Source: a virus
Virus record (IMG/VR): IMGVR_UViG_3300049216_000067
Strand: one strand, 5' to 3'
Length of the DNA: 64,000 nucleotides
In this document: positions 1 through 64,000 of the stretch, piece by piece
Layout: the number at the start of each line of letters is the position of its first letter
How positions within the stretch are numbered: the first letter of the stretch is position 1
The notes under the pieces: generated by a model
Databases searched by the model: none
What the model saw: the letters and a program-made list of their open reading frames with translations, nothing else
Told to the model about the DNA's origin: nothing
Translations under genes and position numbers: made by a program

Positions 1-949
1 CCTGGAGTTCTTTCAATCCGGTTTCACGCTTCTCAATATCTTGAAGAAGATTTCTCATGGTGGTTTCACGAAAACTTTCACTGATAGACTGCTTACATGA
101 TGGACAATTATCATTGACCTGATAGAACTTCAATTCTTTTTTCTTGTCATTGATTTTCGTATCAATCTTCATACCCAATGATTGCAATGCTTGTACGTCA
201 CCGACACTGGTATTAGCAATGAGTTCATCAACGTTAATAATTTTAGTTGCCAAGTCGGCATTAGCTATTTCTAGCTTTTTGATTTCATCATTGAAATGAT
301 TAATCTCTTCCTGATTGTTCTTTTCGGCCTCTTTCACGTAAGACTCATGCAATGAGATCTTAGACTTAGCATTGTCGATGTTGTACTTGTTGCTGATTAC
401 ATCTTCTTTGACTTTAGTAAACTGATCTTTAGCAATCTTGTTCATTGATGAAAATATTTCGATATCCAAAAGATTCTCAATAATATTGCGACGATCTGCG
501 CTCTTCAACTTCATGAAAGGAACAAAACTCTTTGATCCAAGGATCACAATTTGAGTGAAAGCCTTGTGATTAAATTTCAATATGTTGTTCTCTAAGTGAC
601 TCTGGTAGTCGCCACTGATTGCATCCTGTTTCTGTAGTTCGCCGTCAATATAGACTTCAAATATATTCGGTCCAATACCACGAATAATCTTGAATGACTT
701 GGGACCAATAGAAAATTCAAGTTCTACTTTAAGACCCTTACCATTAATTGAGTTGACAAGATTTGGTTTGTTGATATTTCGAAACGGCTTACCAAACAGA
801 GCAAACGTCAACGCATCGAGCAGGGTTGATTTGCCGTGACCATTCTTACCAACGATCAACGTAGTAGCGTTCTTATTGAGAACCACTTCATTCCAGGCAT
901 TGCCTGTTGAAAACAGATTCATCCACCTAATTACTTTAAAGACTACCAT
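1..949 (-). CDS. gp46: Recombination endonuclease subunit (Rad50/SbcC-like), 5' part; runs off the window
   Basis: Manual translation from ATG at 949: MVVFKVIRWMNLFSTGN...IVGKNGHGKSTLLDALTFALFGKPFRNINK (Walker A). A CPSC zinc hook lies near position 100. Adjacent to gp47. Confidence 0.95.
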   Translation of the reverse strand, partial: MVVFKVIRWMNLFSTGNAWNEVVLNKNATTLIVGKNGHGKSTLLDALTFALFGKPFRNINKPNLVNSINGKGLKVELEFSIGPKSFKIIRGIGPNIFEVYIDGELQKQDAISGDYQSHLENNILKFNHKAFTQIVILGSKSFVPFMKLKSADRRNIIENLLDIEIFSSMNKIAKDQFTKVKEDVISNKYNIDNAKSKISLHESYVKEAEKNNQEEINHFNDEIKKLEIANADLATKIINVDELIANTSVGDVQALQSLGMKIDTKINDKKKELKFYQVNDNCPSCKQSISESFRETTMRNLLQDIEKRETGLKELQ

Positions 950-1994
950 TCTGTGCCTTGTCGTATATCTGTCTCATGACAGATTTCATTTTAGTTTTAT
1001 CCAATGCCATATCGACAGCATCAACATATTTTTCCAATAGGACATGAGTTTGCTCGGCCTGATCGACATTATCAGTCAACGTCTCCGCGACCTTGTAATC
1101 AGTAAAGTCTTCAACAATGTTCAAATCAGCCGGTTCATGTTCATAAAAGTTGTTGATGAATCGATCAAACAACATGTGACTGTTTTTCTTTTTAACGACT
1201 ACTTTGACATACTTGTCTTTAAATTCAGCATAGTCCTTGGCATCAATCGTATTGATATTTTCATTAGTATCATCATAAGCTACTTTGTAGAACATCTTGT
1301 GTGGATTCTCTATAAATTCTAATGTCCTCGTTTCCGTATCGAAGATGTGGAAGCCACGCGGATCATCGAAGTCTGCCCATGTCATTTCGTATGGTGAACC
1401 GACATAAAAGATATGTCCATCACTTGAACGGTGATGAAAGTGACCGCTGATGACCATATCATACTTTTTCAGTTCATCTCTGTTCATACCGTGAATACAA
1501 GGAACACCTGCATCCATTTCGAAACCAGTCAATTCAAAATGACCGAAAGCTATCTGAGATCTAGACTCAGCAATAAGCTTATTCGTCTCAGCTTGATTAT
1601 CTGCACAAATCCATGGGAAAAAATCCATACCATCAATAGTTGTCGGTTTATCAATGATGGTAATGTAATTCTTGTAGTCGGACAACAGCAGCCGTGGGGA
1701 ATTAATTTGCAGAGTATTCTTGTAGTAACAATCATGATTCCCAATATAGGTAATCATGTGCATATTTTGATCATATAAACTATGAAAGAAATACTCGCGG
1801 GCGCGATTCAAACTTTGAAAATTAATAAATTTACGACGGTCAAATAAATCACCAGTCTGGATAATATCCCTAATACCAAGTTTTACTATAGTTGCAAAGA
1901 AAGTTTCTTGATAGAACTTAGCAAAGTTGTCGTGGAAATGCTGGCTATCATTACGACATCCAAAGTGAGTATCACCTAAGATTGCATACTTCAT
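936..1994 (-). CDS. gp47: Recombination endonuclease subunit (Mre11/SbcD-like)
   Basis: Metallophosphoesterase motifs GDTHFG, GDLFD, GNHD, GHFH; T4 synteny. Confidence 0.95.
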   Translation of the reverse strand: MKYAILGDTHFGCRNDSQHFHDNFAKFYQETFFATIVKLGIRDIIQTGDLFDRRKFINFQSLNRAREYFFHSLYDQNMHMITYIGNHDCYYKNTLQINSPRLLLSDYKNYITIIDKPTTIDGMDFFPWICADNQAETNKLIAESRSQIAFGHFELTGFEMDAGVPCIHGMNRDELKKYDMVISGHFHHRSSDGHIFYVGSPYEMTWADFDDPRGFHIFDTETRTLEFIENPHKMFYKVAYDDTNENINTIDAKDYAEFKDKYVKVVVKKKNSHMLFDRFINNFYEHEPADLNIVEDFTDYKVAETLTDNVDQAEQTHVLLEKYVDAVDMALDKTKMKSVMRQIYDKAQNGSL

Positions 1995-2353
1995 TCTTTA
2001 ATCTCCAAAATCTTGATGCCTAAATCAGCGCATTGCTTTTTCATGTTGGCAGTACCTGTGCCGCCAGGAAAGGCAATCAAGAGTTTCAATCCGGACGTTG
2101 CCATCTCTTTGTTTCTGAGATGACCAGCTGCCTTACCGTAGGTGTCCCAATCGGCTTTGTAAATCTCATATTGGTCTGGAGGAAGAGTATCAGCGGCCCA
2201 GGTGCGAGCATGTTTGTCAGCACCGCGAGCACAACCCACCACAAGAAACATCTTGTCTTCTAAACGACTATAGGCCAAGTCTAAAACATGTCTAACCTTG
2301 GCTTCGTTGGCGTAGTCTCGACCACCTGTTATTCCAATGCGGATTTTCTTCAT
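1991..2353 (-). CDS. SLOG/YspA-like (DUF2493-type) nucleotide-binding protein
   Basis: ITGGRDY, GCARGAD, ADWDTYGKAAGHLRN and AFPGGTGT motifs. Confidence 0.8.
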   Translation of the reverse strand: MKKIRIGITGGRDYANEAKVRHVLDLAYSRLEDKMFLVVGCARGADKHARTWAADTLPPDQYEIYKADWDTYGKAAGHLRNKEMATSGLKLLIAFPGGTGTANMKKQCADLGIKILEIKE

Positions 2354-2360
2354 CCAAACA

Positions 2361-2942
2361 TTATATGCTTAATTGAGTAAAAACTCCATAGTAAGCAGTA
2401 CCATAGCAGCCTTGCTCGGCTAATTTGACGGTAGAACCTTTGGCACCAATCCATTTATTAAGATTAGCTTCTGTGAGTTCATGAGGATGACCATCATGGG
2501 CAGGAATATCGATCCATTCAAATAGTCTTAAAATTGGTGCAGCAGCAAAGGCATTCTTGATGATCTTTTCTGGATCGATAGCATGTTGCATGCAGTTGTA
2601 GATCCAGACTTCATCATAATGTCTTAAAGCTAAACCGTTTTTAGCGATATCTTCACCTGGCATGATAACCACAGTGATATTCATAAGCTTGTATCGATCA
2701 ACCGTCCATTGTGGATAGGCAATCGGATCAACAACCGTTCCACGCTTTAATCCTTTAGTCTTTAACAGCATTGACGATGGTCCACCACCGATATCCATGA
2801 TGATCTTATTATGGACAGGAAAGGAATAGTGTTCACGTTGAAGACCCATGTACTTGGCATACACGTAGTGCTTCTGGTCTTCATCGAAGGTGTTGCAACA
2901 GTTGCCCCAGTAATCTTCTTCGAACTTATAATCTTCACTCAT
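2361..2942 (-). CDS. Class I SAM-dependent methyltransferase-like protein
   Basis: IMDIGGGP motif I and VVDP motif II. Start moved to MSEDY (2942), which overlaps the gp55 stop. Confidence 0.65.
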   Translation of the reverse strand: MSEDYKFEEDYWGNCCNTFDEDQKHYVYAKYMGLQREHYSFPVHNKIIMDIGGGPSSMLLKTKGLKRGTVVDPIAYPQWTVDRYKLMNITVVIMPGEDIAKNGLALRHYDEVWIYNCMQHAIDPEKIIKNAFAAAPILRLFEWIDIPAHDGHPHELTEANLNKWIGAKGSTVKLAEQGCYGTAYYGVFTQLSI

Positions 2943-3549
2943 TGGTTTCTTCAATAGATTCCAGAGATACTTCATCTTCCATGGCTATCTCCAATCCCTT
3001 TTTCTTTTTAGGAAGCGCCTTCTTGGCTTTAGCACGTTCCTGAGATTCTTCATACTTACCAATGAAGTCAGTGATGTTCTCGTATAGCTCAAACTGTTCA
3101 CCTGGATTGTCTTCATCACTGTATTCGGCATCGTGAAGGACACCGGCTTGCTGTGTAGCTTTGTATTTGATGTAGAGATGCTTCTTTTCACGTTGGATTC
3201 TACGAACAAACGCATAAAAAGTAATTTTAGAAAAGTAAGCAAATGGATACTTGGACTTCTTAGGATCAAAGTTATCAAAGTACATAATACAATTTTCAAT
3301 AGCATCACCAATCATGTCTGCTTTGAAAGTGTATTGACTAAAATTAGGCTTATGTGAAAGATTAATAGCAATCAATTGAATTTGTTTGCCAATAGAATCA
3401 GGAATCTTTGGTTTAGGTAACTTGGCTCTCTTAGCTGCTCGACACTCTTTACGATATTGAGTGATAGCTGCCAACATTTCTTTGTTGTTGACATATGGAG
3501 TTGTATCTTTGGATGTGGTGCTTAGTTCTGGGATGAACTTGGATGTCAT
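2935..3549 (-). CDS. gp55: Late-transcription sigma factor
   Basis: YVNNKEM, NFSQYTFKADMIGDAIENC and PFAYFSKITFYAFVRRIQREKK are typical of gp55. Confidence 0.95.
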   Translation of the reverse strand: MTSKFIPELSTTSKDTTPYVNNKEMLAAITQYRKECRAAKRAKLPKPKIPDSIGKQIQLIAINLSHKPNFSQYTFKADMIGDAIENCIMYFDNFDPKKSKYPFAYFSKITFYAFVRRIQREKKHLYIKYKATQQAGVLHDAEYSDEDNPGEQFELYENITDFIGKYEESQERAKAKKALPKKKKGLEIAMEDEVSLESIEETNE

Positions 3550-3644
3550 TATGAAAGACCTTTATTATTTTTATTGTGGTCACGAAATTCATAATGAATA
3601 GAAACCGTCTAAGTAACTATAATACCTAATAGGATATTAACACT

Positions 3645-3980
3645 TATATTTCACTGATGGTCATAGGATTAACCTAGCAAACTTAATTGCAGTTAATCTC
3701 AGGACCAGGAGTGACATTTCACTAGGGTTCTTAGGTACAACCCCCAACCTGCCGACAGGACTACTTAATGGCCTTCAGAACTCTGACCAACATACTTCGG
3801 GTTTCCTGTCTACTTGAGTCCCTAGCGTGTGTGTATGTAACCCTTCTCACGCATGTAAGATCCAGACGAACGGCTTTCACGGATAATCTGGAAATCTCTC
3901 GATCTGCAATCGAGCGTCGTATGGCAAGGTATGTTTGGTTCGATGAACCGGTGCTCAAAGGCTAGTTGTATGCTTAATAT
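3645..3980 (-). ncRNA. Putative structured RNA (~330 nt) of unknown class
   Basis: No credible ORF. It lies downstream of a TTGACA-N17-TAAGAT promoter and has many complementary segments, including crossing pairings (see findings). Confidence 0.55.
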
Positions 3981-3986
3981 AAACTT

Positions 3987-4015
3987 ATCTTAACAAACAC
4001 TTTCTTTAATGTCAA
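3987..4015 (-). promoter_or_regulatory. sigma70-type promoter
   Basis: Minus strand reads TTGACA-TTAAAGAAAGTGTTTGT(17)-TAAGAT. Confidence 0.75.
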
Positions 4016-4192
4016 TTACTTCTTGACTTGCTGTCTCGTAATGAACGGTGTAATAGCAGTTCCATCCTTGGCCTTCACTTCGACGTACTGGCCAGGTGTA
4101 AGAGTTGCCATGATATGGATTCCGTCCAAAGCCAAAAGTTCAAGAACTTCACCTTGGGTCGATTTGTTTTGTATGTAGATTGAGGCTGTCAT
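4016..4192 (-). CDS. Small hypothetical protein (58 aa), not in the ORF track
   Basis: MTASIYIQNKSTQGEVLELL...VKK; ATG overlaps the uvsW stop (ATGA). Confidence 0.6.
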   Translation of the reverse strand: MTASIYIQNKSTQGEVLELLALDGIHIMATLTPGQYVEVKAKDGTAITPFITRQQVKK

Positions 4193-5718
4193 TTTGGGTC
4201 CTTTAATTCTATTGCGTAGTGTGAAGTATTAAACTTCTCATTGGTGTAAAGCTTCATTCGCTTGACGTAGTGGTCAAGTGTGTAGTTGAAATCGTCTCTT
4301 GCATTTTCTCTAAAGTCGTCTGCGATATCGTACAACGTAGCGGTTGTTTTCCCATCTCCAAGACCGAGAGAGCGTCCAATACTTTGTAATGTTCTGATCT
4401 TCGCTTTTGTAGGTGTGGCGAGAATGATGTTGTGTAGGTTGCGGATAGTAATTCCGGTACTGAACACAAATGATCCCACGATAATAGCATCTCGTTCACC
4501 GTCAACGATTCTACGGATTTCTTCTCGGACATCGGTTTCCGTAGTACCATTAACAAAGTATACTTTTCTTGCACTTCCATTCAATTTATCCTTAATAAGA
4601 TCGTATATTATACGACCATGTTTTTCATAATGAAACATCAACAATGTATTACCTTCGAGAGAAATGGCTAGATTTCGAATAAATCGATTCCTAGGAAGGT
4701 AATTGATTATATAGTCCATCTCTGCTTTATAACCGGCAGCGGCACTGATTCCGGAAACCAATAGTCTGACTTTATCTTTGGTACCGATAGGGTATTTAAG
4801 AACAAGACTTTTAATAGATAAAGTAGCAATGTGTCCATCATCCATTAATTTCTTGGTTGTGGTTAGTTTTGAAATAGGACCAAAATAACCTTCAACCTTA
4901 AGATTATTCACATCCTCTTCATGGGTCGTACCTGTAGTTGCCAATCGATAAGATGCATTGACGCATCTTCCGGCAACCTTACCTATCTCGGAAGCTGAAA
5001 ATGTATGGGCTTCGTCGCCTATAATGTAGTCGAACTGTTCAAAGAACGTATTAGGCAGCTTATAGAGGCTTTGCCACGTAGATATCAAAAGTTGAGTGCC
5101 TGGGAGCACCTGATTGCTATAACCTTCGTAAAGCCTCTGTACGCGGTCCTGTACCGGCCATTGGTTGGCGCTAGAGTAATCCTCGAAGTCCGTGTACATC
5201 TGCTCTACGAGGCTTGTGGTAGGAACCACGAGCAATCCCCTAGAACATTTACTGCCCAGTAAATATCGAACGTAACCATAAATCATGTAGCTTTTACCGG
5301 ATCGAGTCGGACTGATCATGGTTAAACGTTTGTAACGAATAGCTTTGGCTAAACCGATTTCTTGATATTCCCTGGCTTCAAGTGATTCACCACGACTGTG
5401 GATATTCAAACTCTTAAGAAACTCTTTGGCTTCTAATCTTGAAAAATCGTTGTATAAGAATATTTCCCGGTTGAATCCAATTGTATACTTACGTTCCCTG
5501 GCAAAATCAAACAGGTATTTGAGCAATCCGCTATAGAGGTATCGAGTTCGAAGATTGTATAGACGGACGTATCCATCCCAGCCTTTTCTTCCACCTGGTG
5601 TGAATTGAAAGTTTGGTTTTTGAAATTTGAAGAATTCACTGAGTTCTTTTTCGATGCCTGGATCTGCTGTAACTTTCGTGTAAACTTCATTAATCTTTTG
5701 AAGTTGAATGTCCGTCAT
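4189..5718 (-). CDS. uvsW: SF2 DNA/RNA helicase
   Basis: SPTRSGKS, GDEAH, LQSIGRSL motifs; GWDGYVRLYN N-terminal region. Confidence 0.95.
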   Translation of the reverse strand: MTDIQLQKINEVYTKVTADPGIEKELSEFFKFQKPNFQFTPGGRKGWDGYVRLYNLRTRYLYSGLLKYLFDFARERKYTIGFNREIFLYNDFSRLEAKEFLKSLNIHSRGESLEAREYQEIGLAKAIRYKRLTMISPTRSGKSYMIYGYVRYLLGSKCSRGLLVVPTTSLVEQMYTDFEDYSSANQWPVQDRVQRLYEGYSNQVLPGTQLLISTWQSLYKLPNTFFEQFDYIIGDEAHTFSASEIGKVAGRCVNASYRLATTGTTHEEDVNNLKVEGYFGPISKLTTTKKLMDDGHIATLSIKSLVLKYPIGTKDKVRLLVSGISAAAGYKAEMDYIINYLPRNRFIRNLAISLEGNTLLMFHYEKHGRIIYDLIKDKLNGSARKVYFVNGTTETDVREEIRRIVDGERDAIIVGSFVFSTGITIRNLHNIILATPTKAKIRTLQSIGRSLGLGDGKTTATLYDIADDFRENARDDFNYTLDHYVKRMKLYTNEKFNTSHYAIELKDPK

Positions 5719-5851
5719 TTACTTCCAATTCGTCATCAAGAGGATCACTAAGACCGGCAGCACCGCCCAAACTATTGGTAAGAAATCTTGCAATTATGAA
5801 TGACACAAGAAGTGTAAATATGACTCCGCATCCGAATCCTAGTAAGAACAT
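5690..5851 (-). CDS. Small membrane protein
   Basis: Single hydrophobic segment MFLLGFGCGVIFTLLVSFII. Confidence 0.5.
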   Translation of the reverse strand: MFLLGFGCGVIFTLLVSFIIARFLTNSLGGAAGLSDPLDDELEVNDGHSTSKD

Positions 5852-6300
5852 TATTGTCCCCTTATAAATTTTTCCCAAGCCATGTATTCACGTAGCTGGA
5901 ACGTCCTTGAATTAAGCTCTTTACAAACAGCCGTACAAAATGAAATGGCTTCTTCGTTAGCAATCATATTTTTCTTCAGATCGATCAAATCTTGATCAGC
6001 GTCAAGATAGGCACTTAGATCTGGTTTGTTTACCAGTGCTGGAAAAGCTTTCCAACCTTTTTCTTTAAGAACATCAGTGCCGTTCAAACGCCCTGAATAG
6101 TATTCGACTTTCAATTTCTTCAATTGATCAAAGTCAAATTTCTTCATTTTAAGAGAAACGGAGTGAGCCGTTATTTGAGTCACGTATTTAGAATGCAGAA
6201 CAGGAATTCTTACGATTTCTAGTTGTGGATCTGTAGTATTAATGACTGAATCGGCTTGCCATTCTTCTAATAGTTTTTCTAATGATATGCATTTCATCAA
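5851..6300 (-). CDS. uvsY: Recombination mediator
   Basis: W-x-x-DS-x-I, IPVLHSKY, EYYSG and RTFQLR...WEKF motifs; upstream of uvsW. Confidence 0.9.
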   Translation of the reverse strand: MMKCISLEKLLEEWQADSVINTTDPQLEIVRIPVLHSKYVTQITAHSVSLKMKKFDFDQLKKLKVEYYSGRLNGTDVLKEKGWKAFPALVNKPDLSAYLDADQDLIDLKKNMIANEEAISFCTAVCKELNSRTFQLREYMAWEKFIRGQ

Positions 6301-6303
6301 GAC

Positions 6304-6327
6304 AGTATATCACAAATAACTTTAATA
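6304..6327 (-). promoter_or_regulatory. Candidate middle-mode promoter (TATTAA-N12-TATACT)
   Basis: Same architecture recurs at 8655-8678, 42978-43001 and 57421-57444, with a variant at 3619-3642. Confidence 0.5.
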
Positions 6328-6879
6328 TTATACCTGTCTGTTGATTTGCATCATTGTAAATCTGAAAGATGCTGTTGCTGTGATAATCGTAGATGCATCT
6401 ACTTTAGTGCTTAGTTGGATACCGCTCAAACTCTCTGGAAACATCTGTGTAAAGCTAATAGAAAGAATTGGGTTGTTTTTGTTGGTCAAGATCGTCAATG
6501 TGCCGTCAGAATATTGTGGCTGCTTGGAAGCGATCTGAAGACGTTGTTGCATTGAAAGATTCTTGTATTCTTGGAAACTTTCCGGAATACCTATACCTTT
6601 CAACCAGTCTTGGACACTGGTGTATGACCATAGGGCCTCATCGACAGCAAAGGTCATTGTCAAAGCTTCGTAGACGGTCTTGTTGCCTGGAAGAGGCGCA
6701 TTTACGAACGGAGTATCTTGATTCGCTGCGGCTACCCTAATGCCTGGAATGTTGACATCTTGAAGGAAAAATTGAACGTAAGGGAGCCTAGAAAAAGTCA
6801 TCTGAAACGTGCTTGATTGAAGCAAGTTTTGATCAGTTGGATTGGCATTAATGCCAGCAATTAAGGGTGTTATACTCAT
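6328..6879 (-). CDS. gp3: Tail tube terminator / tail completion protein
   Basis: NLLQSSTF, VQFFLQDVNIPG, F-x-VDE and MFPESLSGIQ motifs; TATAAATA late promoter at 6884-6891. Confidence 0.85.
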   Translation of the reverse strand: MSITPLIAGINANPTDQNLLQSSTFQMTFSRLPYVQFFLQDVNIPGIRVAAANQDTPFVNAPLPGNKTVYEALTMTFAVDEALWSYTSVQDWLKGIGIPESFQEYKNLSMQQRLQIASKQPQYSDGTLTILTNKNNPILSISFTQMFPESLSGIQLSTKVDASTIITATASFRFTMMQINRQV

Positions 6880-6886
6880 CCCCTAT

Positions 6887-7879
6887 TTATAGGGCTACTC
6901 CGAACTCCTGTAATTTACGGTGCATTTTCATAATAACACCGTGCATGATGTCCATCTGCTTGTCAAAGCGTGCCCCAAGGTAGATCTTTGATAGGTCGAG
7001 ATATTGAATCTCATCATCCTCAAAACCGAATCCAACCCCAGGAATCGCTGAATCGATCTGTGGATCTCTACCGGTAGGAGGAATCTCTGTGTTATACCAA
7101 ACCGCCCAACGACGCAAATCTTCCAAAGTCGCAGCAAAATTCTTTTTCCTTAATTCTGTGTGAATGCTTGCCAACTGAAAGAATGTTCTGACACGCCCAA
7201 GATCGGCTTTGTTGTTTGCTTTTGCTGCGTTCCTAGTCAACTGTCTGTAATGGTTCAGAACAGCTTTTGATGTTATTTGCTCAACACTACGAATAGGAAA
7301 ATGATTGATCCTAATACCTGAATAGTAGTCAGGTACAATCAAACCGTTATCTAGTCTTTTCCACTCATGATTACCATGCGTGATCTTCACATGTGGCGCA
7401 CGATTCCGATCAATGATCGCTTTGTAAGTAATATGATTCTCGTTTTCCAATGGATTGAACACGGTGTATAAAGGGTTTTTGTGTTCAAAATAATCCAAAC
7501 TTGTCGGCACCCAAGATCGCCACATGGCCTTTGGAACAAGGTGTTTTGGTGTTCTCTCTAATTTCTCTAGGATATCGTCTTTGGTCTCTTCGAGAAATTC
7601 ATCAGCATCCAAAAACATAAACCAATCATATTGACCATTGGCATTGATGGATCGAAGGGCATTCGTGACTAGACCGTCCTGATTGTAGGTGTTATCACCA
7701 TCAAATGTGGTGCTAATTGGTAAACCTTCTTGTTTGAGTTTATTGAGAATGTAAGCGGTCGCATCAACACTGTTGTTGTCAATGATATAAATGTGATCGA
7801 AAATACGACTGTTGATTCGAACAAACAACTCAATAATATCGCATTCATCACGGACCTGTGTGATGCAAGCTATTTTCAT
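6887..7879 (-). CDS. Glycosyltransferase family 2-like
   Basis: VRDECDII, IIDNNSVD and FLDADEF (DxD) motifs; HFPIRS. Confidence 0.8.
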   Translation of the reverse strand: MKIACITQVRDECDIIELFVRINSRIFDHIYIIDNNSVDATAYILNKLKQEGLPISTTFDGDNTYNQDGLVTNALRSINANGQYDWFMFLDADEFLEETKDDILEKLERTPKHLVPKAMWRSWVPTSLDYFEHKNPLYTVFNPLENENHITYKAIIDRNRAPHVKITHGNHEWKRLDNGLIVPDYYSGIRINHFPIRSVEQITSKAVLNHYRQLTRNAAKANNKADLGRVRTFFQLASIHTELRKKNFAATLEDLRRWAVWYNTEIPPTGRDPQIDSAIPGVGFGFEDDEIQYLDLSKIYLGARFDKQMDIMHGVIMKMHRKLQEFGVAL

Positions 7880-8638
7880 TAGAAACGATAGTTTTCCCAA
7901 ACCTGAACGATTAAATCGGTTTCGCTCTGTTTGAATGTGGTAATAGTGTAATAGTCTTTGTATGGGTAGGAAGACTCTATCTTCGCCAACCCAGATGTGA
8001 TTTCATCCTTAATAGTTGATCGGATCAGAAAAGTTTCACGGAGACGATTCAGATTGTACATTATAATCTAGACCACTTCTTGTGTAGATACCACTGTATG
8101 GCTATGATGGTAATTAAAACACCAGTCCACATTATTGGAAAATGGAACCAGCACAGAACACAGAACCAGAACAAATCTATGATTGTCCACGCAATGACAA
8201 GGTCTTTTAACTCATCAGCGCGTTTTAGTATCTGTCTGATGCCAGCAGCTATATTTTCTTCTTGATCATTCATTGTGTTTCCAACCAATGTTTAATATGA
8301 GCAACGACGCCGTTGGGACTGGCGTGTGCATAAATCATTCCGGGTTTATTGAGCCAAGCTGGAGATACTTGCAATGAATCTAATTCAATATTGCCATTGT
8401 TTTCGATGTGGAATGTAAATCTACGCATGATGCGTATTGGCTTACCGTCATCGTATGTTTTGATGGTCTGAGTCATGTGATCGACATCATTGCACGAGAC
8501 TATCAGCACACCAGGAGGCATCACAGTTGTGTCTAATTCCAATAGATTTGGAGCACCGAATTCTTTGTGAATGGAATCAGCCAGTTTCGTCAACTGATGA
8601 AATAGATACTCGTTCTCTAAGCCCATATTAATTCTCAA
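7879..8638 (-). CDS. Three small hypothetical ORFs (7879-8061; 8061-8288 membrane; 8270-8638)
   Basis: Tightly packed co-oriented ORFs. Confidence 0.55.
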
Positions 8639-8680
8639 ATATTAAGATACTCATATTATGGGCTTTATATTCTTAATAGT

Positions 8681-9208
8681 CTATTTGGCGTATCCATTAG
8701 GGAATTTTGGTCTGTTGGTACCGTTCAGGCGCGGACCAACCTTATTGATTCTACCGCGCCTCCAACCTTCCGGAATGAAGCCGTCTCTACATTGCATAGA
8801 TGTGATTCCATCGGTTATCCAGAAGAAACCATTGTTGTGAGTGTGACCTATCATCCAAGGAAGAGGTTTGCCTTTCTTAGCTTTGGAAATAGCCTCAGCT
8901 ATCTCTGGTGTGCATGGATGTCCGTCGCCTCCAGGAGTCATATTATAGCCACCACCGTAGCTTCTATATTCAGCTATAAAATATTTCTCCATTTCCTTTG
9001 CTGATAACTCATCAAATGCAGTGAAGATATGATCAACAATGAAAGTTGACCAACCATGTTTTCTTATAGATTGATGAAGTATATAAAACGAGCCACCTTT
9101 AGCAGAACTTTGATGTGCTGCAAGTCTCTGGGTTAGGCTAGTGGACGTTATACCGACATAAATCTTGCCGGTGTTCCTGTTTGTCAGACGGTAAATGATA
9201 TAGTGCAT
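8681..9208 (-). mobile_element. Free-standing GIY-YIG homing endonuclease
   Basis: IIYRLTN...KIYVGIT, R-x3-H, EKYFI and GYNMTPGG motifs; NUMOD-like tail WITDG...GWRRGR. Confidence 0.9.
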
Positions 9209-9225
9209 TTTCTATGTATGCACAA

Positions 9226-9251
9226 ACAAAAACGGCCCCTTTCGGAGCCGT
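9226..9251 (-). terminator. Intrinsic terminator after gp23
   Basis: ACGGCTCC-GAAA-GGGGCCGT-TTTTG on the minus strand. Confidence 0.85.
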
Positions 9252-9275
9252 CTAAGTTGGTTATCAAAGTATTAA

Positions 9276-10628
9276 TTATTTCAAATTAATAACAATGAAC
9301 TTCCTGTAGTAGCAGTTGGTGTTAGCTGTGATAGCACCAAGTTGCTGGTTAGTTCCACCTGCGTATGGGTTTGCAACCAAACCGTAACGAGTCTTGAAGC
9401 CGATCTTTGGCTGGAAGGTGTTAGGGTCGATAGCACGAACCATCTGAAGAGGAACGTAAGGGCAATAGAACAATCCTGCGTCGTATGCAGTTTGACCCTT
9501 GTAACCAACGGTTACGTAGTCAGCACCAGATACAGAGTAAGGATCGGCATAAACTTTCATACGACCGAACAAGGTACCGCAGAAAGTGTTGCCACTGTCG
9601 TCTACGTTCAAGTTGGTGTTGTTGGTCAATGCAGACTGGTAATCAAGCAAACCACTCATTGCCAACGCAGATGCGATGTCAGTAGAGCAGATAAGCATGT
9701 TACCCTTACCACGCCTAGTGTCCTTACCAATCTTGTTTGCTTCACGCTCAATTTGCATGATCAAAGACTTGTAAGTTTCAACCTGCCAACGGCCTGCGGT
9801 GTCACCACCAGTCAATGCAAGGTTGTAGATACCAGCGACGTTAGAACCGAACTGCGCACCAACGTTAGCTGTTGCGTAGATTGTACGGATAACTTCACGG
9901 TTGATTTCGGCCAAAATTTCGGTTGAAAGAATGTTGCTCAACTCGGTTTCTGCGTCAAGACCGTGAATTGCCTTCAAGTCTTGTGCAAGTTCCAAGGTGT
10001 AATCAGACTTCAAACCACGAGTGTTTGCAGTAACTGTAACCTTTTCGATGCTGAAACCCATGGTTCCCCATGCGTATGCACCGCCAAGATCTTCACCAAC
10101 ACCTGTTGGGAAACCGTAACCAGTGTTAGCCAAGCCAAAGCTTGAGTTTGCTGGGTTGGTGTTCTGTGTACCGTCAAATGGACTGAAGGTACCGTTACCA
10201 GACACCTGGTTGTTTGCTTCGTTGTACAAAGCTTCAACACCGAAGGTGGTGTCGTTAGCAAGGGTGTACTTAGAACGCATTGCAAAGATCAAACCTGTTG
10301 GACCAGTCATTGGCTGAACACCGCATACGTCGTATGCGATCAAGTTAGGCAAAGACCTACGAACAAGAGAGATCAAGATTGGGTCGAAACCGGCTACTGG
10401 ACCAGCTGCTGCGGCAGAACCGCTGTAACCACCAGTACCTGCTGCCATTGCTGGAGCAGTTTCTGTCAAGAATCCGTTGTTAATACGTGCTTCTTCACGA
10501 GCAGCCTTTTCTTGGTTTTCAAGAATAACGGCAGTGACGGCACGACGGTACTTGTCACCAATTGGTGCAAGACCTGGGTGGTCCATAACTGGAGACCACT
10601 TCTTTTGTAGATTTTCTGAAAGATACAT
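9276..10628 (-). CDS. gp23: Major capsid protein
   Basis: LIAYDVCGVQPMTGPTGLIFAMR, ELAQDLKAIHGLDA and FQPKIGFKTRYG. Confidence 0.98.
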   Translation of the reverse strand: MYLSENLQKKWSPVMDHPGLAPIGDKYRRAVTAVILENQEKAAREEARINNGFLTETAPAMAAGTGGYSGSAAAAGPVAGFDPILISLVRRSLPNLIAYDVCGVQPMTGPTGLIFAMRSKYTLANDTTFGVEALYNEANNQVSGNGTFSPFDGTQNTNPANSSFGLANTGYGFPTGVGEDLGGAYAWGTMGFSIEKVTVTANTRGLKSDYTLELAQDLKAIHGLDAETELSNILSTEILAEINREVIRTIYATANVGAQFGSNVAGIYNLALTGGDTAGRWQVETYKSLIMQIEREANKIGKDTRRGKGNMLICSTDIASALAMSGLLDYQSALTNNTNLNVDDSGNTFCGTLFGRMKVYADPYSVSGADYVTVGYKGQTAYDAGLFYCPYVPLQMVRAIDPNTFQPKIGFKTRYGLVANPYAGGTNQQLGAITANTNCYYRKFIVINLK

Positions 10629-10649
10629 TTTTGTTTTCCTCTATCGCAA

Positions 10650-11864
10650 TTAAAGTTGAGTCCTAGAAATAGCATTTACATAAGCGTCCATAAGAGGGGA
10701 ATTTTCCGTCTCGTTCTGGGCAGGAACTTCACTTTCTGCTAGAGCAATAGAATTAACTGTTGCTGGTTGCTGATTGTCCTGCTTCACCTTGTTGAAATAG
10801 CTCTCACGAACTACGGTCAACTTTTTCTTGTAATCGTCTTCTGTGACGAACTCAACTCCCTCTGCGAGAGTCTTTACCTTGACTGCTTGTGTGGCGGTGA
10901 GACCTTCACAAACCTTAACAAGGATTTCTTCCTTCTTTGCTTCGTTGATCTTCTTTCCAAGATCAATTTGTGCATTGATGCTGTTATTTAGCTTTTCTGT
11001 AAGTTCTGCAATTTCTTGTGTCAAGCTTTCAACAACATCTACCTTCTCAGAAGGCAATTCGATGTAGTGATCTTCAAACAAATTCTTCAAACCGCTAAGA
11101 AAATCTTCAACGATTTCGGCTTTCAAACCAGACTCAATAGCAACTTGATTTTCTTCCTTCCATTCGTTGACCATAGCGTCTAAATATTCTTCGACCTGTT
11201 CTTCCATTTCAGCAGTGATTTCTTCAACAGATTCTTCTGCTGCTGCAATGATTTCGGCTTCAAGTTCTTCTGCAACCATAACGGCACGGGCAAGAACTGC
11301 GGCTTCAAAAATAGTGGTAAGCTTGGTCTTGAAAGATTCAGAGAATGTTTCGCCAGAAAGAATCGCATCGATATCTTCCTTAACGTCCTTTTCCTTCATC
11401 TTTTCTTTCATTCTGGCAACTTTTTCTGCCTTTGCTTCTGCAAGCTCTTCGTCAGTAAGTTCAAATTCTTCCTTAGTAGGATGCATGTATTCATGACCGG
11501 CAGTAGATACGCCTTCGCCATTGTTTTCATCTGGAGATGTATGTGCGCCAGCACCTTGAAGAGAAGCTTTTGCAGCTGCTTCACGACCACCACCGGCAAT
11601 CTTCAAATCGTGCATTGGCTCATTGCTATCTTGTGTAGCAGATTCGCCAGGAGGTGTTGCAACACCACGGTGTGCAGCGGTTACCTTACCAATCTCATTG
11701 CCCTGTGGGTCCTTATGAGTTGCACCACCAAGATCTACACGACCTTGTGCTTGTGGTTGCGGTCCACGTACCGTTTCAAGGTCTTGCATAGGCATTCTTG
11801 GAGAATCGGTACGAGACTTGTTTAGTACTTCTGCTGCTGCTTCGGTTAGTGACTTGTGAGACAT
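10650..11864 (-). CDS. gp22: Prohead core scaffold protein with a long N-terminal extension
   Basis: TIFEAAV, acidic coiled coil, EDFLSGLKNLFEDHYI, C-terminal MDAYV; TATAAATA at 11892-11899. Confidence 0.9.
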   Translation of the reverse strand: MSHKSLTEAAAEVLNKSRTDSPRMPMQDLETVRGPQPQAQGRVDLGGATHKDPQGNEIGKVTAAHRGVATPPGESATQDSNEPMHDLKIAGGGREAAAKASLQGAGAHTSPDENNGEGVSTAGHEYMHPTKEEFELTDEELAEAKAEKVARMKEKMKEKDVKEDIDAILSGETFSESFKTKLTTIFEAAVLARAVMVAEELEAEIIAAAEESVEEITAEMEEQVEEYLDAMVNEWKEENQVAIESGLKAEIVEDFLSGLKNLFEDHYIELPSEKVDVVESLTQEIAELTEKLNNSINAQIDLGKKINEAKKEEILVKVCEGLTATQAVKVKTLAEGVEFVTEDDYKKKLTVVRESYFNKVKQDNQQPATVNSIALAESEVPAQNETENSPLMDAYVNAISRTQL

Positions 11865-11921
11865 ATTTTAGAACTCCTTGGAATACGGGTTTATTTATAC
11901 TTTTGAATTTCAGGGGATTAT

Positions 11922-12374
11922 CTATTTCTTCATCCCAGCGGAAATCAATTCGCCGTGATTTGATGGTAGGCCACCATTAGCTATCGTCTTACCCTTTATC
12001 CAAGGGATTTGCTTGTTTCGCTTGTGCCAATTCTTAATCTTTTCTATAGCCTTTACGGACATTCTGGTTCCTGTTCTATCAGGAATCATGTTATCTTTGT
12101 TTGTTAATTCATAGTTTGGATACATCAATCTGAATCGTTCTATACAGAATTTCTCTAGTTTCAAAGCTTCTTCTGAAGACAACTCGGTGGCTACAAATTC
12201 GACTCGATGTTCAAGTTCCAAAGATCTAATAGTATTAATAATTCTACATTTATCCTTATTGTGCTTATCTCTTGTTCTGCCATGTACAAATGCTCTATCG
12301 CCAGTTCCTTTACCAAAGTAGAATGGGACATCATTGAATGGCTCGACTAGAGCGTATACATAACAATCATTCAT
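11922..12374 (-). mobile_element. GIY-YIG (LEM-3-like) homing endonuclease between gp21 and gp22
   Basis: YVYAL...PFYFGKGTGDR, EALKLEKFCI, LTN. Confidence 0.8.
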
Positions 12375-13021
12375 TAAAGCTTGCTCAAATAATTTTGCAT
12401 GATAGACAAAGCAACTTCTTCTAATTGATGTTGTTTAGCTTCTTTGATTGTCTTATTCATTTCAGCAATATCCGCCTCGACAATCACCCCATTAGCCCAT
12501 ATCCATTCGCGACCTTCCATCATGGCATTTACAAAAGCATCTGGAGCAGAAGGATCTGAAACAATATCACCGGCAGTAGCAAGGTGATAATCACTTTGGA
12601 CGATGTTCAAACCATTAGATTCTTTAAGAGATCCCATACCACGGGTTGAAGTACCAAATTGAACGTTGTCATCAATTAAATGTTTGACGCATTCACCCAT
12701 TGGGGTGCTAAGGATCTTAGAGCGACCGATCCAATTGTATTTGTCTTCTTTCAAAGAAAGGATTTTGTGGCTAGCACGATCATAATTAATAGTTGGGCTA
12801 GTTGGGTGACCTAATTCACCAACGGCACGGTTAGTGTCGATCATTTCTTTAATATAACGGTCAACTTCTGGCTTAAGGCTTTCGTACTTGTACATACGAT
12901 TGTTTCTATTGCGTACTTCAGATTGAATATAGATACCCTCAATAAAATACTGCTTAGGTTTACCGTCCTTACCTTCTTCGATAAGAACTCTTGAATCGAA
13001 TGCTTCTGTTAATAGTTTCAT
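12374..13021 (-). CDS. gp21: Prohead core protease
   Basis: NRNNRMY, AVGELGHP, STRGMGSL and DIVSDPSAPDA. Confidence 0.97.
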   Translation of the reverse strand: MKLLTEAFDSRVLIEEGKDGKPKQYFIEGIYIQSEVRNRNNRMYKYESLKPEVDRYIKEMIDTNRAVGELGHPTSPTINYDRASHKILSLKEDKYNWIGRSKILSTPMGECVKHLIDDNVQFGTSTRGMGSLKESNGLNIVQSDYHLATAGDIVSDPSAPDAFVNAMMEGREWIWANGVIVEADIAEMNKTIKEAKQHQLEEVALSIMQNYLSKL

Positions 13022-13023
13022 TT

Positions 13024-13287
13024 TTACAATCCCAAGCTATCCCTGCGTTTTAAACTTCTTAATCTTTTGATCAATGATCTAGCGGCTTTTGCCCTTCTCT
13101 TCAACTTACCTTTTCTTGCACCCATTCTTCTATGTAGTTTTTCTGCGGCAGACATACGTACCAACTTACCACCACGCAAAGCGTATCCTTTGACACCACT
13201 TCTCTTGATGTTTCGTTGTATCTTTCCACCACGAATACGCGATCTGATTCGCTTTATCCTGGCTCCTGCATGTGCCTTAAAACTCAT
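13024..13287 (-). CDS. Basic prohead core protein (gp68-like)
   Basis: Very Arg/Lys-rich (RIRGGKIQR, VRMSAAEK); directly upstream of gp21. Confidence 0.7.
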   Translation of the reverse strand: MSFKAHAGARIKRIRSRIRGGKIQRNIKRSGVKGYALRGGKLVRMSAAEKLHRRMGARKGKLKRRAKAARSLIKRLRSLKRRDSLGL

Positions 13288-13676
13288 TTCAAAACCTTTC
13301 GAACTATTCCAATAGTGCCTTTCTTGATACCTGAAGAAATGCCCCTGCTAATAAGGTTATAAACACCTTGTCCAGCTAGACTATTTTTCTTAGCAACCTT
13401 CTTTGGTTTAGCTATTTTGACTGGTTTTGGTTTCGGTAATTTAACTACACTAGCTTGTTTTTTAAGCTTAGTAGTTGCTTTCCTAACACCTGCCAATCTC
13501 TTCTTCAACTTACCTTTATGATAAGCATTAGCTTCAATATCTTTCTTCGGAACCTTTTCCTTAGCTGATGCATGATGAGCAATCTCTTTGCTAGACTTTT
13601 TGATGTAAGAAGCAAGTGTTGTTTTGCTTATTTCATCTAGCCTATCTTCTCTGAGATATGCCCTAAAAAGTTTCAT
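13284..13676 (-). CDS. Putative internal head protein
   Basis: Capsid-targeting-like N-terminus MKLFRAYLRE; LDEISKTTLASYIKK module. Confidence 0.65.
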   Translation of the reverse strand: MKLFRAYLREDRLDEISKTTLASYIKKSSKEIAHHASAKEKVPKKDIEANAYHKGKLKKRLAGVRKATTKLKKQASVVKLPKPKPVKIAKPKKVAKKNSLAGQGVYNLISRGISSGIKKGTIGIVRKVLK

Positions 13677-13678
13677 TG

Positions 13679-14176
13679 TTAAGCTGGCTGCTTAGCCAAT
13701 CCAAAGAAGTTATCGTTGTATTGTGCGTAAACATTTGCGTAACCACCACCAGCACCACCTTCTTTAATCAATGTAAGGATCAAAGAGAATGAGTCGAACG
13801 GTTCAGCGCCTTCGATAAACAAGTTGATATCACCACTGCCACCGGCAAGGTTTGCAGTGTTTGATGCAAGAGGGTTTGGCATGTAGGCAACAAATTGGCT
13901 AGATGTTTTACCACCCAAAATCAACATATCGTTGTTTGTTGCTGCTCCACCAGCTGCCCATTGAATAGAGCAATATCCGTTAGCAAAACCTGCTGCGTAC
14001 TGCACGGTTGTTGCTGAAAGAATGCAAGGCAAACTAGAGTTTGCATAGCTGAGTGTATTAGCTTGAACGATCTTGGTGTTACTGTTAGTTGCAGCGGTAA
14101 AATAACCGACAACCTTGACCACAGTCTTATCACCTGTATCAAACAAAATTTGAACTTCTGGTACGTTTGGTGCCAT
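13679..14176 (-). CDS. Putative virion structural protein
   Basis: Asn/Ala/Gly/Thr-rich, beta-type composition, located in the head module. Confidence 0.5.
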   Translation of the reverse strand: MAPNVPEVQILFDTGDKTVVKVVGYFTAATNSNTKIVQANTLSYANSSLPCILSATTVQYAAGFANGYCSIQWAAGGAATNNDMLILGGKTSSQFVAYMPNPLASNTANLAGGSGDINLFIEGAEPFDSFSLILTLIKEGGAGGGYANVYAQYNDNFFGLAKQPA

Positions 14177-14177
14177 G

Positions 14178-15389
14178 TTATTTTCCTACCTTCATATGTT
14201 TAGCGATGAATGCGCTAATCTTTTTGATTCCGCTAGCACCACTATTTATTAAGCTTTCTATCTTCTTCTTGTTCTGACGATTGACCTTACCGTGAAGGTG
14301 CATTACTTGATGCGCTGTTGGATGATCGATCATTGCTGTTGAACCATCTCTGAAACGAACAGTTGCAGGATGTTGTGTTTTCATAATAGTATGCAAAGAA
14401 TGAATTGTTGCTTCCATAATAGTATCGTTTTCAACTTCTTCTTTTTTTATTTTGTTGATAGCACGATAAAATCCAAAAGCTCTTTGTGTTTCTCTTCCTT
14501 TCCTATCTTTACCGTGTGCATCAAGGTTTTTGTGGATGTATGATTTGAGAGTTTTCTGTGAAAGTTCATTAACAATCTCTTCACCCAATGGGTTTAACGT
14601 CTTTCCGTGCTTTTTTATGTGACCAGCAAGAGCCTTTTTGGCCCAGTCTAGACGCTGTTTTGCTGTGTCAAAATTGTCTTCTTGACGAGAAAGATCACGC
14701 TTGAACATTGCACGTTCTTTGCGAATCTTTTTAAGTTCAGGTGACATGGCTTCATCAATACCGATTTGAGTTTCTTCAAATTTAGTATTAAGTTTGTGTA
14801 CCAATGTGGCTATTGCTTTACCTTTTTTATCACCATCATTTTTACCGTGAACGGTCCAAGCCGCATAGCTAGAATTAGCCTTATGCGCTTTTGGGTTTTC
14901 TTTTACGCGAAGATGTGAATACCTATGACCCAAACCTGCATTAATATCTCGTGAATCTTTCCCTAAATCCCTAATTTCATCTATAGTCATCATTGATTCT
15001 GCTGTCAATTCGTGACCCTTATAAACTCTCTTATTGCCTTTAACATCAGAGAATTCGACAAAATGCTTGTTTGGATCTTTAGAGAAATGTCCAGTGACGG
15101 CACCAACTTCACCATGATATTCATCATCTGGTTTGTTGATTCTTACTTTAGTAAATTTTGGATGAGTTTCTTCTGAAGTTGTTGCTATGTTTGTGTGCTT
15201 TTTACCCAACTGACCAGGTGTGTAAGGAATAGCTACATCGATCTTCAAATTGTCATTTGTATATTGAGCTATACTTTGACCACCAGGAAATGTACGAATA
15301 GCTTTACGACGCAACACTAGCATTACCGGTGGGTCGTTAAATGCTGTTGATTCGGTTATTTCCTTGAGTAGATCGCTGAATTTCTTCAT
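14178..15389 (-). CDS. Modular His/Lys-rich putative internal head protein
   Basis: MKKFSDLLKE N-terminus; VNELSQKTLKSY module; acidic [LIV]-x-E linkers. Confidence 0.65.
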   Translation of the reverse strand: MKKFSDLLKEITESTAFNDPPVMLVLRRKAIRTFPGGQSIAQYTNDNLKIDVAIPYTPGQLGKKHTNIATTSEETHPKFTKVRINKPDDEYHGEVGAVTGHFSKDPNKHFVEFSDVKGNKRVYKGHELTAESMMTIDEIRDLGKDSRDINAGLGHRYSHLRVKENPKAHKANSSYAAWTVHGKNDGDKKGKAIATLVHKLNTKFEETQIGIDEAMSPELKKIRKERAMFKRDLSRQEDNFDTAKQRLDWAKKALAGHIKKHGKTLNPLGEEIVNELSQKTLKSYIHKNLDAHGKDRKGRETQRAFGFYRAINKIKKEEVENDTIMEATIHSLHTIMKTQHPATVRFRDGSTAMIDHPTAHQVMHLHGKVNRQNKKKIESLINSGASGIKKISAFIAKHMKVGK

Positions 15390-15391
15390 GG

Positions 15392-17680
15392 TTACTCGTG
15401 AACTTCATCCCTGTGGTGTGCTTCCCAATGGGCAGCTGCCTGATGACGATCATGTGTGGTAAACATGTGATGCCATGCAGTGTGCTTATCGCCATGTTGT
15501 TTGTGATAAGATTGTGCAGCACGGTCAGCGTGATACTTCCAAAGTTTTTTTGCCTTTTCTGGATCGTAAGAACCTTTCTTGGCTTTCTTTTTCAAATTAG
15601 AAATAATTGGCTGATGAGAACTGTGGTGCAAATGAGCATCATAGTCGGCATGAAGCACAAGTTCATGTGCAGCATCTGACATTTCTTCGGTGATGGTTTC
15701 TTCTTTTGCTAATCTTTTATGATTTGTAGCTCTAAGAATTCCCCTATACCTTTTGCTAAATTTGTGCAAATGCTTGTTTGCTTCTTCACTTCCATGTTTA
15801 GATCTCATATGATCGACCTGACGATCTCCCATATCAGAAGCTGCATTACGAACGTAAGAAGCTAAAGTAGTTCTTGAAAGTTCATCGATAGTTTCAACAC
15901 CTTCACCAACGTGAATAGGCATTGTTGAATAAACACCATGTTCTTTCTTTACATCAAATAGACCATGTGTTTTGCCTGAGCTAGGATCTTTAGCATGAAG
16001 ATGTGCGTTGGCACCACGAAGAATTGTTTTAATTTTGTGACCACGAGATTGTGCGTGGTTAAGAAACTCATCTTGTGTGTGGAAAGCTTGATCGGCTTCG
16101 TAAATCAATTCAAAAAGACCTTCATCAATTTCTTCTTTTACAGACTTAGCGACACCATTGAAACGCTTTTCTTCTTTGCCGTTTAAAGGACCTGAACCAG
16201 ACTTCAATTGATTGAGTGCTTTTTCACGATAAGACTTAAGAACTTTCTTTGAAAGTTCGCTTAATGGTTGTACTTCTTCCTTGACATCATGTTCACCTTT
16301 TGAATGTATTCTTGTTTTCCAAGCATTGTTTGGATGATCGTCACGGCTAGGGTCTAATTTGTATTTCATAAGACCAGATGGTCCAATGTTGTTGCGAACC
16401 TGACGAAGAGCGGCAGTGTCATCACCATGAGTGTGACCCTTTTCCCAATCAGTGTTTAACTTGTTTTTCCAAGTGCGACCGTGCTTTGTTGCATAACGGT
16501 GTAATGCTGCATGATGTTCTGGACCAAGTTCTTCAGTAAAGTACTCAGTACCTTCGTTCTGCTTGTCGTATTTTTTCTTAAACTTAAAACGTGCGGCACG
16601 CTTGCCCTTACCGTGTTCCTTGTGGTTTGGCTCATGCTTCTCGGTTTCTTCAGCCTTCAAACCGACTTCATCGGCACGAATGTTCTTACGACCTTTGATA
16701 CGACGCAATGCTTTCTTCAAAGCTTCAACATAAGAAGATGTTTGGCTAGATGGGGCAGCTTGTGCTTTACGTTCAGCAGCAGCAATAGCCCTTTCAAGCT
16801 GTTCCTTACTGTCAGTGATCTTTTCGTTAACCGTTGTTTCTTCCTTAGTCAATTTCTTAGTAGCTGTTTCGATACCATTTTTACGCTTATCGGCCCACTT
16901 TGTTGATCTGTCATGAGCATAAATTGATTTAGCTTTTCCTTGTGCCCATCCAGCGCTATGAACTTCATTAGCGGACTTGTTGATGTAAGAACCGAGAGTC
17001 TTTTTGCTCAATTCGTTGATTGTGTCTTCTTTGATAGAATGCACTACGCCCTTTTGAAGTGTCGTGTTAAAACTTCCACGACTATGCTTTCCGTATGGTT
17101 TTTCACCTTTTACATGTGCAACATAATGATCTTTAAATATAGTGTCATTGTGAACAACATACCCATGACGCGCAGCGTCAGTTTTCCAAGCATCGAGATC
17201 AGTGTGACGCTTCGTATGGGTTAGAATCTCGTCAGATGATTCTTGTACGTTTTCTTTCACAGCATGTCTTTTTACTTCATGTTCTGCGGTGTTCTTAGCA
17301 TCTTCTTTATCGTTACCGTGATAAGAAACTGGGCCTTCACCCATGTGCTTACCGTGTGCGTAGTGGTGAACAGAGTATTCTTCGTAATCTTTGTTGTAAC
17401 GAACTTCCGCATGGTGCGCAGAACCAACAACTCCGTGCCTAGACACCATTCTGGTTCCAGTTACTGGAGATGCTTCATCAAGAACTTCTTCACCAACATG
17501 TCCAAAGTTTTGAGCAAAAATGGCCATTTTTTCAGCATGACCACCAGCAGCCTTACCCTTGGCAATATCTGCCGCAGTGATTGGTTCGTCAGGAGACTTA
17601 CCTAACCAAGCATGAAACCCGCCTTTCTTTACATGAATGGCTAGATTCTTTTCTTCTAAAAATTGTTTGAATGAACTCAT
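15392..17680 (-). CDS. 762-aa modular His/Lys-rich putative internal head polyprotein
   Basis: MSSFKQFLEE N-terminus; three ELS..(T/V)L.SY modules; about a dozen acidic linkers. Confidence 0.7.
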   Translation of the reverse strand: MSSFKQFLEEKNLAIHVKKGGFHAWLGKSPDEPITAADIAKGKAAGGHAEKMAIFAQNFGHVGEEVLDEASPVTGTRMVSRHGVVGSAHHAEVRYNKDYEEYSVHHYAHGKHMGEGPVSYHGNDKEDAKNTAEHEVKRHAVKENVQESSDEILTHTKRHTDLDAWKTDAARHGYVVHNDTIFKDHYVAHVKGEKPYGKHSRGSFNTTLQKGVVHSIKEDTINELSKKTLGSYINKSANEVHSAGWAQGKAKSIYAHDRSTKWADKRKNGIETATKKLTKEETTVNEKITDSKEQLERAIAAAERKAQAAPSSQTSSYVEALKKALRRIKGRKNIRADEVGLKAEETEKHEPNHKEHGKGKRAARFKFKKKYDKQNEGTEYFTEELGPEHHAALHRYATKHGRTWKNKLNTDWEKGHTHGDDTAALRQVRNNIGPSGLMKYKLDPSRDDHPNNAWKTRIHSKGEHDVKEEVQPLSELSKKVLKSYREKALNQLKSGSGPLNGKEEKRFNGVAKSVKEEIDEGLFELIYEADQAFHTQDEFLNHAQSRGHKIKTILRGANAHLHAKDPSSGKTHGLFDVKKEHGVYSTMPIHVGEGVETIDELSRTTLASYVRNAASDMGDRQVDHMRSKHGSEEANKHLHKFSKRYRGILRATNHKRLAKEETITEEMSDAAHELVLHADYDAHLHHSSHQPIISNLKKKAKKGSYDPEKAKKLWKYHADRAAQSYHKQHGDKHTAWHHMFTTHDRHQAAAHWEAHHRDEVHE

Positions 17681-17694
17681 TAAGGTTCTCCTAA

Positions 17695-18474
17695 TTAAGA
17701 AACCTGCTTAACGTGCTTAACGTCAACACCTTTGCTGCTGTGGTGAACAGAAAATTGATGCATTCCACCAGCACCGGCTACGTAATAATGATGCTCAGCC
17801 TTGTCAGGATGAATTCCACCATGGTCCTTATGAATGCTATAATGTGGGTGTTCATAGTGAGTAAACGTTCCACGGTGTGACACAGCAGGACAATGACCGG
17901 TTGCACAAGCGTGAACAGCATGGGACATGTGTTCAACTGTACCTGGAGAAATAATTTTTTCGTTTACTTCACCGTGGGGAATCACCTGTACAGATTCATC
18001 ATGTTGCTTCTTGTCGTACTTCTTCTTCATCATCATACGAAGAGCACGCTTTCCCTTGCCAGCAGACTTTTGTTCATGTGGTTCAGGCTTTGGTGCAGTT
18101 TCTTCGTTGGTCTTACCAGGCATCTTTGCGTCAAAGGTACTGTTGTCACCAGGAACACTCCTTCCACCTTTTTCATGTGGAGAAGGCTTTTTGGTTACAC
18201 CAGAAATGTGTGTACCACCTGGAGGCGCAATTCCTTCAGATGACTTGATATCGGTTGTATCAGGAAGACGGTCTTTACCAACCATGCCACCCTCGGCCTT
18301 AGTCTTAACACCACCAGCAGAGCTAGTAATGCCGTTTGGATTTTCAAGAAGAGTGCTTGCGATTTCAATCTTGGTCTCGGCCAATACTTGACCAACCTTG
18401 GCTTCTAGCCTTTCGGTTAAAGCTTTTTGAAAATTAACAGCATCTTTGTTGTGAGCAAGTTGTACTAGAGACAT
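17695..18474 (-). CDS. Prohead core protein (gp67-like N-terminus) with His-rich extension
   Basis: Directly after portal; helical F..AL.E.L..KV N-terminus; CTAAATA late promoter at 18512-18518. Confidence 0.6.
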   Translation of the reverse strand: MSLVQLAHNKDAVNFQKALTERLEAKVGQVLAETKIEIASTLLENPNGITSSAGGVKTKAEGGMVGKDRLPDTTDIKSSEGIAPPGGTHISGVTKKPSPHEKGGRSVPGDNSTFDAKMPGKTNEETAPKPEPHEQKSAGKGKRALRMMMKKKYDKKQHDESVQVIPHGEVNEKIISPGTVEHMSHAVHACATGHCPAVSHRGTFTHYEHPHYSIHKDHGGIHPDKAEHHYYVAGAGGMHQFSVHHSSKGVDVKHVKQVS

Positions 18475-18530
18475 GGTTGATTCCTCGATAAACGGGTTAT
18501 GTTCGACAATTTATTTAGCTAATTAAGGAC

Positions 18531-20159
18531 TTAGACAAGTTGATCAGCAACTCGCTTGTTTAATGACTTGGGATCACCAACTGGCTTTTGTTCTTTAACT
18601 TTGCCATCAGCACCCATTTGTGGAGGTGGCTCGCCTGGTGGTGGGCCACCCATTAATGCGCCAGATTCCTTCTCCATGTCCTTGGCTTCTTTGTTGATTT
18701 GCTTCTTTTCGACAGCAATTTCTTCTTCATCCATACAAAGGATGTTTTTCTGAACCCAAAGGTGACTGTAATACTTGCCAACAAACGGATCGACCAACAT
18801 CAACGTGTTGATTCGATTTGTGATCATCTCGGCTTCTTTTAATTCTGTAAAATTGTTGTCAGTCTCAAATCGATACTGAACATCCTGCTTCATTTCTGCC
18901 CATTCATCTAGGGTACAAACACCCTTAAGAACAAGCTGACGCTTTAATAGTTCATCAAACAAAATAGAGAAACGGTTACGAAGTTTTTGAACAAACTTGT
19001 CAAACTTAATTTCATCACGGCTGATTTCAGAACTACGACCAAGGTTAAACCCTGTACCGGCTTCAAGACGGCTAATAGGAACGTTCAAAGCACGGTATAG
19101 CTTCTTTTCAAAGTACAACACAGCATCCATGTTGTCGAAACCTTGACCGGCAGGAAGGGTTGTAATTTCAGTTGACTTGCTGTCACCACCACGACGCGGC
19201 ATCCAGAAGTCTTCAAGCATAGAAAAGTGTTTACGGTCATCACGGATTTCACCAGTACCGGCGTCATAAACCAATTTGTTACGGAACTTGGTCATGACAT
19301 CTTTCAAATATTGTTCTGCTTTAGCACGCGGCATGTTGCCAACGTCTACGTAAAACACACGCCTTTCAGGCGCTCTCGTGACCTTATAAATGACCGTTGC
19401 ATCTTCGATGAATCTAAGCTGATTCATAGGGCGAATCGCTTTATGAAGGTAACTTAAGACCGTTGATTTGGCCGGATCAAATAAGCCAGAAGTTAAATGG
19501 ATAACAGAGTCTTCAGATAGCTTTACGCCACCCGCAAAGTTACCGATAATTTGTGGAGTTTGAATGTTGTTGTTAACAATCTTTTCGTTGTAAAGATAGA
19601 ACACTTCGATCTTGGTAATAACATCAACACCGTCTGCGTTCTTTTGTTTTGTGATATTACGAATCTTACGGATACGACGTGGGTCAATGAAGATCAATTG
19701 TTGGATACCGTCACGAGGTTTGTCTGGATCAATAACCACATTCCAATACGCACGACCATCGACATACCATCTACGAAAAATTTCGGAACCAAACTTATTG
19801 AAGTCTAAAAGTTTGAGAACGTTGCCGAACTCATCGCGAATAAGCTTTTTGATGTTGTCTGGTTGATCTAGATCATCAAGAACAATGTCTACAACCTTAC
19901 CGTGCTCGTCATGGACGATAGCTTCGTTAATAATATCGTCAATGGCATTTTCCATTTCTGGCTGCATAGCCATCGTGCGGTACTTAGAAAGAAGGTCAAC
20001 TTCACTTCTGTAGCTGCCATCAAGGTCAACATATATTCCGTAATGCGCGCCAGAATTTATATTGACTGCACCGTCATCTAATGCAGGAGAAACTACACTT
20101 TCAGGGATTTCTTTTTCGTCATCCCTTGCAATAGTGAAGCCGAATAGCTTTAAAGCCAT
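18531..20159 (-). CDS. gp20: Portal protein
   Basis: WYVDGR, RAPERRVFYVDVGNMP, MLEDFWMPRR, LYRALNVP. Confidence 0.98.
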   Translation of the reverse strand: MALKLFGFTIARDDEKEIPESVVSPALDDGAVNINSGAHYGIYVDLDGSYRSEVDLLSKYRTMAMQPEMENAIDDIINEAIVHDEHGKVVDIVLDDLDQPDNIKKLIRDEFGNVLKLLDFNKFGSEIFRRWYVDGRAYWNVVIDPDKPRDGIQQLIFIDPRRIRKIRNITKQKNADGVDVITKIEVFYLYNEKIVNNNIQTPQIIGNFAGGVKLSEDSVIHLTSGLFDPAKSTVLSYLHKAIRPMNQLRFIEDATVIYKVTRAPERRVFYVDVGNMPRAKAEQYLKDVMTKFRNKLVYDAGTGEIRDDRKHFSMLEDFWMPRRGGDSKSTEITTLPAGQGFDNMDAVLYFEKKLYRALNVPISRLEAGTGFNLGRSSEISRDEIKFDKFVQKLRNRFSILFDELLKRQLVLKGVCTLDEWAEMKQDVQYRFETDNNFTELKEAEMITNRINTLMLVDPFVGKYYSHLWVQKNILCMDEEEIAVEKKQINKEAKDMEKESGALMGGPPPGEPPPQMGADGKVKEQKPVGDPKSLNKRVADQLV

Positions 20160-20178
20160 AATATAATCCTTTCAAAAA

Positions 20179-20745
20179 TTAGACTGCTGCTGGTTGATAA
20201 TCTCCAGCGCCAGCAGAAAGAAAGTACTGAACTGCAAGAGTTACAGTAAATTCTTCGACTTGATCATTGCTGCCCCAATCAAGTTCAATTGGAGAAACAT
20301 CCGTTGGCCAAATGCCAATGAACTGATACTGATTGATTTGAGTGCCGTCTTTACCGTACTGAGTAACGGTAGCATCAACACCGTAACCACCGTCGATGAT
20401 TTCAGCAGCAGTATTACGAACGTTAAGAACTGGATCGTTAATACCATTTGCCCATTGTTCAAATGCTGAACGAATGGTGAAGTTTTCATCGTTGATAACC
20501 TGAATTGTCCAGTCTTGATATTGACGGTTTCCAGCAAGCTTCACTTCCCTACCGAAATAGTAAAGTGGAGCGGTGCCGATTGTCGTACCTGGAAGCTGAG
20601 CAGCTTTAGCCTGGAAAGTTACCAATTGACCTGCTTGACCCGCCAAATTGACGTAAGAAGGGAATGGAAGTTGAATATCGAACAAGTTGGCACGAGCACC
20701 ATCACCTGTAAGATTAGTCCTAAATTGAGTTACATCGAATGACAT
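20179..20745 (-). CDS. gp19: Tail tube protein
   Basis: GARANLF, AQLPG, YFGREVKLAG and WPTDVSPIELDW. Confidence 0.95.
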   Translation of the reverse strand: MSFDVTQFRTNLTGDGARANLFDIQLPFPSYVNLAGQAGQLVTFQAKAAQLPGTTIGTAPLYYFGREVKLAGNRQYQDWTIQVINDENFTIRSAFEQWANGINDPVLNVRNTAAEIIDGGYGVDATVTQYGKDGTQINQYQFIGIWPTDVSPIELDWGSNDQVEEFTVTLAVQYFLSAGAGDYQPAAV

Positions 20746-20769
20746 GTTATCTCCTGATTCCCTTATTTA

Positions 20770-22509
20770 TTACGCGATTCCAGACTGGCCAATAACTTCG
20801 TTGAAGCTGACTCCAGTTGCCACAGCAACGAAGTTCAACAAAATGAAGTTGATAGAACGGGCTGGCTGAACATAGATGTCACCAACGAATTGGTTAGCAT
20901 CGATAACTTCAGGTGTGTTGTTTGTGGTGTCGCAAACAACCTGGAACGCAGTGATACCACGCTGACCCTGGATCGTTCTCAAATATGGGTTGATCAAACT
21001 GACAAACTGAGCACGAGTGAACGTGTCGTTGAATTCGAACAAGCTAGAACGTGCTGCAAGGCTAATCTGTTGTTCCATGACAATAAACAAACGACGCACG
21101 TTAATGTGGCTGAATGCAGAGTCATAGTTCAAGTGGGTCTTGTCACCGTAAAGAAGTGTTCCCTGGCCTGGAAGAGAAACAACCGGGTTGATTCCTGCCT
21201 GGTAAAGAGCATCACGGTCAGTTTGACCTGGGTTGTAAGCCAACTTCACAACGTTGTTGATCACACCACGCTGAAGACCAGCTGGAGACCACCATGGAGC
21301 GTTGGTTTGGTCGGTACGAGCGCAAAGACCAGCGATATCGCCGTTCAATGGAGTGTAACGGTACTTGTCGTTGTACTTGTCGTAACGGTACTTGTAACCG
21401 GTATCAAGAACAGCGTAAGAGTTGTAAGCAACATTTGCACCCCAAGCAAGTACTGGAGCAAGAGCACCAGAAGATGTTTGATCAGCACTCAATGGAGCAG
21501 AACAGAATGCAACACAGTCCTTACGAACCGCAGCAACGTCTTGAATAGCGTAGTTCTGGACAACAGTGTTAGAAGTACCTGTCATCAACAAGTTAACTTG
21601 AACGAAGGTAGGATCTGCAAACAATCCAAGACCAGTTACCACGTTAGCAGAAGTTACTACACCGTTGTTTCCATTAGCAAATTGTGCAACGTTTGCGCTT
21701 GCATCGTTACCGAATGAACCGGTTCCAATTTGTTGTGCTGTAGTGTTACCCCAACCAACAGTGTTAGAGCAAGGAACACCAACGTTGTAAATATAGTTAG
21801 ATTGAGACCAAATGACTTCTTTGTAATAGTTTGCGTTACCGTATGCGTCAAGACCGTCCTTAAGACGAGAAAGACCTTGGTAAACTTCAAGAACACTGTT
21901 TGCCTTGCCGGTGATCAAACCACCAGCATCCACAACAAGGATGTGAAGTTCGTCTCCTGTAACCTGACCATTGGTGACCTGAGCTACGTAAGGAGTTGTG
22001 TTTGGTGCCCATGAGAAATAGTTCGCATAGGTGTAGTAAGGGCTGGATGGGTTAGTAGCTGCCGCAGTCCATGCTGCACCGTTAGCGAATGTGATAACTG
22101 CAATGCTGTTTCCAAGACCGCCAGGGAAACGAGCAATGTAGTTGTTAGAAGCAAGTGTTGTATTATAGATACCGTTAAAATAAATTGTTGGGTTATCGAT
22201 TTCGATAGCCACACCAGTGTTAGAACCGGTAGCATTCAACATGCCCGTACCTTGAGCACGAACAACATTCAAATTGTTAGAGTAAGACAAAAAGTCAGCA
22301 GCTGTGAAAAAGCTTTCTGCTGTTGTGTCGTCAGGATCAGAGAAGATAGAATCTAATTGAACTTCGTTACTTACCGGAGTCACATAGTTAACTGGACCCC
22401 AATTGAATGTACCAACAAAGCCACCAATAGAGGTTGCAACCGCTGGAATGGAAGTGGTTAGATCTGTTTCTGTAGTGCTGATGCCGGGACTGACAGGGAA
22501 ATTTGCCAT
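20770..22509 (-). CDS. gp18: Tail sheath protein
   Basis: SPGISTTETDLT, WWSPAG, INVRRLF, PARSINFI; CTAAATA at 22539-22545. Confidence 0.97.
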   Translation of the reverse strand: MANFPVSPGISTTETDLTTSIPAVATSIGGFVGTFNWGPVNYVTPVSNEVQLDSIFSDPDDTTAESFFTAADFLSYSNNLNVVRAQGTGMLNATGSNTGVAIEIDNPTIYFNGIYNTTLASNNYIARFPGGLGNSIAVITFANGAAWTAAATNPSSPYYTYANYFSWAPNTTPYVAQVTNGQVTGDELHILVVDAGGLITGKANSVLEVYQGLSRLKDGLDAYGNANYYKEVIWSQSNYIYNVGVPCSNTVGWGNTTAQQIGTGSFGNDASANVAQFANGNNGVVTSANVVTGLGLFADPTFVQVNLLMTGTSNTVVQNYAIQDVAAVRKDCVAFCSAPLSADQTSSGALAPVLAWGANVAYNSYAVLDTGYKYRYDKYNDKYRYTPLNGDIAGLCARTDQTNAPWWSPAGLQRGVINNVVKLAYNPGQTDRDALYQAGINPVVSLPGQGTLLYGDKTHLNYDSAFSHINVRRLFIVMEQQISLAARSSLFEFNDTFTRAQFVSLINPYLRTIQGQRGITAFQVVCDTTNNTPEVIDANQFVGDIYVQPARSINFILLNFVAVATGVSFNEVIGQSGIA

Positions 22510-22573
22510 TGGTAGAAACTCCTAATGAAATACGTTTTTATTTAGGAATATGAAACCCTTGGCCCAATAAAGG

Positions 22574-22599
22574 AAAAAGCCAGGTGGAAGTCCCTGGCT
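22574..22599 (-). terminator. Intrinsic terminator ending the accessory-region transcript before gp18
   Basis: AGCCAGG-GACTTCCA-CCTGGCT-TTT on the minus strand. Confidence 0.75.
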
Positions 22600-22626
22600 C
22601 GGCCTGCGAAGCATTTTATTTAGAAG

Positions 22627-25600
22627 TTATCTCTGTTTCTTAAGAAGACCGGTCTTTTCAGGTAACTCGGTACGGTTATTAAAATCAATATCCCAGCGAG
22701 CAGAGACTTCATCAAAAGATTTCTTGCAAGCAGGACACATCTTAATAAACCTGACAGCATCTACCTCACAACCACAAGGTTCTTTCCAGCTGACACCTTT
22801 CTTCTTTCTCATATATTAAAGTCTTTCCTTTTAAGATCAGGTTTCCAGTGGCATTGAGACCATTCGACAATCTTATTAGATTCTAGGTTTCGAAAGTATT
22901 GTAATCGTTCTTCTTCGTCAACCTTTTCGACATGGCCAACTTCTATGGCCCATAGGCCATCACCAATCTTAATTTTAATAACACGGCAGTCTAATCTTGA
23001 ATGGATATACTCTTCTGAGATACAAAGAGCTAATGTCCCGTTCCATTCGTCTTCAGGTTTACGGAGATCTACAATTCGAACCACATCATGAATGGCAAGC
23101 ATAGAAGACTCCTAATTGAGGTTATCTTCATATACTTATCAAAACGGGTTGTCATCTGGTGGATCTTTTTCTATACGGGCCTCGACCATGGCACCGTAAG
23201 CAGATAACCAAAAGAAAAATGCAAATGCTATTAAAAACCAGAAATAGGTTGGTTCTTTTTGTTGAAGTGCTGATACGAACTTTTCTGCTGCTGCCAAACT
23301 AGCCAACACGACCGAAATAACCCAATAAGAATAAAATTTCACTTATTAGCCTCCGTTAAAAAAATGGGAACATGCGTGTTAGCTAACTCGGTAGCGTCTG
23401 TATGGTCATTAGAAGCCTTCTGAGCGGCTTCCAGCCTTCTACCCCTAGTAAAGGCCCACCAGGTCCCTAGATAGGCTCCTAAGGCTCCATCGATAACCAC
23501 CCAATGATTGGAAAGCCAGATCTGAGTTGAGAAAGTTCCGGCAAGAATAATCATAGCTGACCAAAACGCCGCAGGGTGCGGTTTCTTTTCAGCAGATCGC
23601 ATATTGTAATTTGCCCAGAAAACATCAACAACTAAAGTGATGCTAAAAACGGCAACGTGGGAAAGAACAGTAGTCCAATTCATAATCAATCCTCAATGAG
23701 CTTAAAACTATCCTCTAAACGACCAACACAGGAAGACAATATAGCATGATTATGAATATTCTGAAAACCATAATAGTAATCGTCTCCACCATGAACTAAA
23801 CCAAACAATCTATAGGTTTTGCCGGTGAAGTTGTCTTTAAACTTCTTTCCTATTAAGTGATCATATTTTTGACAATTTCTCGCCAATTTCCTTCACAAAT
23901 ACATTTATTTTTCATACATGTCCGGAAGTTTGTTCTTTTGGTTTTCTTTCAATAATTTTAATGGGTCGAAAGTTAGGATACTTCATAGATTCGCCACCGT
24001 TACATTCTTTACAAATCCATTCATCCCAAAATTTGGTTTGTCTTTTATATTCGTTTTCACTGATATCCATACATAAGGCAATTCCACATTCATTACAAAT
24101 TGGTGTTAATCCACCAGGCATTGTACTGTCATGTATATGTACACCCATTACTACTCCAATGTTGACCCAGAACGATCCACCCAATCAATGCAGTCGTCTG
24201 CCTTAGGATGAGCATTCATGTGATGTTGATTAGATCGAACGCACCATCCAAGAGGTTTCGTTTCCGACGATCCGCGCCCACAAACGGCGCAAGGAATGTT
24301 GCTTCCGGATGGCGAACCCTCGCACCCGTAGCAGCTTGTTTCGCCGGTTTGAAATGATCGCGGTCGTTTATCTTTCGTTTCCAAAGGCAGTGCCTCCGTC
24401 AACCAATCAATTAATCGGCCCGCAGTCTCGGTATCAATTGACGAGCAATCAAACTCAAAAACAATTCTAGTAGGGTCAGTACGGTCTACGTAGGCCACGC
24501 TCTCGCCGTCTTCAATATGAAATGTCGGCACGTTGCGAAATACTTTATCCATACTTATCACCATTGTCAACCTGTCTGGCTCTGTCGCTTGTATTCCATC
24601 TGTCCTGTGTTGTTTGCAAGTGCAACGTTCAACAGTCATTTTCGATTGCTCAGCATCCCACTGAAGCTTGTGTCGAATTTTGCAACCAAAACATGTACTC
24701 GTTCCTCCAGCAGGCGTGACTGCCGGTGTTGTTATTTCCATGTTGGATCGTCTTAATAATGGTGTCGGTATTGACCGCTTACCGCATGCATTAACGCTTA
24801 GCCACCCACAACTGAAGTAAAAATCCTATTACCTCTACAACCAAAAAAACATAAAGATACCCATAAAATTCTCCTTCAAATTAATCCGATTACTATTATG
24901 TAGGGATCTTGATTTAATCGCAAGTATCAAGTAATATGTTACTCATTAATCACCTTTTGTTAGTGAGACACAATGTCATGCTTACTCTTTATGTAACCAC
25001 ACATATGCACAAAATATTTTTCTGGCGCGTTACAACAGGCGATCATGCAACAAAAAACAAGAGAACAACACGCCATGATAGCCAGCGGCAATGTCCCGAC
25101 TGGTTCTCTGCGGGACGATTGTAGATGTATCCCCATCCCATGAACTCGTGACCGTATTCGAGTAGCGGCTTTCAAACGATTTCAGCGCAAACCGCTCCTG
25201 CACCACATCAAATTCAGTGTGCCCATGCGGTTTGTCGTGGCCGCAAACATCGCATTTTGAGGTGCCTTCCGTCATTTCACTTCTCCGCTGGAAGTAGTCG
25301 CAGCCATTTCAAGATCAATAATTTCATCAAGCTGCGAGCCGTTCAACCAATCTACACAAGCGACGCTGCCTTGATGGAAGTTGGTGCATTTGACTCCACG
25401 AATCAATGTTCCGTTAAAATCTGGCAGCATTGGTTTGTTCCAATGATCGGTATCACGCAACCATCGGTATCGAGCAGCGTCTGTAGCGTCATCACTCATA
25501 GGTTATCCACAATTTGCTCTTTTTTCGGGTGCAGCAATCAACGGCTTGATATCTTTGATTCCTTGACGTTCCAAAAAATACCTAGCCTTAGCAATTTTGT

Positions 25601-27932
25601 CGTCCAAAATGGCGACTTCAGTCACAGTCTGAACAATTTGCTTAGAGTCGTCGTTAAGTTTCTGCTTAGCAACCGTCTTATGGAATTGAATTATCATTAC
25701 GCAGCCTCGCTTTGGTTATGGACATGCTGAACGTAAGCTTTCATCAGGCTTGGGCGATCCACGGTGCCAACTTCGTAGCTGACTCGATTCGGATCAGTGG
25801 TCAAACGACCATGAGCGGTAAAACGCTCGACGGTAGCGAATCGATGAGCATTCTCAGCTGCGTAGGCCAGAAAACGATCCAATTCGCGCCGTTGACCAAG
25901 AATCTTCACTTCCATAATTTCTTCGTTCATATGTTTCTCCTGTAAGTGACTAGGTAGGTCTACTATACACGGTTCTTTAATAGGAACAAGAACTAGGTCT
26001 CATTCCTAATATGAAATTCTACGACAAACCCTATTATGGTAAGTAATGCAAGAACACAGGTGATGATTAGGGATATTTTCTTACCCCAAAGCCTTTCTGC
26101 GATTTCTAGAACCTTGGCAAATCCAAGGCATGTTAACACTAGGAGGATAAATCTAGACACTATTACAACAATGTATTCGACAAGCATAAGTTTCCCCTAA
26201 CTTTTAAAAATCTTACTGTAAATATAATACAGGATCGTAAACATAAAATCAGCTACTGTTATAATTAAGGACAGACCAAATATAGCAATAGCAAATACAA
26301 ATGCTACAAGAATTTCACCGAGTGCTTGCAATAGCGTCATTTACTTTCTCAGTGAACCCATCACACTTTTCAAGCCAGACTGGATCATAATTAAAGGGAT
26401 GAGCAAACCAACCGTGAGCGATACCGTGTGAATTACCTACAACCTTAATCGCGTTAGGAAAATAGTCATTCGCTTTTATGTAAGGTGCTTGCTTACCTAA
26501 AAGTCCCATCAATACGGCAATTGGATCTTCATTGAGTGCCTTCAATGAAGGGTGATGGCACGATGAATGTGAATTGCCGGGAATGCCCTGGCGATGTACA
26601 CATTTGTAACAATTTGGTTTACTCATGCTCAGATCCTCTGTCAGACTGTGATGCGACGCGCTGTACTGTTTACTCATCATTTGTGGCATCTTCAAGGAGA
26701 GCAGCATCGATGCGCCTAACCACACGAATCATGATGAAACATGAAACGTAACCGGCAACAAAGCCAGTGAAAAATGTCCAGTTCATACACGTACTCCTTT
26801 CTTTTGAAGATTGTCGATATCGGTCTTCGCAATGTTAATCTTCCGCGCTATTTCGTCCCTTTCTTCCTGGGTCTTACCAGTAAGAACGCCCAATTGACCC
26901 AACATCTTCAGGTTGGCTTCACGACGCACCAAGGCACCTTGACGACGCTTGGAAATACGTTTCGCGCTATTGACTCTCATTACAGTCCTCCGTCGATTGT
27001 TACTTTGATCGTTCTCTGACCCTTAAGACGTTTGCGCACAGTCTCTATCATTTGATTGTTAAAGTCAATATGCGATTCAACATCTCCATAATGGCGATCC
27101 ACTTCATTTGAGTAAGAAAGCCACTTATTGATTTCGATCAAATGTGAAAACAACTTCCCAGACAGGATTCTACCGGCATTTGCACGATTAGTCTGTTCGA
27201 GAAGCTGTGCTTCCAATTCCTCGATGCGAAGATCTTTACGGGTTTTCTTACCCATAAGAATTCAGCTGAGAAAGGAGCTTATCTCTCTTAGCTCGCAATT
27301 CGTGAATCTCAGTATCCGTAGAACCCCTAGGACCTTGTTTCGCGTGCAAGCGAAGAAGCTTATTCAAACGATTGGAAATCTCTGCCAACTCCCAACGAAG
27401 TTGAATTTTTGTGTCCATGGTAAAATCACGTTGAGAAAGCATTAGACGGCTCCTTCCAAATCAAGTTGATATTCGATGAAACCTTGCGACTCAGCATTGC
27501 CGCTAGGACAATTACCATCCGGCCTAATGGCACGAGCAAATTCAGCAAAAGCCGCTTCAATCTCTTTGGGTGTCCCACCAGGACCACCATTGCGCCAAGG
27601 ACGAATCGTAGTGATTCCATCCTCTACGACTATTCTTTCAGATTTCTTGAAAAGATTCTTTGTTCGCTTTCCAGAAAAAACATGAATAGTCAATTGAACT
27701 GTCATTTTTCCTCCACTTTCTTTGTTGGTGAGATTAACCAAACAGTAAGACGATTACCATAGATAAACAGGTAGTTGCTCAAAATAACAACTAAATTACC
27801 CGGAATTCTTAGGACCATTGCAATAAACGCAGTCACCAAAGCCAATATCAATAAAACAACTGCTGCAAGGAATAATACTATCCTCATAAAATAATTCAAT
27901 AGAGAAGCAATCAATGTCAAAGCAAACTTCAT
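22627..27932 (-). other. Array of about 20 small hypothetical ORFs (membrane proteins, Cys-rich Zn-ribbon proteins, one Ead/Ea22-like ORF at 25272-25499)
   Basis: Abutting minus-strand ORFs with RBSs; CxxC motifs; DAARYRWLRD motif; sigma70-like promoters near 24895-24923 and 25962-25989. Confidence 0.6.
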
Positions 27933-28372
27933 AGTAGGTCCTTTAATTCTAGATACATGGAATGATACTTGGCAATCCTTTTGATATCCTTTTCGGTGAT
28001 ACCCTTCAATCTACGAATATCACTATTGTGTCGTAAATCGGCTAATTTGACACGAATAGCATCCTTACCGTTTTTCTTGATGCCCTCAAGATACTCTTCT
28101 GAAGTTTGCCCTGGCATCTTAGTCATGGCAGATATTCCACTTACGATTCGTTTAGTGAAACCCATGTCATATAATGACTGGAATGTCACATCGGTATCCT
28201 CAATCAAATCGTGACCGAGAGCAATGCATTGAAGTTCTTCGTCATCTGTTTTGGTGTAATACATGACCTTTAGGCAATGTAAAACATATGGCTGACCTGC
28301 CTTGTCGTAAACACCTTCAAATTTGTTGGTGACCAGCACCAACATTTTGTTTAACATTTCACCTTTGTTCAT
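27929..28372 (-). CDS. HD-domain protein resembling small alarmone ((p)ppGpp) hydrolases
   Basis: DKAGQPYVLH, ALGHDLIEDT and IRVKLADLRHN motifs. Confidence 0.8.
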   Translation of the reverse strand: MNKGEMLNKMLVLVTNKFEGVYDKAGQPYVLHCLKVMYYTKTDDEELQCIALGHDLIEDTDVTFQSLYDMGFTKRIVSGISAMTKMPGQTSEEYLEGIKKNGKDAIRVKLADLRHNSDIRRLKGITEKDIKRIAKYHSMYLELKDLL

Positions 28373-28407
28373 AGACCTATCCTAATATTATTAAATTGAA
28401 AAGTCAA

Positions 28408-29298
28408 CTACATTGGGTGATAAAAATTAACATCGTTTTTAAGCAGTCTAACATTACAATCTGGACATAATCCATTATCCGGAACATCCCACATATTCCA
28501 AATGTTGTAAGTTCTCGAACACTTTAATTGATTAGGAATAAAACCCGATTTATCGTGTGTCCAAGCATCTACATATGGATGATAATACATTATTTCACTA
28601 CAATCTGGGCAATGTTTTTCACCTGACAGAGGGTTAATAAGACCGACTCCCGCTTCTTGACCGTAGATGACTCTATGACAAGTTTTGGGTATGATTTTGT
28701 TTAGTGGGTGATACCATTGATTTGTTTCCAGATCAAAATCTAGTCTTTGATTACACTCTGGACACATTTTTCTGTCTGGAACATCTGATTCTGTCCATGT
28801 CTTATGGAGTTCAGGACAGGCTTTAAATTGACCTCTTTTATGAACCCAAATTTCAACATCCGGGTAAGCCGGATCGATGTGGAGATAACGTTTTTCATTA
28901 CAAGCTGGGCATCTGTCGCCAGCTGGGTATTGATCATCAATACAATTACCACTAACATCGATTTTCTGTTCTTCTGGAAAAAAAAGGTCTAATGGCTTGC
29001 CTTCATATTTGGCTTTAACGACCCAACCGCTTCGTTTGATTATTTCGAAACCTAGCTCTTTAAGGTTTTCTAATAAACCAGCTTCATCAATTACACTTAT
29101 TTGACGAATGCGGTAAAACAGGATGTCAGCGTCTTTACGACGACCATCCTTGTAAAGGCATCCACCGGTTAAAGCAACGTGACAGCCGTACTTGGGTGCT
29201 ATAGGTTCGATCAAACGACACATTTCGACCGCACTATCTAGATCCCAGACATAAAGTCTGTCTTTTTCCAATAAAGCGGTCAAATGTTCAATAATCAT
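28408..29298 (-). CDS. Nucleotidyltransferase-like domain fused to repeated CPxC Zn-ribbons
   Basis: LTGGCLY...KDAD and LDLFF motifs; four CPxC repeats, three followed by W-x-H. Confidence 0.55.
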   Translation of the reverse strand: MIIEHLTALLEKDRLYVWDLDSAVEMCRLIEPIAPKYGCHVALTGGCLYKDGRRKDADILFYRIRQISVIDEAGLLENLKELGFEIIKRSGWVVKAKYEGKPLDLFFPEEQKIDVSGNCIDDQYPAGDRCPACNEKRYLHIDPAYPDVEIWVHKRGQFKACPELHKTWTESDVPDRKMCPECNQRLDFDLETNQWYHPLNKIIPKTCHRVIYGQEAGVGLINPLSGEKHCPDCSEIMYYHPYVDAWTHDKSGFIPNQLKCSRTYNIWNMWDVPDNGLCPDCNVRLLKNDVNFYHPM

Positions 29299-29313
29299 AA
29301 TATAAAGTTCTCA

Positions 29314-29333
29314 CAAAGGCCCTTTCAGGGCCA
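29314..29333 (-). terminator. Short intrinsic terminator after the GH5 gene
   Basis: GGCCCT-GAA-AGGGCC-TTTG on the minus strand. Confidence 0.55.
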
Positions 29334-29335
29334 AA

Positions 29336-31117
29336 TTAATTATGGGTAGGGTTCGCAGTATTTCCCGTTGTCAAGAACTGCTTTACAAACACACCGTATC
29401 CATCACAAGGTGTCGCATTGGTATCCTTAAGCAAATTGTTGTCTGGTTCACCAGTTACACAGAATGCCCAAGCTATTGTACCAATTTTATTTGCTTTTGC
29501 AAAAGTTGTGATTGCTGAAGCGAAAGGTGCTCCGACAGTATTGGCAGCATTATGATCACCATATTCAGTAATCATTACTGGATAACCAGCTGCTTTAATG
29601 TCAAGTACCCACTCGTAACAAGTTCCCTTAATACCAGTAGTTGGACTTACAGAATTGTTGGCACCGTAATTAGCAAGTGTGTAAGCCGGTGTTCCCCATG
29701 TAGTACCAAACGTTGGATATGCATGCCAATCAGCAAAAATGTTCTTAAGAGGATCTGTTGGAACATTAGTCAACCATGCTGAGTGATCTTGAGCATATGA
29801 ACGATCAGAAACAGAAATTGGACCGGTAAATCCTGCATTACGAGCAGCAGTAATCATGGTTTGAAACCCACAGACTTCCCAAGTTTCAGTGATAGTGAAA
29901 TCGGCACCGGCATCTGAATTGTTAGAGAACCTACCACAGGTTCCACCAAGCTTTTGAACAACACCGACATCAGATGGAACAACAGGACCAAAACTATCCA
30001 AGAAAGGCTCATTGAAACAGCCCAAAATCACATTAGTGAACTTACTGTAACGAGTTGCAATTTCGGCAAACGCTACAGGGCTGGTTGATGCATCAGAAAA
30101 TGAACCTTGACCTTGTGGTGCCAAATACGCACCATTAGGGTAATTAGGAATAGTCTTAAGGAAAGGAGCAGACCAATGTTGCTCGATGATAATGTAGAAA
30201 CCTGCCGCAGTGTAGGCCAAAACTGCTTGGTCTAGAACTGTTGGATAGATTCCAGCAGGATCAGCTGGCATAAGCTTTACGCCTTCACCATCGACACAAA
30301 CCAAACCTAACCAGCTTGCAGTGTTGTATGGAATACGAACGATGTTGACGCCCCATTCTTGTAACAATGCAACCGGTGGTAATCCTGGGAATCCAGAATC
30401 ACCCCAATAATTAGAACCATCCCAATCTTGAATTGCAGTATTTTCGAGACCTGATACGTTAACACCATTAGGGACAATTTCTGTTCCGTTTTGATCAACG
30501 AATGTATTACCACTCACCTTAATAAATTTCATACCGGTTGTTGGTGGAGTCAAAGGTGTAATAGTACGTACAGGAATTGAAGTACTTGCTACAAGTGTTG
30601 AATTAGAAGTATTTGCTACCGGAGTTGGTGCAGTGTTAGGAGTTGGAACTGGAGTAGGTGCTGGTGTGCCGGTAACTGTAAATTGACTGTTGTCGAATGC
30701 CCAGGTAATAGGAGATCCTACAGCAATGCCGCCTGTAACCGCACCAGATGGCACTGTAGCCACAATCTGAGAATCAGATACGATCTTAGTAGGTGCAAAT
30801 TGTAACCCGCCAATCTTAACCGCATTGGCTTGAGTGAAACCCGTTCCATTAATCGTAAATTGGGTTCCAATACCACCAGTTGTTGGAGCAAAACTGGTGA
30901 TAGATAGGGCATTAGCCACTGGAGTTGTGTTAGGTGTAGGTGTCGTATTTGCAACTGGGGTAGTGTTAGCTACAGGAGTTGTATTTCCTACAGGTGTCGT
31001 ATTTGCAACTGGCGTGTTTGACGCCGGTTGTGGACCTTGCAATATAATTACATTACCAGAATTTAAAGCAGCAAGATCTGCCGCACTGAGAGTGAGCGTT
31101 AATACTGAACCTGTCAT
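29336..31117 (-). CDS. GH5-family glycoside hydrolase with IPT/TIG domain and Pro/Thr linkers
   Basis: GVNVSGLE, IVRIPYN, FNEP (acid/base), DWHAY and ITEYG (nucleophile); SITSFAPTTG...FTINGTGF IPT motif; (PVANTT)n linker. Confidence 0.85.
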   Translation of the reverse strand: MTGSVLTLTLSAADLAALNSGNVIILQGPQPASNTPVANTTPVGNTTPVANTTPVANTTPTPNTTPVANALSITSFAPTTGGIGTQFTINGTGFTQANAVKIGGLQFAPTKIVSDSQIVATVPSGAVTGGIAVGSPITWAFDNSQFTVTGTPAPTPVPTPNTAPTPVANTSNSTLVASTSIPVRTITPLTPPTTGMKFIKVSGNTFVDQNGTEIVPNGVNVSGLENTAIQDWDGSNYWGDSGFPGLPPVALLQEWGVNIVRIPYNTASWLGLVCVDGEGVKLMPADPAGIYPTVLDQAVLAYTAAGFYIIIEQHWSAPFLKTIPNYPNGAYLAPQGQGSFSDASTSPVAFAEIATRYSKFTNVILGCFNEPFLDSFGPVVPSDVGVVQKLGGTCGRFSNNSDAGADFTITETWEVCGFQTMITAARNAGFTGPISVSDRSYAQDHSAWLTNVPTDPLKNIFADWHAYPTFGTTWGTPAYTLANYGANNSVSPTTGIKGTCYEWVLDIKAAGYPVMITEYGDHNAANTVGAPFASAITTFAKANKIGTIAWAFCVTGEPDNNLLKDTNATPCDGYGVFVKQFLTTGNTANPTHN

Positions 31118-31496
31118 TTATTATTCTCCTAAAGATTACCATTCGTTCATGTCGCACCTCAAGCAATATTCTTTGTTGCCGCGACCATGAATGCATACCG
31201 GATTATGTATCGTTGCATCAGATTCAGCGTTTTTCTTCGGTTTAATGAACCGAAAAATTGCAGCGATAATAAGTCCAGTGACGGTTATTACCCACGCTGC
31301 GGTGTCTAAAACTGAAGGTTCTGGTCCCATTAACATAATTGTTTCTCCCGTTTGGTAGATGACAATCAAATTATGCAACAATTTCTAACCAGAATCAAAT
31401 GGTATTTAGGCTCAAAGGGTAACCCTGTTTCCAAGGTCACCGATTGCCTGACTTTTTTTCGACCATAACGAATGCTCCTAATAGGATTGGTGTCAA

Positions 31497-31736
31497 TTAT
31501 GAACGTTTTTCAATGAGCTTACTAATAGCACTGGAAAGGAAACGTACCTGAGCATTGAATCGCACAGGTTCTACTAACAAGTTTCCAAGGTTGAATTGAT
31601 CCAGGTCTTCTTCTAGCACGTTAGTAAGAACAAACGTTCCTCTACGGGTGCCTGGTTCGATTTCAATGTTTTTAAGCTGAGCATCAAAAATCAACATTGT
31701 TGCGGCACAGACGATATCGCGAGTCTTGTAGTCCAT
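31497..31736 (-). CDS. Small hypothetical protein (DUF5659-like)
   Basis: YKTRDI.CAA.M pattern; CTAAATA at 31762-31768. Confidence 0.45.
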   Translation of the reverse strand: MDYKTRDIVCAATMLIFDAQLKNIEIEPGTRRGTFVLTNVLEEDLDQFNLGNLLVEPVRFNAQVRFLSSAISKLIEKRS

Positions 31737-31771
31737 TCATCACCATATGGGTTGTATGGTGTATTTAGACG

Positions 31772-32353
31772 TTATAAATCCCTCTTCGCTTTTTCTGCTT
31801 GTTCAGCATTAGCCTTCAAATTGTCAACACTATTGATAGTAATTGCTGATGTGGTTAAGTCAACGTACCTGGTTAAGGTCAAAACCTCTGTAGCCGTCTG
31901 ATACGTGCATTGCGTTTGTGTGAAATGAGCGTTCATAGCGTTACTAACATCACTGTCTACACACTTCGTAGCAGAATACTTTGTTAACAAAGCGTCCTTT
32001 ATTACATCAAACTTAGAAGGACTAAGAGTAATCAATACTCTATCTGCGATATTTTCCGTGTAATGAACAAATGGTTGTGTTGAATCAAACATGATTCCCG
32101 CACCACCAATAGTAAAGATCGGTGTTTCACCAGGCTTACAGTCATCAAAACAAGGCACCAAAGGTGGTAGCTGTTTGAATGTCTTTCTATCGAATGTTGG
32201 TGCATCAGTACGGTAATAACCGTTTTTGAATGTGTCAACTTCCTGCTGAGTCATTCCAAGGTGGAATCCCTTGATATCGATATGTTCATCAGCAAACGCC
32301 ACTGAAGACAATCCGATTAGGACCAGAGCCGTTGCAATAAGTGATTTGAACAT
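31772..32353 (-). CDS. Exported/periplasmic protein
   Basis: Signal peptide MFKSLIATALVLIGLSSVAFA-DE; AGGAG RBS; TATAAATA at 32391-32398. Confidence 0.7.
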   Translation of the reverse strand: MFKSLIATALVLIGLSSVAFADEHIDIKGFHLGMTQQEVDTFKNGYYRTDAPTFDRKTFKQLPPLVPCFDDCKPGETPIFTIGGAGIMFDSTQPFVHYTENIADRVLITLSPSKFDVIKDALLTKYSATKCVDSDVSNAMNAHFTQTQCTYQTATEVLTLTRYVDLTTSAITINSVDNLKANAEQAEKAKRDL

Positions 32354-32458
32354 GTGAATTCTCCTGTATGAAATATGGGTTATGAACACGTATTTATACT
32401 TCGTAACCTATCAGTCAATATCAATAATACGCGGTTTTTATTAATAGTTATAATTATA

Positions 32459-32671
32459 TTAATAAGACCGTCTGCCACCATTCGTCACGACGCCGCGAGT
32501 ACCTGTGTCCACTGACGTAATTGGATTCAAAAATAGAACCAGCACAACCAATCCAAGCACAATTGCAACATCACGAACCAAACGAAAAACATTCAAGGTC
32601 TGATTCGAAGATTCATTACCACGATAGTCCTTAGTTTTCACTTCATTGATATATCGACTAGCAAAACTCAT
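32459..32671 (-). pseudogene. Truncated SPFH/band-7 (prohibitin-like) gene
   Basis: TM helix followed by ITSVDTGTRGVVT (start of an SPFH domain), then an immediate stop. Confidence 0.55.
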
Positions 32672-33125
32672 AAAATTTCCTTTTAAAATTGACGAGAACT
32701 CAACCATTTACCGAAATCAAGCAATAGATTTTCCTGAGGAAAGAATATCACTTGAACAATCAAGACAATGCCAAAAATCACTGCTACACCGAAAAGAATA
32801 TCGAGTAGCCATATCAAAAAACCCGTAACATGTTTCATTAATTCGCTCCAAATTTAGCTAGAACATTGATCCACAAAATCCTGTTCAATAATCGCTTCAA
32901 TATCTGCCAAGGATTTGCGTAAAGATTTAAGTTTCTTTTCACGCAATTTCATGGATTGTGCGACAGCACTTTCCACAGTCGTGTGCCAATCTTTACCTTG
33001 CTTGTGCGCGTATTGCGGATAATCCGAACCATACTTGTAGATCAACATGTCAGAGCTAGTTGTAGACACTTCACCATCAACTACTAGGATGCCAGTGGTT
33101 AATGCATATTTTGTGACATAGGCTT

Positions 33126-33881
33126 TCATAGTTTCTGAACCTCACCTTCTACGATGTAAGTGGCACCCTGATAGATCAATGATGCGCCACCAAACAACAA
33201 ATTATTGTCGTAATCGTAGGCATAATAACCATTCGCGGTCTTACCGTTAAGAATGGCGCTGCTACCAGTGCAATTATTGAATGTAAACGTGACTGCATAG
33301 ACGTTGACGGCAGAGTTAGGAACCACGACAGTTCCACTGATGACGCAGCCCGTAGTGCTGTCTTGAGCATCAATAGTCCCATCAACGTTGATGTTCAATA
33401 CCGTACCATCTTCGGTCTGGTACTGGCCAGCAATCTTCGTAAGGCTGGCAGTCTCCTGTGATGTCGAAGGATCGTAAACCCATTCGATATCACCACCGTC
33501 AGACGTATTGAAATCCAATTCTTGTCCGACGATAACATCACCACCAATAGTCAGATTCGTGTTTCCCGTACAAGCAAAGTTGTCGGCAAGCTGATCTTCG
33601 ACACTGACTTCGGCACCACTGATCGTAAAGTTATCACTGGCTACCGTAATAGAGCCGGTTTGTAACATAATACATTGTGGGACAGAAGTCTCAGAATAGA
33701 AAAATCCGTTCGGTGCCAAAAGCAGCTTACCGCTTTCCCCCGTAGAAGGATTTTCGTAGGTGTAGTAACCAGCGGGGCCGGTATAAGTCTGAACAACGGG
33801 AGGTGGGTTCTTAACAACCTGAACGGACCCACCACAGGCCGCGAGAACCAAACAACCGATCATAACGAATAAATTTTTCAT
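33126..33881 (-). CDS. Lipoprotein
   Basis: Lipobox LAAC-GG after a hydrophobic leader; beta-rich body with Cys pairs. Confidence 0.8.
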   Translation of the reverse strand: MKNLFVMIGCLVLAACGGSVQVVKNPPPVVQTYTGPAGYYTYENPSTGESGKLLLAPNGFFYSETSVPQCIMLQTGSITVASDNFTISGAEVSVEDQLADNFACTGNTNLTIGGDVIVGQELDFNTSDGGDIEWVYDPSTSQETASLTKIAGQYQTEDGTVLNINVDGTIDAQDSTTGCVISGTVVVPNSAVNVYAVTFTFNNCTGSSAILNGKTANGYYAYDYDNNLLFGGASLIYQGATYIVEGEVQKL

Positions 33882-34126
33882 GTTACCTCCAGTAGTATTA
33901 AAGGAATCCTATTAATACTACAGCTTCATGATCTTGTCAACAACTCTTTCATTTTCGATCACTAAAATCGCTCTTATCAAGTCTGGAATTGCATTATGTT
34001 TATAAGCAAAGTGATTCAAATATTCTTGCACCGTACCAGGATAGAGTTTTTTGAAATCGGCCTGACGACCCAGATCAGAATTGATCCAGGTTATCAAACG
34101 TTTCGATGCTTCCTCGTAATGAGCCA

Positions 34127-35185
34127 TTACATGCGATCCAAATAATTGTATGTTACAGGCTTTGCTTTAGTGAGCGTTATTACCGCTCCGCTTTTCTCGA
34201 AGATATATCGTTGGCCACCTTGTTCGATTGATTTCAAATCGTTTGGTGTGACCTCGATAAACTGCTCAATAACATCTCCATCTTCATCTTTTCCTATTGG
34301 AAAGTCTACAACAAAATGTTTAGAAAGAGGGTTAGTTAAAACAGAATTGTTATATGAGTCTAAATTAATACGTATACCGTTTACACTAAGAGTAATTTCA
34401 TAATTGACTTGTGAAGCAAACTCCGCTTTGACGTTTAGCAATCTAATTACATCAACAACAGATTCACCGTATCGATTCATTTCCTCGACAACTGCCTTCA
34501 ACATGTCGAAATTGAATTTATCAAACGTGTGAGCCACTTGAACGACTCTATCAATTTCAGACTGGTTTTTCAAATTATCTTGGCAGAACTCACGAATAAA
34601 CTGCTCGTCTATACCATCATAATCGATGATGTAGTAAATGCGTCCCGGCCTGTTCTTCATGTGCTGATCAATAGACCACTTGTTGTTAACCGTAAGCACA
34701 AACAACTTTTTAGAAGGAAACACACCGTCGAGAAGAGTCAACAACTGTTGTTGTTCCTCAGCATTGTAGACCTTGTCGTATTCATCAAGCAAAATTATGC
34801 AAGGTTGATCGATCAATTGCATAAAACTGTTGAATGCATCTCCACAAAAAGCGGAGTTAATGGTAAGAGTTGGGATGCCTATTTTTGCACCCTCAATGGC
34901 AATATTTTTTGCCAAAAGACTTTTTCCTGAACCTTTCTCACCACATAGCAAAATACCAGTGCTACCTTTACGGTCTTTAAAAGTGCTTATGATACGATTG
35001 GTGTTCTTCGACACATCACCGTAAATTTTTGGTGGCATCACAAAATCTTCTATTTGATCTAGATAGAAACCAACACCAGGGGCTACCTTGATTGTGTAAT
35101 TTCCAGCAGGAAGATTTTCATAAAGATCCATCTGCTCTTTAGAAGAGACCTTAAAAGTTGTTCCTGATTTAAGAAAGTAAGCCAT
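34127..35185 (-). CDS. AAA+ ATPase
   Basis: GEKGSGKS, ILLDEYDK, LLTLLDG and NRPGRI. Confidence 0.9.
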   Translation of the reverse strand: MAYFLKSGTTFKVSSKEQMDLYENLPAGNYTIKVAPGVGFYLDQIEDFVMPPKIYGDVSKNTNRIISTFKDRKGSTGILLCGEKGSGKSLLAKNIAIEGAKIGIPTLTINSAFCGDAFNSFMQLIDQPCIILLDEYDKVYNAEEQQQLLTLLDGVFPSKKLFVLTVNNKWSIDQHMKNRPGRIYYIIDYDGIDEQFIREFCQDNLKNQSEIDRVVQVAHTFDKFNFDMLKAVVEEMNRYGESVVDVIRLLNVKAEFASQVNYEITLSVNGIRINLDSYNNSVLTNPLSKHFVVDFPIGKDEDGDVIEQFIEVTPNDLKSIEQGGQRYIFEKSGAVITLTKAKPVTYNYLDRM

Positions 35186-35195
35186 TATTTTTCCT

Positions 35196-35882
35196 TTATG
35201 CGATTGGATCGGTTATTACAAGTTCAAATTCGTCATCAACAGGACGCAACATGATATTAGAACTGCCTAAATCATTGCAGAAACCCCTGTTCTTTTGCAA
35301 AAGACGCGAAATACTTTTACAAGCCTCACGTAATTCCAAGTTGTTAATCACAGTGTCTATTTTGTCAGTACGAATTGCTTCTCGAAGATAGGTAACTATT
35401 TGATGGATAATTTCCCAAGATGTCAACGACTGTGTATCCGTGACCTGTACACCCCAAGGTTCAGGCATCTTGAAATTAATAAATGAATCATGTGCTATGG
35501 CTGTTAACTGTTGGATGGACGCATCTCTCATTTCGACAAGCCTTTCCATAACGACACCGTAAACAATGACAGGTTGGTTTGTTTTATACCTGATAAAATT
35601 TTCAACTTTAGGAAAAAATCGGTTATTTTTCATCGTCACCACCATTTCTAGAAACGTATGATAACCGTCTCGGTCTAAACTTGGAGACTGACAAATCTTT
35701 AACACTTTATCACTGTCACCGATTTGGTAAACAGAACCATAAGAACCAGAGGCAATTTTTTGAGAACAACCGTTTGCATTCACTAAAGTTTTAATAAAAT
35801 CGTGGCAATCCTGATTGACCGGCAACGGATGATGATAGTAATCAAACTGATCACTGTTTCTTAGGTCAAGTGCAGCATTCAT
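35196..35882 (-). CDS. Protein kinase-like enzyme (T7 gp0.7-type)
   Basis: IASGSYGSVY, VLKI, VMERL, DLGSSNIM and VITDP. Confidence 0.75.
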   Translation of the reverse strand: MNAALDLRNSDQFDYYHHPLPVNQDCHDFIKTLVNANGCSQKIASGSYGSVYQIGDSDKVLKICQSPSLDRDGYHTFLEMVVTMKNNRFFPKVENFIRYKTNQPVIVYGVVMERLVEMRDASIQQLTAIAHDSFINFKMPEPWGVQVTDTQSLTSWEIIHQIVTYLREAIRTDKIDTVINNLELREACKSISRLLQKNRGFCNDLGSSNIMLRPVDDEFELVITDPIA

Positions 35883-36661
35883 TCGTGGTCTCCTATTAGA
35901 ATGATTCTATTATACGTTGCTTTTAATAATTAGCAACTACTTTTGTGGCCAAAGAACATCGCGAATCTTGTTGCGAAGTTCCCAGGTGGCACGCTCTTGT
36001 GCCACATACTCTGTGTGATCCGAAATATTGCGACCAACCGACAGAACGCCTTGAATCATCTTCAAAGCCGTCTCAATGTCCTCCAATTCGTCCACACGAA
36101 CGTCATGTTTTAGGACAATGGTCAACGAATGTACTCTATCAGTCACGATGTTCTCCTTTCGGGATGTCGATTGGTTTGACGTTGGCAGGAAGCCATAGGT
36201 TGATTTCAGCAGCGCATCTCACACAGTAATAGGCATTTTCGACATCTGAATAGCAAACGGCAGGGCGATTATTACACGCCCTTCTGTTGCATTTTCCGTG
36301 TGGTTTACCCTGATCTTCCATCACAGATCACCCCCTGTTTTCGTGATCCTGAACGAGACTCAACAGGCTGTCAAGCATCTGAAACTTCTCTGTTTCGAAG
36401 TATGACCAGAAATCGGCATCGTCTTCTTCGTTGAGCCTAGCTGCCCAGTACCTGGCACCATCGAGTGTGAAATCGTCGCCTACTGCCTCGTGGGTGTATC
36501 GATGGAACACTGTGTAATGCGTCACAGTTTCAGGCTTTAGCTTGGCGTTGCTCGCAGAACCCATATATGTTAACTCCTTGGTAAATCGGTGTAGGTAATT
36601 TCCTACACCGAGGATCATACCACAAGTTTCATGTCTGTACGGTAACCCACACAAAAAGATT

Positions 36662-36976
36662 TTACCAAAAATATGTGCTGTCCTGTATAATGCTCAAAGG
36701 TGTCTGAACGTCGGAACTTTCGCCATTATCGTCATTACCAATAATGATTGCTCTGCCAGCAAAGGGTTGTAGCCCACCGGCAAACTCAAACATCGGGATG
36801 TCTGACTTAAACAGGCCCTCTTCATCGACGTACATCACATCATCACCAACGAGTACTGGTGCGTAAACGCTCTCGATCAGATCGCAGCCAATGGCAGAGT
36901 ATAGGGAGCCAAGGTCGCCCGTTATGTCAATTTCGCGGACTTCCTTGACATTCGTATCAATAAGTATAGCTTTCAT
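36662..36976 (-). CDS. DUF3846-like protein
   Basis: LYSAIGCDLIE...MYVDEEGL...FAGRAII. Confidence 0.7.
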   Translation of the reverse strand: MKAILIDTNVKEVREIDITGDLGSLYSAIGCDLIESVYAPVLVGDDVMYVDEEGLFKSDIPMFEFAGGLQPFAGRAIIIGNDDNGESSDVQTPLSIIQDSTYFW

Positions 36977-36986
36977 GGTTTAAGTT

Positions 36987-37607
36987 TCAACCGATTCTGT
37001 AATTTTCACGGATCGCATTGATTTCCTCTTCAAGATCCTTATCGAGATCTTTAAGAAAATCCCTTTTCCTTTCTTTATAAAGAGTTCGAAGTTGTTCGAT
37101 TTCTTGCTTCATAAGCTTTTCGGAAAGTTCGATTTCTTGCTTCATATTCTTAATGTGGCGACGAATTTCTTTGATGACCTGATTCACAGAACGACTGTCT
37201 GGATTGCCAAAAATCTCATCAGCACCGTCGCCAAAAAAATCATAAGTTTGAACATCGTTCATGAAGCCACCACGACCGGCTTCCACTGGGCCAATTACCT
37301 CATCCAATTCTTTGAGTGTTTTGGGTACATTATCCTCTTCCAAAAGACTGGGTGCGTATGTCTCGATCAAGTTTTCGAGTTTGACTGGCTTCAAAATGAA
37401 ACCTCGTTTGTTGAACCAGGGATCAAGACCACAATGACCGGCAGCACAGCACACAGTACCGCATTCGGTCTCAACACCCCAATGACGCATATTCCAGTGT
37501 TTGGCGCGTTCGTGTTTCGGAAGACTGGTCAACACACGTTCGGCATTGACCCAACGTTCAATTTTTTCTTTGGGTGTGCATTCATCCCATTCTTTCATTT
37601 TAGACAT
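36987..37607 (-). CDS. Hypothetical phage protein
   Basis: CGTVCCAAGH motif; coiled-coil tail with duplicated MKQEIE. Confidence 0.65.
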   Translation of the reverse strand: MSKMKEWDECTPKEKIERWVNAERVLTSLPKHERAKHWNMRHWGVETECGTVCCAAGHCGLDPWFNKRGFILKPVKLENLIETYAPSLLEEDNVPKTLKELDEVIGPVEAGRGGFMNDVQTYDFFGDGADEIFGNPDSRSVNQVIKEIRRHIKNMKQEIELSEKLMKQEIEQLRTLYKERKRDFLKDLDKDLEEEINAIRENYRIG

Positions 37608-37812
37608 AATATAATCTCCTTAAATTTGAAAAGCTAGTTTGAAAAAACCGTAGCCAGCTGCACCAAAACAAAATAAAGCTGCTAAAACCATGGGAAGATC
37701 CCAAATGTTTTCGTAACCTTTGCCTGAAGTGCAAATAGAACGGTTCCGAGTATAACTAAGCCGAATAGTGCTTCAATGTACATACAATCTCCTATGTTTC
37801 CCGATTAGGGTA

Positions 37813-37841
37813 ATCTTAATAGTTCAGAATTTAGATGTCAA
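37813..37841 (-). promoter_or_regulatory. sigma70-type early promoter
   Basis: TTGACA-N17-TAAGAT; similar sites near 28379-28407 (TTGACT-N17-TAGGAT) and 42592-42620. Confidence 0.7.
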
Positions 37842-38451
37842 CTATTTCTTCTTAACCACAAAGACCCGAAGAAGATTGCTAATTATGTTATCCAGACATA
37901 TTGCAACAATGACGATAATCCAGAAAGTCAAAAGGGACTATTGATACACCATTCTTTCATGTTCTGTACACCTTACCTGTTCCGTGACAGTGACCACACG
38001 TTACGGTGTCGTCACCAATTTCTTGAATGTCTCTTCGAAAGCGAATATCGGATTTCAAGTCTTTCTGTGCTTGGCGAAACCACGCAACTTTATCTTGTTC
38101 GGTTTTGAACGTCTTTGAGACCGGCTTTCCGTCAAGACGACCATCAAACAAAAATTGAAAATAGGCAGTAATCATCGTTCTTCCACGACTGTCGTAATTG
38201 GTTCTGGAACCGGCAATAAAAGGGAATCTAACATCTTCCTAGCTTCTTCCAATGTGTCGAAAGAATTTGGAATGAATCCAGGAAATGCAACAGTCAACCA
38301 AATGTTTTCTTCGCAAGCATAGTGGCTTGTCCATTCCTCGATCCAATACTTGACCTTGCCGCTAGGCCATTCTTCTTTCACAATCCGGTATTTTGGACGA
38401 TCAGGCTCATCTTTCTTAGATGGCCTTCCCCAATGTGTAAAGAAGCCCATT

Positions 38452-38652
38452 TTACTTTTTCTTAGCCAGTGTGTAATAAGCGTAACGAACACCAGCGTCA
38501 TCGAACTTGGTTTCAGAATTGATCTGAATGCCACGGTTCTTCAAATCATTGATGCGAGCCGCACAACGACGAATACCGTAGTTACTGGCAATGACTTGGG
38601 TCATGTAGCCATGGTTGCGAAGGTGATTATAAACTTGTTCTGTCTGAGTCAT
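38452..38652 (-). CDS. Winged helix-turn-helix protein (HTH_39-like)
   Basis: TQ...V..HL...YGIRRCAARINDLKNRG. Confidence 0.7.
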   Translation of the reverse strand: MTQTEQVYNHLRNHGYMTQVIASNYGIRRCAARINDLKNRGIQINSETKFDDAGVRYAYYTLAKKK

Positions 38653-38713
38653 CTCAATCTCCATTAAGTGTAGTGAAGGTATTATTAAAACATTCTAATT
38701 CTTAAAAATCAAG

Positions 38714-39124
38714 TTAATCTTTCCATTGTGGGACAAACGGTGGCGGTTCTACGTATTCTCGGGTCGCGTAGTATCCAAGAATCAAATCTTTGGCAGTCAT
38801 ATTACGAGGCTTATGACTGAGCATCATAATCAAATCTTTAGGAGCATGTTTTGTGTTCCATGCGGATCGCCCGTGATTACATTGGGCACATGCAGCGACG
38901 TATCTCTTTTCACTGTTATGGTTTTCATCCCATCGAGAAGGATTTAGACGATCAATCAGATGTTCTAACGTACATAACAAATTTGGCTGTTTCTTACCTG
39001 TAACATCTAATGGACCGCGAATCATGGGTCGTTTACAGTAATAACAAAGTCCACCTTGTTCATCAAATCTTCTATTTCGTACAGGCTTCAAATCTTTATA
39101 GCCCCCGTATACAGTAGAAGACAT
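38714..39124 (-). CDS. HNH endonuclease
   Basis: QGGLCYYC, TLEHL and VAACAQCN. Confidence 0.8.
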   Translation of the reverse strand: MSSTVYGGYKDLKPVRNRRFDEQGGLCYYCKRPMIRGPLDVTGKKQPNLLCTLEHLIDRLNPSRWDENHNSEKRYVAACAQCNHGRSAWNTKHAPKDLIMMLSHKPRNMTAKDLILGYYATREYVEPPPFVPQWKD

Positions 39125-40805
39125 AGTTATCCTTCTGACATTTTTAATAAAGCGTTTAAGACTTCAGCCAATTCAGAACTCGGTTCATTTCCTTTGATAG
39201 AATCGACTTTGGCCTGGAGAACTTTATTTTCGTCAATAACTCTATAATATTCCTTCTCCAATTTTATGAAATCTAGCTCCACAGTTTCTAATTTCCCTTT
39301 GAGGGATCTATTTTCTAGTTTCAGACAATCGAGTTCAATCTTATCCTTTCCGAATATCATTGTCTGCCTCCTGGCGCTTCTCTAGAAGTTCTGCAAGCGC
39401 CTTGGCCACATCCTTATCCCATAGGGATGCGCTGCCCTCACTGGCCTTTAGCTTGGCAGTAGCTGCCATCCAATCAAGTCTCTCACTCGAAATCATTTAG
39501 GTCCTCAAACAACGGCTCGCCGTCAATTTCTTTAATTACACCAGATTTTAACACAGTAACTGTGTGGCACTGACAATGATGCTCCAGTGCAATATCCCAA
39601 TGGGCATAAACGTAAGCAGACCATTCGTGGTGAAATCCACACTTTGGACAAATGTGGCCAGTTCTAACTTCATTGACATGTACGCCACCGCTAGGTAGCC
39701 ATTTCCCTGAGATACAAGTGATGTATTTCATTACGACCCAAAAGTCTGTCTCGCTCCGTGAACCATTGTTCGGCAGTGATAGTGGCTTCAACTTCATCGG
39801 CCCTGCGTAAATGTTCTTCGAGCATGGCAACACGAATTTCAAGGAGTGCCTTATCTTCAGCAAGTCTTAAGAATGCCGCTGCTCTTCGTTGATCAATAGT
39901 GCTCATAATTTTCCTCATCAGGTGAATAAAGCATATCGAACCACCAGTCAAAAAACTTTATGAAAAGCCAGAGCGTGCATGCGCTATCTACGGCAAGACA
40001 TGTGAGTGTGATGATCATTGTGGGCCGCTCGTATCTTTGAGTAATAAGAGAATCAAAAGGACCAACGCAAAGAAAAACAGAAACCAGTTCATAGGCGAAA
40101 GAAGTCTAGGAACAATACTGTAATCAATCCTATTAAGAATACTGGAAGAAGGATAAACATTTGTAAGAATGTCTTCGGTGTAAAACCGAAAGTGTACAAA
40201 TATAAAACGCTTATTGCTGTCCAACCGAGAAGTAAAAACCAGATCATTTAATTTCTCCTTACCAGTAAATAGCAACAACGTGGATCAGCACAACAAACAT
40301 TAATACAAGAAACCCGACTAGACAGGTTTTAAGTATATTAACCAAAAAATTATCGTAGCTAAATTTCATTTTATTCCTTTCCTGTCACGAAAAATTTACC
40401 CAACATATAAAATGGGCCGAAGATAATCATTAAAGCAAAACCAATAATAAACGCTGGTACGGCACCTATTCCGACTAGTGTGTAGAAAAAGAACTTAATA
40501 ACTTTCTTAAGAGGAATGATCAAATCATCTTCATCAAAGATGATGTAAGAAATGCATCCCACAATTGTTATAAAAGCAAGCATAGCAATTATGAAAAGTG
40601 ATGTGTCAGTTATTGCGTTTATAATCTATTTCTCGTGTTCATGGTTACTAGCATCATAATGTCCAGCGTCATAACCAGACTCATAGCCATCGGCACGACC
40701 GGATTCATAACCCGCATCCCATACCTGTTTCCAATTGGCATCGACGCGAGCACCCGGACCAAAACCAATCGATGCAAGAAATTCTTCAAAGGTCATAATA
40801 ATTAC

Positions 40806-41504
40806 TCATGTTTCTGTTAGGTAGAGCCACTGAGTACCAGCTGCCTTCATATCAATCAGAATCTGAACTACACGCTCAGCAAAGTCTGAAAGCACTTTGT
40901 CACAGTTTGCATCGTCAAGGTCACTAGAAATCCAAGCAACAACACGAGTAATATATTCAACAGCATAGGTGTAAATAAGAAGAGGATCACTACTAGCAAT
41001 ACAATTAGCAGCAAAAACAACATCACCAACAGCAGCAGACCAACTAGCAAGACTAGTACTCCAAGCACCAAAACCAAAAGCATCCGTAGCAGCATCTCTA
41101 GCAGATTCTATATCAGTCACATTGCGACAGGTTTTTGCATGATTTGAAAGTCCTGCTCTGTCGAGTGCTTCGGCCAATGTGGTGTTAACTACCATTACAA
41201 TAACACGCTTGACAAATTCAATCTCATCTAGCTGATCCTTAGTGCCAAGTTGGGCAATTCCGAGGCGACGAAGGCCAGCTGCTCTTGACTGAGAAGATGA
41301 CCATTCACAATCATTCAACATGATCTTTAAAAGACGGAGTGTATCGCTGACACATCCGGGTTTATCAGAATGAGGCAGATCTAGGGCAAAACATACCGCT
41401 GCTTCAACGCACATTTGACCAGGAACTGGATCACCTAGACCCCTGACAAGTCCTTGGTCAATGGTCTGAAGAACCTTGAGTGCAACCTGTTCATTGATTT
41501 CCAT
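40806..41504 (-). CDS. Hypothetical protein
   Basis: Likely start MEINEQ after an AGGAG RBS; MCVEAAV...CVS..LND motif. Confidence 0.6.
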   Translation of the reverse strand: MEINEQVALKVLQTIDQGLVRGLGDPVPGQMCVEAAVCFALDLPHSDKPGCVSDTLRLLKIMLNDCEWSSSQSRAAGLRRLGIAQLGTKDQLDEIEFVKRVIVMVVNTTLAEALDRAGLSNHAKTCRNVTDIESARDAATDAFGFGAWSTSLASWSAAVGDVVFAANCIASSDPLLIYTYAVEYITRVVAWISSDLDDANCDKVLSDFAERVVQILIDMKAAGTQWLYLTET

Positions 41505-41792
41505 GTAAACTCCTAACAGTTCTTTAATTAAAGGCCATGACGCGGTCAACTGCTGGCTTGGCAGGAGGAACGTCCCAACCAAACATGGAACCTGCCATGG
41601 CAGCTTGCTTCTCAGTGAAGCTAAAAGAGCCATACATGGAATCCCACAATTTAATTCTGTCCTCAGTATCGGCCTTAAGGAAACCTAACAAACCGTATTC
41701 CAAAAAGATCTTCTCACCAGTTGTCGGATGAAAGACCGGGAAAAGTTTATAGGTTTCGGTGCCGTGCTCTTTCATGGTTCCTCCTAATAGGA

Positions 41793-42350
41793 TCAGATTG
41801 AAGTGACTCTAAGAGAATCGAGTCGAGATGTCAAGGCTTTCTTTCTGCGGTGCAATTTCTTCAGGGCATTCTCGGCTCGCTTGGCCTTTCGTTCCCATCG
41901 TTCAATGGACGCATCAATGGCCAACATTTTCGAGTCCACGGTCTTAGGTTTCTTGACACCTTTCTTGAGGGTCTTTTCAATCAGACCTTTCTTCATCACC
42001 CATTCGACCATCTCACGTTCCAGAGTGGCATGGCCACCATCATGGGGCCTTGCACGAGGATGACGTTTCTTAAAGACATAATGAGAAGCATCATGGATCA
42101 GACGACCCCAACCCTTGTAATGACTCTTGGTCGGTTTGGTCGATGCCCAGCAACGTCTGGCTTTTTGCCTGTTGGTGCCAATAGGACGCCCACCACGCTG
42201 TTCCAGGACACCCACCGGGATATCCTTCGTCTTGCCGAAAGTCTTCACCAGGCGCTTATAAACACCCAGAGCGTCTTTCATGCTGATAGGAGGTAGAACC
42301 TCAGGAAGAGACTGTTCGACTGGTTCATAACGGGGATCATGGATCATCAT
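41793..42350 (-). CDS. Basic protein with a zincin-like HDxxH...H motif
   Basis: LIHDASHYVF...PHDGGH. Confidence 0.5.
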   Translation of the reverse strand: MMIHDPRYEPVEQSLPEVLPPISMKDALGVYKRLVKTFGKTKDIPVGVLEQRGGRPIGTNRQKARRCWASTKPTKSHYKGWGRLIHDASHYVFKKRHPRARPHDGGHATLEREMVEWVMKKGLIEKTLKKGVKKPKTVDSKMLAIDASIERWERKAKRAENALKKLHRRKKALTSRLDSLRVTSI

Positions 42351-42357
42351 TTAATCC

Positions 42358-42564
42358 TTAAATTAAAAAATGACAATGATGACACTCTTGAAGTAATGAA
42401 CTATTCAGTTTGCCACAGTTTTGACATTTCCATGGCAACTCACAGGTATTGGACATTGTCGTGGTGGTCGGCACTTGCACAGGACAAGTGACCACATTCG
42501 GCGCATGTGCGCTTCCACAATTCGGGCAACGCCAGCCCATGGGCACAAATTCATTCATCGACAT
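42358..42564 (-). CDS. Double Zn-finger protein (RanBP2-type C-terminal finger)
   Basis: Exact W-x-C-x2-C-x3-N-x6-C-x2-C match (WKCQNCGKLNSSLLQECHHC). Confidence 0.6.
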   Translation of the reverse strand: MSMNEFVPMGWRCPNCGSAHAPNVVTCPVQVPTTTTMSNTCELPWKCQNCGKLNSSLLQECHHCHFLI

Positions 42565-43421
42565 TACTGTTCCTCCTATACAACTAGGATCACTTTAATC
42601 TTAAAGAATTAAGATGTCAAGCAAGATGCGCAGCGCAAATCCAGCAACGATCAAAATTGCAACACCAAACAGAAATGCGTCTAGATCATTCATATGGCTA
42701 ACGTTCCATTGACATCTAGAATTTTCTTGTCAATCTCGGCAATCTTCTGCTCGATTTCATCTAGAACACTTTCAACCCTAATAAGACCGATTTCTGAATC
42801 GTGGATCAATGTGTACCTACCATTGTCGATAACATTGTTAATTTTATTAATGGTATTGGTCATAGATATGGCTCCAACTTCCATATATCTGGAATGTGTA
42901 TAATCATGAAGTTCGAGTATTTTGTGTTCAATTAAATAATACATTGTTCTGTATCCTCAGTTTGTTTAGATACTTCTATCATAGCAGAAAGATCTTTAAT
43001 ATTCATATTTGATGTTCCACGATTGACAATTTGTGATGTTCAAGATGACAAGATCTGCATAACCACTTGACTGTATGAGGATCGTTATAATCTTCGTGAT
43101 GTGCTTGACTCTTTGGGTCATCACACATCTCACAGGCTTTCTTAATAATATGGCCACGTTTTAATAAGCCATCTAAATCACCGTGTTCTTATTACGGTCC
43201 TATTATCCCAGCGAACCTTTTAAGACTCAAAATTTTATTTTTAATTTTTTGAAACGGACTTATTAAGAAACGTGCAGCAGCGAACCTTTAAGAACAATCC
43301 TATTAAAATTTTTAAAATTAAAGAGAGCAACTAACGAAGGTACCCCGAACAGAGAGTAGAAGCCACTCCCCGGATGGGACCCAGAAACACTGTATTTTTG
43401 ACATAATAGGATTGGACATAT

Positions 43422-43564
43422 GCTCAGCACATGTGACATATGCTGTCGCATGGCTCAGCACATGTGACATATGCTGTCGCATGGCTCAGCACATGTGACA
43501 TATGCTGTCGCATGGCTCAGCACATGTGACATATGCTGTCGCATGGCTCAGCACATGTGACATA
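43422..43564. repeat. Perfect 31-bp tandem repeat, about 4.6 copies
   Basis: Unit GCTCAGCACATGTGACATATGCTGTCGCATG at 43422, 43453, 43484, 43515 and a partial copy at 43546. Confidence 0.97.
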
Positions 43565-43630
43565 AGAGTCAAGTATTAAAACTGTGACACAGTAAGCACT
43601 AATAGCACTCCATTACAATGCATTATGGTT

Positions 43631-44194
43631 AATAGGAACTTGTCCGGACGGACATAGGGCTTGACAATACGATATTGTGACGCACAGCACAGAATAGTTC
43701 CTATTAGGTGGGCTAATAAGACTGTCTAATGTAACATATTGTGTTTCTCACACTTGACACGCGACTGTCAATCATTAATAGGACATAACATAGCTGTGTG
43801 CTGATAACGTGATGCACATCACAGATTATACAAATAGGAACTTGTCCGGACGGACATGGGGCTTGACATTATAAAAGTGTGAACCAGCGCACAGTAACGG
43901 CCTACGGCACGTAGGGATTAGTCCTATTAGTGCGCTCGGTGGACACTGCCTCAGTATGAAATTAATTAATAATAAGGCATAATAGCATGAATAGAATTCA
44001 TGTCGTTATTCGTTTGGGCTAGACTAGCTTCTATATCAAAGGGTTAATAGCAATAGGACAGCATAAGACGCTATTAGAGCCGATCTAATAGGAAAGGTAA
44101 TAAAGGGGCAGGGATAGACTGAAAGCCGCTATAAAGCGATCCTATTAGAATCAAATTGAACATAATCTTAATAGGAACTTGTCCGGACGGACAT
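43631..44194 (+). repeat. Three exact 25-bp direct repeats AATAGGAACTTGTCCGGACGGACAT
   Basis: At 43631-43655, 43833-43857 and 44170-44194. Confidence 0.95.
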
Positions 44195-44215
44195 AGGATT
44201 GTGGGGGGGGGACAC

Positions 44216-44241
44216 AAAAAAGCCCTGACTGGCAGGGCTTT
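44216..44241 (-). terminator. Intrinsic terminator at the left end of the island
   Basis: AAAGCCCTG-CCAGT-CAGGGCTTTTT. Confidence 0.75.
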
Positions 44242-44296
44242 GGTTAAGACTCACGGACGTTTCGTCTGTGATAAGACTCACGGCAGAGAGGGTTTC

Positions 44297-44617
44297 TTAG
44301 CGGTCAAACTCCATGAAACCGACACTAGCCACGACATAGGACCGATAGCCGGTCTCGGTCTCGATGATGAGGATATCGCCGACACTGGTAGAGCGTGCCC
44401 ATTCCATACCGTGGTCACGCGAACCAAAGAAGTTAACACCCATGTTTTCCCACCATAGTGATTCAATCGTGTTAGTCAGTTCGTATGCCTTGCTGAGCGA
44501 ATCAGTCTCAACGGTAGCCACAAGCTTGTAGTCGCGCATAATCGTGGTGACTGAGGCGCGAAAGTCTTTCGGGACTACGAAAGTCTGGTTATTGGCATGC
44601 CAGACTTGAATTGACAT
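44297..44617 (-). CDS. YodL-like domain protein
   Basis: YKLVATV...AYELTN...RSTSVGDI...YVVASVGF; likely start MSIQ after AGGAG. Confidence 0.65.
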   Translation of the reverse strand: MSIQVWHANNQTFVVPKDFRASVTTIMRDYKLVATVETDSLSKAYELTNTIESLWWENMGVNFFGSRDHGMEWARSTSVGDILIIETETGYRSYVVASVGFMEFDR

Positions 44618-44676
44618 AATAGGATTCTCCTTTGGGTTATTGCTGCAAACGGTTCGTTTCGGTTCTAGAGTGACTA

Positions 44677-45598
44677 TCATGAATGCGACTCCAGGCTATC
44701 AATCGCATAGTCCGCGTTCATGCTCTCAGCCAATTCGATTGCCTCAAAATCATAGAATTCCTGAGAGCCTATCACCGCGTTAGTGAGTTCACTCCAAACG
44801 ACAAATTTGCCGTCGCCTACGGAGCGAACCTGATACGGACCATTTAGTCTTTTGTTGCCCATGCTCTGTATCTCCTTTGATGAATCGACCTAATAGGATC
44901 ATGCAAGGGGCATGCCAATAGCAAACAAAACAATCAGGGCGCTAATAGGATCATTCTACTAGCGTGACCCTGACAAATTTTGTCAGTCTGTGACGGTTTC
45001 AGCCCTTTAGCGTCGATAGCTGCCAGTGTCGGTGACAGCAACGTAACAGGCGACGATTGCGGCAAACATTAAGAACATTGACATATGGTGTACTCCTTTT
45101 TAGACAGTTTTGGACAATGAAACAATGTCAGTATCGTTTGACACTACATCGACGCGGCTTAAACCCGTGTAAAGAAATTTTTCCTTAATAATACGGTTCA
45201 TTGCGCGGATTGCAGCGTTGCGCGTCGATGCCTCAATGCAAACAATGATGTTCCCGCTTGCATCGTAGCCAATGGCATCATAAGTCTCGGTAGAGTCATA
45301 ATCGCCTGACATATGGTGTACTCCTTTAAGTGAGAGTGATTTAACTTAATAGCTATTCGCGCCCATAGTCCCAGTCACCATGTTGCATCGCGTCTGCGGC
45401 ATCTGCCTCGCCCTCGCGATAGGCGTCGATAATATCCCGGACGGCAATCTCCGGACTGCAATTGTACGAATTGACATACTCGCACGCTTCCATAAACAGG
45501 GTTTCCATGTCCAAGTGATCCGGAAGCAACGCATCTTTAATGATGAGCATGATTGCCGCGTTTCGCGCTTGTATCGACTGGTATACCGTGTCCGACAT
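44677..45598 (-). CDS. Small early-type ORFs (44677-44862; 45007-45084; 45100-45312; 45353-45598)
   Basis: Strong AAGGAG RBSs; leader AAAGGAGTACACCATATGTCA duplicated before two of them. Confidence 0.65.
44902..44918 (-). promoter_or_regulatory. sigma54 (-24/-12) promoter P1
   Basis: TTGGCATGCCCCTTGCA; TGACA-AATTT-TGTCA at 44971-44985. Confidence 0.8.
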
Positions 45599-45637
45599 GC
45601 TTTGTACTCCTTTGGAATTGATCCGTAGCTAGGATCA

Positions 45638-45654
45638 TGCAAGGGGCATGCCAA
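45638..45654 (-). promoter_or_regulatory. sigma54 promoter P2
   Basis: TTGGCATGCCCCTTGCA; TGACG-TAAAT-TGTCA at 45705-45719. Confidence 0.8.
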
Positions 45655-45800
45655 TTCAATCAGGGCACTAATAGGACGATTCTACCCCGCAATGTGACGC
45701 AAAGTGACGTAAATTGTCAGTCGATTGACAATCAGGGGCACATTTTAACAAGTCGGCTCGTTAAATCTTTCAATCAGCGGTCTAGTAGCCCTTGTTTTAG

Positions 45801-45817
45801 TTGGCACGATGTGTGCA
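45801..45817 (+). promoter_or_regulatory. sigma54 promoter P3 (divergent from P2)
   Basis: TTGGCACGATGTGTGCA, about 40 bp before the DUF932 ATG. Confidence 0.75.
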
Positions 45818-45858
45818 TAATCCTAATCGTCAGTCATTTCAAACAAGGAGATTCAAAC

Positions 45859-46914
45859 ATGTCACATCAGATTGCTAATCAAGCCAATGGTCAAGCTGCT
45901 GCGGTATTCAGTGCCTTAGAGGGCGCTGGCTGGACAGGTCTCGGTCAAGAGATTCCGGCAGACATGGCCAATGATCCCCGCGCCATTGCCAAATTGTGCG
46001 GCGCTAACTTCACTGTTGAAAAACGAGAATGCTACTTTAAGAGTGCTGAAGGCACCTATAAGGCCGCGCGCGGAAAGGATGTGTTAGTCCGCACCGATAC
46101 GGATCGCATGCTGAGTGTCGTGTCCGACAATCGCTATCATGTCACTAATCGTCAGCCTGTCGATATCTTCGAAGCTTTCCGCGACGAACTGGCACAGAAT
46201 AATCTGACAATCTCGCATGGTGCCGTGCTCCGAGGTGGCGCTGATATCGTCGTTTGCGCCTTGCTTCCCTCAGAGTTTGATATCGTGGTAGGCAACGGTG
46301 ACCGAATCAAGCAATACGTCACCGCTAGCACGGGCTACAATGGCCACGGCACGCGCGTCACTAAGTCAGGCTATCGCGTCGTGTGCGCTAACACGCATGC
46401 CGCGAACATTGCGGATGCTGAGGCAAAGGATAAAATCCGCACCATTCGCGCTAGCACGCAATTGGAGCGCGATTCTATCGCTAACCTGATTGTCGATGTG
46501 AAAAAGCTTGTGGACGCAGAGCGCGCGACCTTCGATGCCATGGCCAATACTCGCATGTCTAACGAAGATGTAGCGCGCTACTTCGCGGATGTGCTGGAAT
46601 TCAACATCGCGGATCTGAACCGTACCAATGCGAACGGCAAGAAACTCGTTAGCACTAAAACTCAAAACATCGTGAATCAATTGCTTGCGAGCTATGCGAA
46701 TGCTCCGGGCGCGGACATGGCCATGGGGACCGCATGGGGCGCATTCAACGCGGTGACCTACTACGCGACGCATCTTAAGACTGTGCGCGATACCAGCGGT
46801 TCAGGTGAGTCTGCGGCTCGCGTCGCGTCTAACCTGAATGGGGACGCGGCTCAAATGAAATTGCGTGCCTTGCAGCTAGCGGCAAGCTACTCGGATATCG
46901 CAGTAGCCGCGTAA
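45859..46914 (+). CDS. DUF932 / TIGR03299-family phage-plasmid protein, copy A
   Basis: WTGLG, LVRTDT, LRGG, RVVCANT and GTAWGAFNAVT motifs; start MSHQI after AAGGAG. Confidence 0.85.
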   Translation: MSHQIANQANGQAAAVFSALEGAGWTGLGQEIPADMANDPRAIAKLCGANFTVEKRECYFKSAEGTYKAARGKDVLVRTDTDRMLSVVSDNRYHVTNRQPVDIFEAFRDELAQNNLTISHGAVLRGGADIVVCALLPSEFDIVVGNGDRIKQYVTASTGYNGHGTRVTKSGYRVVCANTHAANIADAEAKDKIRTIRASTQLERDSIANLIVDVKKLVDAERATFDAMANTRMSNEDVARYFADVLEFNIADLNRTNANGKKLVSTKTQNIVNQLLASYANAPGADMAMGTAWGAFNAVTYYATHLKTVRDTSGSGESAARVASNLNGDAAQMKLRALQLAASYSDIAVAA

Positions 46915-46922
46915 TGACTCAC

Positions 46923-46954
46923 GGCGCGGGGACCGTGAAACCCGCGCCCTTTTC
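46923..46954 (+). terminator. Intrinsic terminator
   Basis: GGCGCGGG-N10-CCCGCGCC-CTTTT. Confidence 0.8.
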
Positions 46955-47039
46955 TTAAAGTGTGAAGTCTGACACGCATTTTAAGGAAAGGGTTTAATAG
47001 AATTCTCTTAACACGCAACGGACACAAGGAGATATTAAT

Positions 47040-48004
47040 ATGTTAAACATCAAGGGCGCTTTCGTGGTCATCAAACAGTCTGGCGTCGAGCCGGTCATCC
47101 TTGGCGAGCGCCAGTATGTCGGCTATATGGAGCGCGTGACGATTGTAGGCTTTGACAAGGCTAACCATTTCGTATTCGGGGCCGGTACGATTGCCGCGTT
47201 GCCTTGCACGCAAGCGTGCATGGAATCCGTAGCCCTGAACTATGCCGATACCGAGAAGCACGGCAAAATGGTCAAGGCAATCTGTGCGCGCATTGCGCTC
47301 GGTATGCCGCTAGGCAACGGCAAGGATATCGGGGAGGGTGGCTTGGGCATCAAGTCGCCTGTAGACGCGCCTAAGTCGCCTAATGGCGGTTCGCGCGTCT
47401 CGGTCCCCGATTCAATCAACGCCTAACCCAAGGAGAATATTATGGAAAATAAACTAGTCAAGGAATTGCGAGACATCTCATATGAGATAGACGGTATTGC
47501 CGCTGACTTAGCGGCAGGGGATATCGACCCAGCAAAAGCCGCTGAAACCCTGGCGAACGTTGCCATGGGCTTGCGCATTGGATTGAATGCACTCACACGC
47601 TCGGTTCCTGACTTAAACAACGCCTAACGAAAGGAGCATATATTATGTCAACTAACGCTACCCTCGAATTTGTCGATTCAAACAAGTGTAAGTGTTATGT
47701 CTATAAACACTGGGACGGCTCTCCTAGCGGAATCAAAGAGGCAATCTTCAAGGCTCTTCGCTTTTCGTGGCTATTGCCCCGCTTTGAGGCGGATGAATTC
47801 GCGGCATCATTCATTGCGGCTAACAAGGTCGGACCCGGAGATGTCCGCGTGATAGGCAAACTGAAAGACTATTCTGGCGACTATCATTATGCCATATCGC
47901 ATTCTGTGGATATTTGGATTAAGGCATATTCACTCGATTTTAAAGACGGCAAACGCACCTTGATTTATGACGGCAGTTTCCGCGAATGGAATCCGATAGA
48001 CTGA
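47040..48004 (+). CDS. Three hypothetical ORFs (47040-47426; 47442-47627; 47645-48004 with a YKHWDGSP motif)
   Basis: Each has an AAGGAG RBS; the AACGCCTAAC gene end is repeated. Confidence 0.7.
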
Positions 48005-48098
48005 CAATTAGTGTCACATTGTGACGGCACATTGTGACACTTTTAAACATCGAGCAATTGAAACTGGCCTACTAGACCGACGATTGAATGATTTAGAC

Positions 48099-48115
48099 TT
48101 GGCACGCCGATTGCA
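48099..48115 (+). promoter_or_regulatory. sigma54 promoter P4
   Basis: TTGGCACGCCGATTGCA (near-consensus); TGACA-ATTAG-TGTCA at 48002-48016. Confidence 0.85.
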
Positions 48116-48153
48116 TACTCTTAGTCAGTAGTAACGAATTGGGGGATTAACGA

Positions 48154-48909
48154 ATGAATATGAATGGCGCGATTATCTATAAAGGACCGAGTTTGCTAGA
48201 CGGCTCTCCGATTGTCGTTATCGCTAGTGGCCTAGCCGCTAAGTCATCTAATCGTAAGACTGGGGACATGGTTCAGACTTACATTCTACGCGCCGACATG
48301 GAGCCGACTACGGCAGTTAAATCAGGCGCTGATAGTTCAATCTGCGGCGCATGTCCGCATCGCGGCATCGCGCACGGCGACCATAACGAAGGTCGGACAT
48401 GCTATGTCAATGTCGGTCAAGGCCCTTTGCAGATTTATCGCGGCTTTGTTCGCGGCATTTATCCGACTGTAGACGCCGACAAGCTTGCTTATATCGGCGC
48501 TGGGCGCAATGTGCGGCTCGGTACGTATGGTGATCCTGCGGCAGTGCCTACGCATGTTTGGGAAACCCTTGTTTCGAAGTCTGAGGGGCATACCGGCTAC
48601 ACGCATCAATGGCGCAATGCTCCGACGTTACGCACACTGTGCATGGCCAGCGCCGACAGTGAGGCAGATGCCATTGAGGCGCATGCTAGTGGCTGGCGTA
48701 CCTTTCGCGTTGCCTTGCCTTGTGATGCACCTAAGCTTGCGTCTGAAGTAGTCTGTCCTGCCAGTGCTGAGGCAGGTAAGAAGCTTGCTTGTGCCGAATG
48801 TCTCGCGTGCTGCGGCGCTGACGGTAGGAAAGGCTCGATTGTGATTCAGGCACATGGCGGTTTTGCTGTCATGTCCAACATTAAGAAACGTTCAGAATTG
48901 AACATCTAA
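48154..48909 (+). CDS. Cys-rich, GP88/radical-SAM-like phage protein
   Basis: NRKTG, ICGACPH...CYV, RLGTYGDP, GYTHQW, CPA...CAECLAC. Confidence 0.55.
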   Translation: MNMNGAIIYKGPSLLDGSPIVVIASGLAAKSSNRKTGDMVQTYILRADMEPTTAVKSGADSSICGACPHRGIAHGDHNEGRTCYVNVGQGPLQIYRGFVRGIYPTVDADKLAYIGAGRNVRLGTYGDPAAVPTHVWETLVSKSEGHTGYTHQWRNAPTLRTLCMASADSEADAIEAHASGWRTFRVALPCDAPKLASEVVCPASAEAGKKLACAECLACCGADGRKGSIVIQAHGGFAVMSNIKKRSELNI

Positions 48910-48952
48910 AGTTTAATTAACCCTCAATTGTAACTCACAAGGAGATTATATT

Positions 48953-49312
48953 ATGTACAATCTTAACTCTAATCGTCGTTGGAAGCGTGTCATTGCCGTC
49001 AATCAGATGCACACTTGTAATCGTGCTGCGCGTCGTGCTGCGGCTCGGATTCAAGCCGCATTGACTCCTAATGGTCCTGCCCCTACTGCCGATAGCCCTA
49101 GCGTGGCCACGGTTCAGCGTGTCTATTCGCGCCCCTATGTTGGTATCAATCCGGACGGTTTCTATGTCATGTTTCGCGCCAAGTCTGTACCGGAGGGTTA
49201 CACTGCCGTTATGGGTCCGTTTAAGACTACGCGAGCCGCACAGTATGCGCTCGATAATCCGGATGTTATTAGCGTTGCAGTCGCGGAGCGCATGTCTAAA
49301 GAGTCGGTTTAA
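48953..49312 (+). CDS. Hypothetical basic protein
   Basis: AAGGAG RBS; intact ORF. Confidence 0.65.
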   Translation: MYNLNSNRRWKRVIAVNQMHTCNRAARRAAARIQAALTPNGPAPTADSPSVATVQRVYSRPYVGINPDGFYVMFRAKSVPEGYTAVMGPFKTTRAAQYALDNPDVISVAVAERMSKESV

Positions 49313-49332
49313 TAAGACTCTAAACGACAAAT

Positions 49333-49368
49333 GCCCCGGAGAGCAATTCTCCGGGGCTTTCTCTTTTA
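49333..49368. terminator. Terminator between convergent genes
   Basis: GCCCCGGAGA-GCAAT-TCTCCGGGGC-TTTCTCTTTT. Confidence 0.85.
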
Positions 49369-49377
49369 CCCTTTGGG

Positions 49378-50310
49378 TTATGCGGCCTCGCGTTGTTTTA
49401 CCTTGCTAGGTCGCGTAGCGTAGCTTAGAGCTAGATCTAATGCTCTCACTTTCAATCGATTCGCATCTCCGTTCAGGTTACTAGCTGCGCGTGCTGTCTC
49501 GGTTCCGGAGCCTGTAGTATCTCGCACTGTCTTGAGATGCGTTGCATAATAGGCGACTGCCTGCAATGCGCCCCAGACTGTACCTTTAGCTAAATCGGCT
49601 CCTGGCGCATTCACATAAGACTGAGTAATAGCTTTCAATATGTTCTCAGTCTTAGTACTCACTAGCTTTGATCCTGCCTTGACTTTTCCGATATCTGCCG
49701 GATCTACATCGAGCACACTGGAAAAGTATTTTGTTATATCCTTGTTTGGCATCTCGGTATCAAATAGCAGTTTGAATGTTTGCGCCTCATCTTTAATTTG
49801 TGCCTTAATGTTTTTCATGATTTCAGGCACAGTCGATTCATCGATGCTAGTGCTAAGCGTAGCTCCCGATACCGTTCGGATTAGCCCTTTCGTCGCTCGG
49901 CTCTTATGCTTCGAATTGTAGTCCATGGTAACTACAAGAAACGACTTTATTAAATCTCCTTTGCCTACTGTGATATCGTATTCACTCGGCAATTCAGCAC
50001 AGACTGTGATTAGAGACCCGCCTTTAATTGCCGTACCGTAAGCAATCTTTAGATCGAAGTCCGCTAGATCCGTCTGTAATGCGGAAAAAATGGTATCCGG
50101 ACGGACTAGCACATCTCTACCTGGCGCTTTAGAATAGGTGCCATCAGGGTTTTTGAAAAATACCGGACGTCTTTCTACCTGAAATGATGCGCCTACCATA
50201 TCGGCAATCTTGCTTGGATTGCCTTGGATATCGGCAGGTATTACCTTTCCCATGCCATCCACATATTGACTATTTTGCGACAGCATCGCAGTAACGATTG
50301 ACTTAGACAT
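49378..50310 (-). CDS. DUF932-family paralog, copy B (diverged)
   Basis: Aligns with copy A throughout, e.g. YYATHLKTVRDT and ASNLNGDA. Confidence 0.85.
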   Translation of the reverse strand: MSKSIVTAMLSQNSQYVDGMGKVIPADIQGNPSKIADMVGASFQVERRPVFFKNPDGTYSKAPGRDVLVRPDTIFSALQTDLADFDLKIAYGTAIKGGSLITVCAELPSEYDITVGKGDLIKSFLVVTMDYNSKHKSRATKGLIRTVSGATLSTSIDESTVPEIMKNIKAQIKDEAQTFKLLFDTEMPNKDITKYFSSVLDVDPADIGKVKAGSKLVSTKTENILKAITQSYVNAPGADLAKGTVWGALQAVAYYATHLKTVRDTTGSGTETARAASNLNGDANRLKVRALDLALSYATRPSKVKQREAA

Positions 50311-50446
50311 AATATACTCCTTAAGTTAGTTGAAAATATTTCAAATCGAATCAGTCAAAACACGCTTGCACATTAAGGGGAATCGGTATCCGTTTTCTGT
50401 GCGGTACCGTACATATGATTAATATTTTTGAATGCAAGCAATATCG

Positions 50447-50627
50447 ACGGTACCTTCATATATCTAATCAGGTAAACGAATTAGGAGGAAATCATGGCAG
50501 CTTACTTTGCAACGGGTGCAATACATCGATTGGTTATCTTAAAGAAGATGTAAATTTTTATGCTTTCTCTTTCCCATGCCATCCACATATTGACTATTTT
50601 TTGCGACAGCATCGCAGTAACGATTGA
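50447..50627 (+). pseudogene. Mosaic remnant: decayed P6 copy, EndoVII-like fragment and a copy of the DUF932-B 5' end
   Basis: 50447-50487 matches 51169-51210; LLCNGCNTSIGYLKED; 50569-50627 matches 50245-50301. Confidence 0.7.
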
Positions 50628-50673
50628 AGGGCCGCAGATGCGGCCCTGTCTATGATCTACTTCACAGTTTCAA

Positions 50674-50976
50674 TTAGTCGTCAAGACCTTCCGGACGCGG
50701 CAACTGCGGATGTTTTGTATAAAACGACTTAATAGGACGCAGTGCGATTTTGAGACATTCCGCTGCTGTCACTTCGGATATGGTATTCGGTCCCTTAATC
50801 AATTGCATAAGCTTTTGTGCTGCCTGTACCGGCGCTTTCCAATATGCCCAACCATCCGAATTGTTATTCACTATATCCTTATGGTTAATAAGGATTCGGA
50901 TCGCTTTACGTTTCACACTGTCACGGCTAGCGCGATGAAAAGCATTATCGATATCATAGTCATTCATGTAAAGCAT
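50674..50976 (-). CDS. Hypothetical protein
   Basis: NSDGWAYWKAPVQAAQKL motif; driven by P5. Confidence 0.7.
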   Translation of the reverse strand: MLYMNDYDIDNAFHRASRDSVKRKAIRILINHKDIVNNNSDGWAYWKAPVQAAQKLMQLIKGPNTISEVTAAECLKIALRPIKSFYTKHPQLPRPEGLDD

Positions 50977-51008
50977 TGGTTTCTCCTAGTTACTGATAAT
51001 AGGATAGA

Positions 51009-51025
51009 TGCAAGGGGCATGCCAA
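51009..51025 (-). promoter_or_regulatory. sigma54 promoter P5
   Basis: TTGGCATGCCCCTTGCA; TGACA-ATTTG-TGTCA at 51065-51079. Confidence 0.8.
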
Positions 51026-51163
51026 GTCAATTGAGTGCCTGAAACGAGGATTTTGTGGTCAAAGTGACAATTTGTGTCACATAGTGACTAACACTTTGCG
51101 TCACATATTGACCATACCCTAATTGAAATTGCTCTATTAAGCCCCTGGCTGTAGAATTCGGAG

Positions 51164-51180
51164 TTGGCACGGTACCTGCA
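51164..51180 (+). promoter_or_regulatory. sigma54 promoter P6 (divergent from P5)
   Basis: TTGGCACGGTACCTGCA, upstream of the plus-strand operon. Confidence 0.75.
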
Positions 51181-51216
51181 TATACTAATCAGGTAAAACG
51201 AATTTAGGAGACACTA

Positions 51217-53814
51217 ATGAAATTCGACAAATCTCAATTCCAGTATTCTAGCAAGTACCTGACTTATGGTCCGGATCGCAAGTTCGTGGCTCGATTCAAG
51301 TACGGCTCAAAGGCATCGTTTCAGGCGTTTCTAATCAAGAATTTCACGGTTGAAGAGTACTTCAGCCTGCTTGAAACGGTGAAGGATGACGCTAGCCGTC
51401 GCACGTATGCGCCGCTGGAAGTTCTTGAACTGAAGGGTTATCTCAGTGACAATTGCAAGCGTGCTTGCCGTCTCGCTGGTTTCCCTCAGACTCGGGAAGG
51501 TTTTCAGGCTCTCATTCAGTCACAAATTACGGCTCGGCAATAGGAGGTTTCAATCATGGCTCAATTCAAACTCATTCAAGAAGCTGTGTTGCGTAACAGT
51601 CTCGATTGCGAATTGGATCGCGTCGAGTTGCGCATGCACGGTGGCGAATATCTCATGCCTCAGGATGTTATTCGCTGGTTCAAGAATCTCTGCGTCGGTG
51701 ATACCATCACGATTGAAGAGCGCGAAACGGAGGTAGAATAAATGAGTAACTCTTGTTTATTGCTGGTCGCTATCATAGGATGCGCTATGACTGGGCACTG
51801 GTTGCTGGTCTTGGTTTTCGCGCTTCTTTTCATGGGTTGTCGTAAGGAGAAAATCTAATGCACGGCTATTCAATTATTCCTGATATCCTTGTGATCCTGT
51901 TTCTGCTGGCTCTTGAGGATAGCTTTCGCAAGAAGTCTAAGCCGGTCGATAAGACTGAGACTGTGACTCCCGTTAAGCCCAAGTCTCGGTTTTGGTATTA
52001 CCAGGATCGCACTGGCAAGGTTCACACGGAGATTCGGCAATGAATACTAAGACAGCTGTCTATCATGGCATGTGTGATCGTTATCACAAGTACATCGACA
52101 CGGTAGGAATTGTGTATTTCTTGTTGGATCTGCCGCGAGATGCACAAGGAAATTATATTCCTGTCGGTACCACCGTGACTTTAACATACTGTTTTACTAG
52201 CAGCTATGGTAACTGGTTTCCCTCACTGGAGGTTCAGAAATGAAACGTGCCAGCTACAAACGGGCTATTGAATTCGTTGCAAATGAAGATAGTGCGGGCG
52301 ACGGCAATGCTCTCGATGCTAATGAAGTGCAATGGTTAATTACTGCGGTTCTTGTTGCTGATATTTTCGATGTACCAAACGAAAAAGTCGGCAAGGATAT
52401 CGTGGCTTATCGCAAGAAGCATCATGAAAGACATCGCTAGTATTGCTGAGGCACGCGAGCGCAAAGAGTTTATTAAACGATTAATTGAAGCTGCCAACAA
52501 AGCGAACGCATTGCGGTTTTCTCGATGGCAAGCAATAGCAAATAGGAGTAAAAGACAATGAAAATTAAATGGAAAGTTCAACCGGCTCCGACTGGTCGCT
52601 ATCGTTCATTCGAGCGACGCGGTTGGCCTAGTGGCACGATCAATGACGAGGCAGTTGCTTTTCTTCGATGTGAACATGATTACACGGCAAAGCTTGCTAA
52701 GGGTGAACCTACTTTCGATGGCACTCCACCTGTCATTAGTGTCTGGGTCGCAGATTGGACCGCTCATAATACCGGTACTCGCACGAAAAACGATACGGCT
52801 TTTGTGTGGCGTTGTCTTAAGGCTCGATTCAGTAACGTGGCTGATGCGAAAGCGGCTGCTCAAAGTTTCTTGGATTCGCATCCGAATTTTCTTCCCAATA
52901 TCCCTAAGAAGGAGTCAACCATTGAAGGTTTCTCGAATTAAAGAAGTTCGTTCTATTACAGGCTTTGGTTTGAAAGAAGCCAAAGACATGGTAGAATGTC
53001 AGTCTTTCATAGACGCGATAAAATAGGAGAAAGAAATGCCCGCATTTAGAATCGTTGCCAATAAGACTTACGCATCTGAAGCCAATGCGATCAAGGCAGC
53101 TGAAGCGAAGTTTGGCGAACAGAATCTACGCTATTTCATCATGACCGAGAAGGATGAAATAACGTATACCACTCGTTATTTTCCTGTTTTCGTCGGTGAG
53201 GCAGCTATACGTGCTGGCGTACATTTTCATTTCAACGTGATTGGATAAGGAGTAAACATGAACGAGTCTATTGATTACGGTGATATCGATTATGAGGACA
53301 AGGAAACAACTGAGTCGGTGCCGGGTGAAGTATCTGTCACTGAGACGATTCTTGTTTATGTTCCTGGCGCTGTCGGTGGCAAATGGGTTACATCCGATCC
53401 TGATGACGATGACCAGGAGTCAGTTACATTTAGCAAGGATATTCATCTTGCATTCGAGTTTACTGATATCGAGCATGCGAAACGTTCGAAGTATTTGATT
53501 GAAACGGAATTCAATATTGAGTCTCTTGTCATGGTGGAATCGAAATGATTACTAAAAAGCGTCAAATGTTGGCTGTGCCTCAGATTAACATCAACGGCAC
53601 ATCGAGAGGCGAGTTGCAAATGCAATGTCGTGAAGTTTACGATGCCCTGATTGAGGCTCAAAAGGCTCTGATGCGTATGACGCCGCATGGTCGCGACTAT
53701 CAAACCATCGGCTTTGAAACGTATGAGTTGGCTCGGTCTCAACATTTAGATAGAGTTCGGTCTATTGAACATCTTTTAGAGGAAATTCACGAAATAAGCG
53801 TGAGCCTATTGTAA
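51217..53814 (+). other. Operon of about 12 small hypothetical ORFs
   Basis: Abutting plus-strand ORFs (51217, 51556, 51858, 52040, 52240, 52558, 53036, 53258, 53545 and others) with RBSs. Confidence 0.7.
52922..53026 (+). CDS. 34-aa ribosomal protein bL12 C-terminal-domain-like peptide
   Basis: AAGGAG RBS then TTG; KVSRIKEVRSITGFGLKEAKDMVE. Confidence 0.6.
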   Translation: MKVSRIKEVRSITGFGLKEAKDMVECQSFIDAIK

Positions 53815-53817
53815 TTA

Positions 53818-54438
53818 CTAATCTTCAGATTCTTCCTCGGTCTTTTTCTCTTGCTTGATTTCATCTAGGCGTCGCTGCACATGCGGATTGCGATGCATTT
53901 TACCTAATATCCAACCATTGTATTGTTCCTTAATTGGCTTGTCGTTTTCATCACAGACAATCATTTTCTGTTCTGTATTGTCCGGAGAATGAAACCATTT
54001 AAGCTTCTGTCCTGCTGGCATCTCGATATCAATTCCACCATCTCTTCGACCGACAGAATTCGTGTTGCCTATAGAAGCCACGGACATGGCTTGAGAGCGT
54101 TTTTCTTTGTGTTCGGCACTCTGTGGCACACCCTTAGGCCAACTGCCTACAGCGTTGAGCACCTTTGGATTCGTATAGTCTAGATTATCTAACATACGCC
54201 TTAATTGTTCTTCACATTCTTTACGTGTACCGACTCGAATGGCTTGCACATTCCAAAGACTGCGACGATTACCTGACTGTTTGGCCAGTTCTATTAGCTT
54301 TACACCGTTACCAATATAAGGATCTGTAAAACCCTCATTACCGAAACTTAAATCAGTCGTGTCATGTATTCCGATATAGGTTGCTCCGGTCGGTATGAAT
54401 GTGCTGCGGAATAGCACAGTGATCTTTGGTAGTTGCAT
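53818..54438 (-). CDS. Divergent Seg-type GIY-YIG-like protein
   Basis: VLFRST...TYIGIHDT...DPYIGNG. Confidence 0.55.
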   Translation of the reverse strand: MQLPKITVLFRSTFIPTGATYIGIHDTTDLSFGNEGFTDPYIGNGVKLIELAKQSGNRRSLWNVQAIRVGTRKECEEQLRRMLDNLDYTNPKVLNAVGSWPKGVPQSAEHKEKRSQAMSVASIGNTNSVGRRDGGIDIEMPAGQKLKWFHSPDNTEQKMIVCDENDKPIKEQYNGWILGKMHRNPHVQRRLDEIKQEKKTEEESED

Positions 54439-55987
54439 TCAATTCACCTTTTGACTAGATTAATTATTGTTAAGTCACTGATTGTAATAAGATTACATAA
54501 TAAACTGCATAGATTAATCGTATGCGTCATGCTCGATTTCAAACGTGTAATTGCCGGTCCTATCGTCTGTGACTATAACGATTGAGGCATCATCACCGTA
54601 AACGCCTTGCAGATAACTTTTAATTGTCTTTAGAACATCTTCATAATCGTCACCATCTAATGCGCCTCTAAGCCAAATCTGTTGTACTCGATCCGTGACA
54701 GCATCATGATCCGGCTCACCCGATAGAATTTCTAAGAATTCGTCGGCGTCGCTTTTTTCCGTAGATTCGTTCATATGAATTGTTCCAATGGTCGTATACA
54801 GTTGTATCAAACTCTCTTGGAGTACTTATAAGATGCAAAAACGCTTCGAATTTCTTAATTTCTTCTTTATCTTTGCTCGAAAGGTTTTTCCAAAAATAAG
54901 GCACCAAAATAAAACATGAACAGTGAAATGAATACACCACCAATGAATGCACGGGTGTAAGAACAAATGTCGTATCCATCATTGAGTTCAAAATAGTTGG
55001 TAGTTTTGTTTACGAACCAGTAATGCCAAGAATTTTTATTGAATGTAAGTGATTTCATAATTAACGAACCCTCTTCATGTATTGTCTATTAACCCAATAT
55101 GAATAGCCTCTGTGATCCACAAACTCAAATGATAGTGTGATCTGTGCGAGACTCTGATGATCATAATATTTCTTAATTTCTTTATTGACATCAACAAGCA
55201 TGGCATTAACGTCTATCGTTTCTTTGATGATTTCTTCCTCTTGAGGAATAGCATGCTCATTGATCTGTTCGATGAATTCTTCTTCGTCGTCAAATGGATT
55301 GTCTTTGCTCATTATATCCTCATAACCAAATCGTAGAAATTTCTAGAAAATACTTTTCTAAATCAACCAATCTCTTGCGAGTGTCTGCCGTCCATTTTTC
55401 TTCGTATGGCATTCCAAGATCATCAGCTAACTTTAAAAATGTATCCAAATATTCATTATAATCTCTGGACCATGCCCAATATTCAGATTGTAATTTTGCT
55501 GCGACTGTGTTCCATTGTTCATAAAGAGGTAACAGACGCGGGTTACATTTAGAGAATCGTTCGGATGCTTCATTATCAGTCATCGGATGACTGTCTATGA
55601 TTTCAAAAAATTCCTCTTCATCACTCATCTCTTAGGCACCAATGGAATATCAAATAGACGACCAAAGAAACGGAAAATGTTGCCGATCCATTCAAACACT
55701 CTATCCATGTTTGTGATCATCACAATGAAACTGATGAACGGTGTAACGACTCCAAGAATGCGAGCCAATATGTGTCCTAAAGTCAAATGCGGATAATAAA
55801 AATGTGACTTTGGGTACTCAATAGCTTCGGCTCTACTACGCAAAATCTTCTCGATACTCTTTAATAGTTCTCAATGAAAATTCAAATGTATTGATAACAA
55901 ATGGCAACGCATATCCGATTAGAAATACTGCCGGTGTATGAGCATTCCAAATACCGACTGACCAATCGACTGTAACAGTAATAAAAC

Positions 55988-56914
55988 TCATCGTCTCTTT
56001 CTCCCATCCTGCCAGCGTGGATACAGATTTCTTTTAATAAATGGAGCATAATCATCAGGATTAAGACCAATATCATAACACAGTTCGTTGAATAAATCAG
56101 CGCAGACTTTCGGTTCAATCTTCTGCATTTCTCTATTGGTTATAAGCTTGATGTGTGTAGTGCGATTAGTAAGAATTCTCATCAACATCCAATCAATGTA
56201 ATGGGAAATAAAATTCAACTGTAATTCATGTTCTTCCCATGTCTCTGTCATTTCCATGAATCTGATTTCAAGCGTGTTGTATCCTTCTGATAATCGAAAC
56301 ATTGTCTCCTTACCAATCGAGTCACTAAGATCGTTGTAATTGGTTTCAGGGTTAAACGGCAACATCAAAGCTGATAAAAACCTGGCACTATAACTACCGT
56401 AACAAGGCTGGTTGCTAGCCACACGAATAGCATAATCTTCAAATTCTTCCTTTTTGTTGATTAACACATCCATAGCGCCTGCTTCATCAGGTTCACCAAA
56501 TACCCAAGGTAAATACGGACGCATGACCAAATCACGAGCAATCTCGTACTTGATTTTCATGTCTTTAATTCCGACATGAACATGAGCACCACCACAGACA
56601 GTGGTCGGATTCTTTGGAAAAAATAAATTATTCTGCATGATTTTACGTGTCTTGATGCAGAAATTCTTCAAGCTAGCAAAGTCAGAAATTTTCTTGCTAG
56701 AGATTTCTAGACAATGATCGTCGTAATGAATGCCATGAATTTTTAAGCCAGCTAATCGTAAATCATTTCTGACATTTTTAAGGCTCGCTTCACGCCTACT
56801 TTCAAATTCAAACCAATCAAAATCAAGGTTTCGATGTGTGGCGACACTAGTAGCCTCATCATAACTCGCATGAATACCGGTCAATTCGGTTCCCATAACA
56901 AAAGGTAAATTCAC
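55988..56914 (-). CDS. Putative amidoligase / COOH-NH2 ligase (glutamate-cysteine ligase fold)
   Basis: GTEL, LEISS, CGGAHVHVG and TLEIRF. Confidence 0.65.
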   Translation of the reverse strand: MNLPFVMGTELTGIHASYDEATSVATHRNLDFDWFEFESRREASLKNVRNDLRLAGLKIHGIHYDDHCLEISSKKISDFASLKNFCIKTRKIMQNNLFFPKNPTTVCGGAHVHVGIKDMKIKYEIARDLVMRPYLPWVFGEPDEAGAMDVLINKKEEFEDYAIRVASNQPCYGSYSARFLSALMLPFNPETNYNDLSDSIGKETMFRLSEGYNTLEIRFMEMTETWEEHELQLNFISHYIDWMLMRILTNRTTHIKLITNREMQKIEPKVCADLFNELCYDIGLNPDDYAPFIKRNLYPRWQDGRKRR

Positions 56915-57484
56915 TTTATTCCCTCTTAGGTTTCATCTTTTCGAGTGATTCATTCAAGCGATCAATAGCACCGCGTGTGTCAGTGTAAACAATTGTCTTT
57001 GTTGGTGCAACAGGACCGACACCTTCGGCCTGTAATGCAACCAAACGCATGGCTACACGCAATTCATCTGGATCTTCTTCAATCGGAGGTAATACTTCAA
57101 CGGGTGTTGTACGCTCGGCAGCTACTTCTTTGGCTGCTTGTTCAAGAATCGGATTCATAAATGGTTCAATATCATCAAAACTAGAACCACCACCAGAACC
57201 TGCCTTGGACTTGATCTGTTGAATACGTGCTAATGCTGGATTAATTGGTTTGTTCATCTTTCAATCAACCAATTAATTAGAGTTACGACAGCACAACAAA
57301 CGAAGAAATTGACAACGCCAAATTGCCAACCAAGAAAGAATCCAGGTATAGAGCCAATCACGACTCCAATATAAGACCATTTGTTTTGTTTCCAAATCTT
57401 CATAATTTACCTCCAGGGAGATTATATCAGGAGTTTCTTTAATAGTTAGGATTGTTATAACAGAGGGTATTATAACATTAATGG

Positions 57485-59185
57485 TTACCAGCCGTTAGTG
57501 CTATAACCGCTCCATTTATAGTCACCGCCGTCGTTTTCTACGGTTTCCCAAATGACACCATCCTGCTTGAATTTGTTGACACCTAGCTCAGGCTCACTGA
57601 CCATTGGCATAACAGGGATCTCGGCCTGTATCGCTTCCTGTTCGGCCTCATATAGGTTTCCACGGGCATCGACGTTGGTCAAATCCTTAAAGTATTGTTG
57701 AGAGGTTAACCATGCAAACATGACCAATGTCATTACGATATCATCAAATTTACCTTCATCAGCCGCATAGGTTTTATTTTTCTTAATAACAAAGGTTGAT
57801 AGCTCTGAGATAGCATCAAAGTCTTGAATCAATAGCTCTTGGCGCTCGATCAATTGCTTGAGCGTATTACATCCCTGGCGCTTAGTCTTGTTGCTGGTGC
57901 GTACACCGGGACCTTTAGTTGTTTTGGCAGATACCAATGTGTCCTTGTAGATCTTATCTGCTTCGGTGTAAATGATGTTTTCATATTCAAGATCATCAAT
58001 CAAGATCTTTAATACCAATGCACCGATATCATTGTTCTCAACCAGGACATAGGCCATGTTGTAATACTGTGCGACCTGAGCGATCACGTTTGGATATAGT
58101 TCCGCTGGTATGTCATTACAGTGATAGATAGCTTCAAGTTTATAGGGCATCGAAGTCACATCAATGACACTAATAGCACTAAAATCTAATTCTTTGCCGT
58201 GGCTAACATCACATACAGCGACGTACCTATGACCTTTCATTACGTCGCCATAAATCTTAAGTTTATGATCCAACATTTCTTTAATAGGTTCAACAAAAGC
58301 TAAACACTTCAAAGCTTTTGAGCTAATCAAAGTACCACCAGAACCAATAAATTCGACTTCTTGTTCTTGATTAAACTTTTCTTCACCAAGTTGAAGTTTC
58401 ATATCTTCCATCCACAATTTGTTGCGGCCTGGAACCTGATCCCACTTTACTTTGATATGTTTGAACTGAGAACGTGTTTTAACATGATTTACGGCATCCG
58501 TATACATCTTGTAGAAATGGTTCATACCCTTCGGGGTTGAGCATATAATTACTTTAGATTTTTTACCGGAAGAAATTGTTGGATAAACGGATGTAAAGAA
58601 TTCTTCGGCAACATCATTAGAAACGTGAGCATATTCATCGAGCATTAAGCAGTCGATACGAAATCCACGAATAGCGTCAGATGAAGTAGCAGAGCTAATT
58701 AAACGTGAACCGTTTTCAAGTAAGAAACTTGTAGTGTTCCAAATTTCAATTCCCTGCTGAAGCCAAAGAGGCACTCTGTAATACATACCTTGAACGCGCC
58801 CGACGATTTCAGTTGCAGTTGTTTCTTTGTTAGCCAAAATTGCGCAAGTTTTATTTTCTTGAAATAATAGAAACCATAAAATGAACGCTGAACATGACTC
58901 AGTTTTTCCTGACTGTCTTGCTGCCGCAATAATAACGCGATTATGTTTATGCATTTTACGGATCATCTTGCGTTGATAATCTCGCAATTCAAATGCTTTC
59001 ACACCTTCATCGGATGTAACAATTTCTACGTAGTTTTCTATAAAATATTCGGGATCAGAAGCACATTTTGAATATTCTTGAACTTGCTCAACTGTCATAG
59101 CTATTTGTTGACCAACCTTTTTCAATCTAGGATTAGACTTAAAGGTTTCAACATTATCGGTTTGTATAATAGGAACTATTTTCAT
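57485..59185 (-). CDS. gp17: Terminase large subunit
   Basis: ARQSGKT, LDEYAHV, STPKGMNHFY, DVSHG...DFSA and DDIVM. Confidence 0.97.
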   Translation of the reverse strand: MKIVPIIQTDNVETFKSNPRLKKVGQQIAMTVEQVQEYSKCASDPEYFIENYVEIVTSDEGVKAFELRDYQRKMIRKMHKHNRVIIAAARQSGKTESCSAFILWFLLFQENKTCAILANKETTATEIVGRVQGMYYRVPLWLQQGIEIWNTTSFLLENGSRLISSATSSDAIRGFRIDCLMLDEYAHVSNDVAEEFFTSVYPTISSGKKSKVIICSTPKGMNHFYKMYTDAVNHVKTRSQFKHIKVKWDQVPGRNKLWMEDMKLQLGEEKFNQEQEVEFIGSGGTLISSKALKCLAFVEPIKEMLDHKLKIYGDVMKGHRYVAVCDVSHGKELDFSAISVIDVTSMPYKLEAIYHCNDIPAELYPNVIAQVAQYYNMAYVLVENNDIGALVLKILIDDLEYENIIYTEADKIYKDTLVSAKTTKGPGVRTSNKTKRQGCNTLKQLIERQELLIQDFDAISELSTFVIKKNKTYAADEGKFDDIVMTLVMFAWLTSQQYFKDLTNVDARGNLYEAEQEAIQAEIPVMPMVSEPELGVNKFKQDGVIWETVENDGGDYKWSGYSTNGW

Positions 59186-59685
59186 AGAATTTCGTATCTG
59201 TTACTTTTCTTAATATTTTTAATTTGGCTAATAATTTGAATGTTAGATGGCACATGCAGCCCGGACACGTTTCTTCCCTGGAGAGGAATAATATGATCCA
59301 CGACATGTTTTATGCCGGTTTCTTCAGATATTTCAACTGCTGTCTGATATGACTGCTTGATGATTTCTAAATCTTCTTCAGTTAACCAATTTGGTGTTCT
59401 TTGTAATTTAGAAGCTTGTCTTTTTCTGGTAGTTGCACCCATGGTGGCTTTACCCTTAGGAGATGTGTACCACTTTTTATTATTTTCTCTAACAGTTTCT
59501 TTATTTACTGTTCGATATTTCTTTTGCCATTCGAGATTTATATCGTATATTCTATCGCGGTATTCTTCTCCAAAGCATTCAACACATCGCCTCGATGATG
59601 TGTATTTTTTGGTATGACCGTTTTTACACGAACGACCATGATAAAATTTTTGATTATTTTGTAATGCTATCTGTCTAGGGGTCAT
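59182..59685 (-). mobile_element. HNH homing endonuclease between gp16 and gp17
   Basis: CKNGH...CVEC, RTPNW and HVVDHIIPLQG...GLHVPSNIQ...N. Confidence 0.9.
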
Positions 59686-60188
59686 TATTTATTTATAGAA
59701 TCATCTATAATTTCTCTCGATTCAGCTTCAATAACTTGATTTTGTTGTGTTGATTTTACCATATCTAACAACTCTTTTGTGGTGCCGACAAATACAGCAT
59801 TTTGAATTTGCACATTGGAACCTGGAACTGCACCACCCCTATTACGTGCAAGATTGACAGCATTGTTTTGAACTGTCTGGTGATCGGCATGAATCTTCAA
59901 TAGCTTATCGGCCATGATTGCATTGCCATTAATCATCTGAGCAAGGACTTCATAATGACGAGCAGACATAGACTCTTTAGCAACGCGCATAAGTTCTACG
60001 ATGCTCTCGTTGCTTTTATTGATCATGTCGTAAAGGGTTTCACGAGCAAATTCTGCATCGTTATTGGCTTTCGTTTCAGGAGGTAGGCTAGCAGCTACTG
60101 TTTTCTTCAATTCAATATCCGACTTAACTTGGTCGGCTGCTAATATCACTCCAAGTGCTGAGGCAAGTGGACTATCTGTATCTGTCAT
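59685..60188 (-). CDS. gp16: Terminase small subunit
   Basis: DAEFARETL, ARHYEVLAQM and NAVFVGTTKEL. Confidence 0.9.
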   Translation of the reverse strand: MTDTDSPLASALGVILAADQVKSDIELKKTVAASLPPETKANNDAEFARETLYDMINKSNESIVELMRVAKESMSARHYEVLAQMINGNAIMADKLLKIHADHQTVQNNAVNLARNRGGAVPGSNVQIQNAVFVGTTKELLDMVKSTQQNQVIEAESREIIDDSINK

Positions 60189-60192
60189 AATT

Positions 60193-61212
60193 TTAAACCG
60201 TCTTTGGGTACTCCGTGATCACTGTATCGAAACCATAAGCGTTGCTAGAGTTTGCACCGGCAGGTAATGGTGTGATCGTAACATTAGCCATTAATACATC
60301 TGGTGTAATAGAACCTACGTAGTATATAGCTCCGGTTGTGGCACCAATGATTGTTGCATTGGCTAAGAATGATCCAGAAACATTAGCCAATACCAACACA
60401 TTTCCTGTTGCATTCCATGTAGAAACAGTACCTGTAGCTGTAGCGTCTGGAAGGTTTGCACCCTGATAAACGATTTCGTTGATCTGATAATTGCCGCTGC
60501 CACCGGCTGTATCAGACAAGAAGATTTCAACATCAGAAGCCAAGCCATTAGAACCAAGCTGAGTATCGATAAAGAAGTTAGTTGATACTTGAGTGATAAC
60601 ATTGCCTGTTGTAATTGGGCCAAACAACTGAGCTTGCATTGTAAAACCAAGTGTCCAAATGATTGTGCGCTCTTGATCTGGAGCAGCGCCTTCATATTCA
60701 TTAGAACAAGTGACACTGTTTAACATCAATGGAACGTTGCGTGAAATTCCCAATTCTGGAACGTAATTGATTGTCAATGTGTAATTTGGTACGAATACAG
60801 GAAGAATTTGTTCGATTAACTGTGTACCATCTTCTACGTTGCGAACATAAATGCATAGCTCGAAACCTAGATCCCATGGGACTGGTTGATACTGTTGATC
60901 TGCCGCACCATTAACACCAGGAACAGTAATGCTATTGTATGTGCTTAGCTTTCTATTAGGGGCATAGTTATAGCTTGTGATAGCGAATGATGCACGAGGT
61001 AGTGAAATTTCAATAGGTTTAGCCAAACGAGGATTATCAACTAAACGAGTAATAAAATCTTCTTTGCCTTCATACGTCAATGGCACGACAATGCGTGACT
61101 TTTCAGTCACACCATCGATGTACTTGACCATGATCATGTTGTCGAATAAAGAACCAAATGCGACTACACAATTACGAATTGTACGAAAATAATAAGGATT
61201 GTTACCAAACAT
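60193..61212 (-). CDS. gp15: Tail sheath stabiliser/terminator with an extra C-terminal domain
   Basis: YFRTIRNCVVAFGSLF, LPRASF, QLIEQILPVF and IIWTLGF. Confidence 0.92.
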   Translation of the reverse strand: MFGNNPYYFRTIRNCVVAFGSLFDNMIMVKYIDGVTEKSRIVVPLTYEGKEDFITRLVDNPRLAKPIEISLPRASFAITSYNYAPNRKLSTYNSITVPGVNGAADQQYQPVPWDLGFELCIYVRNVEDGTQLIEQILPVFVPNYTLTINYVPELGISRNVPLMLNSVTCSNEYEGAAPDQERTIIWTLGFTMQAQLFGPITTGNVITQVSTNFFIDTQLGSNGLASDVEIFLSDTAGGSGNYQINEIVYQGANLPDATATGTVSTWNATGNVLVLANVSGSFLANATIIGATTGAIYYVGSITPDVLMANVTITPLPAGANSSNAYGFDTVITEYPKTV

Positions 61213-62114
61213 TAGCTATCACCAAAAGGATTTGTTTCACTGAAATTTAAGATAGTGTTAGCCGCTTCATTGATACCAGGATTATCCATGAATGGATTGT
61301 TCGTATTAGTCAACATACTGTAATTGTTCACTGTCCATGTTGCTCCAGTGCTTGCATCAAATATGCTGACGTTAGGTAGGAATAGACCGCTGATAGTATT
61401 CAACTGCAATACGGCTGAAGGCTCATCCCAACTGGTGACAATTGCGTTGGCTGTTTGTAGACCATTAATATTGTTATTGCTTGTTTGATAAACTATATCG
61501 CCAACGTTATAGATACCTGAACCAGTATTGACCATGTTGAAAGCGTATGTAGCAATGATACTGTTTACAGCATTTGATATTTCAGGAACAGATGTTTGAA
61601 TAGTTTCATCGTTATAACGAAACTTCTCGACTACCAATGAGAATGCATAAAAGTTTGTTTCTGGCGCTGTTGGATCGGATACACCTTTTCCAAATGGGTA
61701 GAAAAAGTATTCTTCATCGACATACTTAATTTCAAATAGGGCACCAAAATTAGATAGCCACAACAAATCACCTTCGCGTGGACGTAGATAAGCACCTTGA
61801 ACTTCACGCTTCCATGCACGATTAGGCATAAGAAATCTAGCTTGTTTCTTTACCATTAAGCCGAATTTACTGTAAAACTCCCCACCCTCAAAGTTGTCTA
61901 CTGATTGCACGTAGCATTCAATTGTGTAGTTGTTTGTGAATTTTTTGACTGGGTCATCACCAAAAAGCAAATCAAATCCATTAGGATCACTGCTGTCGCG
62001 TGGGATATAGGCCACATCGATGCCCCATGTTTGTACAAATTCATTGAACAAATCTTCCATGAGACGCTGATCTGCGCCACTGTTGAAGTTGTTCATTATT
62101 GTGCGGGTTACCAT
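61212..62114 (-). CDS. gp14: Neck protein
   Basis: DVAYIPR, SKFGL, RPREGDL and FSETNPFG; start at MVTRT (TAATG overlap). Confidence 0.92.
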   Translation of the reverse strand: MVTRTIMNNFNSGADQRLMEDLFNEFVQTWGIDVAYIPRDSSDPNGFDLLFGDDPVKKFTNNYTIECYVQSVDNFEGGEFYSKFGLMVKKQARFLMPNRAWKREVQGAYLRPREGDLLWLSNFGALFEIKYVDEEYFFYPFGKGVSDPTAPETNFYAFSLVVEKFRYNDETIQTSVPEISNAVNSIIATYAFNMVNTGSGIYNVGDIVYQTSNNNINGLQTANAIVTSWDEPSAVLQLNTISGLFLPNVSIFDASTGATWTVNNYSMLTNTNNPFMDNPGINEAANTILNFSETNPFGDS

Positions 62115-62266
62115 TACGCTGCTGCCTTGCAATTGTCGAAGTGATGACGCAACATGATATTTCCGCGACCACTTTTATGGCAGTGTGGGCAAGTACGTTC
62201 AATCAAATTAGAAGGATCATCGGTGCCGCCCATGTGTTTTGGAATTACATGATGTAGGTATTTCAT
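62114..62266 (-). pseudogene. 50-aa internally deleted HNH homing endonuclease remnant
   Basis: MKYLHHVIPKHMGGTDDPSNLIE joined directly to RTCPHCHKSG...RHHFDNCK. Confidence 0.75.
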
Positions 62267-62270
62267 TAAT

Positions 62271-63044
62271 TTAACCAACTTCCCACATCGGAGGCGCAGA
62301 AAATATACTCATAATTTGTTCTTTAAGATCAGCAATTTCTTGAGTGGCTTCATCATAGATTTTCTGTCCGTTGACTGTTATTCCACCAGGAAGAACAGCA
62401 GTAGAACTTGTCTTTTTGAGATTTGTTCCCCATTGTTGTTTTATCATTGCTGTTGCATATTGCTTGAGCCAAATGTCTGACCAAAATCTTCCATCACCTT
62501 GCGGTAGATATGTATAGACTTCAGCCACAACATAAGAACCTATGCTCACATCAGCGTTAGGGCCACCAGTACCCTGTCCCCAGTTCAAGTCTGTATATAA
62601 GATGTTGGTGTTCCTATTGTAACGGATAGGAACATCACCAATAAACAACATTTCAAGTGTACGAATGTGTTCATTAGCCAATTCAAAATACACATAATCG
62701 GCGCTAGTGAAGTCATACAATTCATTCAAACGAATTTGATAGTTCAAGTCGAAGATGTTGAAGTCTTGGCTGTTACCAACAGATGTGGTGTTCAATGGAA
62801 AAATACGAGTGACATTAAATACATTGTTAGGCATTGTGAAATACTGATTAGCCATGACGTTTGCAGTCACAAGCATACTTAGGTATTGCTTTTCAACACC
62901 ATCAAAATGAAATTCAGTGAAGTAATCGAGTGTGTCATCAATACGATCATCTGCTTGTTCTAATGTAACATTAATATCAATGGCACCTTGACCAAGCCTA
63001 CGAAAACAATATTGTATGAGTTCTTGTCTTGAAGTAGGTTTCAT
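62271..63044 (-). CDS. gp13: Neck protein
   Basis: PTSRQELIQYCFRRLG, YFTEFHFDG and KQQWGTNLKK...LPGG. Confidence 0.95.
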   Translation of the reverse strand: MKPTSRQELIQYCFRRLGQGAIDINVTLEQADDRIDDTLDYFTEFHFDGVEKQYLSMLVTANVMANQYFTMPNNVFNVTRIFPLNTTSVGNSQDFNIFDLNYQIRLNELYDFTSADYVYFELANEHIRTLEMLFIGDVPIRYNRNTNILYTDLNWGQGTGGPNADVSIGSYVVAEVYTYLPQGDGRFWSDIWLKQYATAMIKQQWGTNLKKTSSTAVLPGGITVNGQKIYDEATQEIADLKEQIMSIFSAPPMWEVG

Positions 63045-63850
63045 TATGCTGGTCCTATTGCAAGAACAAATACTTCAGTACAGGTAGAGGCACCGGTACA
63101 GCTATAAACACCAAAACTGGTTGAATTGCTTGAGGCTAAACCAAATGCCAATTTAGCATTCGTGATAGGAACGACACAGTATGGTGTATTAGAAAATGAA
63201 ACAGGAAAACTAAAATTGTAAGGTCCTGCATCACCGTTAATATTAGCACCATAAACTGCCCATTGAACTAAAATGTTTCCCGCAGTGGATGCCAAATAGA
63301 TATGACCATTGCTTGCCAACGTTGCTGAATAGACAGCTGCGATAGCATTCCACGTACCATCTGCACGAAGAAAATTAGTTGTTCCACCACCGGATGCTGG
63401 AACAATACCAGAACCAGATGAAGTGAATTGATTATATGATGTTGTATATGCGCTTGTAACACGACCGCGATAATCGAGTGTCACTACTGGAATTTGAGAA
63501 CCTGAACCATAAGTTCCTGCACTTACGCCAGAATAAGCAATACCGGCGTTGGCTGTTCCATAAGCAGCTTCTGCAACAGTTAAAGCTGAAGCTGCTGCAC
63601 TGATACCGCTGTTACCTGCTGTGTATGCAAGGTTTGCTTGAGCGTATGCGCTATTTGCTTGGGCATAGGCTTCTTCACCAATAAGAACACCTACATTCGC
63701 TTGAGCATATGCGGCATTAGCAGTAGTATAAGCAAGATTAGCCTGCCCATAAGCGGTGCCTATGTTGGCAGATAGATTGGTTAATAGCACATCCAAAGTC
63801 ACATTGGCAGTGTTACGAACTTGCTGTAAAAACGGTTGTTCTTGTGACAT
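63044..63850 (-). CDS. Tail fibre/whisker-like protein
   Basis: AYxxAN heptad repeats, GTYGS...D..GRVT, FLRADGTW and a C-terminal ILVQW...FPVSF domain; CTAAATA at 63873-63879. Confidence 0.7.
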   Translation of the reverse strand: MSQEQPFLQQVRNTANVTLDVLLTNLSANIGTAYGQANLAYTTANAAYAQANVGVLIGEEAYAQANSAYAQANLAYTAGNSGISAAASALTVAEAAYGTANAGIAYSGVSAGTYGSGSQIPVVTLDYRGRVTSAYTTSYNQFTSSGSGIVPASGGGTTNFLRADGTWNAIAAVYSATLASNGHIYLASTAGNILVQWAVYGANINGDAGPYNFSFPVSFSNTPYCVVPITNAKLAFGLASSNSTSFGVYSCTGASTCTEVFVLAIGPA

Positions 63851-64000
63851 TTAAGTTCCTTGATGAATCGTTTATTTAGGTCTTAAAGAACAACTACAGA
63901 GACGTTTTCGTTTGCCTGGATAACATCACCTTGAGCAGCACTGTTGGCAAATATTAATACTTGACCAGTGATTGTGTAGACGTTGACGTTGTTAGGAAGC

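Follow-up and report, generated by a model that had tools for sequence, protein, structure and literature searches.

A non-coding segment behind a conserved early promoter precedes gp55 in a T4-like phage and lies in a slot that holds a structured RNA in sister phages

The stretch before gp55, the late sigma factor gene, in a 64,000-nt piece of viral DNA (IMG/VR record IMGVR_UViG_3300049216_000067; this whole piece is hereafter the window) is non-coding, and most likely represents a non-coding RNA whose transcription starts at a host-type early promoter. The more solid result concerns the relatives of this phage, in which the same position is a polymorphic RNA slot and, in a group of sister phages, holds an uncatalogued RNA family, here named type A, which is genuinely structured and in which base pairing is clearly selected for. 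The window's own copy of the element (W) is not type A by tests of either sequence or structure, but it has the frame of type A, and the fold proposed for it is no better than chance. Related loci, designated by L-numbers, were gathered with gp55 and uvsW.1 from IMG/VR, JGI metagenomes and other assemblies.

Genomic context and coding potential

Every gene in this part of the window is carried by the minus strand (Table 1). The flanking genes had been named uvsW and gp55 in an earlier, sequence-only reading of this DNA, and Pfam and PHROG searches uphold both identities; the small uvsW.1-like ORF between uvsW and the gap has homologues 68-100% identical that adjoin uvsW on other contigs. The gp55 protein shares 46-54% identity with its counterparts in a pelagiphage and in cyanophages, and the phage is accordingly classed as a distant, uncultivated T4-like myovirus.

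The ORF-poor gap described in that reading is real, its 466 nt being open only for two overlapping 65-aa frames, one per strand. Neither frame has a Pfam or PHROG match in family searches or a homologue in searches of 5.8 and 1.8 billion proteins, neither is present in the alleles of relatives, and the alignments of relatives contain many indels that are not multiples of three. It might be proposed that the product is one or more small proteins, encoded by a 65-aa frame or a mini-ORF, given that such frames are open on both strands; however, the want of homologues, families and counterparts in relatives, together with the TTG start of the minus-strand frame and its lack of a ribosome site, makes this very improbable. 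The G+C content of the gap is 0.43-0.50, compared with 0.25-0.33 in the immediate flanks, and no terminator-like site was detected within 3400-4300.

Searches for catalogued RNAs were uniformly negative. ARAGORN detected no tRNA or tmRNA in the window, no Rfam 15 model (4227 models) reached its gathering score across the 64 kb, and cmscan of positions 3500-4100 on both strands, a check suggested in the sequence-only reading, gave 0 matches even at E≤10. At the DNA level the element had no match among 50,697 phage records, and its CTAG count (4, against about 1.1 expected) is too weak a signal to use. Elsewhere in the window, the stretches 42945-44296, 44681-45099 and 51544-51991 (0.4-1.35 kb, G+C 0.41-0.47) contain no ORF of at least 70 aa and may hold small genes or further non-coding RNAs.

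Table 1. Positions of the features discussed, in the window unless a locus is named
Feature	Position	Strand	Basis or remark
gp55, late-transcription sigma factor	2935-3549	minus	phrog_234, E = 2e-56
Conserved gp55 upstream region	3541-3621	minus	88% identical to L001
Gap without genes	3550-4015	minus	466 nt, between uvsW.1-like ORF and gp55
3' tail motif UAGUUACUUAG, palindromic TAGTnACTA box	3609-3619	minus	closes every allele
Replaced segment, 352 nt	3622-3973	minus	no ORF with homologues
Long imperfect 3' hairpin	3648-3717	minus	arms 3648-3673 and 3692-3717, 77% complementary
Motif GCAGGUUGGGGGUUGUACCUA, 21 nt	3732-3752	minus	18/21 identical to L002, z = 5.4
5' leader module: hairpin GGUUC-AUC-GAACC (3949-3937), then CA-rich run	3929-3971	minus
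Host sigma70-type early promoter, TTGACA-N17-(TG)TAAGAT	3987-4015	minus	consensus scan, 10/12 with TG
58-aa ORF in uvsW.1 position	4016-4192	minus	ORF list; overlaps uvsW stop
UvsW helicase	4189-5718	minus	Pfam UvsW_N, ResIII, DEAD, Helicase_C
Type A copy	L001:2659-2924
Type A copy	L174:1787-2089
Type A copy	L175:473-775
Type A copy	L177:1152-1448
Type A copy	L178:1136-1439
Type A copy	L179:1104-1421
Type A copy	L088:1-270
Type A copy (partial)	L089:1-165

Early promoter

The near-perfect sigma70 promoter reported from the sequence alone was found again by the consensus scan, and predicts a transcription start near 3980 on the minus strand. A lone match of this kind lies within shuffle expectation (2.1±1.3), so support for the promoter comes from its conservation in relatives rather than from the scan score. 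An identical TTGACA-N17-TAAGAT is retained in L001, L002, L173, L174 and L175, and promoter-like -10 elements stand before the RNA in L177, L178, L179 and L004, even with a different gene upstream. The 64-kb window contains only four TTGACA-type promoter matches, none of which repeats the promoter of the element.

Replacement of the segment in the nearest relative

The nearest relative, represented by the equivalent loci L001, L086 and L087, encodes a gp55 protein 97% identical to that of the window. Its DNA is 96-97% identical from 6577 down to 3974, a breakpoint only a few bases past the -10 element, then loses all similarity over 3973-3622, and is again 86% identical from 3621 through gp55. 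The dissimilar interval is filled in L001 by about 330 nt of ORF-free, G+C-richer sequence, the type A allele. This alignment pattern shows modular replacement of the segment between two otherwise very similar phages.

Within the replaced segment of W, the leader module (43 nt) is 84% identical to the type A leader of L177 (z = 17.6), and direct reading of its hairpin, GGUUC/GAACC in W and GGGUC/GACCC in L177, indicates a compensatory change. The remainder, here called the body, is an orphan. Under strict alignment costs, W has in common with the other alleles only the leader, the GCAGGUUGGGGGUUGUACCUA motif and the tail, and GCAGGUUGGGGGUUGUACCUA is the single body motif that W has in common with another allele. 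The shorter CAGGUUGG is found in W, L002 and L173, and the order of leader hairpin, CAGGUUGG and tail in W is the expected one. A complementary AAC(C)UGC lies downstream of GCAGGUUGGGGGUUGUACCUA both in W (3698-3687 region) and in L002, where it forms a 10-bp helix; as the W and L002 sequences are near-identical there, this helix does not count as covariation. The tail of W ends in UAGUUACU (3619-3612), and the TAGTTACT tail is common to W and other alleles.

None of the alleles matches the 5' half of the body (3923-3771), and the body has no paralogue within the window. Scans of IMG/VR with the uvsW.1 end plus promoter pattern and with AATCGGCNAACCTATCC returned only the L001 contig plus chance coding matches, those with the 21-mer and with a three-motif pattern returned only the L002 contig, a genome-contig scan with gp55 yielded one distant, irrelevant match, and no further copy of the body was present on contigs P0006, P0007, P0008 and P0014. 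A 27-nt imperfect direct repeat (3716-3742 and 3648-3674, 70% identical, with GGUUGUACCUAAGAACCCUAGUGAAAU and GGUUAAUCCUAUGACCAUCAGUGAAAU) overlaps the 3' hairpin of W, and L002 likewise has AGGUUGGAGAU twice.

Type A RNA in sister phages

Type A was found in eight loci (Table 1). The seven copies other than that of L001 are 70-83% identical to one another, and the gp55 proteins of type A phages range down to about 68-85% identity. The structure was evaluated on an eight-sequence alignment, in which L174 and L175 (97% identical) count nearly as one sequence, with nine helices and 55 pairs, including a possible CCGGUU/AAUCGG pseudoknot. In this alignment 95.0% of cells are paired, and sliding the 3' partners by 1-3 columns lowers this to 41.5-46.9%; both sides have changed in 18 pairs, against 2-7 in the slid controls; and the covariation score was reached by 0 of 500 shuffles. 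The same core is yielded by RNAalifold, and several hairpins are wholly changed in sequence with pairing kept (for instance CUGUC/GACAG, CCCAC/GUGGG and CCAUC/GAUGG). The pairs of the candidate pseudoknot are invariant across the alignment and show no covariation.

Type A sequences also fold better than shuffles (z = -2.3 to -3.2), and a covariance model of the 3' domain gave the held-out L175 a score of 160 bits in the forward and 30 bits in the reverse direction. Since the forward score is far above the reverse and many G-U pairs are present, the structure is assigned to the gene-sense strand. It is the strong covariation that identifies type A as a genuine structured RNA; none of the eight loci had an Rfam match, an IMG/VR scan with the type A hairpin pattern returned only the L001 contig, and type A merits a family description of its own. 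Its invariant unpaired blocks are GUCCGGUUGA, GAAUCGGCAAACCUA and GAGGGAGAAUCGUG. In addition, GGGAGAAUCG occurs twice (alignment columns 88-102 and 269-282) and both copies can pair with CGAUUCUCUCC (234-246), a competition that could allow two mutually exclusive folds. The second copy contains a strong ribosome-site-like GAGGGAG, which is followed in most members by a 10-codon frame, MLV(M/I)ITAIE(C/S).

W has the same genomic slot, promoter, leader module and TAGTnACTA tail as type A. It does not carry the type A set formed by the blocks GUCCGGUUGA, GAAUCGGCAAACCUA, GGUUGYAC and GAGGGAGAAUCGUG and the 13+3+6-bp long hairpin; an nhmmer profile of type A matches W only at the promoter/leader and at the tail/gp55 flank, and the 3'-domain covariance model finds nothing in the window with filters on or off.

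Proposed fold of the window's element

The sequence-only reading had proposed that W is a large pseudoknotted RNA built from six helices. All six are present and perfectly complementary on the minus-strand RNA; their number and the folding energy, however, match those of shuffled sequence. W contains 18 perfect helices of at least 6 bp, compared with 14.5±4.0 in dinucleotide shuffles (13 of 60 shuffles match or exceed it), and 7 of at least 7 bp, compared with 3.6±2.0 (6 of 60). For the MFE, the transcribed strand has a z-score of -1.0 and the opposite strand one of -2.2 to -2.3. The specific pseudoknotted fold is thus not borne out, its helices being neither commoner nor more stable than chance and the body having no homologue in which covariation could appear; among the uvsW-gp55 regions of relatives, strong covariation is seen in type A. 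Two other features of the proposal hold. The long 3' stem was found independently by a repeat search and appears in both the MFE and the centroid folds, and the G-rich tract is present at 3753-3741, with a G5 run at 3745-3741.

Comparison with L002, the only partial relative of the body, does not add to the case for the fold. A covariance model of the 5' half of W with the proposed helices has no match in L002 or in any other allele, MAFFT plus RNAalifold on W and L002 gave no meaningful structure, and permissive helix matching between the two gave no discrimination. Helix equivalences drawn by eye (CUCGAU/AUCGAG with CUCUU/AAGAG, and GGGACUC..GAC with GGAAUC.GAC) were treated as unsupported and dropped because the W model missed L002. 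A lenient alignment of W and L002 (z = 8.6) is not evidence of a shared fold, since strict costs leave only the 21-mer significant.

The fold had also been likened to the core of group I ribozymes. A group-I-like or other self-processing ribozyme is suggested by UAAGUAGUCC at 3767-3758, which resembles the J8/7-P7 'S' element, and by an upstream GGACUCA that could, on direct reading, pair with it. Against this, neither Intron_gpI nor any self-cleaving ribozyme model matches W or the loci of eight relatives at E≤10, no gene is split, complete uvsW.1-like and gp55 ORFs flanking the segment, L002 is without counterparts of the P7-like UAGUCC and GGACU, and helices of this size are expected by chance. 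The resemblance to group I does not survive these comparisons, and a ribozyme of any such kind is hardly credible.

A further proposal, that the transcript is a replication-origin pre-primer RNA forming a persistent R-loop in the AT-rich DNA just downstream, as at T4 oriF/oriG or in ColE1 RNA II, draws on the location beside uvsW, which recalls T4 oriF. In T4, oriF and oriG adjoin uvsY and uvsW. In the window, an AT-rich stretch (3550-3650, G+C 0.25-0.30) with palindromic boxes follows the G+C-richer RNA, and the G5 run would suit such a structure. The G run is not conserved, however, L002 reading GGAGA and type A having none; there is no gene strand switch or local GC-skew turn in 2500-5500; and the AT-rich stretch is the conserved ribosome-site region of gp55. 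An origin RNA is improbable.

With the fold at chance level, the possibility that the body is functionless filler in this phage carries some weight: recombination at the promoter and tail boundaries would have replaced an ancestral type A, and only the promoter and the gp55 upstream region would matter. The orphan status of the body and its fold energy and helix counts agree with this, as does the junction, a recombination breakpoint recognizable by the fall in identity from 97% to 86%. On the other side, the exact UvsW.1 protein occurs on five contigs, and the one layout shown, from two samples, has the same 466-nt spacing, which indicates that the segment is stably kept. The G+C content exceeds that of the AT-rich flanks, as in the validated alleles, the leader hairpin, CAGGUUGG and tail are retained in order, and phage genomes rarely keep some 350 nt of filler. 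On balance, filler appears rather unlikely.

A polymorphic slot between uvsW and gp55

The slot is occupied by W, L002, type A, L173 and L004, that is, by at least four or five unrelated non-coding alleles, L002 being related to W only through GCAGGUUGGGGGUUGUACCUA. A host-type promoter stands before the RNA in each of them, and it does so even where genes intervene between uvsW.1 and the promoter, namely a cREC_REC protein in L177 and L178 and an 87-aa ORF in L179. Types A, B and C all end, on the 3' side, with the TAGTnACTA tail, and where an ORF has come between RNA and gp55, as in L002 and probably in L173, the tail is on the RNA side of it. Since an ORF separates the RNA from gp55 in L002, L004 and probably L173, the RNA is not strictly a gp55 leader.

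The less closely related occupants may be described briefly. The L173 allele (1684-2290), a third type, has the same promoter followed by about 560 nt without ORFs, and ends in UAGUUACUAGG; it has a GAUGAC-containing hairpin in common with type A, and its sense-strand fold has z = -2.6. In L004 (2290-2585; gp55 60% identical), the end of uvsW overlaps with a TTGACT-N17-TATAAT promoter, behind which come about 270 nt that are G+C-rich, free of ORFs and unrelated to the other alleles, then a 114-aa ORF and gp55. In L002 (2640-2675), the interval from the RNA tail to the 80-aa ORF contains TGTATTATAC three times in tandem. In relatives with gp55 identity of 63% or less, an ORF of about 140 aa is instead found directly upstream of gp55.

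Accessory ORFs at the junction were located at L177:613-1062, L178:604-1068, L179:747-1010, L002:2695-2937, L180:3-161 and L183:105-265. They include the cREC_REC-domain protein, the 87-aa and 80-aa products of no known family and, judged by eye, a Cys-rich protein of about 53 aa. As different small accessory ORFs collect there, the uvsW.1-gp55 junction is taken as a hyperplastic region, one that appears, from the loci compared, to be bounded by a conserved early promoter and a short box.

These features lend themselves to a different interpretation of the RNA, as a stand-alone early RNA acting in trans. It would then be an accessory 'moron' with an RNA payload, serving for example host takeover or anti-defence, and the promoter and tail would be recombination handles. 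This one slot has at least four or five non-coding occupants unrelated to each other, changes of neighbouring gene leave the promoter and tail attached to the RNA, and the junction is a hot spot for accessory ORFs (the cREC_REC, 87-, 80-, 114- and ~53-aa products). Payloads would be swapped in the way known for protein genes of T4 hyperplastic regions, and modular shuffling by means of cassettes with a conserved early promoter has been documented in T4-type phages (PMC2839356, PMC4122927). However, the RNA has no terminator or defined 3' end, resembles no known RNA, repeat mimics and tRNA-like RNAs included, and has no identifiable target, while gp55 follows every allele within 0-0.4 kb in the same orientation. 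An RNA acting in trans is a possibility to be taken seriously, although we do not favor it.

A broader and still tentative idea is that the freshwater and soil T4-like clade maintains a polymorphic RNA slot, in which unrelated structured bodies, interchangeable between a constant early promoter and leader and a constant tail, serve as different sensors or effectors that gate the late sigma factor or counter different host systems, W being one functional allele. Doubtful as it is, such a slot, if true, would do with RNA what the variable anti-defence loci of phages do with proteins.

The gp55 upstream region and late promoters

The region conserved upstream of gp55 contains two TCATnATGA boxes, at 3598-3588 and at 3555-3546, the second of which contains the AUG of gp55. 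The boxes form a perfect 10-nt inverted repeat (3546-3555 and 3588-3597) with the halves 42 nt apart, bracketing the gp55 ribosome site; the repeat is kept in L001, L174, L175 and L181 and is not found in all relatives, and could act as a stem in the RNA or, in the DNA, as two operator sites. Across 11 relatives this region has no consensus RNA structure, and none that links the tail to the ribosome site. The candidates considered for hiding the gp55 ribosome site, a GUGACC...GGUC hairpin or a pairing with TAGTTACTA, were rejected, as neither has a consensus across the 11 relatives, and L179 has the wrong sense. In L003, a 167-kb relative, tandem TTTGATTTTATC repeats at the contig end (1-60), just upstream of the gp55 region, may mark a genome terminus or an assembly edge.

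A T4-type late promoter before gp55 was also considered and rejected, its TATAAATA not being there. This sequence occurs four times in the window, on the minus strand only (6891, 11899, 32398 and 59697) and never on the plus strand. For at least two of the copies, a ribosome site and a start codon follow at a short distance, as would fit T4-type late promoters recognized by this gp55.

Proposed role of the element

The reading that we prefer, to which we give about an even chance, is that the element is an early non-coding RNA or long gp55 leader in the form of a modular, swappable cassette that could set the stability, processing or translation of the gp55 message. The host sigma70 polymerase would transcribe the cassette early, and the transcript would read on for about 430 nt into gp55; as no terminator follows, the RNA would at minimum be a long 5' leader of the early gp55 message. 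The promoter, the leader hairpin with its CA-rich run, and the TAGTnACTA tail are the parts common to sister phages, and the body of about 300 nt is the exchangeable part. Most of the relatives have the multi-helix type A body in that place, and W has an orphan body unrelated to it. The body would fold and thereby influence the fate of the gp55 message, and in this way the timing or amount of the late sigma factor. Transcription, read-through into gp55, the fold of W and its regulatory role are here what we infer from the DNA. The suggestion in the sequence-only reading of a novel non-coding RNA or late-sigma leader is therefore plausible as regards the non-coding character, the conserved promoter and the position in a slot of structured RNA in relatives, but not as regards the fold of W.

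Gene 55 controls the switch to late gene expression. To our knowledge, T4-like phages have very few described non-coding RNAs, none of which lies before gene 55. In the loci described here, phages otherwise 86-97% identical hold unrelated non-coding sequences in the same slot. If these RNAs control gp55, they would add a new layer of timing control to a textbook transcription cascade; action in trans would instead make them accessory genes of RNA that phages can exchange. For W itself, caution is due, its proposed fold being so far indistinguishable from chance.

Comparison with known systems

Like GOLLD, ROOL and the T4 RNAs rnaC and rnaD, the element is phage-encoded, ORF-free, several hundred nucleotides long, of no known function and multi-helix, the last as shown here for the type A allele. 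It differs from all four in having no sequence or structure match in Rfam 15 and in lying directly upstream of a late sigma gene with no terminator; it is also smaller than GOLLD or ROOL, and unrelated alleles occupy its one locus. Long structured 5' leaders and riboswitches likewise combine a conserved promoter with a folded non-coding segment before a regulatory gene, and the invariant unpaired blocks of type A resemble those of ligand- or protein-binding RNAs; unlike riboswitches, the element has no known aptamer class, no terminator/anti-terminator and no conserved platform that sequesters the ribosome site. The likeness to T4 oriF/oriG and ColE1 RNA II consists in an RNA that is driven by a promoter, adjoins uvsW and has AT-rich DNA after it, but here no G-run is conserved and the AT-rich DNA is the translation-initiation region of gp55. 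The likeness to group I introns (RF00028) is superficial, amounting to the S-element-like UAAGUAGUCC with a possible partner strand; there is no core match, there are no exons, and P7 is not kept in L002.

PeSL (promoter-early stem-loop) cassettes mediate modular shuffling in T4-type phages (PMC2839356, PMC4122927), and as in these, a conserved early promoter here bounds a segment that is exchanged between close T4-like relatives. Unlike PeSL, in which the payload is a small ORF, the payload here is non-coding RNA, and on the 3' side the segment is bounded by a TAGTnACTA box instead of a stem-loop terminator. PeSL cassettes, moreover, are present as many near-identical dispersed copies, each with a stem-loop terminator, whereas the window has only the four TTGACA-type matches and no terminator. 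Nothing catalogued matches the element, and the nearest kinds are the phage structured RNAs (GOLLD, ROOL and rnaC/rnaD) together with the PeSL-type cassettes.

Follow-up and report, generated by a model that had tools for sequence, protein, structure and literature searches.

The window analysed here is a stretch of 64,000 nucleotides of viral DNA, which encodes homologues of the T4 tail sheath, portal, scaffold, major head protein, gp15, neck protein, gp16 and gp17 (recognized with PHROG and Pfam). All of these virion and terminase genes lie on the minus strand, and several of the late genes are preceded by the T4-type late promoter words TATAAATA. The major head protein shares 60% identity with that of cyanomyoviruses, and no cultured phage is nearer. 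The window belongs to an uncultured T4-like myovirus. The longest contig in the cluster containing one of the window proteins is 174,927 bases, a normal size for a T4-like genome. A megablast search with the structural region returned no match, and neither did a search of the block described below against 50,697 phage records. To our knowledge, T4-like phages related to the cyanomyoviruses lack the MotA/AsiA middle-transcription switch, and the timing of accessory-gene expression in them is poorly understood.

Between the start of the gp18 homologue (22.5 kb) and the end of the gp17 homologue (57.5 kb) lies an accessory (hyperplastic) region of 35 kb with many small ORFs that belong to no family, and the widest gene-free gap within it is a block of ~1.1 kb (43158-44296) in which copies of the octamer TAATAGGA, hereafter the box, are concentrated. 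The block can be compared with that of one close relative, a single 32.9-kb IMG contig that was found through a 25-mer repeated in the block and of which the loci L001, L002 and L006 are parts. A protein-guided search of IMG/VR and metagenome contigs revealed no further close relatives, the same contig being present in both collections. The next relatives have 54-59% protein identity, a GC content of 60% and no boxes.

The block is best read from its right edge, which is formed by a predicted strong intrinsic terminator on the minus strand (44241-44219; a 9-pair stem and a T run) that is kept in the relative. This terminator closes a minus-strand two-gene operon (44862-44297) with a sigma54-type element upstream of it at 44901-44917. 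Next to the terminator lies a plus-strand box with a 14-nt GC hairpin (44169-44194), which is the third copy of the 25-mer, adjoins a run of nine G and falls in a 52-nt insertion missing from the relative. Three modules follow, each with an inverted pair of boxes. Module A (44086-44147; 62 bp) is closed by a 10-bp inverted box pair, and both of its boxes are kept in the relative. An A/T-rich segment (43956-44006), nearly the same in the relative, contains one promoter-like match per strand, both of them consensus matches alone; the one on the minus strand has an extended -10. Module B (43776-43929; 154 bp) has its inverted box pair around the second 25-mer (43833-43857) and also contains a -35-like hexamer that lacks a usable -10; a further small hairpin (43901-43915) sits within a 23-nt insertion that abuts the box at 43922. 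Module C (43630-43706; 77 bp) combines an 11-bp inverted box pair, the first 25-mer and a -35-like hexamer. Modules B and C have in common a 62-nt unit, 84% identical between them, that consists of a box, a 14-nt GC hairpin and a -35-like hexamer with no usable -10; in both modules a 5-pair GC hairpin stands 5 nt ahead of the -35-like hexamer. CRP-like sites at 43676 and 43878, between the -35-like hexamer and the expected -10, have neither class I nor class II geometry.

The left part of the block contains a perfect tandem repeat of 31 bp in 4.6 copies (43422-43564), which is missing from the relative and each unit of which contains a near-copy of a palindrome seen beside the sigma54-type promoters. 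An extended -10 promoter-like site on the plus strand (43399-43411), kept in the relative, overlaps a box and faces the tandem repeat. Further left is an intact sigma70 promoter cassette on the minus strand (43198-43262) with an A/T tract upstream of the -35, a 17-nt spacer that carries a duplicated 12-mer, and a -10 overlapped by a box. Its predicted promoter, TTGAGT-17-GATAAT at 43230-43202, matches the consensus at 9/12 positions, and there is no stem-loop directly upstream of the cassette. A second, degenerate copy (43278-43330, minus strand) lies 69 bp upstream of the intact one and retains the 12-mer core together with a box and an A/T tract; its -10 is poor. The left edge of the block abuts the remnant of an endonuclease gene (43003-43185, minus strand) that covers only the last third of the family profile; its frame has no canonical start codon at the head, and the intact cassette runs into it. 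The number of promoter-like matches in the region is not above that in shuffled sequences (8 versus 8.6, and 8 versus 6.6 in a second scan), and the weak sites on both strands are therefore treated as leads only. Of the twelve 40-mers of the window that are richest in A/T, three fall in the block, and 40-mers as A/T-rich as its tracts also occur at several other gene junctions of the window.

The block appears to be non-coding so far as sequence can tell. None of its short ORFs matched a PHROG family, and the indels that separate it from the relative include single-base and other non-triplet changes that break these ORFs. ARAGORN found no tRNA in it. A scan of the block with Rfam 15 gave nothing above threshold; the sole match (E 0.038; 26 bits against a threshold of 70 bits) lies over the terminator.

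The block might instead specify a structured non-coding RNA, either on the plus strand from 43399-43407 to a bidirectional terminator at 44219-44241, or as a minus-strand leader from ~43979, with the inverted boxes forming the closing stems. The promoter-like site and the terminator do flank the centre of the block, and both have been retained in the relative. Modules A and C fold more stably than shuffled sequences (z of about -3.3 to -3.5), as does a 681-nt core on both strands (z -6.6 and -4.5). However, this stability comes almost wholly from the box pairs and shows no strand preference, and in the relative the inner stems are not kept and there is no compensatory change. Boxes that stand singly elsewhere in the window have no partner to pair with, and Rfam, as noted above, provides no match. 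We consider such an RNA unlikely.

The most distinctive feature of the block is the box itself. TAATAGGA occurs 28 times in the window, against 1.41 copies expected from dinucleotide shuffles, none of which (0/100) reached 28, and it is the most frequent 8-mer of the 64 kb. This excess is confined to the exact word: a control word with the letters of the box reversed occurs once, and when one mismatch is allowed the counts are 82 for the box and 71 for the control word, as opposed to 28 and 1 for exact copies. At least 19 of the 28 copies lie in non-coding DNA, though this makes up 11% of the window (P ~2e-12), and 25 of the 28 fall within the 35-kb region between g17 and g18. The block contains 10 of the 19-22 non-coding copies, yet constitutes 16% of the non-coding DNA (P <=0.001). 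A preliminary description of this DNA, made by inspection, had already reported the ten exact boxes of the block, three exact 25-mers and a duplicated 12-mer. All ten boxes were recovered, five per strand, with spacings of 29-226 bp and no phasing, together with the 25-mers (at 43631, 43833 and 44170) and the 12-mer (at 43209 and 43278). Enrichment of the octamer over background, which that description had offered as a check, is borne out by the counts above. Seven further boxes in the block with one mismatch were absent from it, as were the 31-bp tandem repeat, the minus-strand terminator and the endonuclease remnant.

The block might also be a packaging signal, a terminus or an injection stop that delivers the neighbouring island first, as in phage T5. 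The only point in favour of this is that the repeats cluster where both composition and strand change. Packaging in T4-type phages is by headful, with a circularly permuted genome, no fixed end and no two-step injection of the T5 kind. The gp16 and gp17 homologues and the T4-like virion genes predict, from what is known of T4, the same headful mode and a permuted genome here, and a terminase of this type makes a packaging end unlikely. The block also lies mid-way in the 174,927-base contig and is internal in the contig of the relative as well. We therefore regard a terminus as extremely improbable.

Eighteen boxes lie outside the block. The earlier observation that octamers recur beside sigma54-type elements and in other intergenic gaps is correct, and its coordinates are off by no more than 1 base. 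Boxes overlap or follow promoter-like sites at 3627, 35891, 43198, 44617 and 41785. There are three identical sigma54-type elements, and in two of the three a box lies 3-4 nt past the -12 element. A 30-nt unit that bears a box is located between the sigma54-type elements and their upstream palindromes. The box is, in fact, what several otherwise differing repeated cassettes have in common, namely the sigma70 cassette, the sigma54-type elements, the 30-nt unit and the hairpin unit. At the gene junctions at 31479 and 41785 the complement of the box stands directly ahead of the ribosome-binding site, with which it could pair. Relative to transcription, the box is found in both directions. It is a dispersed cis element that coincides with or closely follows sigma70 and sigma54 promoters and also occurs at gene junctions. 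For most of the boxes in the central part of the block, no convincing promoter is seen alongside.

Two more familiar identities for the box were examined and rejected. It is not a -10 element in general, since the A that is essential at hexamer position 2 is present in just three or four copies, and it is not part of a T4 late promoter or of a sigma-E/ECF-type promoter, as no consistent downstream partner element was found. Arrays of TAATAGGA are also seen in two viral contigs, L027 and L035, and the loci compared share no protein with the window. The likeness is taken as coincidence or convergence. The box is a new, lineage-specific element.

The relative displays the same pattern. It contains 25 boxes and 2 control words, with 13 boxes in its version of the block, and the excess of boxes is therefore a property of the lineage. 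The genes of the two phages are 76-98% identical, the flanks of the block 97-99% and the third codon positions of the flanking genes 88%; at this level of similarity the conservation of the block and of the dispersed boxes is uninformative. Only 75% of the aligned columns of the block are identical, and no other part of the shared region is as changeable. The two phages differ in the block by six large indels or rearrangements, together with a gene replacement at the cassette. The relative has neither the 31-bp tandem repeat nor the 52-nt insertion with the third 25-mer nor the 23-nt hairpin insertion at box 43922; it carries boxes at five places that are box-free in the window and lacks two of the window's boxes. 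At its left edge, two cassettes of an A/T tract and the 12-mer each stand directly ahead of an ordinary small gene (L001 1104 and 1522) with a Shine-Dalgarno site and a start codon, and five small ORFs take the place of the window's endonuclease remnant. The window, for its part, has ~900 extra bases on the other side of the block, including a duplicated sigma54 cassette.

Several of these differences are located at boxes. The six large events have 12 ends, and seven of these are no more than 6 nt away from a box (post hoc P 0.02), while the same test over all 29 ends in the block is not significant (P 0.13). The 14-nt hairpins, three in the window and one in the relative, sit without exception (4/4) 2-3 nt past a box and in the same orientation relative to it, at non-equivalent places in the two phages; the single box-plus-hairpin of the relative is found at the opposite box of the module C pair. 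A simple inversion of module C by way of its box pair does not account for this, as the sequence between the boxes has the same orientation in both phages and the hairpin alone is displaced.

The hairpins may accordingly be suspected of being miniature mobile palindromes that spread from box to box, or the box of being the insertion or cleavage site of a homing-type endonuclease. Their constant place 2-3 nt past a box at non-corresponding positions would fit such a mobility, as would the second, different hairpin inserted directly beside box 43922 and the endonuclease gene remnant that abuts the block. On the other hand, there are only three or four copies, neither a transposase nor an intact endonuclease is present, and no clear target duplication is seen. 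Among 185,579 reference genomes the hairpin gave five single hits, consistent with chance, and does not constitute a repeat family. Gene conversion between box-bearing repeats accounts for the same pattern, and we consider mobile palindromes, or an endonuclease target, very unlikely.

The comparison also bears on the proposal that the block is a replication origin, in which the boxes would be initiator sites and the A/T tracts at 43215-43260 and 43283-43322 an unwinding element, or which would be primed from a promoter in the manner of T4 oriF and oriG. Ten sites within 1.1 kb, a predicted promoter, and the share of the window's most A/T-rich 40-mers that falls in the block are all features that an origin could have, and cumulative GC skew turns at the block. 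The turn at 43-44 kb, however, coincides with a switch of coding strand and is only a local minimum, not that of the window. The A/T tracts, in which the preliminary description had seen an unwinding element, form the upstream part of the sigma70 cassette, ahead of the -35, and recur before ordinary small genes in the relative. The same description had likened the boxes to iterons. At 8 bp, in mixed orientation and at irregular intervals they are unlike iterons, although the broader suggestion that a specific factor may read the octamer still holds, given the excess of the exact word in the window and in the relative. Furthermore, the box occurs at 18 places beyond the block, no initiator-like family was recognized among the neighbouring ORFs, and neither block nor box is found near the flanking gene in its more distant relatives. 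An origin at this site seems to us distinctly unlikely.

Our analysis suggests instead that the block is a transcription-control junction in the accessory region that is prone to recombination, rather than an origin or a genome end, and we assign this reading a probability of roughly 0.45. The strong terminator would end the sigma54-driven two-gene operon; three modules of 60-150 bp, each bracketed by inverted copies of TAATAGGA, would come next; and the A/T-tract sigma70 cassette would finally restart transcription, now of the leftward accessory genes. The modules and cassettes would represent intact and degraded promoter/stem-loop cassettes of the kind called PeSLs, which in T4-type phages are repeated within hyperplastic regions (Arbiol et al. 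2010, PMC2839356; Comeau et al. 2014, PMC4122927). The comparison with the relative shows that gain, loss or movement at this site has affected modules, hairpins, the tandem repeat and whole genes.

Two roles may be proposed for the box. Because it occurs in either orientation and the excess is limited to the exact word, we infer that a sequence-specific factor would read it on DNA, in the manner of an operator. A Pfam scan of ~48 of the window's ORFs recognized no DNA-binding domain, and no candidate reader was found there. The many copies of the box would, in addition, double as short homologies for rearrangements. The positions of the hairpins, and the seven of 12 event ends near boxes, suggest that boxes may serve as joints; their length of 8-11 bp is short for homologous recombination.

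A rather unlikely variant, a dispersed-operator system comparable to the P1 C1 sites or the mycobacteriophage stoperators and set in a lytic T4-like phage, would make the octamer the operator of a new sequence-specific DNA-binding protein of this lineage at sigma70 early and sigma54 promoters, and the block a region of nucleation or a sink for that protein. The box-binding protein, or a partner nuclease, could then make the boxes preferred joints for the shuffling of cassettes.

A recombination-prone control junction would be of interest in that the box marks promoters of two sigma classes, and the junction at which boxes are densest is also where two near-identical phages differ most. It would provide a handle on two questions in a large group of environmental phages, namely what reads the box and how accessory genes are swapped. 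If the block is merely a pile of used cassettes, it would be ordinary, and a clear case of PeSL-type plasticity outside the phages in which this was first described.

The block can be set beside several known systems. It resembles REP/BIME palindromes and MITEs in its short words with small hairpins, its inverted intergenic pairs and a copy number that varies between relatives, and differs from them in that hairpin copies are few, no transposase of the RAYT kind is present and no family emerged from the scan of host genomes. The origins of T4 offer another comparison: oriE has iterons and the RepEB protein, and oriF and oriG have a promoter with an unwinding element downstream. Like these, the block combines a promoter, short words that are repeated and A/T-rich sequence in non-coding DNA of a T4-like genome. 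Its repeats, however, are inverted as often as direct, its word is dispersed elsewhere and no initiator homologue was seen, and its A/T tracts lie upstream of the promoter, in contrast to the downstream element of oriF and oriG. Iteron origins in general have direct repeats of ~17-22 bp in the same orientation and with regular spacing, whereas the box is 8 bp long, on both strands and irregularly placed.

Dispersed operators provide a parallel for the box. The C1 operators of P1 and the stoperators of mycobacteriophage L5 are asymmetric sites of 13-17 bp, dispersed in the genomes of temperate phages and with known repressors, and the L5 stoperators keep one orientation relative to transcription. 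The box shares with both a short asymmetric word, many intergenic copies near or downstream of promoters and an over-representation of the exact word. Unlike them, it occurs in a phage that looks lytic and T4-like, with a third of its sites in one block.

The block also resembles PeSLs. It is situated in the hyperplastic region of a T4-type genome, as are 25 of the 28 boxes, and the arrangement at 43230-43202, an A/T-rich tract followed by a sigma70-like -35/N17/-10, has equivalents in the relative. Published 'degraded' forms of PeSLs have a -35 and a stem-loop and no -10 (PMC4122927), and modules B and C, with stem-loops beside -35-like hexamers and no usable -10, resemble these. A Shine-Dalgarno site and a start codon follow the cassette in the relative, while the cassette of the window meets a start-less remnant. 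PeSLs, intact and degraded, adjoin indels between close relatives (PMC2839356, PMC4122927); insertions, deletions and replacements likewise separate the two close phages at the block, with a weak statistical link to the boxes. There are also differences. The PeSL description has no counterpart of an 8-bp box that occurs in both orientations and also at sigma54-type promoters, and a canonical PeSL requires the stem-loop that is missing immediately upstream of the intact cassette. In the window, moreover, the copies are piled up in a gene-free block of 1.1 kb rather than distributed one per gene, and the lineage that carries them is nearer to the cyanomyoviruses than to the phages of the PeSL studies.

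The gene-free block contains a perfect tandem repeat (31 bp x 4.6; 43422-43564) that is not present in the close relative and is a recent expansion. Every 31-bp unit carries a near-copy of the palindrome TGACA-N5-TGTCA, which in this phage also accompanies the sigma54-type promoters, and an extended -10 promoter-like site lies 8-15 nt upstream of the repeat and is directed into it. It might serve as a series of binding sites for an activator or, alternatively, as the template of a repeat RNA. Also missing from the close relative is a minus-strand open frame at 43003-43185 that matches the phage endonuclease family phrog_2340. This frame covers only profile positions 115-163 of 171, lacks a canonical start codon at its beginning and contains a CxxC...HH...CxxC motif; it probably represents what is left of a homing-type endonuclease gene.

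Several further features surround the minus-strand gene at 44297-44617. A plus-strand sigma70 promoter-like site (44592-44620; 10/12 matches, with an extended -10) runs antisense to the first codons of this gene; its -10 overlaps a copy of the octamer box, and its sequence is conserved in the close relative. Just past the stop codon of the gene is an exact 12-bp direct repeat (44245-44256 and 44272-44283), and a run of nine G (44202-44210) separates the terminator from the first box-plus-hairpin unit. To the right, at 44650-45630, about 900 additional bases in the window contain a duplicated sigma54 cassette and two small ORFs on the minus strand; the equivalent stretch of the relative (1108-1217 of L002, a part of its contig) is about 110 bases long.

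The small genes of the GC-richer island would be driven by three sigma54-type -24/-12 elements, which are identical and on the minus strand (44901-44917, 45637-45653 and 51008-51024). Each element has a 15-bp palindrome upstream of it, and such palindromes lie at 44971, 45705, 48002 and 51065. Such elements are unusual in a T4-like phage, and no enhancer-binding protein was seen within the window. Since cyanobacteria are not known to have sigma54, the presence of these elements argues against a cyanobacterial host. As accessory cargo, the window encodes a GH5 cellulase domain within a protein of 593 residues (29336-31117), the C-terminal domain of ribosomal protein L7/L12 within one of 131 residues (52631-53026), and a pair of DUF932 proteins (45860-46914 and 49378-50310).

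The box word, extended by a G, also forms dense arrays in two unrelated viral contigs, IMGVR_UViG_3300028887_000153 (66% GC; 1440-1760 of locus L027) and IMGVR_UViG_3300038675_000703 (6898-7179 of locus L035), and the loci examined there have no proteins in common with the window. One of these arrays is built of tandem 10-bp copies, which form two sets of opposite orientation on either side of an A/T-rich promoter-like core, an arrangement that resembles a plasmid parC site. In the other, a palindromic form recurs about every 45-51 bp.

Follow-up and report, generated by a model that had tools for sequence, protein, structure and literature searches.

The non-coding DNA between the early genes and the sigma-54 island of this phage carries a tandem array of 4.6 perfect copies of a 31-bp unit (GCTCAGCACATGTGACATATGCTGTCGCATG), and each full copy contains one dyad resembling those that lie upstream of sigma-54-dependent pilin promoters in many bacteria. 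Our tentative reading is that the array binds the corresponding host activator and acts as an accessory sink or reservoir for it, while being a young and probably copy-number-unstable minisatellite. All positions given here refer to the window, the whole 64,000-nt stretch of viral DNA that was analysed.

TRF delimits the array to 43422–43564 (100% matches, score 286), in agreement with a repeat search, and identifies it as the sole strong tandem array in the window. The first-pass annotation had reported the 31-bp repeat with the same start, but its end at 43571 lies slightly beyond the last array position at 43564. Each full unit contains ATGTGACA-TATGC-TGTCGCAT, that is, TGACA-N5-TGTCG within the flanks GTGACA...TGTCGC, which is a PilR-type core with one mismatch. 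Four identical full dyads are located at 43434–43448, 43465–43479 (31 bp from the first), 43496–43510 and 43527–43541, as anticipated from the annotated motif TGACA-N5-TGTC(G), one mismatch from the palindrome of the island. The partial fifth unit (43546–43564) retains the left half-site alone (GTGACA at 43557–43562, with TGACA at 43558–43562). The 31-bp period corresponds to 2.95 turns at 10.5 bp per turn, so that the annotated spacing of about three helical turns, with all sites on the same face, holds; sites a whole number of turns apart are what an enhancer would have.

The left boundary, read from the sequence, is a 20-nt proto-unit at 43415–43434 (GACATATGCT+CAGCACATGT). It shares GACATATGCT with the units, but the 11 nt GTCGCATGGCT, a part of each full unit, is absent from it; the array is therefore bounded by GACATATGCT direct repeats. 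Outside these limits, the left flank TCCTATTATGTCAAAAATACAGTGTTTCTGG (43380–43414, minus strand) is identical in the aligned relatives L001 and L003, and the right flank AAGAGTCAAGTATTAAAACTGTGACACAGT (43565–43600) is likewise identical in relatives. No ORF spans the array and its period is not a multiple of 3. As in a minisatellite, near-identical units stand head to tail in non-coding DNA. The units contain no sigma-70-like promoter, and TGGCTCAGCACATGT in the unit was rejected as a sigma-54 motif because it lacks the −12 GC. The exact unit was not found in IMG/VR, and a BLAST search with the unit, run on every fetched locus and on the masked window, yielded chance matches of 10–12 nt only. 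Two 11-nt matches at 50276 and 50602 were discounted as part of a duplicated gene fragment; the start of a DUF932-like gene (~55 nt) is duplicated in its upstream intergenic region, at 50245–50300 and 50565–50625.

The tandem structure is real, because unitigs spanning the unit junction occur in several sequencing runs at raised depth. Logan unitigs (k=31) end at the array, which is what a period of 31 bp should cause, and two repeat unitigs, one of them across the unit-to-unit junction, occur in X1, X3, X5 and X7 at 2–8x the depth of the flanks. The assembly artefact that the annotation had named as grounds for refutation is thereby excluded. The depths of the two unitigs relative to the flanks are 7.8x and 5.5x in X1, 4.0x and 2.2x in X3, and 3.5x and 2.3x in X5, where the assembled 4.6 copies (143 bp) would give 4x and 3x. 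The ratios thus differ between X1 (7.8x/5.5x) and the pair X3 and X5 (~3.5–4x/2.2x), and word depth suggests ~3–4 copies in two runs and ~6–8 in one, with no read spanning the array. The assembled figure of 4.6 copies is uncertain because contigs break at the array. As to the copy-number variation that had been proposed for checking, presence and absence between relatives is established, but variation in read depth is only suggested. Run X5 represents a slightly different strain with changes at 43835–43858, and the array is present there too. X7 was considered as a diverged array-bearing relative and rejected, as its pieces are 100% identical where covered and represent the same strain at low coverage.

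Two related contigs were found, L001/L002 (the same contig) and L003. Their non-coding block aligns with that of the window (43158–44296) at ~90% identity in long identical runs, a few indel spots excepted. In both relatives, an unrelated 22 nt, ACACGCAAATACACACGCACAC, replaces the array between flanks identical to those of the window. The alignment identifies the array site as a hypervariable spot in the non-coding block. The relatives keep five sigma-54 motifs and six dyads, some of the L003 dyads being paired at 21 and 24 bp. Since relatives without the array retain the sigma-54 wiring, the array is strain-specific and unneeded for that wiring, and its absence from them makes it a young accessory feature and no core control element. 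An enhancer would be expected to be conserved in relatives that share the regulon, and the array is not.

The source phage is an uncultured T4-like myophage whose portal protein, tail sheath, large terminase and helicase are encoded in the window, and the sequencing runs containing the stretch are moss and peat metagenomes. The portal shares 53% identity with its counterpart in Methylophilales phage Melnitz and 47–50% with those of cyanophages; megablast and blastn searches of the GenBank phage collection returned no close phage relative. Minus-strand genes occupy 1–43157, followed by the ~1.1-kb non-coding block that contains the array together with many TAATAGGA/TCCTATTA motifs and 30-nt palindrome-bearing repeats. 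The block separates the leftward early genes from a GC-richer island on its right with six sigma-54-like promoters. The recognisable signals closest to the array are an early promoter of the sigma-70 type (TTGAGT-17-GATAAT, preceded by an A/T-rich tract; 43230–43202, minus strand), ~190 bp away, which drives leftward small genes, and the intrinsic terminator of the leftward sigma-54 operon at the right of the block (44241–44219, minus strand). The same sigma-70-type module recurs upstream of genes in L001. The non-coding block contains no tRNAs and no Rfam family at threshold, and a sub-threshold match to asX2 was rejected as it is the terminator hairpin. Searching at the protein level for loci that carry the gene of the right flank gave no match.

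Several other elements of the non-coding block are conserved or mobile in appearance. Just to the left of the array, a minus-strand segment of ~100 nt (43300–43410) is almost identical in relatives, with differences that preserve a GGAG...CTCC hairpin and with a T-rich tract at its end. It possibly encodes a small RNA, because the frame of a short ORF inside it is not conserved. A mini-palindrome, TTGTCCGGACGGACA, is fused to TAATAGGAAC at 43629–43658, 43831–43860 and 44168–44197 of the window and at 690–714 of L001. In this relative it occupies another TAATAGGA site in the opposite orientation, and in run X5 the middle copy takes a variant form; the element resembles a small palindromic insert, mobile or hypervariable, with TAATAGGA sites as its target. 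At 43754–43773, CTTGACACGCGACTGTCAAT forms a TGACA-N6-TGTCA palindrome, with a spacer one base longer than that of the enhancer dyad, and is perfectly conserved in L001 and L003; ACTGTGACACAGT (43581–43593) is conserved as well.

The island to the right defines the reference against which the array is read. Its palindrome, TGACA-N5-TGTCA, occurs exactly at 44971, 48002 and 51065 and with one mismatch at 45705. These four dyads lie 40–85 nt upstream of all six sigma-54-like motifs (44903, 45639 and 51010 on the minus strand; 45802, 48100 and 51165 on the plus strand), in line with the annotated palindrome before every one of them. Four dyads serve six motifs because two promoter pairs are divergent and share a dyad. 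The nearest promoter, TGGCATGCCCCTTGC (44903–44917, minus strand), has its own exact dyad at 44971–44985. Between 42000 and 44900 no sigma-54-like motif is present (at most 2 mismatches with intact GG/GC), so the annotated absence of a nearby −24/−12 motif, with the nearest ~1.3 kb away, is confirmed at 1,339 bp from the array end to 44903. An enhancer would have a −24/−12 promoter ~40–200 nt downstream of its sites, and the array has none.

The island and other promoters have a further shared feature. TCCTATTA follows promoter elements at a fixed distance of 2–4 nt on the minus strand (44897, 44949, 45675 and 51003), with the forms TTGCAT-GA-TCCTATTAGG after sigma-54 promoters and TAGAAT-GA/CG-TCCTATTAG after sigma-70-like −10 boxes; this may be a conserved element at the start of transcripts. 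Where TAATAGGAG stands on a coding strand, it is in many cases simply a stop codon plus a ribosome-binding site.

In bacteria, the sequence context of the TGACA-N5-TGTCA dyad indicates that it is a PilR-type enhancer of pilin genes in many lineages. A search for the dyad followed by 55–85 nt and TGGCAC-N5-TTGC matched at least 120 bacterial loci, against a few tens that chance alone might give by a rough reckoning. In 72 of the 120 matches listed, the N-terminus of a type IV pilin (GFTLIEL, then a hydrophobic helix) begins within 330 nt downstream, which strengthens the PilR-like link considered by the annotation. Many of these loci come from Oxalobacteraceae, Pseudomonas, Acidobacteriota and Thermodesulfobacteriota. 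PilR is a known sigma-54 activator of pilA (PMC6058289), but the published P. aeruginosa PilR consensus, TGT-N11-ACA (PMC8035640), does not map cleanly onto the dyad of the array and island. In the 72 pilin enhancers, extra sites with one mismatch are ~55-fold enriched over background, and the outer T>C change that yields TGTCG is the top class among them (4 of 13). Massilia pilA enhancers contain TGACA-ATTTT-TGTCGCA, and the offsets of extra sites in natural enhancers cluster at ~20–24, 31–32, 42, 52 and 61 bp. The pilA enhancer of a Massilia MAG (L087; L284 109–133) has a secondary dyad, TGACAATTTCTGTCGCAGCTCAGCA, that resembles the array unit including the flank GCTCAGCA. Host capture of the unit, as the common TGTCGCA..GCTCAGCA could suggest, was rejected: the motif occurs in 3 of 401 family genomes and the likeness is probably a coincidence.

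Comparable dyads are widespread in other phage contigs. IMG/VR contains at least 118 loci with paired exact dyads; in about half of the loci listed, a sigma-54 motif in the proper orientation lies no more than 300 nt away, mostly at 40–110 nt, and the dyad-to-dyad spacing is usually 19–24 bp with smaller peaks at ~31–34 and 42. Across 64 phage sigma-54 clusters, T>C to TGTCG is again a top one-mismatch class (5 of 24). In L254 (4055–4140), L198 (6221–6300), L223, L241 and L194, three or four TGACAA-N3-TTGTCA dyads occur with no −24/−12 motif within 300 nt, and in L254 a TATATT box follows a −35-like TTGTCA with which the last half-site overlaps.

The fit of the array dyad depends on the consensus to which it is compared. 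It matches 9 of 10 positions of the core TGACA-N5-TGTCA. The natural consensus is TGACAA-N3-TTGTCA, with inner spacer positions 78% A and 78% T, and on this refined consensus the array dyad scores 9 of 12, a score equalled at 55 other window positions, where the island dyads score 10–12. The spacer of the array dyad ends in T..C, as do 3 of 142 exact phage dyads, and these ends are rare in pilin enhancers, natural sites having A..T. The four array dyads were counted as one independent event in chance estimates. The chance of a random 31-mer carrying such a match is about 0.002 to 0.03 depending on the model, with p ~0.002 for at most one mismatch to the 10-position core (shuffle rate) and p ~0.03 for 9 of 12 on the refined consensus (from the 55 other positions). 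An extended palindrome, ATGTGACA-N5-TGTCRCAT, gave the impression of a 15-of-16 match and was dropped, as its 44 IMG/VR loci are near chance level; that level is a rough estimate on an assumed collection size, and some of the 44 are true enhancers. The enhancer-site reading of the annotation is thus partly supported: the core dyad type, the TGTCG variant and the three-turn spacing occur in natural enhancers, whereas the absence of the array from relatives and its off-consensus spacer-adjacent positions count against that reading.

These features can be joined in one account. Slippage during replication or unequal recombination would have amplified a 31-bp unit at a hypervariable non-coding spot, and the unit carries one GTGACA-N5-TGTCGC dyad of the type that bacteria place before sigma-54 pilin promoters for PilR and that the phage itself uses for its own six sigma-54 promoters, on their upstream side. 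Because the period equals three helical turns, the four full dyads would lie on one face of the DNA, where they could bind four activator dimers side by side. As no promoter lies within 1.3 kb, we propose that the array gives each phage genome an additional sink or reservoir for host activator; it would be dispensable and no dedicated enhancer. The reality of the array with its identical units, the pilin-linked dyad type, and the natural occurrence of both the TGTCG variant and the 31-bp offset support this account, and the 9-of-12 consensus fit, the rare T..C spacer ends and the 1.34 kb to the nearest sigma-54 motif count against it. Both activator binding to the array and any regulatory effect of that binding are inferred here. 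Even without the array, the dyads of the island would titrate the activator on each genome copy; the array would then add quantity and no new capability.

A neutral minisatellite without a protein partner is somewhat less probable than the sink or reservoir and still a serious contender; here slippage would have amplified a palindrome-rich 31-mer whose likeness to an enhancer is coincidental. Units that are 100% identical, relatives that lack the array and depth ratios that vary by run all fit a neutral repeat, as do the 9-of-12 match on the refined consensus (p ~0.03 per unit) and the atypical spacer containing G/C. The surrounding block is full of TGACA and GTGAC words, some of them in −35-like TTGACA, and the unit also contains the unrelated palindromes CACATGTG and CATATG. 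However, 9 of 10 core positions are kept, the sole deviation is the commonest natural variant, the G...C flanks fit the natural preference, and the ~57 kb of the window beyond the array and island hold just two core matches with one mismatch or none. The units are perfectly identical, and therefore hold no evolutionary record of selection on the dyad. Perhaps the array has an imperfect PilR-type dyad in helical phase by chance, or perhaps it was retained because of that dyad.

A distal enhancer proper, in which activator oligomers loaded on the array would loop to island promoters 1.3–7.7 kb away and raise their output, is improbable. The four same-face dyads at three-turn spacing have an enhancer-like geometry. 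Enhancers of the NtrC type can work over kilobases, and at glnAp2 the two strong NtrC sites are ~3 turns apart. Yet each island promoter already has its own dyad 40–85 nt upstream, the terminator and ~650 bp lie between the array and the nearest operon, and relatives run the same promoters without the array. Just as improbable is a selected DNA-only decoy, in which hundreds of genome copies, each with four to eight phased sites, would absorb the pilin activator, leading to pilin shutdown and the exclusion of pilus-dependent phages without a protein, with copy number as a contingency-like dial. A decoy role in superinfection exclusion is speculation and presupposes that pili are the phage receptor.

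Slightly less probable still are replication-origin iterons, or operators that bind a protein of the phage itself with no relation to PilR. In L020 (1264–1397), and also in L043 and L038, five diverged 22-bp units with TGACA-N5-TGTCA-like dyads form an array between primase-helicase and O-like initiator genes. These are probably origin iterons of unrelated phage, and such arrays can therefore serve other proteins; A/T-rich tracts also lie 100–200 bp to the left of our array. Iterons would have an adjacent initiator gene and repeats conserved in relatives, however, and here the flanking ORFs include no initiator, HTH or DNA-binding gene and the relatives lack the array. T4-like phages, moreover, rely mainly on R-loop origins and recombination for their replication. 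The least probable reading is that the array is transcribed into a row of RNA hairpins serving as a decoy, processing site or stabiliser: the plus-strand unit forms a 9-bp stem with one G-U pair and folding scores are strong (−76 kcal/mol, z = −5.0, plus; −74 kcal/mol, z = −4.6, minus), but any array of DNA palindromes gives such scores, no promoter or terminator brackets the array, and it has no Rfam match and no counterpart in the relatives.

If the array binds the host activator as proposed for the sink or reservoir, it would represent a natural case in which a virus uses bare DNA sites to tune a two-component and sigma-54 circuit of its host. Such a case would also illustrate how fast site clusters can originate by repeat expansion, and would bear on activator supply in phages that borrow PilR and on protein-free takeover of the host. 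Without such binding the array is an ordinary unstable repeat, of practical use mainly for telling strains apart and as a caution against trusting its assembled copy number. A literature search returned no natural phage array of host sigma-54 activator sites, nor one that titrates such an activator.

Among known systems, the array shares with the pilA enhancer of the PilS-PilR/sigma-54 system the TGACA-N5-TGTCA core including the TGTCG variant, dyads on the same face, and offsets of 31–32 bp. In contrast to that enhancer, it lacks both a pilin gene and a −24/−12 promoter within 1.3 kb, its tandem copies show no difference from one another where natural enhancers hold diverged sites, and its spacer ends in T..C rather than A..T. 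With the phage's own island enhancers (44971, 45705, 48002 and 51065) it has the core dyad and GTGAC(A/G) half-sites in common; the island dyads, however, have A/T-rich spacers, a promoter 40–85 nt away and conservation in relatives, whereas the array is promoterless and strain-specific. The iterons of P1 incA and the datA locus of E. coli are clusters of titrating sites. The decoy concept has also been demonstrated with synthetic tandem transcription-factor sites in yeast (PMC3322331). The concept of promoterless tandem sites that sequester a regulator is the same in all of these decoys and in the role proposed for the array; for the decoy systems, binding and effects have been measured. Like slipped-strand VNTR minisatellites, the array has perfect units, presence or absence among relatives and GACATATGCT boundary repeats, and read depth suggests a copy number that differs between samples. 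Unlike an ordinary VNTR, its unit carries a regulator-type dyad in helical phase.

What the first reader, a model, noticed from the sequence alone, without database searches (positions are those of the whole stretch)
44890..51216. Six sigma-54 promoters with a shared enhancer palindrome drive an island in a T4-like phage
Seen in sequence: six -24/-12 motifs. TTGGCATGCCCCTTGCA occurs three times on the minus strand (44902, 45638, 51009). TTGGCACG-N4-(G/T/C)TGCA occurs three times on the plus strand (45801, 48099, 51164). Each sits about 30-45 bp before an RBS-led ATG and points into it, and two pairs are divergent. Every promoter has a TGAC(A/G)-N5-TGTCA palindrome upstream (44971, 45705, 48002, 51065), flanked by extra TGAC/GTCA half-sites. 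The palindrome centre lies 89-92 bp from the plus-strand motifs and 47-60 bp from the minus-strand motifs. Established: sigma54 holoenzyme needs an AAA+ enhancer-binding protein, whereas T4 uses sigma70 early, MotA/AsiA middle and gp55 late promoters. Inference: this is a fourth, activator-gated transcription class that makes these genes conditional on host state. No GAFTGA-type activator is encoded in the window, so the activator is probably host-derived. TGTC-containing arrays with a TTGGCA(T/C)G promoter recall PilR-controlled pilA promoters, which would tie expression to piliated cells. That link is a hypothesis from recall.
Basis: partly seen in the sequence, partly recalled or inferred. 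Interest (0 to 1): 0.92.

Follow-up and report, generated by a model that had tools for sequence, protein, structure and literature searches.

The report
Phage promoters copying the pilin switch
An uncultured T4-like phage puts about 25 accessory genes behind six sigma-54 promoters whose upstream sites match the control region of bacterial type IV pilin genes, so it probably needs the host's pilus regulator PilR to switch them on, a wiring found in over 100 other phage contigs and in no paper I could find.

Summary
Six TGGCAYG-N5-TGCA motifs are the only ones in 64 kb (0.14 expected). Each points into an RBS-led ATG 32-41 nt away. Each has TGACR-N5-TGTCA palindromes plus phased half-sites upstream, and two enhancers are shared by divergent promoters.

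The window is a T4-like myovirus at 42% GC. The promoters lie in a 47-54% GC accessory island that the closest 167-kb relative lacks. No enhancer-binding protein (EBP) is encoded in the window.

In bacterial genomes, two such palindromes followed by TGGCACG-N5-TGC lie directly upstream of a type IV pilin gene at 74 of 91 sites. Two loci checked have the order pilS-pilR-cassette-pilA.

The same cassette occurs in at least 119 IMG/VR phage stretches, against 16 for a reversed control, almost never with a phage EBP gene.

Best reading: host sigma-54 plus host PilR drive this island. Binding, rpoN dependence and start sites remain untested.

Sigma-54 phage promoters are known from phage YuA, which lacks these sites. 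Earlier notes of this scan reached the PilR reading on other phages.

The parts
44902..44918 (-). P1: sigma-54-type promoter TTGGCATGccccTTGCA. The predicted start is near 44891. It drives 44677-44862 and 44297-44617, which end at the terminator at 44219-44241.
44965..44995 (.). Enhancer 1: palindrome TGACAAATTTTGTCA flanked by the half-sites TGACC and TGACG at steps of about 10 bp.
45638..45654 (-). P2: the same 17-mer as P1. It drives 45353-45598, 45100-45312 and a 25-codon membrane-peptide gene at 45008-45085.
   Evidence: The 25-aa peptide is kept in the relative L286.
45695..45730 (.). Enhancer 2, shared by the divergent promoters P2 and P3: half-sites at 45695, 45705, 45715 and 45726, including the palindrome TGACGTAAATTGTCA.
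   Evidence: The palindrome is identical in L286.
45801..45817 (+). P3: TTGGCACGatgtGTGCA. It drives the DUF932 gene at 45859-46914, which is followed by a hairpin and T-run at about 46917-46955.
47040..48004 (+). Three small genes (47040-47426, 47442-47627, 47645-48004) with no sigma-54 motif of their own. They lie between the P3 terminator and enhancer 3, and their promoter is unknown.
48002..48039 (.). Enhancer 3: palindrome TGACAATTAGTGTCA followed by two TGTGAC half-sites.
48099..48115 (+). P4: TTGGCACGccgaTTGCA, a perfect match to the consensus. It drives 48154-48909 (phrog_2554 / DUF7227-like) and 48953-49312, ending at the terminator at 49333-49357.
   Evidence: A homologous gene in the unrelated phage contig L041 sits behind the same cassette.
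49378..50310 (-). Second DUF932 gene, a paralog of 45859-46914. It has no sigma-54 motif upstream.
   Evidence: (I1)
50415..50640 (.). Recombination scar: a degenerate copy of P6 and its leader, with GG and GC lost, plus a duplicated 5' end of gene 49378-50310.
   Evidence: D11, D14
51009..51025 (-). P5: TTGGCATGccccTTGCA. It drives 50674-50976 (phrog_22197), which is followed by a hairpin near 50630-50650.
51057..51113 (.). Enhancer 4, shared by the divergent promoters P5 and P6: palindrome TGACAATTTGTGTCA plus four more half-sites, within a 24-bp repeat of 1.9 copies.
51164..51180 (+). P6: TTGGCACGgtacCTGCA. It heads a run of about 12 small plus-strand genes at 51217-53814.
43422..43564 (.). 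Tandem array of 4.6 copies of a 31-bp unit. Each unit holds TGACATATGCTGTCG, one mismatch from the enhancer palindrome, and no sigma-54 motif lies nearby. It may be an extra set of sites for the same protein; its role is unknown.

Best explanation
The six motifs are working sigma-54 (RpoN) promoters of an accessory island at about 44.3-53.8 kb in a T4-like phage. Host RNA polymerase carrying sigma-54 binds the -24/-12 elements. It stays closed until an AAA+ activator bound to the TGACR-N5-TGTCA arrays, 55-100 bp upstream, opens the complex. The arrays copy the enhancer of bacterial type IV pilin (pilA) promoters, so the activator is most likely the host response regulator PilR, which is phosphorylated by the kinase PilS. 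The island's roughly 25 genes (two DUF932 genes, one DUF7227-like gene and many small ORFans) would then be expressed only in cells with an active pilin switch.

Shown here: the sequence anatomy, its non-random nature, its match to pilA control regions, its spread among phages, and the lack of a phage activator gene in the DNA that could be searched.

Inferred: sigma-54 and PilR dependence, the start sites, and the biological pay-off.
For: (1) Six near-consensus sites are confined to 6.3 kb, and 0 of 100 shuffles reach that number. All point into an RBS-led ATG 32-41 nt downstream.

(2) Selection shows in the pattern of change. The three plus-strand promoters share little beyond the TTGGCACG and TGCATA blocks (D10). 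The roughly 92% identical fragment L286 changes the P2 spacer from CCCC to GTGT but keeps GG, GC and the palindrome. The degenerate copy at 50415-50640 has lost GG and GC and heads only a remnant.

(3) Palindromes and half-sites at 10-bp steps lie upstream of every promoter.

(4) In one genome per species of bacteria, two palindromes followed by TGGCACG-N5-TGC gave 90 loci, and 74 of the 91 sites sit directly before a GFTLIELMIV-type pilin gene. Pfam confirms Pilin/N_methyl, and the order pilS, pilR (REC + Sigma54_activat + HTH_8), cassette, pilA in L350 and L394.

(5) A sample chosen without the DNA pattern took 29 pilin loci from 81 genomes of one order. Eighteen have a sigma-54 motif within 320 nt upstream, and 11 also have a perfect palindrome, against about 0.02 expected per region. 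Palindrome-to-promoter distances there are 55-148 nt; in the window they are 55-100 nt.

(6) PilR is the established sigma-54 activator of pilA (PMC6058289).

(7) No EBP was found in the window or in the 98%-complete relative G001. Only 2 of 50 cassette-bearing phage records give a PF00158 match, and both are weak. None of 12 whole phage genomes has GAFTGA.

(8) At least 119 IMG/VR stretches carry the cassette, against 16 for a control with the -24/-12 part reversed. Upstream half-sites average 4.5 per 160 nt, against 0.65 in control DNA 1 kb away.

(9) Precedent: phage YuA has rpoN-dependent promoters (10.1101/2023.10.13.562163; record annotation).
Against: There is no experimental datum for this phage: no start sites, no rpoN or pilR test, and no protein binding.

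The host is unknown, so I cannot show that it has pilSR, rpoN or a pilA promoter of this type.

Only 64 kb of the phage could be read.

The published P. aeruginosa PilR site is quoted as TGT-N11-ACA with GTCT elements. That is not literally this palindrome, so the link to PilR rests on position before pilA rather than on a footprint.

The genome scan used a pattern derived from the phage sites. Its pilin enrichment is striking, but the pattern fixes the core bases.

The window has no IHF consensus between enhancer and promoter, although many other phage cassettes do.

T4-type phages often shut down host transcription, and whether sigma-54 holoenzyme stays available in this infection is unknown.
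Confidence: 0.66

Rival explanations
1. The promoters are sigma-54 dependent, but the activator is phage-encoded. It would be either a conventional EBP outside the 64-kb window or an unrecognised protein that binds the palindromes.
For: Only part of the genome was readable. The cassette occurs in phages of 33-69% GC, which a phage-borne activator would explain simply. Many island genes have no known family.
Against: The same palindromes precede chromosomal pilA genes in many phyla, so a host protein that reads them already exists. Only 2 of 50 cassette-bearing phage records have a PF00158 match, both weak, and 12 whole phage genomes have no GAFTGA. No protein family is shared by those genomes beyond DNA polymerase A, large terminase and an SNF2 helicase. 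No PilR-like match was found in the window or in G001.
Confidence: 0.12
2. The sites act mainly as decoys. Four enhancers, a 4.6-copy array and six sigma-54 sites, multiplied by phage replication, would soak up PilR and sigma-54 and shut off pilin synthesis, for example to exclude superinfection. Transcription of the island would be secondary.
For: The tandem array at 43422-43564 carries near-palindromes with no sigma-54 promoter nearby. The site density is high. This reading is compatible with the best explanation rather than exclusive of it.
Against: Each promoter sits at a fixed 32-41 nt from an RBS and ATG, and terminators close the units. This argues that transcription is the selected function. 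Most other phages carry only one or two cassettes per genome.
Confidence: 0.1
3. A different host enhancer-binding protein reads the palindromes, for example the activator of a stress or chaperone regulon, as other notes of this scan proposed for Bacteroidota phages.
For: Earlier notes of this scan describe sigma-54 promoters with TGTCA/TGACA sites before heat-shock genes in Bacteroidota. In 10-bp arrays the half-sites can be read in either register. Seventeen of the 91 genome sites are not before pilin genes.
Against: Genes in the window have strong Shine-Dalgarno sites, which are unusual for Bacteroidota (my own knowledge). The exact palindrome TGACR-N5-YGTCA is found overwhelmingly before pilin genes. 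Several of the non-pilin sites look like phage cassettes in binned contigs.
Confidence: 0.08
4. The repeats are mobile intergenic cassettes that serve recombination and gene shuffling in the hyperplastic region, and their sigma-54 look is incidental.
For: P1, P2 and P5 are near-identical over 26-45 nt. The scar at 50415-50640 and the different gene order in L286 show recombination at the cassettes. G001 has a repeated cassette of its own in the same region.
Against: The match to the sigma-54 consensus is exact in spacing and is kept while the spacers change. The same two-part design occurs before pilA genes and in more than 100 unrelated phages. Shuffling and promoter function are not exclusive.
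Confidence: 0.04

Closest known systems
PilS-PilR / sigma-54 control of the type IV major pilin gene pilA (Pseudomonas aeruginosa, Myxococcus xanthus, Geobacter, Lysobacter)
   Same: The design is the same: a -24/-12 promoter close to TGGCACG-N4-TTGCA and several phased TGAC/GTCA sites 55-150 nt upstream. In the genomes searched, the identical palindrome TGACR-N5-YGTCA lies before pilA and next to pilS-pilR.
   Different: Here the cassette is in a virus and drives genes with no relation to pili. Two enhancers serve divergent promoter pairs. The published P. aeruginosa site is written TGT-N11-ACA, not this palindrome.
Sigma-54-dependent promoters of Pseudomonas phage YuA (Ceyssens et al. 2008, as quoted in 10.1101/2023.10.13.562163)
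   Same: A phage uses host sigma-54 for part of its transcription. The YuA record annotates three '-24/-12 consensus' promoters.
   Different: YuA's annotated regions hold neither a TGGCAC-N5-TTGC match nor the palindrome. They lie in the structural and lysis region of a siphovirus, and no activator site is defined.
PeSL-type mobile regulatory cassettes in the hyperplastic regions of T4-type phages (Arbiol et al. 2010; cited from memory, not read here)
   Same: Repeated promoter-bearing intergenic cassettes flank novel ORFs in the variable region of a T4-like genome. Gene order differs between close relatives.
   Different: PeSLs carry sigma-70 early promoters and a stem-loop. These cassettes carry a sigma-54 promoter and an activator enhancer.
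T4 promoter classes: early sigma-70, middle MotA/AsiA, late gp55 with TATAAATA
   Same: The phage backbone is T4-like, and TATAAATA occurs 4 times on the gene strand of the window.
   Different: None of the six sites resembles any of these classes. They would form an added class that depends on a host activator.

Membership tests
Sigma-54 (RpoN) dependent promoter | Conserved GG at -24 and GC at -12 with exact spacing, close to TGGCACG-N4-TTGCW | tested here: met
   Six sites match 11-12 of the 12 consensus bases, and there are no others in 64 kb.
Sigma-54 (RpoN) dependent promoter | Intergenic position, oriented into a gene | tested here: met
   Each site lies 32-41 nt before an RBS-led ATG on the same strand.
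Sigma-54 (RpoN) dependent promoter | Upstream activator (enhancer) sites | tested here: met
   Palindromes plus phased half-sites lie 55-100 nt upstream of all six.
Sigma-54 (RpoN) dependent promoter | Transcription depends on rpoN and starts about 12 nt after the GC | not testable with these tools
   This needs RNA 5'-end mapping and rpoN mutants.
PilR-type (pilA promoter) enhancer | The same site type lies before sigma-54 promoters of type IV pilin genes in bacteria | tested here: met
   74 of 91 pattern matches in genomes precede a pilin gene. In a pilin sample chosen without the pattern, 11 of 29 loci have a sigma-54 motif and a perfect palindrome. The order pilS-pilR-cassette-pilA is confirmed by Pfam.
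PilR-type (pilA promoter) enhancer | Several sites in helical phase | tested here: met
   Half-site starts are 45695/45705/45715/45726 and 48002/48012/48022/48035, with similar steps at the other two enhancers.
PilR-type (pilA promoter) enhancer | PilR protein binds the sites and is required for activity | not testable with these tools
   This needs EMSA or footprinting with PilR and a pilR mutant.
PilR-type (pilA promoter) enhancer | The host encodes pilS, pilR and rpoN | not testable with these tools
   The host is unknown, and no genome is held for the window.
T4 late promoter (gp55, TATAAATA) | TATAAATA at -10 | tested here: not met
   TATAAATA occurs at 59697, 32398, 11899 and 6891 on the minus strand only, and none is at the six sites.
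PeSL-like mobile regulatory cassette | A repeated promoter cassette flanks ORFs of the variable region, with signs of recombination | tested here: inconclusive
   Repeats, a scar and a rearranged relative are present. The promoter type differs, no stem-loop is part of the unit, and the defining paper was not read here.
YuA-type sigma-54 promoters | Sequence likeness to the YuA -24/-12 regions | tested here: not met
   YuA has no consensus match and no palindrome.

The most novel reading that the evidence does not exclude
Hijacking the pilin switch is a widespread, undescribed phage strategy. Phages of many lineages, including T4-like myoviruses and roughly 48-kb phages that place the cassette near the terminase gene, would use host PilR~P and sigma-54 as a ready-made, host-state-dependent activator. 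PilR is active in cells that make pili, and pili are a common phage receptor, so the phage would read out, and perhaps also drain, the regulator of its own entry route.
Probability: 0.5. Interest if true: 0.82.

Novelty: new variant of a known kind. Interest (0 to 1): 0.74.

Why it matters
Phage transcription programmes are usually described as sigma-70 takeover, phage sigma factors or phage RNA polymerases. A promoter class that needs both host sigma-54 and a specific host two-component regulator would make part of a phage's gene set conditional on host physiology. Here the condition would be the state of the type IV pilus system, which many phages use as receptor.

The finding also gives three practical things:
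- a testable host clue for uncultured phages, whose hosts should have pilSR and rpoN;
- a defined enhancer palindrome for PilR across phyla;
- a set of more than 100 natural promoter variants for study.

Tried and rejected
- Megablast of the island against 50,697 phage records found no match.
- An exact 25-mer of P1/P2 was not found in IMG/VR.
The rest of this phage could therefore not be searched for an activator.
- tRNA and Rfam scans of the window found nothing.
- The single motif match in the relative G001 lies inside a gene and is chance.
- L064 has a sigma-54-like motif upstream of its palindromes, inside an ORF, and I left it as unclear.
- The largest protein family shared by cassette-bearing loci is the large terminase, not a regulator. 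The families shared by 12 whole cassette-bearing genomes are DNA polymerase A, terminase and an SNF2 helicase.
- YuA does not share the cassette.
- There is no IHF consensus in the window's promoter regions, so an IHF site I thought I saw by eye was dropped.
- A weak likeness between the product of 44297-44617 and the PilR HTH (33% over 33 aa, no Pfam match) was judged chance.
- Looking for pilA and prophage cassettes together in five MAGs returned only the sites already known.
- Paper searches for PilR-dependent phage promoters found none. PMC12952977, on phage-borne pilins, does not mention PilR or sigma-54.
- Locus L444 (G085, unpublished) was left out of all counts.

Full report
OBSERVATION

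The pattern TGGCAYG-N5-TGCA has six matches in the 64-kb window, all between 44902 and 51180. Three are on each strand. The expected number is 0.14, and none of 100 shuffles reaches six. With GG and GC fixed and at least 10 of 12 consensus bases required, the same six are the only sites. TGACR-N5-TGTCA occurs at 44971, 45705, 48002 and 51065, which is 7 strand-hits against 0.47 expected.

The end of each motif lies 32-41 nt before an RBS-led ATG on the same strand. The palindrome centres lie 89-92 nt from the plus-strand motifs and 47-60 nt from the minus-strand motifs, as stated. Further half-sites follow the palindromes at steps of about 10 bp, for example 45695/45705/45715/45726. P2/P3 and P5/P6 are divergent pairs that each share one enhancer.

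CONTEXT

The window belongs to a T4-like myovirus. It has a gp23-type major head protein (60% identical to those of cyanophages), a scaffold protein, portal, sheath and large terminase. The GC content is 41.9% and nearly all genes are on the minus strand. TATAAATA late-promoter motifs occur four times on that strand.

The promoters lie in a block of 47-54% GC inside the variable region. The closest large relative is G001, a 166,743-bp contig that is 98% complete and shares 85% head-protein identity. It is collinear with the window, but where the window has 44.9-53.8 kb it has only about 3.5 kb of other DNA. G001 and G002 have no such motifs outside coding sequence, and G001 uses a different repeated cassette there.

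The units look like this:
- P1 drives two genes and ends at a terminator (44219-44241).
- P2 drives three genes, including a 25-codon membrane peptide.
- P3 drives a DUF932 gene followed by a terminator.
- P4 drives a DUF7227-like gene (phrog_2554) and one more gene, then a terminator.
- P5 drives one gene.
- P6 drives about 12 small genes.

None of these products has a known function.

SIGNS OF SELECTION AND OF SHUFFLING

P1, P2 and P5 are near-identical over 26-45 nt. P3, P4 and P6 share little beyond the -24 and -12 blocks.

A 1.36-kb IMG/VR fragment, L286, is about 92% identical to the window. It keeps P3, the shared enhancer and P2, but its P2 spacer reads GTGT instead of CCCC while GG, GC and the palindrome are intact. 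In L286, P2 runs straight into the membrane-peptide gene and the homolog of 44297-44617. The window therefore has a duplicated cassette (P1) and three extra genes.

At 50415-50640 a degenerate copy of P6, with GG and GC lost, lies beside a duplicated 5' end of gene 49378-50310. So the cassettes are recombination points as well as promoters.

WHAT THE ENHANCER IS

A homolog of the P4 gene in an unrelated, high-GC temperate phage contig (L041) is preceded by three GTGACGG-N-GTCAC palindromes and TGGCACGgtccCTGCT. This led me to scan whole collections.

A control with the -24/-12 part reversed hit 16. The hits come from contigs of 33-69% GC. Most show two or three palindromes, often an IHF-consensus site, and an ORF that starts about 40-55 nt after the promoter. 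Upstream half-sites average 4.5 per 160 nt, against 0.65 in control DNA 1 kb away. The extended consensus is GTGAC(A/G)-N5(AT-rich)-(T/C)GTCAC. The genes behind the cassette are very diverse. In 43 of 119 loci a large terminase gene lies nearby.

In one genome per bacterial species, two palindromes followed by TGGCACG-N5-TGC gave 90 loci. They come from Burkholderiales, Gammaproteobacteria, Myxococcota, Zetaproteobacteria, Aquificota, Acidobacteriota and other groups. At 74 of the 91 sites the next gene starts with the type IV pilin signature GFTLIELMIV. Pfam confirms Pilin/N_methyl. In L350 and L394 the gene order is pilS (6TM_PilS, HisKA), pilR (REC, Sigma54_activat, HTH_8), cassette, pilA.

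That scan used a pattern taken from phage sites, so I also sampled pilin genes by protein profile alone, in 81 evenly drawn genomes of one order. Of 29 usable loci, 18 have a sigma-54 motif within 320 nt upstream. Eleven of those also have a perfect palindrome, where about 0.02 per region is expected (the unpublished G085 was left out).

PilR is the established sigma-54 activator of pilA (PMC6058289). One caveat remains: the P. aeruginosa site is quoted in papers as TGT-N11-ACA with GTCT elements, not as this palindrome.

WHO SUPPLIES THE ACTIVATOR

The window has no GAFTGA motif and no PilR-like sequence. G001 has no PF00158 match. Among 50 cassette-bearing phage records, 17 of them at least 90% complete, only two give a PF00158 match, and both are weak. 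Twelve whole phage genomes have no GAFTGA and share only DNA polymerase A, terminase and an SNF2 helicase. A host activator is therefore the simplest reading. The rest of this particular phage could not be searched.

MECHANISM PROPOSED

Host sigma-54 holoenzyme sits on the six -24/-12 sites. PilR~P oligomers assembled on the phased sites open the complexes. Predicted starts are near 44891, 45627, 45828, 48126, 50998 and 51191.

Expression would follow PilS-PilR activity. According to PMC6058289 this activity rises when inner-membrane pilin is depleted. As a side effect or a second function, the many sites could drain PilR. These include a 4.6-copy 31-bp array of near-palindromes at 43422-43564 that has no promoter nearby. 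All of this is inference; nothing has been measured.

KNOWN AND NEW

Sigma-54 promoters with enhancers, and PilR control of pilA, are textbook knowledge. A phage that depends on sigma-54 is known: YuA (record annotation). YuA has neither the consensus nor the palindrome.

I found no paper on phage promoters with PilR-type enhancers. PMC12952977 does not mention them.

Earlier notes of this scan reached the same PilR reading on two other large phages, and a different, heat-shock reading on Bacteroidota phages. I treated these notes as leads and tested the PilR claim myself.

I class the finding as a new variant of a known kind.

Noticed in passing
window 43200-44290: A 1.1-kb stretch with no convincing gene. 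It holds the 31-bp tandem array (4.6 copies) and three copies of a 30-nt element with the hairpin TGTCCGGACGGACA (43629, 43831, 44168), each followed by TTGACA in two cases. It also holds many CTAATAGGA motifs in both orientations. It could be an origin, a set of small RNA genes or a protein-binding platform.
   Followed up: partly
window 3626, 19072, 31478, 35891, 41784, 43699, 43922, 44085, 44140, 44890, 44942, 45668: The 9-mer TCCTATTAG occurs 12 times against 0.30 expected, mostly on the gene strand. It often lies directly before an RBS (41784, 31478), over the predicted start of P1 (44890), and between enhancer and promoter of P1 and P2, where TAGAAT precedes it. It may be a phage-specific promoter, a processing site or a regulator site.
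   Followed up: partly
window 50415-50640: A scar made of a degenerate P6 copy and a 57-nt duplicate of the 5' end of gene 49378-50310. It shows recombination at the cassettes.
   Followed up: yes
L286 (IMG/VR fragment, 1361 bp): A close relative of the island (about 92% identical) with a simpler gene order. P2 leads directly to the 25-aa membrane peptide and the homolog of 44297-44617. Its P2 spacer differs while the -24/-12 elements are kept.
   Followed up: yes
L163 10270-10330 and 10640-10700 (G001): The closest large relative has its own repeated intergenic cassette of about 55 nt (…CTCTACGC…CTCGGCGA…AAAGAGC…CAGTTATCGTTT) before genes of the equivalent variable region. Each lineage seems to carry its own promoter cassette.
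   Followed up: no
L180 (IMG/VR contig 3300036862_000066), about 6100-6300: A dense cluster of several TGGCACG-N4-TTGC sites in both orientations, interleaved with palindromes.
   Followed up: no
window 35196-35882 (-): A 228-aa protein with a weak match (E 1.3e-8) to a PHROG annotated as a T7 gp0.7-like protein kinase that inhibits host transcription.
   Followed up: no
window 45859-46914 (+) and 49378-50310 (-): Two diverged DUF932 paralogs face each other across the island (inverted repeat I1, 72% over 113 nt). Only the first has a sigma-54 promoter.
   Followed up: partly
L041, L172, L192, L251: Homologs of the P4 gene (DUF7227-like, phrog_2554) lie in cassette-driven units in four unrelated phage contigs. 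Gene and promoter may sometimes travel together.
   Followed up: partly
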